A program made the position numbers and the translations under genes. A DNA stretch of 26,088 bases from a virus (lineage: Duplodnaviria; Caudoviricetes), in IMG/VR virus record IMGVR_UViG_3300011339_000038, positions 1-26,088 of that record; one strand, written 5' to 3'. Under the pieces are notes generated by a model. That model searched no databases, was not told where the DNA came from, and saw only the letters and a program-made list of their open reading frames with translations. How positions within the stretch are numbered: position 1 is the stretch's first letter; every line of letters begins with the position of its first letter. This document shows, piece by piece, positions 1-26,088 of this stretch.

Positions 1-2
1 GT

Positions 3-1388
3 CTGGCAGCTGACTTTCTCTACGCCATTAAGCAACGCCTTACACATCCTATGTATGAAGACTTACAAAGTGCGTACGCTGCTGGCGTAGGGTTTAACTC
101 TAAGACAGCCTCGTGGCAGGCTACCCGTGTCACCTTCGGTGATGAGCTACGTGAGTCCAGCGAAAAGGACCCAAACATCGAAGCCGTCGGTATCGGCGGT
201 CAGATCTACGGTAAGCGTGCAGATATGATTATCGTAGATGATGCGGTGACTCTTTCTAACGCTAATGACTTTGAGCGTCAGATCAAGTGGTTAACCCAGG
301 ACGTACGTTCTCGCCTTAACCCAACAGGTAAGCTGATTATTATTGGAACTCGTGTAGCAAGCGTTGACTTGTACCGCGAGCTTCGCTCAGAGGATAGATA
401 CCCAGGTGGCCTTGTCCCTTGGACTTATCTTGCAATGCCAGCCCTTCTTGAGACAGATGAAGACCCTGACAACTGGGTAACTCTCTGGCCTAAGTCAGAT
501 GCTCCATTTGATGGACAAGAAGAAGCTGATAAAGACGAAGACGGTCTATACCCACGCTGGTCAGGACGTAACCTTTACAACGAACGCCAAGCGATGGATA
601 CATCCACTTGGGCGCTAGTCTATCAACAGCAAGATGTATCGGAAAACTCAGCCTTTGACCCGGTCTGTGTACGCGGCTCCATTGATGGAATGCGTAAGGC
701 AGGTCCACTAGTAGCAGGTAACCCTGGTCATCCACGTGACTTAGGTGGCTACTCGATTATCTGTGGGCTAGATCCTGCGATGATTGGTGATACTGCAGCT
801 ATTTGTTATGCAGTAGACCGCAATAGCAACAAGAGGTACATAGTAGATGCTATTAAAATTACTAGACCGTCTCCTGCCGATATTCGTGACCTTATATTTA
901 ATTGGACTTCCCTATACGGCCCGTCTGAGTGGATTGTTGAACGTAATGCGTTCCAGTCTTTCCTCACCCAAGATGAAGGAATCAGACAACACTTGGCATC
1001 ACGCGGAGTGTTATTGCGGGAACACCATACAGGCAACAACAAGTGGGATGCAGGCTTTGGTGTCGCGTCAATGTCAACTCTGTTCGGCACCAAGCAACAC
1101 GACGGCAAGCACCACAGAGACAACCTTATTCACTTACCTAGTGACCAAACTGAAAACGTCAAGGCGTTAATCGAACAGTTAATCACTTGGACACCTACTA
1201 CTAAGGGCAAGACAGACTTAGTAATGGCGCTTTGGTTCTGCGAGATCCGAGCACGTGAGATGCTCAACTACGGTCAGTACAACTCACACCATCTAAAGAA
1301 TCCGTTTCTTACATCGGCTGAGAAACGAAAGCGTGTAGTGGTCAACATTGACCAGTTAATCGCAGACCAGCACAAGACATTCATCTAA
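3..1388 (+). CDS. terL: Terminase large subunit (5'-truncated by window edge)
   Basis: Frame is open from position 3 (LAADFLYAIKQRLTHPM...), so the gene starts upstream of the window. Walker B-like GKRADMIIVDD, coupling motif IIIGTR, RNase H-type nuclease motifs GLDPA, IVERNAFQ and DLVMALW. Lies upstream of the portal. Confidence 0.93.
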   Translation: MAADFLYAIKQRLTHPMYEDLQSAYAAGVGFNSKTASWQATRVTFGDELRESSEKDPNIEAVGIGGQIYGKRADMIIVDDAVTLSNANDFERQIKWLTQDVRSRLNPTGKLIIIGTRVASVDLYRELRSEDRYPGGLVPWTYLAMPALLETDEDPDNWVTLWPKSDAPFDGQEEADKDEDGLYPRWSGRNLYNERQAMDTSTWALVYQQQDVSENSAFDPVCVRGSIDGMRKAGPLVAGNPGHPRDLGGYSIICGLDPAMIGDTAAICYAVDRNSNKRYIVDAIKITRPSPADIRDLIFNWTSLYGPSEWIVERNAFQSFLTQDEGIRQHLASRGVLLREHHTGNNKWDAGFGVASMSTLFGTKQHDGKHHRDNLIHLPSDQTENVKALIEQLITWTPTTKGKTDLVMALWFCEIRAREMLNYGQYNSHHLKNPFLTSAEKRKRVVVNIDQLIADQHKTFI

Positions 1389-1398
1389 GGAGAAACAA

Positions 1399-1554
1399 AT
1401 GGCAGTAGCAAAGAAGACAACACCTAAGCCAAAGGTAACGAAGAAGCCTACAACTCCTACGATGCCTAAGAAGCCAAAGCCAGCAGTTGGTGCAGATATT
1501 GCAGCCAAGAAGAAGTACGGCCCAAACTCGCACAACAATGGATACACAAACTAA
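1399..1554 (+). CDS. Small Lys/Pro-rich basic protein (51 aa), not in ORF track
   Basis: TAAGGAG RBS overlapping the terL stop, ATG at 1399, MAVAKKTTPKPKVTKKPTTPTMPKKPKPAVGADIAAKKKYGPNSHNNGYTN, TAA ending 1554; fills the terL-portal gap. Confidence 0.8.
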   Translation: MAVAKKTTPKPKVTKKPTTPTMPKKPKPAVGADIAAKKKYGPNSHNNGYTN

Positions 1555-1568
1555 TTTAAGGACCCCAA

Positions 1569-3317
1569 GTGCTAACACCAAAAGAAGTTAACGATAAGTT
1601 AGGTCGCTTGCAGACCAAATTCGCTGCACGCGATCAGCGTATGCGTGATGTGCTTTCGGTGCGTCAAGGAGATCTATCTAAGGTCTACCCTTCGATGTTC
1701 TCAGAAGATTATCCAAAGCCACTCGTAGCTAACTTCATTGACGTTGCAGCACGAGATCTAGCAGAAGCAATGGCACCACTGCCATCATTTAACTGCCAAG
1801 CTACAAATATGGTTTCAGACTCTGCACGCAAGATGGCAGATATGCGTACACGCATTGCAAACTTTTATGTCTCAGTTGCTGAAATGCAACTACAGATGTA
1901 CTCAGGTGCAGACTGGTACAACACCTACGGAATGATGGTAGGTATGGTGGAGATGGATTACGACACCAACAATCCACGTATGCGCCTGTTGAACCCTTGG
2001 GGTTGCTACCCAGAGATTGACCGCTTTGGTCGTGTAGTTTCTATGACTCAGGTTCTTAACACTGATGCTGAAACATTAGTATCTAAGTACCCAGAGTTTG
2101 CAGATCAGATTCTCAAGAAGAACAACTACCAAATGGGTAGCCCATCAATTACGATGGTGCGATACCACGATGCTGAGCAAGACCTTATCTTCTTGCCAGA
2201 GCGTCAGAACCTAACACTTGTACGTACACCAAACCCAATCGGTAAGTGTCTTGTACGTGTAGCACAGCGACCTTCTCTTGACGGCGAAGCACGTGGTCAG
2301 TATGACGATGTCTTGGCAGTCCAACTCGCTCGTGCTCGCTTTGCAATCCTTCAGATTCAAGCTGCAGAAAAATCTATCCAAGCACCTATTGCTATCCCAC
2401 AAGATGTGCAAGAACTTGCTCTTGGCCCAGATTCAATTATGCGTTCTTCTCAGCCACAAAACATCCGTCGTGTAGGCTTAGATCTACCACCAGGAATCTT
2501 TACAGAGTCAGGAGTGCTAGAACGTGAACTACGGCTTGGCGCTCGTTACCCTGAAACCAGATCCGGAAATACCAGTGCAAGTGTTATTACTGGTCGTGGC
2601 GTTCAAGAGTTGCAAGCTGGTTTTGATACTCAAATCAAATCAGCACAATCACAATTTGCTCGAATGTTCGCTGATCTTATTGGACTCTGCTTTGAAGTAG
2701 ATGAAAAACTATTCACCAATGTACAAAAGACAATTAAGGGTTCTGAAGATGGAACACCTTATGTACTCAAGTACACACCTGGTCGTGACATTAAGGGCGA
2801 GTATGGCGTAGATGTTCGCTACGGCATTATGTCTGGTATGGATCCATCACGTGCAATCATTGCATTGCTACAGATGCGTTCAGACAAGTTGGTTTCACGC
2901 GACTACGTTCGTCGTGAAATCCCAATGGACCTTAACGTAACGCAGGAGGAACAACGTGTTGATATTGAAGAAATGCGTGATGCTCTTCGTGTCTCAGTGG
3001 CTCAATACGCGCAGGCTATCCCGGCGCTTGCGGCGCAAGGACAAGACCCATCACTTATTGTCACTCGCATTGCAGAAGTTATTAAGGGTCGTCAAAAGGG
3101 ATTGTCGCTAGAGTCAATCGTAGAAAAAGCATTTGCACCAGAACCACCACCAGAGATGCCAATGGCTCCAGGTGGACCCGAACTTCCAGCAGCAGGTGCG
3201 GCCCCCGCTCCTGCCTCGCAGCAACCTCCACAAGAACAAGCTGGTCAGGCCCCTGCTGCTGGTCAAAAACCCGATATAGCACAACTACTCGCCGGAATAA
3301 CCGGCGGTGCAGCGTAA
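1569..3317 (+). CDS. Portal (head-tail connector) protein
   Basis: 582 aa, GTG start after TAAGGA, positioned after terL. Size, N-terminal VANFIDVAARDLAE helix and Pro/Gln/Ala-rich C-terminal tail are typical of podovirus portals. Confidence 0.85.
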   Translation: MLTPKEVNDKLGRLQTKFAARDQRMRDVLSVRQGDLSKVYPSMFSEDYPKPLVANFIDVAARDLAEAMAPLPSFNCQATNMVSDSARKMADMRTRIANFYVSVAEMQLQMYSGADWYNTYGMMVGMVEMDYDTNNPRMRLLNPWGCYPEIDRFGRVVSMTQVLNTDAETLVSKYPEFADQILKKNNYQMGSPSITMVRYHDAEQDLIFLPERQNLTLVRTPNPIGKCLVRVAQRPSLDGEARGQYDDVLAVQLARARFAILQIQAAEKSIQAPIAIPQDVQELALGPDSIMRSSQPQNIRRVGLDLPPGIFTESGVLERELRLGARYPETRSGNTSASVITGRGVQELQAGFDTQIKSAQSQFARMFADLIGLCFEVDEKLFTNVQKTIKGSEDGTPYVLKYTPGRDIKGEYGVDVRYGIMSGMDPSRAIIALLQMRSDKLVSRDYVRREIPMDLNVTQEEQRVDIEEMRDALRVSVAQYAQAIPALAAQGQDPSLIVTRIAEVIKGRQKGLSLESIVEKAFAPEPPPEMPMAPGGPELPAAGAAPAPASQQPPQEQAGQAPAAGQKPDIAQLLAGITGGAA

Positions 3318-3334
3318 CCGAAGGAGGTGCAAAT

Positions 3335-3463
3335 ATGAATAAGGGAACACACGCTCCAGCTCCAGTACAACCAATTAAGGTTGATACAAAGGCAGGATCA
3401 GTCAAAGGCGGTAAAGTTGACTTCGGTTATGCCGGAACAGCTCGCAAGGGTAAGAAGGCTTAA
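3335..3463 (+). CDS. Small basic protein (42 aa), not in ORF track
   Basis: Perfect AAGGAGGT RBS at about 3321-3328, ATG 3335, MNKGTHAPAPVQPIKVDTKAGSVKGGKVDFGYAGTARKGKKA, TAA ending 3463. Confidence 0.8.
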   Translation: MNKGTHAPAPVQPIKVDTKAGSVKGGKVDFGYAGTARKGKKA

Positions 3464-3475
3464 TTACTACTGAAA

Positions 3476-3525
3476 GGTGTACAGGGTGTTGAACGATAAC
3501 GATAGGATTCCACGCCCTGTACGCC
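3476..3525 (+). promoter_or_regulatory. Stable RNA hairpin over the translation start of the next ORF
   Basis: GGTGTACAGGGTGT (3476-3489) pairs with ACGCCCTGTACGCC (3512-3525): 14 bp with two G-U pairs, plus an inner GAA/TTC. No long U-tract follows. Confidence 0.55.
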
Positions 3526-3701
3526 GGACAGACTTTCTAGTAATTATCATTGGGTTTTTCTACAACCTAACACAAATAATAGAAACATTTATGTCGGAAG
3601 TTTATGAACTTTCAATTTACCACGCCAATCATAAAACCAAAGTCAGTAAGGCTTGGGAAGATATGGCACAAGATTTAGAGACGTTAGAGGAGGACAAATG
3701 A
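3486..3701 (+). CDS. Hypothetical protein with one hydrophobic segment (start uncertain: GTG 3477, GTG 3486 or TTG 3489)
   Basis: GAAAGG at 3472-3477 fits GTG 3486; hydrophobic stretch FLVIIIGFFYNLTQII; stop overlaps the next start (ATGA at 3698-3701). Confidence 0.55.
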   Translation: MLNDNDRIPRPVRRTDFLVIIIGFFYNLTQIIETFMSEVYELSIYHANHKTKVSKAWEDMAQDLETLEEDK

Positions 3702-4108
3702 CAACTGCACCAATGAACCCAAAAGCAGGTGTATCAGGTCCAGGTAAGTTTTCAGTACGTACAGATAAATTAAATATGGGTTCTACAGGTTACGGTGAAG
3801 GCGTTGAGACAGCTGCAATTAAGTCTGGTGCTCCGCTTGGTACTACACCTGATGTAAAGGGACAAGCACCATCTAAGTTCCGTGAAGAATTAAACGCTGC
3901 GCCAGTAACAGAACTATTTGCAGAAACTACTCGCCCAAGCGAGCCAGTAACAGCAGGTATTGATATGGGTCCTGGTGCTCCAGCAAAAGCACTAATGATG
4001 CAAAAAGCAATTACAAAGACTTCAGATACGCTAGCAAAGATGTTGCCATTTGACACAGACGGTTCTATTGCCATCTTGTATCAGCAGGCTGTTGCGCGAG
4101 GTGACTAA
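3698..4108 (+). CDS. Hypothetical virion-associated protein (136 aa; start revised from 3653)
   Basis: AGGAGG RBS then ATG at 3698 (MTTAPMNPKAGVSGPGKFS...); Gly/Pro/Ala-rich; abuts the next gene. Confidence 0.75.
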   Translation: MTTAPMNPKAGVSGPGKFSVRTDKLNMGSTGYGEGVETAAIKSGAPLGTTPDVKGQAPSKFREELNAAPVTELFAETTRPSEPVTAGIDMGPGAPAKALMMQKAITKTSDTLAKMLPFDTDGSIAILYQQAVARGD

Positions 4109-7100
4109 TTGGCTGACTTCAAAGCTGCCGCTGCCGCTGCAGGATTAACACCTACAGAACAAAAGGAAATGGAAGCGTTAAGTAAGACGCTATTTGTACA
4201 CCGTGAACTTTCTAACCTGCCACAAAAGACTGCACAGCAGGCTTATGCCTCAAAGTCTCCTGAACAACAGGCTGCTCTTAAGCGTGTAGCAGGAGAAGAA
4301 GATCCAGTAACTAAGCCACAGCGTGGCTGGTTGGGTACTGCTTGGCACTACACAGGTGGTGCTTTGTTAGCAGGTCTAACTGAAGTTTCAGATCTTACAA
4401 CTCGTGCTTATCGTACCGGTGCTATTGCACTGATGGAAGGCAAGAATTTAGGCGATGCTTGGACTACTGCTAACGATAAAGGTGACAAGGTATTTAACCC
4501 AGGTCGCATTCAAGATGCTACTTCTAAGTTTGGCGTAGACCGCGTACAGGTTGCAATGAGAGTTGCAGCCGGTGAGAAGTTAAGCGACATTGCTTCATCT
4601 GGTACAGATGCTCAAAAGCAGATTGCAGCCCTTGCTGCACAGAACAAAGATGATTTATTTCAGGATGCACTAGATGCAGCACAAGCTGCTAAGTACTCTC
4701 CTGGTCGTCAGATTGCAAACCTGATTACACCAGAATCTGTAGAGGGTTCAGGCTTTTTCTATCGCGCAGTATCTGGTGCATTTGATGCGGCATACCGCGT
4801 CCTTGCAGATCCACTACTTGTAGCTGGTAAAGCAAAGCGAGCAGTAGACATCTCTCGTTACTCACTCGATGTAGTAATCGGTGGCAATAAAGTAGATGAA
4901 GTATTTGCACGACCACAGGTTTCACAGTTTTGGAACCAGTACGGCGCAGACCTTAAAGCCTACAAGAAGGCTATCGACGAAGGTGCAACAAAGGATGCAG
5001 TTGCTATCAAGCAGCGTCTGACAACACTTGCACCTGAGTTTGGTGATCCAGTAATCAAGTCTTTTATTAACACAGCAGATGACGCTGTCCCTATCACAGA
5101 TGCTCTCAGCGCTAAGGCTTTCTTTGAGAACGCTAAGCAAGTAGAAGAGATGATGAAGGGCCAGATTGGTCGCAAGCGTGTGATGGTTCCACGCTTAGAT
5201 GCAGCCCGTAAAGCTCGCGTAACTACAGTTACTACAGCCAACAAAGTATTTAACCTAGATAAGATTGGTCCTCGATTTGTAGATGACCTTTATTTCGGTG
5301 GTGCATCAACTGATGACGGTATTGCAAAGGCAGTCATTGATGGTCAGGAAACTATCGTCAATACAGTTAAGGGCAACCGCAACGCTAAGGGAACAGCACG
5401 CTTTTCTATGGCGCAGGTTCAGTATCGCATTGACCGCTTCAAGGCTAAGTTTACACAAGTACCTATGTTTGAAGATGACCTATTTGACGTTACCTCTAAA
5501 GAGGGTGCGTCTCAGGTTTATCGTTATGCACGCCTAGTTCTTCCTAAGAATGAATCACGTCTTATCGCACAAGCATTTGATAATGCTGAAGTAGGACGCA
5601 AGAAGGAAATCTTTTACGGCTTACAATCAACTATCGCTGATATTCGCGGGTTGAACGTAACCAAAGAAGGTAAAGTAATTGCTGACCAGCTTAAGAGTTC
5701 ACCTAAGCGTGAGTTTGCTATTACAGATCGCACTGGATACAACCCAGCTGCATTGCCAGATGGCGAGCAGATCGGTCTTATCTTATCTGATAACTCAGAT
5801 TTCCTAACAACTCTTAGCGTCCGTGACATTGACCGCGCAGCATCACGTTCAGGTATCATCCAGAACATCGCAGGACTTGCACACTCTAACTGGGTAGAGA
5901 AGATGACTACAGGTTGGTCTTTCTTAACTCTTGCCGGTCCTCGTTATGCAATTCGTAACGCAACAGAAGACTTAATGGTTCACCTTGCAATCGGTGAGTC
6001 ACCATTTGGCTTACTCAAGGCACGTGGTCTATCAACTCGCTTGCGTACAGCACGTCAAGTTGAAGAAGGCCTAACCAAGTTAGGCAAAACAGCACAAGAT
6101 CCACTAGGTGGAGTGATTCGTTTTGTTAATAACAAAGAGGCAAAGCATTACACACAGGCTATTCAAGAAGCAGACGGCGATGTAACAAAGATTCGCCTAA
6201 TTACTGCACAGGCTTTGAATGAGGGTAAGCTCAATCGCTTCTATGACCAAACAGGTTTGGGTAAGTTTACTGCTGATGACCGTAAGTTCTTGGAAGAGCA
6301 GATTCTATACGGTGACCTAGACAATGCCCTTATGGATGTTGTTGAAGGCGGTAAGAACTCATTTACTGGCGTTGATACCTTCACACGTACAGTTAACTTT
6401 GCACGTAAGAACAATGTTCGTACAGCAGAACTAGGTTACAACCTACCTAAAGGTAAGTTTGCACGTGCTAAAGGCGCTAAAGCCTATACAACTATGGCAC
6501 CGCTTGCTAACGAAGCAACTCAGGTTGCTTGGGCAATGCGTATTGGGTACTACGCAAACGATAAACTCGGTGGTATCGCAGTAGCAAACCTTTCTGATAA
6601 CGCAGATGAAGCACAGATTGCTATTGGAAAGATAACTGCTTGGCTCAATGACCCACAAAATGCTAAGCAAGTTGCAGCATTTCGTATGGGAGAGCGTGGC
6701 ATCAGCAATGAAGAGCACGCTAAGCGTGTCTATGATGCAGCAAAACAACTATTTGTAAAGAAAGATGGCAAGATCAATCAGGACTTGCTATCTAAGGTAC
6801 GTACATTTGATGAAGAAACAGGCGCTTACCGCATTACCGGTAAGTTAGGTCTTGATGATCTGCCAAAGAACATCGATGATGTTCCAGATTACATCGTTGG
6901 ACCACAGTTAGTACCCGTATCTGATACAGGTAACTACACCACATCCATTATGGAGTGGGGTTGGGACTGGTTAGGTGAGGCTAACGCCCGTCTATCACGT
7001 GAACCTATGGTTCTATCCGAGATGATTAAGTTGCGTAAGCAGTTTGATGACTCTGGATTTGATAAGGCATTCATCGCTTCATACCAAAAGGGTATTACAG

Positions 7101-8782
7101 ACCCAGCAGCACTTGCTAAAGCAGAGTTTAATGCACGTGTAAAGCTAGCAGAGATCGTAGAAGACCGAGCACGCCTGCAGACATTGGCATATGTTGATAA
7201 CCCTGCAGTGCAAAGCCAGATGGCTTTCTCAATTCGTAACTTTGCACGCTTCTATCGTGCTACTGAAGACTTCTATCGCCGTATGTACCGCGTTGTGCGC
7301 TACAACCCAGAGGCTATTGTCAAGGCAAGCCTTACTTATGAGGGTGTAACCCACTCAGGTTGGGTACAACAGGACGATCAGGGCGAGCCATACTTCATCT
7401 ATCCTGGTACGCAGTATGTTTACAAGGCAGTTCAGGCTGCAATGCAAGCATTAGGTGTACCTGCTGAGTTTAAGACACCATTCCCTGTGGAATTTGGTGC
7501 AAAACTCAAGATGATTACACCATCTTTGAACCCAGAGTCAGCAGTTCCAACTCTTGCTGGTCCACTATCTGGTTTCTCAATCAAGGTTGCATCTAACCTT
7601 GTAGGTATCTTCAGCCCAGGTGCAGCAGATCGCATTACAACTACACTTTTAGGTAAGTATGCAGAAGACCAACCAATGGTTTCATCATTCTTACCAGCAC
7701 ACGTTAACCGTATCTATTCAGCAATGAACCAAGATGAGCGTGATGGTCAGTACGCATCAGCTATGCGTAAGGCTATGACATATCTTGAATCAGGTGGACA
7801 CGGACTTGTACAGAAGTACGATGAAAACAATGTGCCTATCCCATTCAGCGCAGCTGAACTAGAGGATTACCGCGTCCGTCTAAAGAACACCACACTAGGT
7901 ATCCTAGGTATGCGTGTTGTTTACGGCTTTACTGCACCTGCTACAGCGCAGGTGCAACTTAAGTCTGAGATGGCTGACTGGGTACGCGACAATGGTGAAG
8001 CATCATTCAAGCAAACCTGGTACGGATTGCTAGATAAGTACGGCGATTACGACACAGCGATGACCGAATGGGTCAAGCGCTATCCAGATCAGATGCCGTT
8101 TACTGTCTCTGAATCAGAGCGTTCAACTGTTGCATACTTCCGTTATGCAAAGGAATCAGGCGACTTTGTTGACAACAACGAGTCACTATTCAAAGAGTAT
8201 CCACAGGGTGCAGCGTTCCTAATCCCTCACAAGGCTGGATACTCTTGGGATGCGTACAAGACTATGACAGATATGGGTCTTCGTAACAATAAGACAGTTG
8301 CTGACTTTATGCGTGAAGTACAGACTGCAGCAGATATGCAGACTTACTACGAAAAGAAGAACACATACGAGGAAAACCTCAAGTCTGTAGGTACAGATTT
8401 CGAGCGTTCACAACTTCGTAAGGAGTTCCAGGACTGGTCAACAGTATTCAAGGCAGGCCGTCCACTTGTGCAGGAAGAACTAGCACAGGGTGGCAAGAAG
8501 GCTATTGAGCGTATGAAGGCACTTAACGACTTGCAGAAGATGCTTGACGAGAAGGCTGCATACAAGGCATCACCTGAAACAGCAAACAAGTTGCGTAAGA
8601 TGATGGACCTTTACAACTCATACAAAGCAACAAAGGATCAGTTTGAAGGCATTGGCGGTAGCCAGTTCCTTGTCAATATGAACAAAGAAGAAACCATTAT
8701 CAAGATGCGTGAACTTTCACAGTTCAATGAGAACACACAGAGTGCATATAACGTGCTCTTTGGTAGATTGTTAGGAGACTAA
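4109..8782 (+). CDS. Large (1557 aa) putative internal virion / DNA ejection protein
   Basis: TTG start directly after the previous TAA with GAGGTG upstream. Ala-rich, predominantly helical composition, no recognisable enzyme motif. Size is comparable to podovirus ejection proteins. Function is inferred. Confidence 0.6.
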   Translation: MADFKAAAAAAGLTPTEQKEMEALSKTLFVHRELSNLPQKTAQQAYASKSPEQQAALKRVAGEEDPVTKPQRGWLGTAWHYTGGALLAGLTEVSDLTTRAYRTGAIALMEGKNLGDAWTTANDKGDKVFNPGRIQDATSKFGVDRVQVAMRVAAGEKLSDIASSGTDAQKQIAALAAQNKDDLFQDALDAAQAAKYSPGRQIANLITPESVEGSGFFYRAVSGAFDAAYRVLADPLLVAGKAKRAVDISRYSLDVVIGGNKVDEVFARPQVSQFWNQYGADLKAYKKAIDEGATKDAVAIKQRLTTLAPEFGDPVIKSFINTADDAVPITDALSAKAFFENAKQVEEMMKGQIGRKRVMVPRLDAARKARVTTVTTANKVFNLDKIGPRFVDDLYFGGASTDDGIAKAVIDGQETIVNTVKGNRNAKGTARFSMAQVQYRIDRFKAKFTQVPMFEDDLFDVTSKEGASQVYRYARLVLPKNESRLIAQAFDNAEVGRKKEIFYGLQSTIADIRGLNVTKEGKVIADQLKSSPKREFAITDRTGYNPAALPDGEQIGLILSDNSDFLTTLSVRDIDRAASRSGIIQNIAGLAHSNWVEKMTTGWSFLTLAGPRYAIRNATEDLMVHLAIGESPFGLLKARGLSTRLRTARQVEEGLTKLGKTAQDPLGGVIRFVNNKEAKHYTQAIQEADGDVTKIRLITAQALNEGKLNRFYDQTGLGKFTADDRKFLEEQILYGDLDNALMDVVEGGKNSFTGVDTFTRTVNFARKNNVRTAELGYNLPKGKFARAKGAKAYTTMAPLANEATQVAWAMRIGYYANDKLGGIAVANLSDNADEAQIAIGKITAWLNDPQNAKQVAAFRMGERGISNEEHAKRVYDAAKQLFVKKDGKINQDLLSKVRTFDEETGAYRITGKLGLDDLPKNIDDVPDYIVGPQLVPVSDTGNYTTSIMEWGWDWLGEANARLSREPMVLSEMIKLRKQFDDSGFDKAFIASYQKGITDPAALAKAEFNARVKLAEIVEDRARLQTLAYVDNPAVQSQMAFSIRNFARFYRATEDFYRRMYRVVRYNPEAIVKASLTYEGVTHSGWVQQDDQGEPYFIYPGTQYVYKAVQAAMQALGVPAEFKTPFPVEFGAKLKMITPSLNPESAVPTLAGPLSGFSIKVASNLVGIFSPGAADRITTTLLGKYAEDQPMVSSFLPAHVNRIYSAMNQDERDGQYASAMRKAMTYLESGGHGLVQKYDENNVPIPFSAAELEDYRVRLKNTTLGILGMRVVYGFTAPATAQVQLKSEMADWVRDNGEASFKQTWYGLLDKYGDYDTAMTEWVKRYPDQMPFTVSESERSTVAYFRYAKESGDFVDNNESLFKEYPQGAAFLIPHKAGYSWDAYKTMTDMGLRNNKTVADFMREVQTAADMQTYYEKKNTYEENLKSVGTDFERSQLRKEFQDWSTVFKAGRPLVQEELAQGGKKAIERMKALNDLQKMLDEKAAYKASPETANKLRKMMDLYNSYKATKDQFEGIGGSQFLVNMNKEETIIKMRELSQFNENTQSAYNVLFGRLLGD

Positions 8783-8783
8783 A

Positions 8784-9440
8784 TTGGTAGCAAAGACACC
8801 GGATCAGGCACGTGCCTCTGCAACTCCAATGCCAGTTGGCACTTCTGCATCTGCCGATACAACAGGTTCTCAATCTGATTTAACACAGTTTCTATCAGTA
8901 ATTGCTAAAAGCCCTACACTTATTACAGGTTATTCAAAGCTGCTTAAGTCAGCTAAATACTACAATGGCAAGATTACTGACAAATACACACCTGCTTTGC
9001 AGAAGGCATTTATTAAAGCCGAAGAAGATCGTCTCTCTATTAGCGCAGTGCGTCCTATTGGACGCGATGAGTTCCTACAGGAAACAATCTCACTCGGTGG
9101 CACAGGTGCAGATACTGGTCCAACCACAGTTACTAGCGTCACTAAGTATAAGCCAGAGGCTGCACAGCAATTAGTTGACTCAATCATCAAAGACACTCTA
9201 GGTCGCAAGGCTACCGCTGCTGAAATCAAGAAGTACTCAGCAATGCTTAAGGGTATTGAGGGCAAGGCTGCAAGCACAACAACTTATGGCAAGGGTGCTA
9301 ATCAAACACAGACAACTATGGCTGGCCTAAACGAGAAACAGTATTTAGTAGATCAGATATCAGGCACAGATGAAGGCAAGGCCAACAAGGTCCTTGGCTT
9401 TTATGAGACATTTATGAACGCATTGGGTGGTGGTCGATAA
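8784..9440 (+). CDS. Putative internal virion protein (218 aa)
   Basis: TTG start after AGGAG; TAATG-coupled to the next gene; lies within the structural block. Function is inferred from context. Confidence 0.55.
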   Translation: MVAKTPDQARASATPMPVGTSASADTTGSQSDLTQFLSVIAKSPTLITGYSKLLKSAKYYNGKITDKYTPALQKAFIKAEEDRLSISAVRPIGRDEFLQETISLGGTGADTGPTTVTSVTKYKPEAAQQLVDSIIKDTLGRKATAAEIKKYSAMLKGIEGKAASTTTYGKGANQTQTTMAGLNEKQYLVDQISGTDEGKANKVLGFYETFMNALGGGR

Positions 9441-11017
9441 TGGCTGTTGATATCAATAAGTTAATCAATGATGCTAAGACGGCACAAGAAGCCGCACGTG
9501 CAGCAGCAGAAGCAGCAAACAAAGTTGCAGCTAAAGACAAGGCAAATGAAGAAGTTACAGCCCTTAGCAAGAGCCAACTTAAGTATGCAGACACCCTGAA
9601 AGTAACACTTGCAGACTATGAAGCAAGACTTAAAATCTTTGCTAATAAAATTGCACGCGGTGATAAGTTATCAGGCGTTGAGCAAAAAGAATTTAAGAGA
9701 CTGCAGTCAGATTACAAATCTGTTTCTGCAAGCGTTGATGCTGCCATCAAGAAGGCAAACGATATTCTTGTAGAAGCACGTCGCAGCAAGTCTACACAAA
9801 CCACTCCACCACCTGCAGCAACAGGTATTAAAACTCCTACCGGTCCTGATGCTGCACGTCTTGGAGTTACCTCAACTACTGCAACAAAGCCTGAAGCAAC
9901 ACCTGAAACTAAGTTAAGTTCTACTCCAGATGCTAATGCAGGCAAGCAAGATAAGACACCTCCGGCTAATGCTCTTTCAACTCCATTAAATGCAGGCTCA
10001 TTCCGCAAGGGAGAAGAAGCCTCAATGCTTGGAGCCGATGGTAAGCCATCTGGAACTAAGAGTTCCCTAGATACTTTGCTTGCAAAGACAGAGTTCTGGT
10101 ATGACCTACCTGACTATATCTTTAAGTTAGATACCAAACTTGGAGAATTGCTTGTAGAAGCAGTCGATAAGGGTTGGGATGAAGCTAAGTTTTTAGCTAA
10201 AGCCAAGTTAACTCCTTGGTGGCAGAAGAATGCTGATTCAGTACGTACAAAGATTGTTAACCGTGAGAAGTACAACGATCTTGTTAAGGCTGGCGAAGAT
10301 GTTAAGAATACCGAATACGGTATGTTTCTTGGCAAGACAATGCGTACTGTCAAAGCAAAAGCAAAAGAACTTGCTGATGTAACTCTTACAGATGAGCAGG
10401 CACAATCTGTTGCACAGAAGATTTACGATGGTAATTTAGAAGATGACCCACTAGCAATCAATGCTTTGATTGTTCCTTTTATTGGCAAGACAACAAGCAT
10501 TGTTGGTGCAGGTACAAAGCAAACTGGTTTTGGTGGACAAGCGCTACAGAACTACCAAACACTTCAAGATATTGCCAAGAAAAATGGTTTCTCTCTAAAG
10601 GATATCTTGCCAAACATCTCTGCAGTTACTGCAGGTGGAGATCTTGAGACAGCAGTATTGCGTGGTCTAGCAGATGGTTCTATTGACATCAACCGCGTAG
10701 CACAAGATGCTCGTATGCTTGCAGCACAAGGTCAGCCACAATATGTACGCAACTTGCTTAGCCAAGGCTATGACCTAGAAGCTGTATATGCACCATACCG
10801 CAGAACTATGGCAACTGAACTTGAGTTACAGCCAGATGAGATTGACCTTAACGACAGCACTCTTCGTATGGCTATCACCGATAAGGGCGATATGAACCTG
10901 TACGACTTCAAGAAGGCTCTACGTCAAGACAATCGCTGGCAGTACACAGGCACTGCTAAAGAAGAAGTTTCTAACGCAGCACTTAAAGTCCTCAAGGACT
11001 TTGGATTCCAGGGGTAA
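9440..11017 (+). CDS. Putative internal virion / ejection protein (525 aa)
   Basis: N-terminal Ala/Lys coiled-coil, Thr/Pro linker, helical C-terminal domain; coupled to the upstream gene by TAATG. Confidence 0.55.
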   Translation: MAVDINKLINDAKTAQEAARAAAEAANKVAAKDKANEEVTALSKSQLKYADTLKVTLADYEARLKIFANKIARGDKLSGVEQKEFKRLQSDYKSVSASVDAAIKKANDILVEARRSKSTQTTPPPAATGIKTPTGPDAARLGVTSTTATKPEATPETKLSSTPDANAGKQDKTPPANALSTPLNAGSFRKGEEASMLGADGKPSGTKSSLDTLLAKTEFWYDLPDYIFKLDTKLGELLVEAVDKGWDEAKFLAKAKLTPWWQKNADSVRTKIVNREKYNDLVKAGEDVKNTEYGMFLGKTMRTVKAKAKELADVTLTDEQAQSVAQKIYDGNLEDDPLAINALIVPFIGKTTSIVGAGTKQTGFGGQALQNYQTLQDIAKKNGFSLKDILPNISAVTAGGDLETAVLRGLADGSIDINRVAQDARMLAAQGQPQYVRNLLSQGYDLEAVYAPYRRTMATELELQPDEIDLNDSTLRMAITDKGDMNLYDFKKALRQDNRWQYTGTAKEEVSNAALKVLKDFGFQG

Positions 11018-11020
11018 ACA

Positions 11021-12247
11021 ATGGCTGAGCAATTTGTAACGGATATTTCAAAGTTTTCAAAAAATGTTCAAGATGCACTTATAGGAACCGCTAAAGCAGC
11101 TGGGATGGAAGTAGAAGAATATCTCAAGTCACGTGGTGGTATAAACCCAATTACTAGAAAGTTTGGTGATTCATACAATCCCAGCACAGATCTTACTGAT
11201 GCTGAATATCAAGCAGCCGTTGCTGGTAAATCTGGAGCAGATATAGGTAAAGCAATTAACGCTGCAACAGAAGCAAAATTAGCAGCATTTACTAAAGCAA
11301 ACCCACAATCAACTCAAGCAAAAGGATTATTGTCAGGAACTGCAGCAAAATTAAAGACAGATGCTGAAATTGCTGCAGAGACAAAGGCTGCTGAAAATAA
11401 GGCAGAACGCCAATCAGCCTATGATTTGCTATTGCAGCAATTTAATCAATATGGATTAAGCGCTTTAGTAACCCCACTTAAAGACCTTATTACTAGCGGT
11501 GCCTCACCATCAGAGTTTACAATTCGCTTGCGTGAGTCAGATGCTTACAAGAAGCGCTTTGCTGCAAACCAAGATCGTATCAATAAAGGATTAACAGCAA
11601 TCTCAGAAGCTGAGTACTTAGGTCTTGAGGACCAGTACCAGAACATTATGCGTAACTACGGCCTACCTGCCGAGTATTACACACGCGGAGATATGGGAAT
11701 CCAAGAAGGATTCAACAAGTTTATTGCTAACGATGTATCTGCAGCAGAACTAGAAGACCGTGTTATGACAGCGCAGTCTCGTGTTATGAACGCTAACCCA
11801 GAGGTGCTTGCATCTCTTAAGGCATTCTATCCAGACATCACCAATGGTGACATCTTGGCTTATACATTAAATCCAACTAAGGCACTTACTGATATCAAGC
11901 GCAAGGTAACTGCAGCTGAAATCGGTGGAGCAGCAACTCAGGCAGGACTTGGATTAACAGGTACTCGTGCTGAGGAATTGGGTGCTGCAGGCATTACTAA
12001 GCAGCAAGCACAGCAAGGTTTCCAGACAGTTGCAGAAGTCGCACCACGTGGTGGACAACTAGCAGCAATCTATGGTGAATCACCATACACACAGCAAACA
12101 GCAGAACAGGAAGTCTTTGGACTTACTGGTTCAACAGAGGCTGCAAAGCAGCGTAAGAAACTTGCAGGGCTAGAACGCGCAGCGTTCTCTGGCCAAACAG
12201 GTGCAGCGCAAGGTGCTCTCGGTAGAGAGCGTGCTGGCAACTTCTAA
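11021..12247 (+). CDS. Putative internal virion / ejection protein (408 aa)
   Basis: Ala/Gln/Gly-rich helical protein, last gene of the block before the scaffold. Confidence 0.55.
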   Translation: MAEQFVTDISKFSKNVQDALIGTAKAAGMEVEEYLKSRGGINPITRKFGDSYNPSTDLTDAEYQAAVAGKSGADIGKAINAATEAKLAAFTKANPQSTQAKGLLSGTAAKLKTDAEIAAETKAAENKAERQSAYDLLLQQFNQYGLSALVTPLKDLITSGASPSEFTIRLRESDAYKKRFAANQDRINKGLTAISEAEYLGLEDQYQNIMRNYGLPAEYYTRGDMGIQEGFNKFIANDVSAAELEDRVMTAQSRVMNANPEVLASLKAFYPDITNGDILAYTLNPTKALTDIKRKVTAAEIGGAATQAGLGLTGTRAEELGAAGITKQQAQQGFQTVAEVAPRGGQLAAIYGESPYTQQTAEQEVFGLTGSTEAAKQRKKLAGLERAAFSGQTGAAQGALGRERAGNF

Positions 12248-12258
12248 ATAAAAGCCTG

Positions 12259-12370
12259 CCAACGGGACGACTGGTCCGTTGGAGCGATAACAAAACCAGG
12301 AGTAAGAGCCACGATAGATTCCCCAGTTTATCGTGAGGCTTACGCAATCAAACCAATGATAGGGAGAAGG
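12259..12370 (+). ncRNA. Candidate structured cis-regulatory RNA (H-type pseudoknot plus long hairpin) in the scaffold/capsid leader
   Basis: S1 CCAACGG 12259-12265 / CCGTTGG 12276-12282; S2 CTGGT 12271-12275 / ACCAG 12295-12299; A-rich loop 3. Second hairpin 12302-12343 (GTAA/TTAC, GCC/GGC, ACGATAGATT/AGTTTATCGT, loop CCCC) lies just 5' of the GGGAGAAGG RBS. Confidence 0.6.
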
Positions 12371-12373
12371 ACT

Positions 12374-12841
12374 ATGTCCAATTACGACTACGAGGATGAT
12401 GACGATTTCGATACGAATGAGTCAAGCAATGACCTTGTAAAACAACTACGCAAAGCAGCTAAGCAAAAGGATAAAGAACTAGCAGAACTTCGTTCTCAGT
12501 TTGATGGACTCAGCAAAGCTCAACGTGAAAGATCAATCAAGGATGCCCTCGAACGTCGCGGGGTAAATCAGAAGATCGCTTCATTTATCCCACAGGACAT
12601 TGACCCAACTGAGGAGTCTGTGTCTAAGTGGCTTGAGGATTATGCCGATGTATTCGGTATAGACCTTGGCCAAAACCAGAGTACGAATGTAGACCCAGCA
12701 GATATTGCTGCATACAAGAAGATGACAGGAACAACTGATGTTGCTCAGTCACCTGAACGTGGCGCAGACGTGATGTCCCGCCTAATGAATGCAAACAGCA
12801 AAGAAGAACTGGACGACATCATTCGCCAATCTGGACTTTAA
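12374..12841 (+). CDS. Capsid scaffolding protein (155 aa; start revised from 12356)
   Basis: GGGAGAAGG RBS before ATG 12374; acidic N-terminus (DYEDDDDFD), coiled-coil LVKQLRKAAKQKDKELAELRSQF; immediately upstream of the major capsid gene. Confidence 0.8.
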   Translation: MSNYDYEDDDDFDTNESSNDLVKQLRKAAKQKDKELAELRSQFDGLSKAQRERSIKDALERRGVNQKIASFIPQDIDPTEESVSKWLEDYADVFGIDLGQNQSTNVDPADIAAYKKMTGTTDVAQSPERGADVMSRLMNANSKEELDDIIRQSGL

Positions 12842-12870
12842 CCCAACCCATAATCGAAAGGTAAAGCCAA

Positions 12871-13809
12871 ATGGCAATTCCAGCAGGTAATTTAACTGGT
12901 ACCTCCGATATCTCAGCACTCGTAAAGACAGCGTACGATCAATATGTTCGTATGGCTCTCCGTAGCATTCCAGTAATGCGTGCGATTGCAGATGTCAAGC
13001 CAGTACAGCAGGCTATGCCTGGTTCATCAGTTGTGTTCTCTATCTACTCAGATCTTGCACAAGCAACATCTACATTGACAGAAACATCAGATGTATCAAG
13101 CATTGCTCTAGGTAACCCAAACCAGGTTACAGTAACTCTGAACGAATACGGTTCAGCAGTTACAACAACAAAGAAGTTAAACCTAACTTCATTCAACGAT
13201 GTAGATTCAGCACTTGCTGACATCATCGCTTACAACTCAGCAGACTCAATTGATGCTGTAGTTGCAGCAGTTCTTACAGGTGGCTCAAACGTCATCTACG
13301 CAGGAACAACAGCGACATCAACAAACACAATCACAGCAACATCAACAATGGCTGTGGCTGATATCCGTGAGGCTGTAACACAGCTTCGCACAAACAAGGC
13401 TGTGCCACGTATCAATGATTTGTACGCAGCATACCTACACCCACGTCAGGCAGCAGACCTACGTGCAGAGTCAGGCACTGGTGGATTCCAGGCATTGACA
13501 CAGTACGTAGATCGCACACCATTCGTGGCTGGTGCAGTAGGAGTAATCGAAGGTGCATTCGTTGTTGAAACACCTCGTATTCCTTACGCAGCAAACACAC
13601 AGTCACCAGCTGTTAACGTCTACAAGGCAGTTATTGCCGGACGTGAAGCATTGGCAGAAGCACAAGGACAGGACATCTCTACCGTTATCGGACCAGAGAT
13701 CGATGCTCTACGTCGTTTCCGCACAATCGGTTGGTACTATATGGGCGGCTTTGCTCGCCTACGTGAAGCAGCTCTATATCGCATTGAGTCTGCAGCGTCT
13801 ATTAACTAA
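12871..13809 (+). CDS. Major capsid protein (HK97 fold; resembles N4-gp56/P22-like coat proteins)
   Basis: 312 aa, GAAAGG RBS, strongly biased codon usage. Motifs VTVTLNEYG, YAAYLHPRQAADLR, GVIEGAFVVET and DALRRFRTIGWY are typical of this capsid family. Confidence 0.9.
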   Translation: MAIPAGNLTGTSDISALVKTAYDQYVRMALRSIPVMRAIADVKPVQQAMPGSSVVFSIYSDLAQATSTLTETSDVSSIALGNPNQVTVTLNEYGSAVTTTKKLNLTSFNDVDSALADIIAYNSADSIDAVVAAVLTGGSNVIYAGTTATSTNTITATSTMAVADIREAVTQLRTNKAVPRINDLYAAYLHPRQAADLRAESGTGGFQALTQYVDRTPFVAGAVGVIEGAFVVETPRIPYAANTQSPAVNVYKAVIAGREALAEAQGQDISTVIGPEIDALRRFRTIGWYYMGGFARLREAALYRIESAASIN

Positions 13810-13815
13810 GTAATT

Positions 13816-13857
13816 GGTTGACTGCAGGGCTTGGGAAACCAAGCCTTGTGGTAAGCC
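13816..13857 (+). terminator. Long GNRA-capped hairpin after the capsid gene (U-tract-less terminator or mRNA stabiliser)
   Basis: ACTGCAGGGCTTGG-GAAA-CCAAGCCTTGTGGT (14 bp with G-U pairs), extended by GGTT/AGCC; no poly-U. Confidence 0.6.
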
Positions 13858-13871
13858 CATTAAGGAGAGTA

Positions 13872-14195
13872 ATGCCATACGAACTAAGAACACCTTGGGA
13901 AAATGAAACCTGGTGCGATAGCACCTATTTCAATATGTATGCACGCCTAGCAGGGCGACCACTTCAAGGTGGTTCCTACACAGGTGCTGTTCCGTCATTT
14001 ATGACAGACGTTGCACGTGGTGTAACTTTGCTAGTCAATGGAACTGTAGTTACTGAAAGCAGAACTCCATACCAAGATGACTTGGCAAATGCCACTACCT
14101 ACTACCTTGGCGGTCACGCTTACACGCTGACAGATGCTGAGGCACAGGTACTTATTGACGCTGGTTACAGCGAGTATCTGACACCGGTGGTCTAA
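13872..14195 (+). CDS. Hypothetical head-associated protein (107 aa; start revised from 13818)
   Basis: TAAGGAG RBS at 13861, ATG 13872 (MPYELRTPWENETW...); directly follows the capsid gene. Confidence 0.75.
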   Translation: MPYELRTPWENETWCDSTYFNMYARLAGRPLQGGSYTGAVPSFMTDVARGVTLLVNGTVVTESRTPYQDDLANATTYYLGGHAYTLTDAEAQVLIDAGYSEYLTPVV

Positions 14196-14464
14196 TGGCT
14201 AAACACAGAGAAGATCACCCAGTAGATGTTGATGGTTGCTTTGGTTGCAAAGTAATCGGATTGCAGTTAGATCCAGGAGCTGCAAAGAGCAATGGCGTAC
14301 CAACTGCCAAGGCTCACGATAAAGAGTTGAGTTCTTACTACAGCGCAGTACGGCAGGGAATCGAACCTCGTTCGACGAAGCAGCACGATATTGATGCAGC
14401 AGTAAGAATCAGCAATGAAGCAGGCAAAGCATTTGATGGAGCAAGTTTAACTCTAAAACCTTAA
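14195..14464 (+). CDS. Hypothetical protein with N-terminal H-x3-H-x6-CxxC putative metal site
   Basis: TAATG-coupled; sequence HREDHPVDVDGCFGCK. Confidence 0.7.
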   Translation: MAKHREDHPVDVDGCFGCKVIGLQLDPGAAKSNGVPTAKAHDKELSSYYSAVRQGIEPRSTKQHDIDAAVRISNEAGKAFDGASLTLKP

Positions 14465-14474
14465 GGAGAATAAA

Positions 14475-14612
14475 ATGGAAAACAAGAAAGTAGTGATAGT
14501 ACAAAACGTCGAAGAGGCTAAGTATTACCCAGCAGAAGACAAGCAATTTGAATCTAACCGCAAGTATATGACTTACGAGTCAATCTCTACAGGTGTCGGA
14601 GGTAAGAAGTAA
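14475..14612 (+). CDS. Small hypothetical protein (45 aa), not in ORF track
   Basis: TAAGGAG RBS, ATG 14475, MENKKVVIVQNVEEAKYYPAEDKQFESNRKYMTYESISTGVGGKK, TAATG-coupled to the next gene. Confidence 0.75.
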   Translation: MENKKVVIVQNVEEAKYYPAEDKQFESNRKYMTYESISTGVGGKK

Positions 14613-14767
14613 TGTCAGTTAAGGGCGAGAAGTACGCATCAACTGCGGCTAAGAAGAAGCACGAAAAGATGGAAGGCAAGAAAGAGCGCAAGATGGAATA
14701 CGGCGCTAAGGCTGCAGCAGGAAAGTGCAAGAAGTGCGGCAAGTCAAAGAAAGCCTGCAAGTGCTAA
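14612..14767 (+). CDS. Small Lys-rich protein with C-terminal CxxC-x6-CxC (51 aa), not in ORF track
   Basis: GGAGG upstream, TAATG overlap at both ends; MSVKGEKYASTAAKKKHEKMEGKKERKMEYGAKAAAGKCKKCGKSKKACKC. Confidence 0.78.
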   Translation: MSVKGEKYASTAAKKKHEKMEGKKERKMEYGAKAAAGKCKKCGKSKKACKC

Positions 14768-14937
14768 TGAAGAAGACCAAAGAAGCTAAAGTAATGGGCG
14801 AGTTCAAAAGAGGAACTCTGCACTCTGGCAAAGGTGGTCCAGTAGTTAAGTCTCGCAAGCAGGCTGTTGCTATTGCGCTATCAGAGGCAGGTAAGTCAAA
14901 GCCTAAGATGAAAGCCAAGAAGAAGAGTGGCAAGTAA
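14767..14937 (+). CDS. Small basic protein, DUF6496-like (56 aa; start revised from 14725)
   Basis: TAATG-coupled ATG 14767. KVMGEFKRGTLHSGKGGPVVKSRKQAVAIALSEA matches my recollection of the DUF6496 consensus; needs HMM confirmation. Confidence 0.72.
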   Translation: MKKTKEAKVMGEFKRGTLHSGKGGPVVKSRKQAVAIALSEAGKSKPKMKAKKKSGK

Positions 14938-15193
14938 GAAGGATCCACGCCTAGAGCGTGCAGGTGTAGAAGGCTTTAACAAGCCTAAGCGCACACCATC
15001 ACATCCGACTAAGTCTCACGTTGTAGTAGCCAAAGAAGGCGACAAGGTAAAGACTATTCGCTTTGGTCAACAAGGCGTAACTGGCGATAAGAAGCCAACA
15101 GCAAGACAGGCATCCTTTAAGGCTCGTCACGCAGCAAACATTGCCAAGGGCAAGATGTCAGCTGCGTACTGGGCTAATAAGGAGAAGTGGTGA
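14927..15193 (+). CDS. Basic phage hypothetical protein (88 aa)
   Basis: GTG start overlapping the previous gene; KTIRFGQQG...ASFKARH...SAAYWANKEKW; GTGA-coupled to the next gene. Confidence 0.75.
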   Translation: MASKKDPRLERAGVEGFNKPKRTPSHPTKSHVVVAKEGDKVKTIRFGQQGVTGDKKPTARQASFKARHAANIAKGKMSAAYWANKEKW

Positions 15194-15354
15194 AAAAGAA
15201 AACAGCATTCTGGGATACAAAGAATCCCAAAGAAAAATCAAAGACATTAACGCCAGCACAAAAGGCGGCAGCAAAAGCAAAGGCTAAGGCAGCAGGTAGG
15301 CCTTATCCAAACTTAGTAGACAACGCAGCAGCAGCTCGTAAAAAGAAGAAGTGA
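15190..15354 (+). CDS. Small Lys/Ala-rich protein (54 aa), not in ORF track
   Basis: TAAGGAG RBS, GTGA overlap; MKKKTAFWDTKNPKEKSKTLTPAQKAAAKAKAKAAGRPYPNLVDNAAAARKKKK. Confidence 0.78.
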   Translation: MKKKTAFWDTKNPKEKSKTLTPAQKAAAKAKAKAAGRPYPNLVDNAAAARKKKK

Positions 15355-15363
15355 GGTAGATAG

Positions 15364-15659
15364 GTGCCAACAGGAAATCCAGGGTCAACCCTAGTAGCAG
15401 AACTCAACAGGCTCGCCAATGGAGGCACCTACCCACCAATTACTGCATATCTTGATGAAGCAGGTGCTGCTCGTGCTTGGGCTACGCAGCGAGGCATAAC
15501 GCCTTACCACACAGATACAGTAGGAGTTCTTAATGACATTGCGGGTATTCCAGATGGCTCGAACTATCGTCTTGATTACACTGGCGTATGTAATTACATC
15601 GCTGGTACTACTGGGCTTACTGCAAACGCAGCACTCCAAAGCATTAATGAAGGTGCTTG

Positions 15660-15660
<1 letters not shown>
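15364..15660 (+). CDS. Hypothetical virion protein (98 aa)
   Basis: GAGGT RBS, GTG start, TGATG-coupled to the fibre-attachment gene. Confidence 0.7.
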
Positions 15661-17692
<2,032 letters not shown>

Positions 17693-17699
17693 ACTGCTA

Positions 17700-17711
17700 T
17701 ACGATTAGCCT
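17700..17711 (+). promoter_or_regulatory. Putative -10 box of a leaderless promoter for the glycosyltransferase pair
   Basis: TACGAT (17700-17705), 6 nt, then ATG 17712; no Shine-Dalgarno upstream; same geometry as the promoter at 25893. Confidence 0.5.
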
Positions 17712-18290
17712 ATGAAGGTTAACGAGTTTTTCGACAAGGTTGTGGTGATAAACCTAGACCGCAGAACAGATCGTATGGAACAACTAGATGCTCAGTTGAA
17801 AGAACTGGATATTGAGTACGAACGATTCTCAGCAGTAGATGCAGTGGCTGAAGGTATAGATCCTATCCAAGCCTGCAGACAAAGCCACATCCAAGTGTTA
17901 GAACAAAGCGAAGGACTAACGCTCATCCTTGAAGATGATGCGTTGTTTATGGAGAACTTCCAAGAACGCTTTGACAATTTCATAGAGTTACTGCCTGAAG
18001 ACTGGGACATCTTTTACCTAGGTGCAGTCTTGCTTAACAGCGAGAACTGCAACTGGATGATGGTCCGGGCGATGGACACATCTTCCCTACACGCTTACTG
18101 CATCAATCCTAAGTTTAAGGATAAAGCATTAGCGCAAGCTAGAACATACCCTGAGCATATTGATGTTGCTTATCGTTTAATCCACAGACAGTGCAGAGCA
18201 TATGCTGCTAAGCACGCATTGGTTAAACAGTATCCGTCTTACTCAGACTTAATGTTAAAAGATGTTGACTACTTGAGTTGGTATAAATGA
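17712..18290 (+). CDS. Glycosyltransferase family 25
   Basis: VVVINLDRRTDRM, YERFSAVDA, ACRQSHIQVL, LILEDDA and DWDIFYLG are the GT25 hallmark motifs. Confidence 0.88.
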   Translation: MKVNEFFDKVVVINLDRRTDRMEQLDAQLKELDIEYERFSAVDAVAEGIDPIQACRQSHIQVLEQSEGLTLILEDDALFMENFQERFDNFIELLPEDWDIFYLGAVLLNSENCNWMMVRAMDTSSLHAYCINPKFKDKALAQARTYPEHIDVAYRLIHRQCRAYAAKHALVKQYPSYSDLMLKDVDYLSWYK

Positions 18291-19348
18291 AAATAGCAAT
18301 CTATACAATTTCTAAAAATGAGGAGAAACACGTTGAACGCTGGTATGAGTCAACCAAAGAGGCTGACTACCACGTCATCGCAGACACAGGATCAACAGAC
18401 AGAACAGTTGAGATTGCACGAAGTCTTGGCATTACGGTTGTCCCGATCCATATTTTCCCATTTAGATTTGATGATGCGAGAAACGCATCGCTTGCCGTAG
18501 TACCCAAGGATGCTGATTACTGTATCGCTTTGGATATGGATGAAGTGCTTACACCTGATTGGCGTAAACCAGTTGAGGAAGCATTTGCTAGAGGAATAGA
18601 TCGTCTGCACTACAGACGTATTGAAGCCTTTAATACAGATGGAACAGTTGCCTCAGAGTTCAACGGCTTTAAGGTGCATAGGCGAGAAGGCATACGCTGG
18701 CACTATCCAATTCACGAGGTACCGCAGTGGTACTTAGAGCGAGATGAAGTCAAAGAGTTTGTTACAGGCTTTGAAACTCATCACTTGCAGGATAAAGAAA
18801 AGTCTCGTGGTCAGTACCTGCCAATGCTAGAGATGGCAGTTAGGGAAAACCCTGATGCTAGAAACCTGTACTACTTAGGTAGAGAACAATCTTACCATCA
18901 GCAGTATGACAAGAGTGCTGAGTCACTCAAGAAGTATTTAGAGTTAAGTATCTTTCCAGAGGAACGCTCAGCTGCTTGTCGCATCTTATCTAAGTGCGAA
19001 CCAGATAATGCTGAAGAGTGGTTCATTAAAGGTACAGAAGAGTTTGCAAGCAGGGAGTCAATCCTAGCTCTTGCAAACTATTACTACACCAAAGCAATGT
19101 GGGATGAATGCTTGTTAGTTGCTGAGAAAGCACTCAAGTTTACTGAAAAGCCTTCACAGTTCCTTGCAGAGTCTTGGGCGTGGGGACATATGGCTTATGA
19201 CCTAGCAGCAATTAGTTGCTGGCAATTAGGTAGATGGAAGATGGCGTACAAGTACGGTAAAGAAGCACTAAAGATAAGCCCCAATGATGAACGACTGGCA
19301 AAGAACCTTGCGTTCTATAAGGAGAAAATGAATGGCAACACTAAATGA
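18287..19348 (+). CDS. Glycosyltransferase family 2 with C-terminal TPR-like repeats
   Basis: ISKNEE, ADTGSTDRT, FDDARNASL, LDMDE (DxD) and PIHE motifs; helical C-terminus with YYLGRE and EALKISPNDERLAKNL TPR-like patterns; ATGA-coupled to GT25. Confidence 0.9.
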   Translation: MKIAIYTISKNEEKHVERWYESTKEADYHVIADTGSTDRTVEIARSLGITVVPIHIFPFRFDDARNASLAVVPKDADYCIALDMDEVLTPDWRKPVEEAFARGIDRLHYRRIEAFNTDGTVASEFNGFKVHRREGIRWHYPIHEVPQWYLERDEVKEFVTGFETHHLQDKEKSRGQYLPMLEMAVRENPDARNLYYLGREQSYHQQYDKSAESLKKYLELSIFPEERSAACRILSKCEPDNAEEWFIKGTEEFASRESILALANYYYTKAMWDECLLVAEKALKFTEKPSQFLAESWAWGHMAYDLAAISCWQLGRWKMAYKYGKEALKISPNDERLAKNLAFYKEKMNGNTK

Positions 19349-20228
19349 TATGATCGCAGAAGTGCGATCTTCGCTGGCAGGTTTTACTCTGCGTCAAGAT
19401 CGTATCTCATATCTGACCACTGCCATTAACACTACTGCTACAGCAATTCAGATTGGCTCATCAAGTAACCTTGCTAAAGGTATTGTTGAGATTGAAGATG
19501 AACTTATCTGGATAGATAACTTTGATAAGCAAAACAATACAATGAATGCAGCTCCTGGCTTTGGCCGTGGCTACCAGGGTACATCAGCTGCTCCACACGC
19601 AGTTAACTCACAGGTAATTCTTACACCTTCTTACCCACGCACTAACATCAAGCAGGCTATCAACGACACAATTAACTCTGTTTATCCTAAGTTATGGGCT
19701 GTTTACTCATACACATTTACCTTCAACGCCTCACAGGTTACCTACGCTTTGCCAGATGATGTACAGAATGTTCTGTATATGTCTTGGCAGACAACAGGTT
19801 CTAGCCGTGAGTGGCTACCACTGAAGAAGTGGCGTGCAGATCTTATGGCTAACGTGGCAACTTTCAACACACAAAAGACTATTAACATCTACGAGAACGT
19901 ACAGCCTGGTAGAACTATTCAGGTTTGGTATGCAGCAACACCACAGACTATGACATCTGGAACAGATGACTTCAGCGCAGTTACAGGATTGCCTGAGTCT
20001 TGCCGAGATGTAGTTACTTACGGCGCAGCCTATCGTCTGCTTTCATTTGTAGATCCTGGTCGTATCAACCTTACATCTGCAGAATCTGACCTTGCCGATA
20101 GCAAGGTTCCAGGTGCAGCAGGTTCTACAAACTCCCGTTACATCTATGCGTTGTATCAACAGCGCTTGCAGGATGAATCACTCAAACTATCTGACAAGTT
20201 CCCAATCCGTGTTCACTTCACCCGTTAA
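19332..20228 (+). CDS. Head-tail adaptor / tail tubular protein A-like
   Basis: AAGGAG RBS; N-terminal MATLNDMIAEVR helix, VTYALPDD, IQVWY and LPESCRDVVTYGAAYRL patterns typical of podovirus adaptors; carries an inserted beta domain. Confidence 0.68.
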   Translation: MATLNDMIAEVRSSLAGFTLRQDRISYLTTAINTTATAIQIGSSSNLAKGIVEIEDELIWIDNFDKQNNTMNAAPGFGRGYQGTSAAPHAVNSQVILTPSYPRTNIKQAINDTINSVYPKLWAVYSYTFTFNASQVTYALPDDVQNVLYMSWQTTGSSREWLPLKKWRADLMANVATFNTQKTINIYENVQPGRTIQVWYAATPQTMTSGTDDFSAVTGLPESCRDVVTYGAAYRLLSFVDPGRINLTSAESDLADSKVPGAAGSTNSRYIYALYQQRLQDESLKLSDKFPIRVHFTR

Positions 20229-20246
20229 AGATAAGGCAGCATAACT

Positions 20247-21239
20247 ATGACAAGAAAGTTCAGTTCAACTTCGGTTGCTACTACGCTTGCATCTGGAATC
20301 AATAGCACAGCAACAAGCATTGTTGTGGCAACTGGTACTGGTGCGGCTTTAATGGGTGGCGTAACGCTTGCTCCAGGTAATGTGGATTCATTTGCAATTG
20401 CTCTTGATGTAGATACCATCAATGAAGAAATCGTATGGGTCACCCAAGTATCTAGCGACACGCTAACAGTTATTCGAGCACAGGCTGGAACAACTAATAT
20501 TGCTCACACAGCAGGTGCCACAATCAAGCACGTGCTTACAGGTGATGACGCAACATTCTTTACAACAGGTGTGGCTACTGCAAATGCAGCAATTCCTGAA
20601 TCTGTAGTAACAGCAAAGGCTGACTTGTTAGTAGCAAGCGCATCTGGAGTTGTAGACAACCTTGCTGTTGGAACAAATGGACAGGTACTAACTGCTGACT
20701 CAACACAAACTCTTGGAGTCAAGTGGGCCACAGCAGCTTCTGGCTACCAGCAACCAACTATTGGATCAACTGCAATTCCATCTGGAACAACTGTTGCTAC
20801 GATTGCTGGATTAACGCTTACATCACCAACACTAAACACTGGGTATAACGTTTCTCCAAAGGAGAAAACTACAGTCTCAGTATCAGGTGCTACGGGAACA
20901 GTTAATTTTGATGTACTAACACAAGGTGTTTTGTACTACACAGCAAATGCTTCAGCTAACTTTACTCTTAACTTCAGAGGAAGTTCTGGGACAACACTAA
21001 ACTCTTTGATGAGCGTAGGGGATTCTTGGTCTGTTGTATTTATATGCACTAATGGTGGTACTGCTTACTACCCAACAGTCTTCCAGATTGACGGATCTGC
21101 AGTAACGCCTGTTTGGTCAGGTGGAACAGCACCATCTTCTGGTAACGCATCATCTTTGGATGCTTATACATTTACAATTATTAAAACAGCATCAACTCCA
21201 ACATATACCGTACTAGCAGGACAGGCGAGGTTCGCATAA
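20247..21239 (+). CDS. Tail fibre protein (330 aa)
   Basis: N-terminal anchor (EEIVWVT...LTVIRAQAGT...HTAGATIKH), shaft motif KADLLVA...LAVGTNGQVLTADS...GVKW, C-terminal domain shared with the collagen fibre. Confidence 0.8.
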   Translation: MTRKFSSTSVATTLASGINSTATSIVVATGTGAALMGGVTLAPGNVDSFAIALDVDTINEEIVWVTQVSSDTLTVIRAQAGTTNIAHTAGATIKHVLTGDDATFFTTGVATANAAIPESVVTAKADLLVASASGVVDNLAVGTNGQVLTADSTQTLGVKWATAASGYQQPTIGSTAIPSGTTVATIAGLTLTSPTLNTGYNVSPKEKTTVSVSGATGTVNFDVLTQGVLYYTANASANFTLNFRGSSGTTLNSLMSVGDSWSVVFICTNGGTAYYPTVFQIDGSAVTPVWSGGTAPSSGNASSLDAYTFTIIKTASTPTYTVLAGQARFA

Positions 21240-22090
21240 TGGCACCACTATTAACAGGTTTTCCTTTTAGCGCAGGAGGAGCGACACCTCTTGCAACAAT
21301 AACAGGAACCACTGGTTCCCCTACAGTTGATACAACGTCTCGCCCTGGTAAAACTATTTATTTATTTAACGGCTCAGGTTCAATCACCGTTGGTGTTGCA
21401 GGAACCTGCGAAATTTTAGTTGTTGCTGGTGGTGGCGCGGGTGCTGGAACTACAAGCACGACATCTCCTGGTGGTGGTGCAGGTGGCGTTCTTTACAACG
21501 CAACAGCTTATTTAACTGCAGGCACACAAACTATTACAGTTGGTGCTGGTGGTACTGGTGGTGGTAGTAGCGGTTTCAATTATGCAGGATTTTCTAGTGC
21601 AATAGGTGCAAGTTCAAATTATGTTGCACTTTTTGGTGGTTTTCCTAGCCCTAACGTTGTTCCATATGGTGGCTCAGGTGCAGGTGGTATTTTTAATGGT
21701 GGCATTGGTGGAACTGCACTGTTGTCGGGTGCTCAAGGAAACAACGGAGGTAATGGATACGGTGTTAATAACAGCGCGTGCGGCGGTGGTGGTGGCAAGG
21801 GTGCTGTAGGTGGCACAGGAACAGCCAATACTGGTGGTAATGGTGGCGTTGGACAAGCGTACACAATTAGTGGAACAAGTGTTACTTATGCAGGTGGCGG
21901 TGGTGGTGGCGGTTACAATACTGCTGGTACTGGTGGCTCAGGTATTGGCGGCAATGCTGGATTAGAAGCAAATGGAAGCGCTGGCACTGCTAATAGAGGT
22001 GGCGGTGGTGGTGGATGTTCTGACATCAATGGTTTTGGTCGCAACGGCGGCAATGGCGGTTCAGGTCGAGTGATTGTAGTGGTGGGATAA
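21239..22090 (+). CDS. Glycine-rich adhesin-like fibre-tip protein
   Basis: LVVAGGGAG, GGGAGG, YAGGGGGG and GGNGGSGRVIV polyglycine motifs separated by variable loops; TAATG-coupled to the fibre. Confidence 0.75.
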   Translation: MAPLLTGFPFSAGGATPLATITGTTGSPTVDTTSRPGKTIYLFNGSGSITVGVAGTCEILVVAGGGAGAGTTSTTSPGGGAGGVLYNATAYLTAGTQTITVGAGGTGGGSSGFNYAGFSSAIGASSNYVALFGGFPSPNVVPYGGSGAGGIFNGGIGGTALLSGAQGNNGGNGYGVNNSACGGGGGKGAVGGTGTANTGGNGGVGQAYTISGTSVTYAGGGGGGGYNTAGTGGSGIGGNAGLEANGSAGTANRGGGGGGCSDINGFGRNGGNGGSGRVIVVVG

Positions 22091-22341
22091 TGGCACATTT
22101 TGCAAAAATAGAAGATGGTATGGTCAGTGAAGTAATTGTTGTAAACAATGAAGTACTGCTTGACTCTGAAGGTGTTGAACAAGAAGCGCTTGGCGTTGCA
22201 TTTTGCCAAGAACTATTTGGCGGTACTTGGGTTCAAACATCCTATAACGCAAGCTTTCGTGGAAGATATGCCGGTAGAGGAATGATCTACGACTCAGTTA
22301 AAGATGAGTTTGTTGTGCCTGAAGTACCAGTAACTGAATAA
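22090..22341 (+). CDS. Small protein accompanying the Gly-rich adhesin (MAHFA...WVQTSYN...FRGRYAG type)
   Basis: TAATG-coupled; 83 aa; possible chaperone or tip partner (inference). Confidence 0.72.
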   Translation: MAHFAKIEDGMVSEVIVVNNEVLLDSEGVEQEALGVAFCQELFGGTWVQTSYNASFRGRYAGRGMIYDSVKDEFVVPEVPVTE

Positions 22342-22353
22342 ATAAATACTTAT

Positions 22354-22389
22354 ACCCCTGAGCATTGGGTCTAAACTGCTCACTTTTTT
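22354..22389 (+). terminator. Probable intrinsic terminator whose stem can also form a compact pseudoknot
   Basis: TGAGCA 22359-22364 / TGCTCA 22377-22382 followed by C-TTTTTT; ACCC 22354-22357 can pair with loop GGGT 22367-22370. Confidence 0.6.
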
Positions 22390-22414
22390 ATGCCACAAAC
22401 AAGGGAGCAAGTAG

Positions 22415-24625
22415 ATGCCATACGGCGACGACATTACCGAAGGATTACCTTTTGTCCTATCCAATCCATCCGGTAACATCAATTACACAGCTACAGGCTA
22501 CGCCTATGACATTGCTATTGCTGGCTTGCCTTTCTTTATCTCACCACTAGATGACTCACCTTATCGACGTGTAACAGCTCAGTATCGTAAGCAGCAGATC
22601 GACCAGAGCCGCGAGCCTGGTGAACAGACGCTGACTGGTTGGTGGCTACGCAGCCAATCATCATTTCACTATGGACAAGGCATCAAGTTCTTTGAACCTA
22701 TCCAAGATGAGTCGCTTCGCTTTCAGTACACAGAGTCCAAGGGACTAGATGTCTGGACCAGAGGTCAGGCAACACTGCTGAAGAACTGCGATAGCCAGCA
22801 CGTGACCACAGGTGGCATCAGAACTGATGGCCGTCCGTGGCAGTTAATGCGTTCTATCCAATGGGATAAAGACAGCAACACCTACAACGGTGTTTTAATT
22901 GCAGATGAGTACGATGCAGATAAGGTCTTTCCTGCAATTACTGTATCCATTAACAACAAAGCTCTGACATCTAACGTAGCAACACTGACAACTACAGCAG
23001 CACACGGGCTATCTACAGGTATGCAGATCACTATTTCAGGAGTAGACGCTACTTTCAATGGCGAGTATCGCATCACTAGTGTTCCTACCACAACTACATT
23101 TACCTATGCAAAGACTGCATCTAACGTTACATCTACTGCGGTTAGTCCAGTAGGTACTGGCGTTGCTGAGATTATTCACTTCATTGACTACAACTCAGGT
23201 TCAGACTACCCAGTACACGCAATCTGCGACGATGGAGTCTATGCCTACTGGGTTACCAATGTGCTTAACACTGGAACTCCAAGACTAAGAGTCTACAAGA
23301 AGTTACTATCTGATGATAGTTCTGTATCGCCTACTCTGATGATTAGCGATAACGGAATTACTGTAACTAACGCTGTTATGGAATACACCAAAGAGCGTAT
23401 TGTTATGTGCGTCAATGATAAGGTCTATGAGTTTGCAACTAGCGCAACTACGTTGCCTACTGCTGTATACCAGCACAGAGATCCTGACCACGTATTTACT
23501 AGCATTACATCTAGCGGTGTGGCTATCTATATATCAGGCTACTCAGGTATCCAGTCAAACATCTACAAGTTCACACTACTAGAGTCAACAGGTGCTATGC
23601 CTACACTGACTCAGGCAATTACTGCAGCTGAACTACCAGTAGGTGAGATTACATTTAAGATCTCGTACTACCTAGGCTATATGGCAATAGGTACAAACCA
23701 AGGCGTACGTATTGCAGCCTTGTCAGACACAGATGGCTCTATCAACTATGGCCCATTGTTATTTGAGTCTACTCAGCCAGTCTATGACTTTGCATTCCGT
23801 GACAAGTTTATCTGGGCAGCAACAGGTGTAGAAGGACAGGTTGGCGTTACACGCATCAACCTAGGTCAAGAGATTAGTACTTTAATCTTTGCTTACGCTT
23901 GGGACTTGTATGACCCAAATGATGCACTAGATCATTACACAACAGCTTGTGCATTTATGGGAGATACCAACCGCCTTGCATTCTGCAACGCTGGTAACGG
24001 CGTAGATGGCACTATCTACATAGAGTCTGCAACAGAGTTAATCCCTAGCGGTTCTCTGCGTACAGGTTATATCCGTTACAACACACTTGAGGCTAAGATC
24101 TTTAAGCTGATTCAGCCACGCATTGACACCACAAATGGTGCCTTCAGTATGGAATCAATTACAGCAGAAGGCGTAGCCTTTAACATCGGTACATTCTCTC
24201 AAGGAGATACAGTGCCAGAGGTAAACATTAACTATCCAACTTCTGCTCAGCAGTATCTTGGCTTTAGATTTACTATGTCTCGTTCAGATGCAAACTCATC
24301 ACTAGGACCACTGTTTACTGGATACCAGGTTAAGGCTCTACCTGCTATTCCACGTCAGCGACTTATCCAATACCCAGTGATGTGCTACGACCACGAAATG
24401 GATAAGTTTAACAATGAGGTTGGCTACGAAGGCTCTGCTTGGGCGCGTATGTCACAACTTGAATCAGTAGAAAATGTTGGCGACACCATCAAGATTGAAG
24501 ACTTCCGTACAGGTGAGTCATATATCGGACTTATCGAAGAGATGGATTTCATCAACCGCACACCAACCGATAAGCGATTCTCCGGCTTTGGAGGATTGCT
24601 CCTAGTAACCATCCGGAGCGTTTAA
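22415..24625 (+). CDS. Tail nozzle / tail tubular protein B-like (736 aa, beta-rich)
   Basis: AAGGGAG RBS; beta-propeller-like composition, WWLRSQSSFHYGQG and SKGLDVWTRGQATL N-terminal motifs; size and position fit a podovirus nozzle. Function is inferred. Confidence 0.62.
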   Translation: MPYGDDITEGLPFVLSNPSGNINYTATGYAYDIAIAGLPFFISPLDDSPYRRVTAQYRKQQIDQSREPGEQTLTGWWLRSQSSFHYGQGIKFFEPIQDESLRFQYTESKGLDVWTRGQATLLKNCDSQHVTTGGIRTDGRPWQLMRSIQWDKDSNTYNGVLIADEYDADKVFPAITVSINNKALTSNVATLTTTAAHGLSTGMQITISGVDATFNGEYRITSVPTTTTFTYAKTASNVTSTAVSPVGTGVAEIIHFIDYNSGSDYPVHAICDDGVYAYWVTNVLNTGTPRLRVYKKLLSDDSSVSPTLMISDNGITVTNAVMEYTKERIVMCVNDKVYEFATSATTLPTAVYQHRDPDHVFTSITSSGVAIYISGYSGIQSNIYKFTLLESTGAMPTLTQAITAAELPVGEITFKISYYLGYMAIGTNQGVRIAALSDTDGSINYGPLLFESTQPVYDFAFRDKFIWAATGVEGQVGVTRINLGQEISTLIFAYAWDLYDPNDALDHYTTACAFMGDTNRLAFCNAGNGVDGTIYIESATELIPSGSLRTGYIRYNTLEAKIFKLIQPRIDTTNGAFSMESITAEGVAFNIGTFSQGDTVPEVNINYPTSAQQYLGFRFTMSRSDANSSLGPLFTGYQVKALPAIPRQRLIQYPVMCYDHEMDKFNNEVGYEGSAWARMSQLESVENVGDTIKIEDFRTGESYIGLIEEMDFINRTPTDKRFSGFGGLLLVTIRSV

Positions 24626-24828
24626 TGACAGCGCAAGACTACGCAACAGTAGCCGTTGCAGTATGCACAATTATTGGTGGCTTTGCTACAGCAGTTCGCT
24701 GGTTAGTAAAGCACTACCTCAACGAGCTTAAGCCCAATTCAGGATCAAGCCTCAAAGACTCAGTCATCAGACTTGAGGAAAAGGTTGAGATTTTATATCA
24801 GATTATTGTCCAAGAGGGAAAGAGATGA
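24625..24828 (+). CDS. Single-TM membrane protein of the lysis cassette
   Basis: N-terminal hydrophobic helix (ATVAVAVCTIIGGFATAVRWLV), ELKPNSGSSLKD motif and a short coiled-coil; directly upstream of the lysin. Confidence 0.65.
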   Translation: MTAQDYATVAVAVCTIIGGFATAVRWLVKHYLNELKPNSGSSLKDSVIRLEEKVEILYQIIVQEGKR

Positions 24829-24831
24829 ACG

Positions 24832-25284
24832 ATGAAACCTGTTGCAAAGAAAGCCACTCCTGCCGCTATTGCTGTACTGCGCCAGGCCACAGCGATATGT
24901 CCTTCTCGTATGAAAGCATCCGATGGACTCCTGCCATCACCAGCGCATATCCATCAGAATCCCAACAGTGACCACAACACAGGTTACGCAGTAGATTTAA
25001 CACACGATAAACTAGGTGGCATTGACTGCGCTGATTTGTTTATCAAGTTACAAGATGACCCACGTGTCAAGTACTTAATCTTTAAGGGACACATCTGGTC
25101 TAAGCAAAAGGGTACAGACAATTACACAGGTCCTAACCCGCACAACAAGCATCTTCACATCTCAATTAAAGACGAGTGTGGAGATGACACTTCCCCTTGG
25201 TTCCCTTGGCTGGGCAAACCAAAGGCTGTCAATAAAGTAAAGGCTAAGTTAAAGCCTCTACCTAAGAAGAAGGAGAACCAATGA
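24832..25284 (+). CDS. Endolysin, M15/LAS-type Zn peptidase
   Basis: SDHNTGYAVD (H-x6-D) and HNKHLHISI (HxH) zinc ligands; flanked by membrane proteins; basic C-terminal tail. Confidence 0.78.
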   Translation: MKPVAKKATPAAIAVLRQATAICPSRMKASDGLLPSPAHIHQNPNSDHNTGYAVDLTHDKLGGIDCADLFIKLQDDPRVKYLIFKGHIWSKQKGTDNYTGPNPHNKHLHISIKDECGDDTSPWFPWLGKPKAVNKVKAKLKPLPKKKENQ

Positions 25285-25469
25285 ACGCAAAGACACAAGC
25301 AGTACTCGCAACATATCTTCGTGCAGGAATCGCAGCGGTAATCGCTCTTTACCTAGCAGGAGAAACAGATCCAAAGAAGCTAGCAATGGCAGCAGTAGCT
25401 GCAGTTGCAGGTCCAGTCCTTAAGTGGCTAGACCCAAAGGCTACAGAGTTTGGTCGCGGTTCTAAGTAA
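25281..25469 (+). CDS. Holin-like protein (62 aa, two hydrophobic helices)
   Basis: AAGGAG RBS, ATGA overlap with the lysin; two short Ala-rich TM-like segments and a charged C-terminus (WLDPKATEFGRGSK). Confidence 0.7.
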   Translation: MNAKTQAVLATYLRAGIAAVIALYLAGETDPKKLAMAAVAAVAGPVLKWLDPKATEFGRGSK

Positions 25470-25489
25470 CCGATAGCGCGAGGCAACAC

Positions 25490-25527
25490 AGGAGGTCGGT
25501 CCCTACGGGGACCGGCCTTCTTTTTTT
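25490..25527 (+). terminator. Strong Rho-independent terminator ending the late operon
   Basis: GGAGGTCGGTCCC-TACG-GGGACCGGCCTTC (13 bp, cUACGg UNCG tetraloop) followed by T7; lies between convergent genes. Confidence 0.93.
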
Positions 25528-25535
25528 ATGCCGTT

Positions 25536-25835
25536 TTATTCTTTGTCTACAGGGCAGGGAACTGTAACGATATTGCCACAGTTAACGCAGGTAGCATCAA
25601 GGAAATACCAGACTAACTCGAAGTCATCAAAGCTGCACATAACGTTGAATACCTGAGAGCCACACGGACACACGTGGATAGGGCCAAAGGCCCTTAAATC
25701 GCTGCCAAAAGGCTCAGGAAGGCTATCGTGGCTACGTCGTAAGGATTGCAGGGTGAGTAGACGGAGCAGGCGGTAGGCTGTACTGTTGCTACCGCGACCC
25801 TCAAAGGGTCGCCGTTCCTGTTTAATTCGCCTCAC
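25536..25835 (-). CDS. Cys-rich putative zinc-binding protein (start uncertain)
   Basis: HVCPCGS and CVNCG motifs. GTG at 25835 lies 7 nt after a TACAAT -10 box (leaderless geometry). The N-terminal 20 codons overlap a hairpin and may be UTR. Confidence 0.68.
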   Translation of the reverse strand: MRRIKQERRPFEGRGSNSTAYRLLRLLTLQSLRRSHDSLPEPFGSDLRAFGPIHVCPCGSQVFNVMCSFDDFELVWYFLDATCVNCGNIVTVPCPVDKE

Positions 25836-25842
25836 GGCTCAT

Positions 25843-25898
25843 ATTGTAGTCTGACAGCTAAGTGTCGCAGGTGCGACACGCCGTATTGATGATAGGAT
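25843..25898. promoter_or_regulatory. Back-to-back promoters sharing a GTGTCGCA-gg-TGCGACAC palindrome
   Basis: + strand: GACAC 25875-25879, 13 nt, TAGGAT 25893-25898 (preceded by TGn), 6 nt, ATG 25905. - strand: GACAC 25866-25862, 13 nt, TACAAT 25848-25843, 7 nt, GTG 25835. Confidence 0.72.
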
Positions 25899-25904
25899 GC
25901 AGCT

Positions 25905-26088
25905 ATGACAACTATCGCAGGTATCCAAGGTATTGATTACGCTGTGCTAGTTGCAGACTCTCAGATCACAGAAGATAATCTCGTCACTCTAGCTACGAGT
26001 ACGCCTAAGATTGTCGAGGTAGGTAAGTTCCTCGTGGGTATCTCAGGTGATACCAGACCAGGTGACATCCTTTCGTATAACTGGAAAC
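25905..26088 (+). CDS. Proteasome beta-subunit / HslV-like Ntn-hydrolase (3'-truncated), not in ORF track
   Basis: MTTIAGIQGIDYAVLVADSQITEDNLVTLATSTPKIVEVGKFLVGISGDTRPGDILSYNWK...: after Met removal Thr1, Asp17-Ser18, Lys34 (equivalent to Lys33) and Ser46-Gly47. Frame is open to the window end. Confidence 0.85.
   Translation, partial: MTTIAGIQGIDYAVLVADSQITEDNLVTLATSTPKIVEVGKFLVGISGDTRPGDILSYNWK

Follow-up and report, generated by a model that had tools for sequence, protein, structure and literature searches.

A conserved leader RNA with two serial pseudoknots ahead of a phage scaffold-like gene: a probable message stabiliser and candidate translational operator

The 126-nt gap at positions 12248 to 12373 of the window, a 26,088-nt stretch of DNA from a tailed-phage record (Caudoviricetes; IMGVR_UViG_3300011339_000038), is, judged by sequence comparison, a member of a conserved cis-acting RNA leader that comprises about 400 distinct phage sequences and includes those of cultured cluster BF podoviruses. 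Its predicted architecture is that of two serial H-type pseudoknots followed by a small hairpin, and it overlaps both the ribosome binding site (RBS) and the start codon of the gene downstream. Comparative data and analogy make it most likely that the leader shields the mRNA of the head genes and holds back the output of scaffold protein. More specifically, we propose a two-module design similar to that of the T4 gene 32 leader, in which a 5' stabiliser is followed by a translational operator that would probably sense free scaffold protein; with a probability of about 0.45 this reading is a tentative one. It is poorly understood how phages that lack a dedicated head promoter make head proteins in excess and adjust scaffold to capsid. 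P22 is the main known case of scaffold autoregulation, and several of the catalogued motifs that precede scaffold-type genes have no assigned function.

The window is a linear virus record in which a terminase gene and long virion-type genes are followed by a 155-aa gene and then by the major capsid gene. The features that frame the leader are:

11021 to 12247, + strand: upstream gene of 408 aa (phrog_8424, function not assigned), whose TAA stop is the 5' border of the gap
12374 to 12841, + strand: gene of the 155-aa scaffold-like (head scaffolding) protein (phrog_7813; weak match to phrog_648, head scaffolding)
12871 to 13809, + strand: major capsid protein (phrog_1357), with its own AAAGG-type Shine-Dalgarno (SD) sequence within a 29-nt gap
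13817 to 13856, + strand: strong hairpin after the capsid stop (-24.5 kcal/mol, z -5.9)

Pfam DUF4355/Gp46 is matched by 29 of 112 relatives of the 155-aa protein (E<=0.01). Its structural model is all-helical and the best viral fold matches are scaffolds, none of them significant; a fold search with the model against PDB and BFVD gave nothing at E<=0.001 and no match to an RNA-binding fold. On these domain matches and the predicted structure, the product is a scaffold-like protein. The nearest cultured relatives by capsid protein are the Streptomyces cluster BF podoviruses (Beephvirinae), at about 40-45% identity, from which we infer an actinobacterial host; a GTDB scan returned four short contigs in MAGs of mixed taxa, which do not indicate hosts. 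The cultured BF phages Kumquat, Manuel, Immanuel3, Abafar, FlowerPower and JXY1 have the same layout with a different sequence. The hairpin behind the capsid gene is long and has a GAAA loop and no U tract. Post-capsid hairpins below -20 kcal/mol occur in 224 of 242 relatives, and in phage Abafar a hairpin at the corresponding place is annotated as a terminator; that of the window is probably a terminator, or else the place where the head-gene mRNA has its 3' border. The two larger apparent gaps upstream are occupied by small ORFs, so that the description of the 126-nt gap as the longest in the operon, made in an earlier note on this DNA, is correct for non-coding gaps between the terminase gene and position 14464. 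Two small ORFs (<70 aa, with SD-like sites) lie at about 1399-1555 and 3335-3463, after the terminase and portal-like genes.

Relatives were collected in three steps. A close set of 80 loci, 76 of them with both genes, yielded an alignment of the window and 64 distinct leaders (65 sequences). The wider set holds 267 distinct leaders including those of distant clades. The parser recognised an SD and a hairpin with a CCC(C/U) tip in 265 of them, 264 of which have the 5' pseudoknot as well; L127 and L351 were mis-called starts and L169 is a tip variant that was recovered later. A further 244 loci added 137 new leaders for a total of 402, with L671 dropped as a mis-called start. Compensatory events were counted on a combined scaffold and capsid tree with 264 leaves, the window excluded, and 257 leaders have the canonical register. 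Scaffold identity to the window falls to 20-40% in 139 of 261 matches.

The + strand of the gap folds better than each of 200 shuffles (z -2.7 to -3.0), whereas the - strand does no better than shuffles (z +0.4). In the 65 close sequences a structure of 24 pairs is paired in 96.3% of cells, against 29-44% in slid controls, and two-sided changes are found at 12 of the 24 pairs; none of 500 shuffles matches the close set in paired share, two-sided counts or covariation score. The covariation among homologous leaders that the earlier note had named as a check of its reading is thus found at P1, pseudoknot 1 and P3, and the sequences it had listed are all in place (S1 at 12259-12265/12276-12282, S2 at 12271-12275/12295-12299, the hairpin at 12302-12343 and GGGAG at 12362-12366). 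In the window the gap is open and in frame over 42 codons, which would permit a pseudoknot-aided readthrough of the upstream TAA that fuses the upstream protein to the scaffold. This recoding has next to no probability: none of 76 relatives (0 of 76) keeps the gap both in frame and open, its length varies between 119 and 132 nt in all three phases, and in BF phages it is interrupted by tRNA arrays. Readthrough fusion was rejected as a conserved mechanism on these counts.

The first module lies at the 5' side of the leader and consists of the following parts:

12248 to 12254, + strand: A-rich spacer, a candidate processing site; BF-like phages have the 3' end of a tRNA or tRNA array here instead
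12256 to 12284, + strand: P1 hairpin, paired in 98.5% of cells and with two-sided changes at 5 of its 9 pairs; its core is 12259-12265/12276-12282
12270 to 12274, + strand: 5' strand of pseudoknot 1 within the P1 loop, core 12271-12274
12285 to 12295, + strand: A-rich linker of pseudoknot 1
12296 to 12300, + strand: 3' strand of pseudoknot 1, core 12296-12299

Beyond a bulged G, P1 may be extended by two pairs (12256-12257/12283-12284), which are invariant and for that reason not proven. At the three variable core pairs of pseudoknot 1, changes are compensated on the same branch in 22 of 22, 11 of 16 and 5 of 6 cases, with no compensatory event in slid controls; the last core pair is invariant on the tree and changes from G-C to C-G in 15 further leaders. 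The S2 helix of the earlier note, which corresponds to this pseudoknot, is therefore upheld in its covarying core but not in its fifth pair, 12275-12295, which is kept in 17 of the 65 close sequences and 39 of 257 in the family. The family's own fifth pair occupies the position of 12270-12300 (167 of 257) and is open in the window. Two linker A's, four and three bases before the 3' strand, are conserved at 87% and 95%. The P1 loop (12266-12270 in the window) shows the pattern G-A-N-N-N-A before the pseudoknot strand, kept at 81%, 72% and 79%, which we take to be reminiscent of a T-loop module.

When module 1 alone was used as the pattern for an RNA-first scan, at least 120 stretches were listed and 80 examined; among these listed matches a scaffold gene lies downstream in 74 of the 75 scorable loci, and of the remaining loci examined five were cut by contig ends and one was unrelated. 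The leader thus has a fixed cis position ahead of one gene family and overlaps its initiation region. In the BF-like phages (L082-L088 and L089-L168), between 1 and 24 tRNA genes lie exactly between the upstream gene and the leader. ARAGORN places tRNA ends of eight isotypes directly upstream in 36 of 60 loci, mostly picked from the BF-like clade. The outermost P1 pair lies between -6 and +5 nt from the discriminator in all 37 strict T-arm loci (of 257), with up to +12 allowed, and 32 of the 37 continue with CC. T-arm-like remnants that ARAGORN does not call are present in L123, L129, L146, L149, L167, L179 and L369.

Self-cleaving theta (HDV-like) ribozymes occur behind phage tRNAs, and an element that begins where tRNAs end, as it does in BF-like phages, would fit a ribozyme that frees tRNA 3' ends or cuts the operon. 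The HDV-like fold is a nested double pseudoknot in the order P1-P2-P3-P1.1-P4, with a catalytic C in J4/2; by eye, the leader has a simple H-type helix order instead, no ribozyme family matches it, and most members of the family, including the window, have no tRNA upstream, all of which leaves this explanation with very little chance. Since the element begins at the tRNA 3' end in BF-like phages, it probably forms the 5' end of a processed mRNA there, and would be that of the product downstream of tRNA processing. In the accessible text of PMC4681348, S. coelicolor is described as cutting CCA-encoding tRNAs between the C's and others within a few bases; the same text credits it with an RNase J and states that 5'-to-3' decay is not dominant in its mRNA turnover. 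As to a separate promoter, no sigma-70-like site was found on the + strand near the gap, and TANNNT upstream of P1 occurs in 51 of 306 leaders, against 58.7 in shuffles; no promoter signal emerges for leaders without a tRNA. Contigs from four of the 23 listed RNA-library runs, which are RNA runs alone and of a kind that does not reveal ends, give cover from the leader bin to the capsid stop in 4 of 4 cases and near-zero cover upstream of the leader in 3 of 4. This is compatible with a transcript that extends from leader to capsid, but the upstream gene is more divergent among relatives, and with this confounding the cover is not counted as evidence.

The second module reaches the initiation region of the scaffold gene:

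12302 to 12343, + strand: P3, a 42-nt hairpin with GA bulges at 12306-12307 and 12335-12336 (hairpin alone, z -5.1)
12321 to 12324, + strand: CCCC tip of P3, of which 12322-12324 is the 5' strand of pseudoknot 2
12362 to 12366, + strand: Shine-Dalgarno sequence GGGAG, of which 12362-12364 is the 3' strand of pseudoknot 2
12369 to 12379, + strand: P4, a 4-bp hairpin with the AUG (12374-12376) in its loop and stem

P3 forms at -8 kcal/mol or better in 264 of 264 leaders, as compared to 134 of 792 shuffles, and the GA/AGC bulge motif is found in 203 of 257. When the tip sequence is not assumed, the deepest hairpin of the region still has a CC(C/U) tip in 365 of 401 leaders. Its complement lies in the 5' half of the SD: GGG, or AGG where the tip is CCU. 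Where the fourth base of the tip faces the one preceding the GG of the SD, the 264 leaders have C-G in 232 cases, U-A in 28 and U-G in 4; C-A, which the parser allowed, was never seen (0/264). The U-A cases correspond to four parsimony events within the BF-like clade, of which the true number may be fewer; L169 adds an independent U-A case, its nearest relatives having CCCC together with GGG. A CCU tip accompanies all 29 scaffold SDs of the AGG type, and these come from at least two independent lineages; a U also follows the C run in 155 of 373 GGG-type leaders. Of the distinct RBS windows of these phages, 191 of 215 ahead of scaffold genes have an SD of the GGG type, as against 8 of 183 ahead of capsid genes, where AGG prevails (161 of 183), a preference that tip-SD pairing explains. 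Throughout a large clade (L410-L612) the scaffold RBS reads GGGUGG in place of GGGAG, and in L536 GGGCGG, so that the GGG is kept while the rest changes.

The BF variants fix the register of pseudoknot 2 at 12322-12324/12362-12364. The earlier note had paired UUCCC with GGGAG: the complementarity between tip and SD that it saw is real, and the conserved register lies one base off. Pseudoknot 2 has three pairs in the window and in 145 of 402 leaders, with a family range of 3-5 bp. No variation is seen at its two C-G pairs, which the parser demanded, its sole covarying pair accounts for 2 to 5 events, and the next pair is formed in 157 of 264 leaders with no compensatory event. Its mean length over all leaders, 3.83 against 3.76 with shuffled partners, is within the shuffle range; over the 163 distinct types it is 3.88 against 3.73, a value reached by 0 of 1000 shuffles. 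Longer P3 hairpins do not come with longer linkers (Spearman -0.54; clade and errors in the fold boundaries confound this value). The comparative data thus make the formation of pseudoknot 2 probable, not proven. The switch that the earlier note had envisaged, in which CCAGUU would pair alternatively with GACUGG in the first loop, can form in the window but lacks conservation. Its central pairs are present in 167, 133 and 135 of 257 leaders with 0, 2 and 1 compensatory events, a helix of at least 4 bp is possible in 82 of 257, and the small excess in mean best helix length (3.19 against 2.99 with shuffled partners) is due to two large clades. What persists of its translational-operator reading is a conserved, covarying and unnamed cis RNA that is tied to scaffold genes and has a hairpin tip complementary to the SD.

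The start-codon hairpin, which like the position at tRNA 3' ends is absent from the earlier note and was found by comparison, is formed between the SD-AUG spacer and the first codons. Of 264 leaders 194 have it, whereas shuffling of spacers and coding starts leaves 89 on average and 103 at most; it is present at 89 of 134 distinct scaffold starts versus 46 of 190 capsid starts; some clades lack it (70 of 264 leaders). Its stems differ by clade (GGAC/GUCC, UGCC/GGCA, GUAG/CUAC, UUGC/GCAA and GGUCA/UGACC), which suggests that stability and not sequence is selected there.

We propose that the leader would act as follows. A cut just upstream, by tRNA 3' processing in BF-like phages and by an endonuclease in the A-rich spacer in the window, would turn pseudoknot 1 into the 5' end of a stable mRNA that encodes scaffold and capsid and ends at the post-capsid hairpin. 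The SD pseudoknot (3-5 bp) and the start hairpin (4-6 bp) would be too weak to stay shut alone; unassembled scaffold protein would bind the leader, with the conserved bulged stem as the candidate binding site, keep both pairings shut and thus repress its own translation, while capsid translation would go on from its own SD. Once scaffold is held in procapsids, the repression would be released. Weak pairings kept by evolution are typical of ligand-stabilised switches, and free scaffold, as for P22, is proposed as the simplest ligand.

The same anatomy could also work without a ligand. Pseudoknot 1 would then stabilise the head mRNA, be this processed or initiated on its own, and the start hairpin would form with pseudoknot 2 a fixed brake that keeps scaffold output below capsid output without any switch. 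The tRNA abutment, the independent capsid SD and the several unrelated start-hairpin sequences fit such a brake. However, a weaker SD would serve this purpose more cheaply, and the conserved unpaired or bulged bases (the GA/AGC motif and the A's of loop and linker) point to tertiary contacts or a ligand, so that we hold a ligand-free design to be rather unlikely. Across the family the RNA is better conserved than the scaffold protein, which diverges far more; this speaks against a scaffold-sensing operator and in favour of a switch with another ligand, be it the capsid or portal protein, a host ribosomal protein, a small molecule or an ion. The topology, too, resembles that of H-type riboswitches whose pseudoknot pairs with the SD. 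No riboswitch in Rfam matches the leader, though, and its strict link is to a structural gene and not to metabolic genes, which renders another ligand improbable. Finally, since many scaffold copies are needed, the folded leader could serve as an enhancer, docking to the 30S subunit and presenting SD and AUG to it for high scaffold output (standby, entrapment or IRES-like), and SD-adjacent pseudoknots do activate some plasmid rep genes. Here the pairing covers the GG of the SD itself as well as the AUG, which normally lowers initiation, and this role is accordingly highly improbable.

A close parallel to the proposed scaffold-sensing leader is the T4 gene 32 message, for which a pseudoknot at -67, an RNase E cut at -71, a long half-life and autogenous repression are described in the accessible text of PMC3014915. 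Like the leader of gene 32 in T4, T2 and RB69, that of the window has an H-type pseudoknot at the 5' border of a phage mRNA leader; the former lies just behind a processing site on a stable mRNA, and we propose the same for the latter. Gene 32 has a single pseudoknot and an unstructured A+U tract over its RBS, whereas here SD and AUG are in conserved pairings, and the downstream gene encodes a scaffold instead of an ssDNA-binding protein; a sequence relation was not found between the two. The autoregulation of the P22 scaffolding protein (gene 8) was reportedly described by Wyckoff and Casjens in 1985, and we know of no operator pseudoknot for P22. In the part available of 10.1101/2022.12.13.520362, the N-terminus of the P22 scaffold is implicated in translational autoregulation. 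The P22 scaffold gene likewise lies directly ahead of the coat gene, and the proposed logic of repression by free scaffold is shared, although host and scaffold family are unrelated.

The preQ1, SAM-II and guanidine-III riboswitches, all of which are SD-sequestering pseudoknot switches, also have a hairpin loop paired to the RBS, within an H-type knot whose linker is A-rich. The rpsO/S15 operator is of this kind as well (PMC3014915, accessible text). The leader differs from these four systems by a stem of 40-55 nt, a knot of only 3-5 bp and a second pseudoknot in tandem that does not involve the RBS. As for the stabiliser, exoribonuclease-resistant RNAs (xrRNAs) occur in plant viruses as well as in flaviviruses. 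Those of flaviviruses block RNase J1 (PMC7603331, text available in part). By analogy, and from the tRNA abutment, we propose for the leader a pseudoknot at the 5' border of a stable sub-transcript; unlike the flaviviral xrRNAs as the available text presents them, it has no three-way junction and would act in a bacterial host. A combined reading is unlikely: pseudoknot 1 would be an xrRNA-type block that caps an mRNA end left by host tRNA processing or an equivalent cut and carves a long-lived message for scaffold and capsid out of the late transcript, and on that message the start hairpin and pseudoknot 2 would be a switch that senses scaffold. If true, this would be a complete RNA-only module that amplifies and balances head proteins across a very large phage family; a pseudoknot that blocks an exonuclease in bacteria would also be of use as a part for stabilising mRNAs.

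The leader matches no named family of Rfam 15, and the earlier note had recognised none: none of the Rfam 15 covariance models (including GP20-a, GP20-b, Mu-gpT-DE, riboswitches and ribozymes) reaches its gathering threshold in the window, where three irrelevant matches have E values of 2-5, and in 20 relatives only tRNAs passed. GP20-a (RF02991), GP20-b (RF03003) and the csRNAs upstream of GP20/DUF4355 genes (Fremin 2023, PMC10690425, accessible text) are likewise conserved structured RNAs directly upstream of phage scaffold-type genes; the GP20-a and GP20-b models have no match at E<=10 in the window or at E<=1 in 20 relatives. As far as the same text describes them, five candidates found only ahead of DUF4355 come from gut, other host-associated and engineered samples, mostly with Firmicutes hosts. 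A search for motifs of the leader in the tables of Fremin 2023, in which there may be no sequences, gave no match. An unlabelled entry of the leader family in the catalogues of Fremin 2023 or Weinberg 2017 is possible, the distinction being drawn from the available descriptions. In the open-access literature no description of this scaffold-leader RNA was found, the accessible text of the Abafar paper does not mention it, and bioRxiv 10.64898/2026.07.01.735769, in its available part, concerns other motifs. From the comparative sequence evidence, the leader is a real new structural family inside a known functional kind. Most metagenomic motifs are without members in cultured phages; the natural compensatory variants of this family and its members in cultured phages of Streptomyces strains used in the laboratory make both the operator and the 5'-cap hypotheses directly testable.

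P3 contains an extra hairpin in L434; others separate the two modules from each other in L139 and P3 from the SD in the L329 clade (L329-L364). That they are tolerated at three places indicates that the two leader modules fold independently. In Caudovirales sp. ct2KA10 (L086, 3001-4152) the capsid match is split in two and spans about 1150 nt for a query of 312 aa, which suggests that its capsid gene has an insertion.
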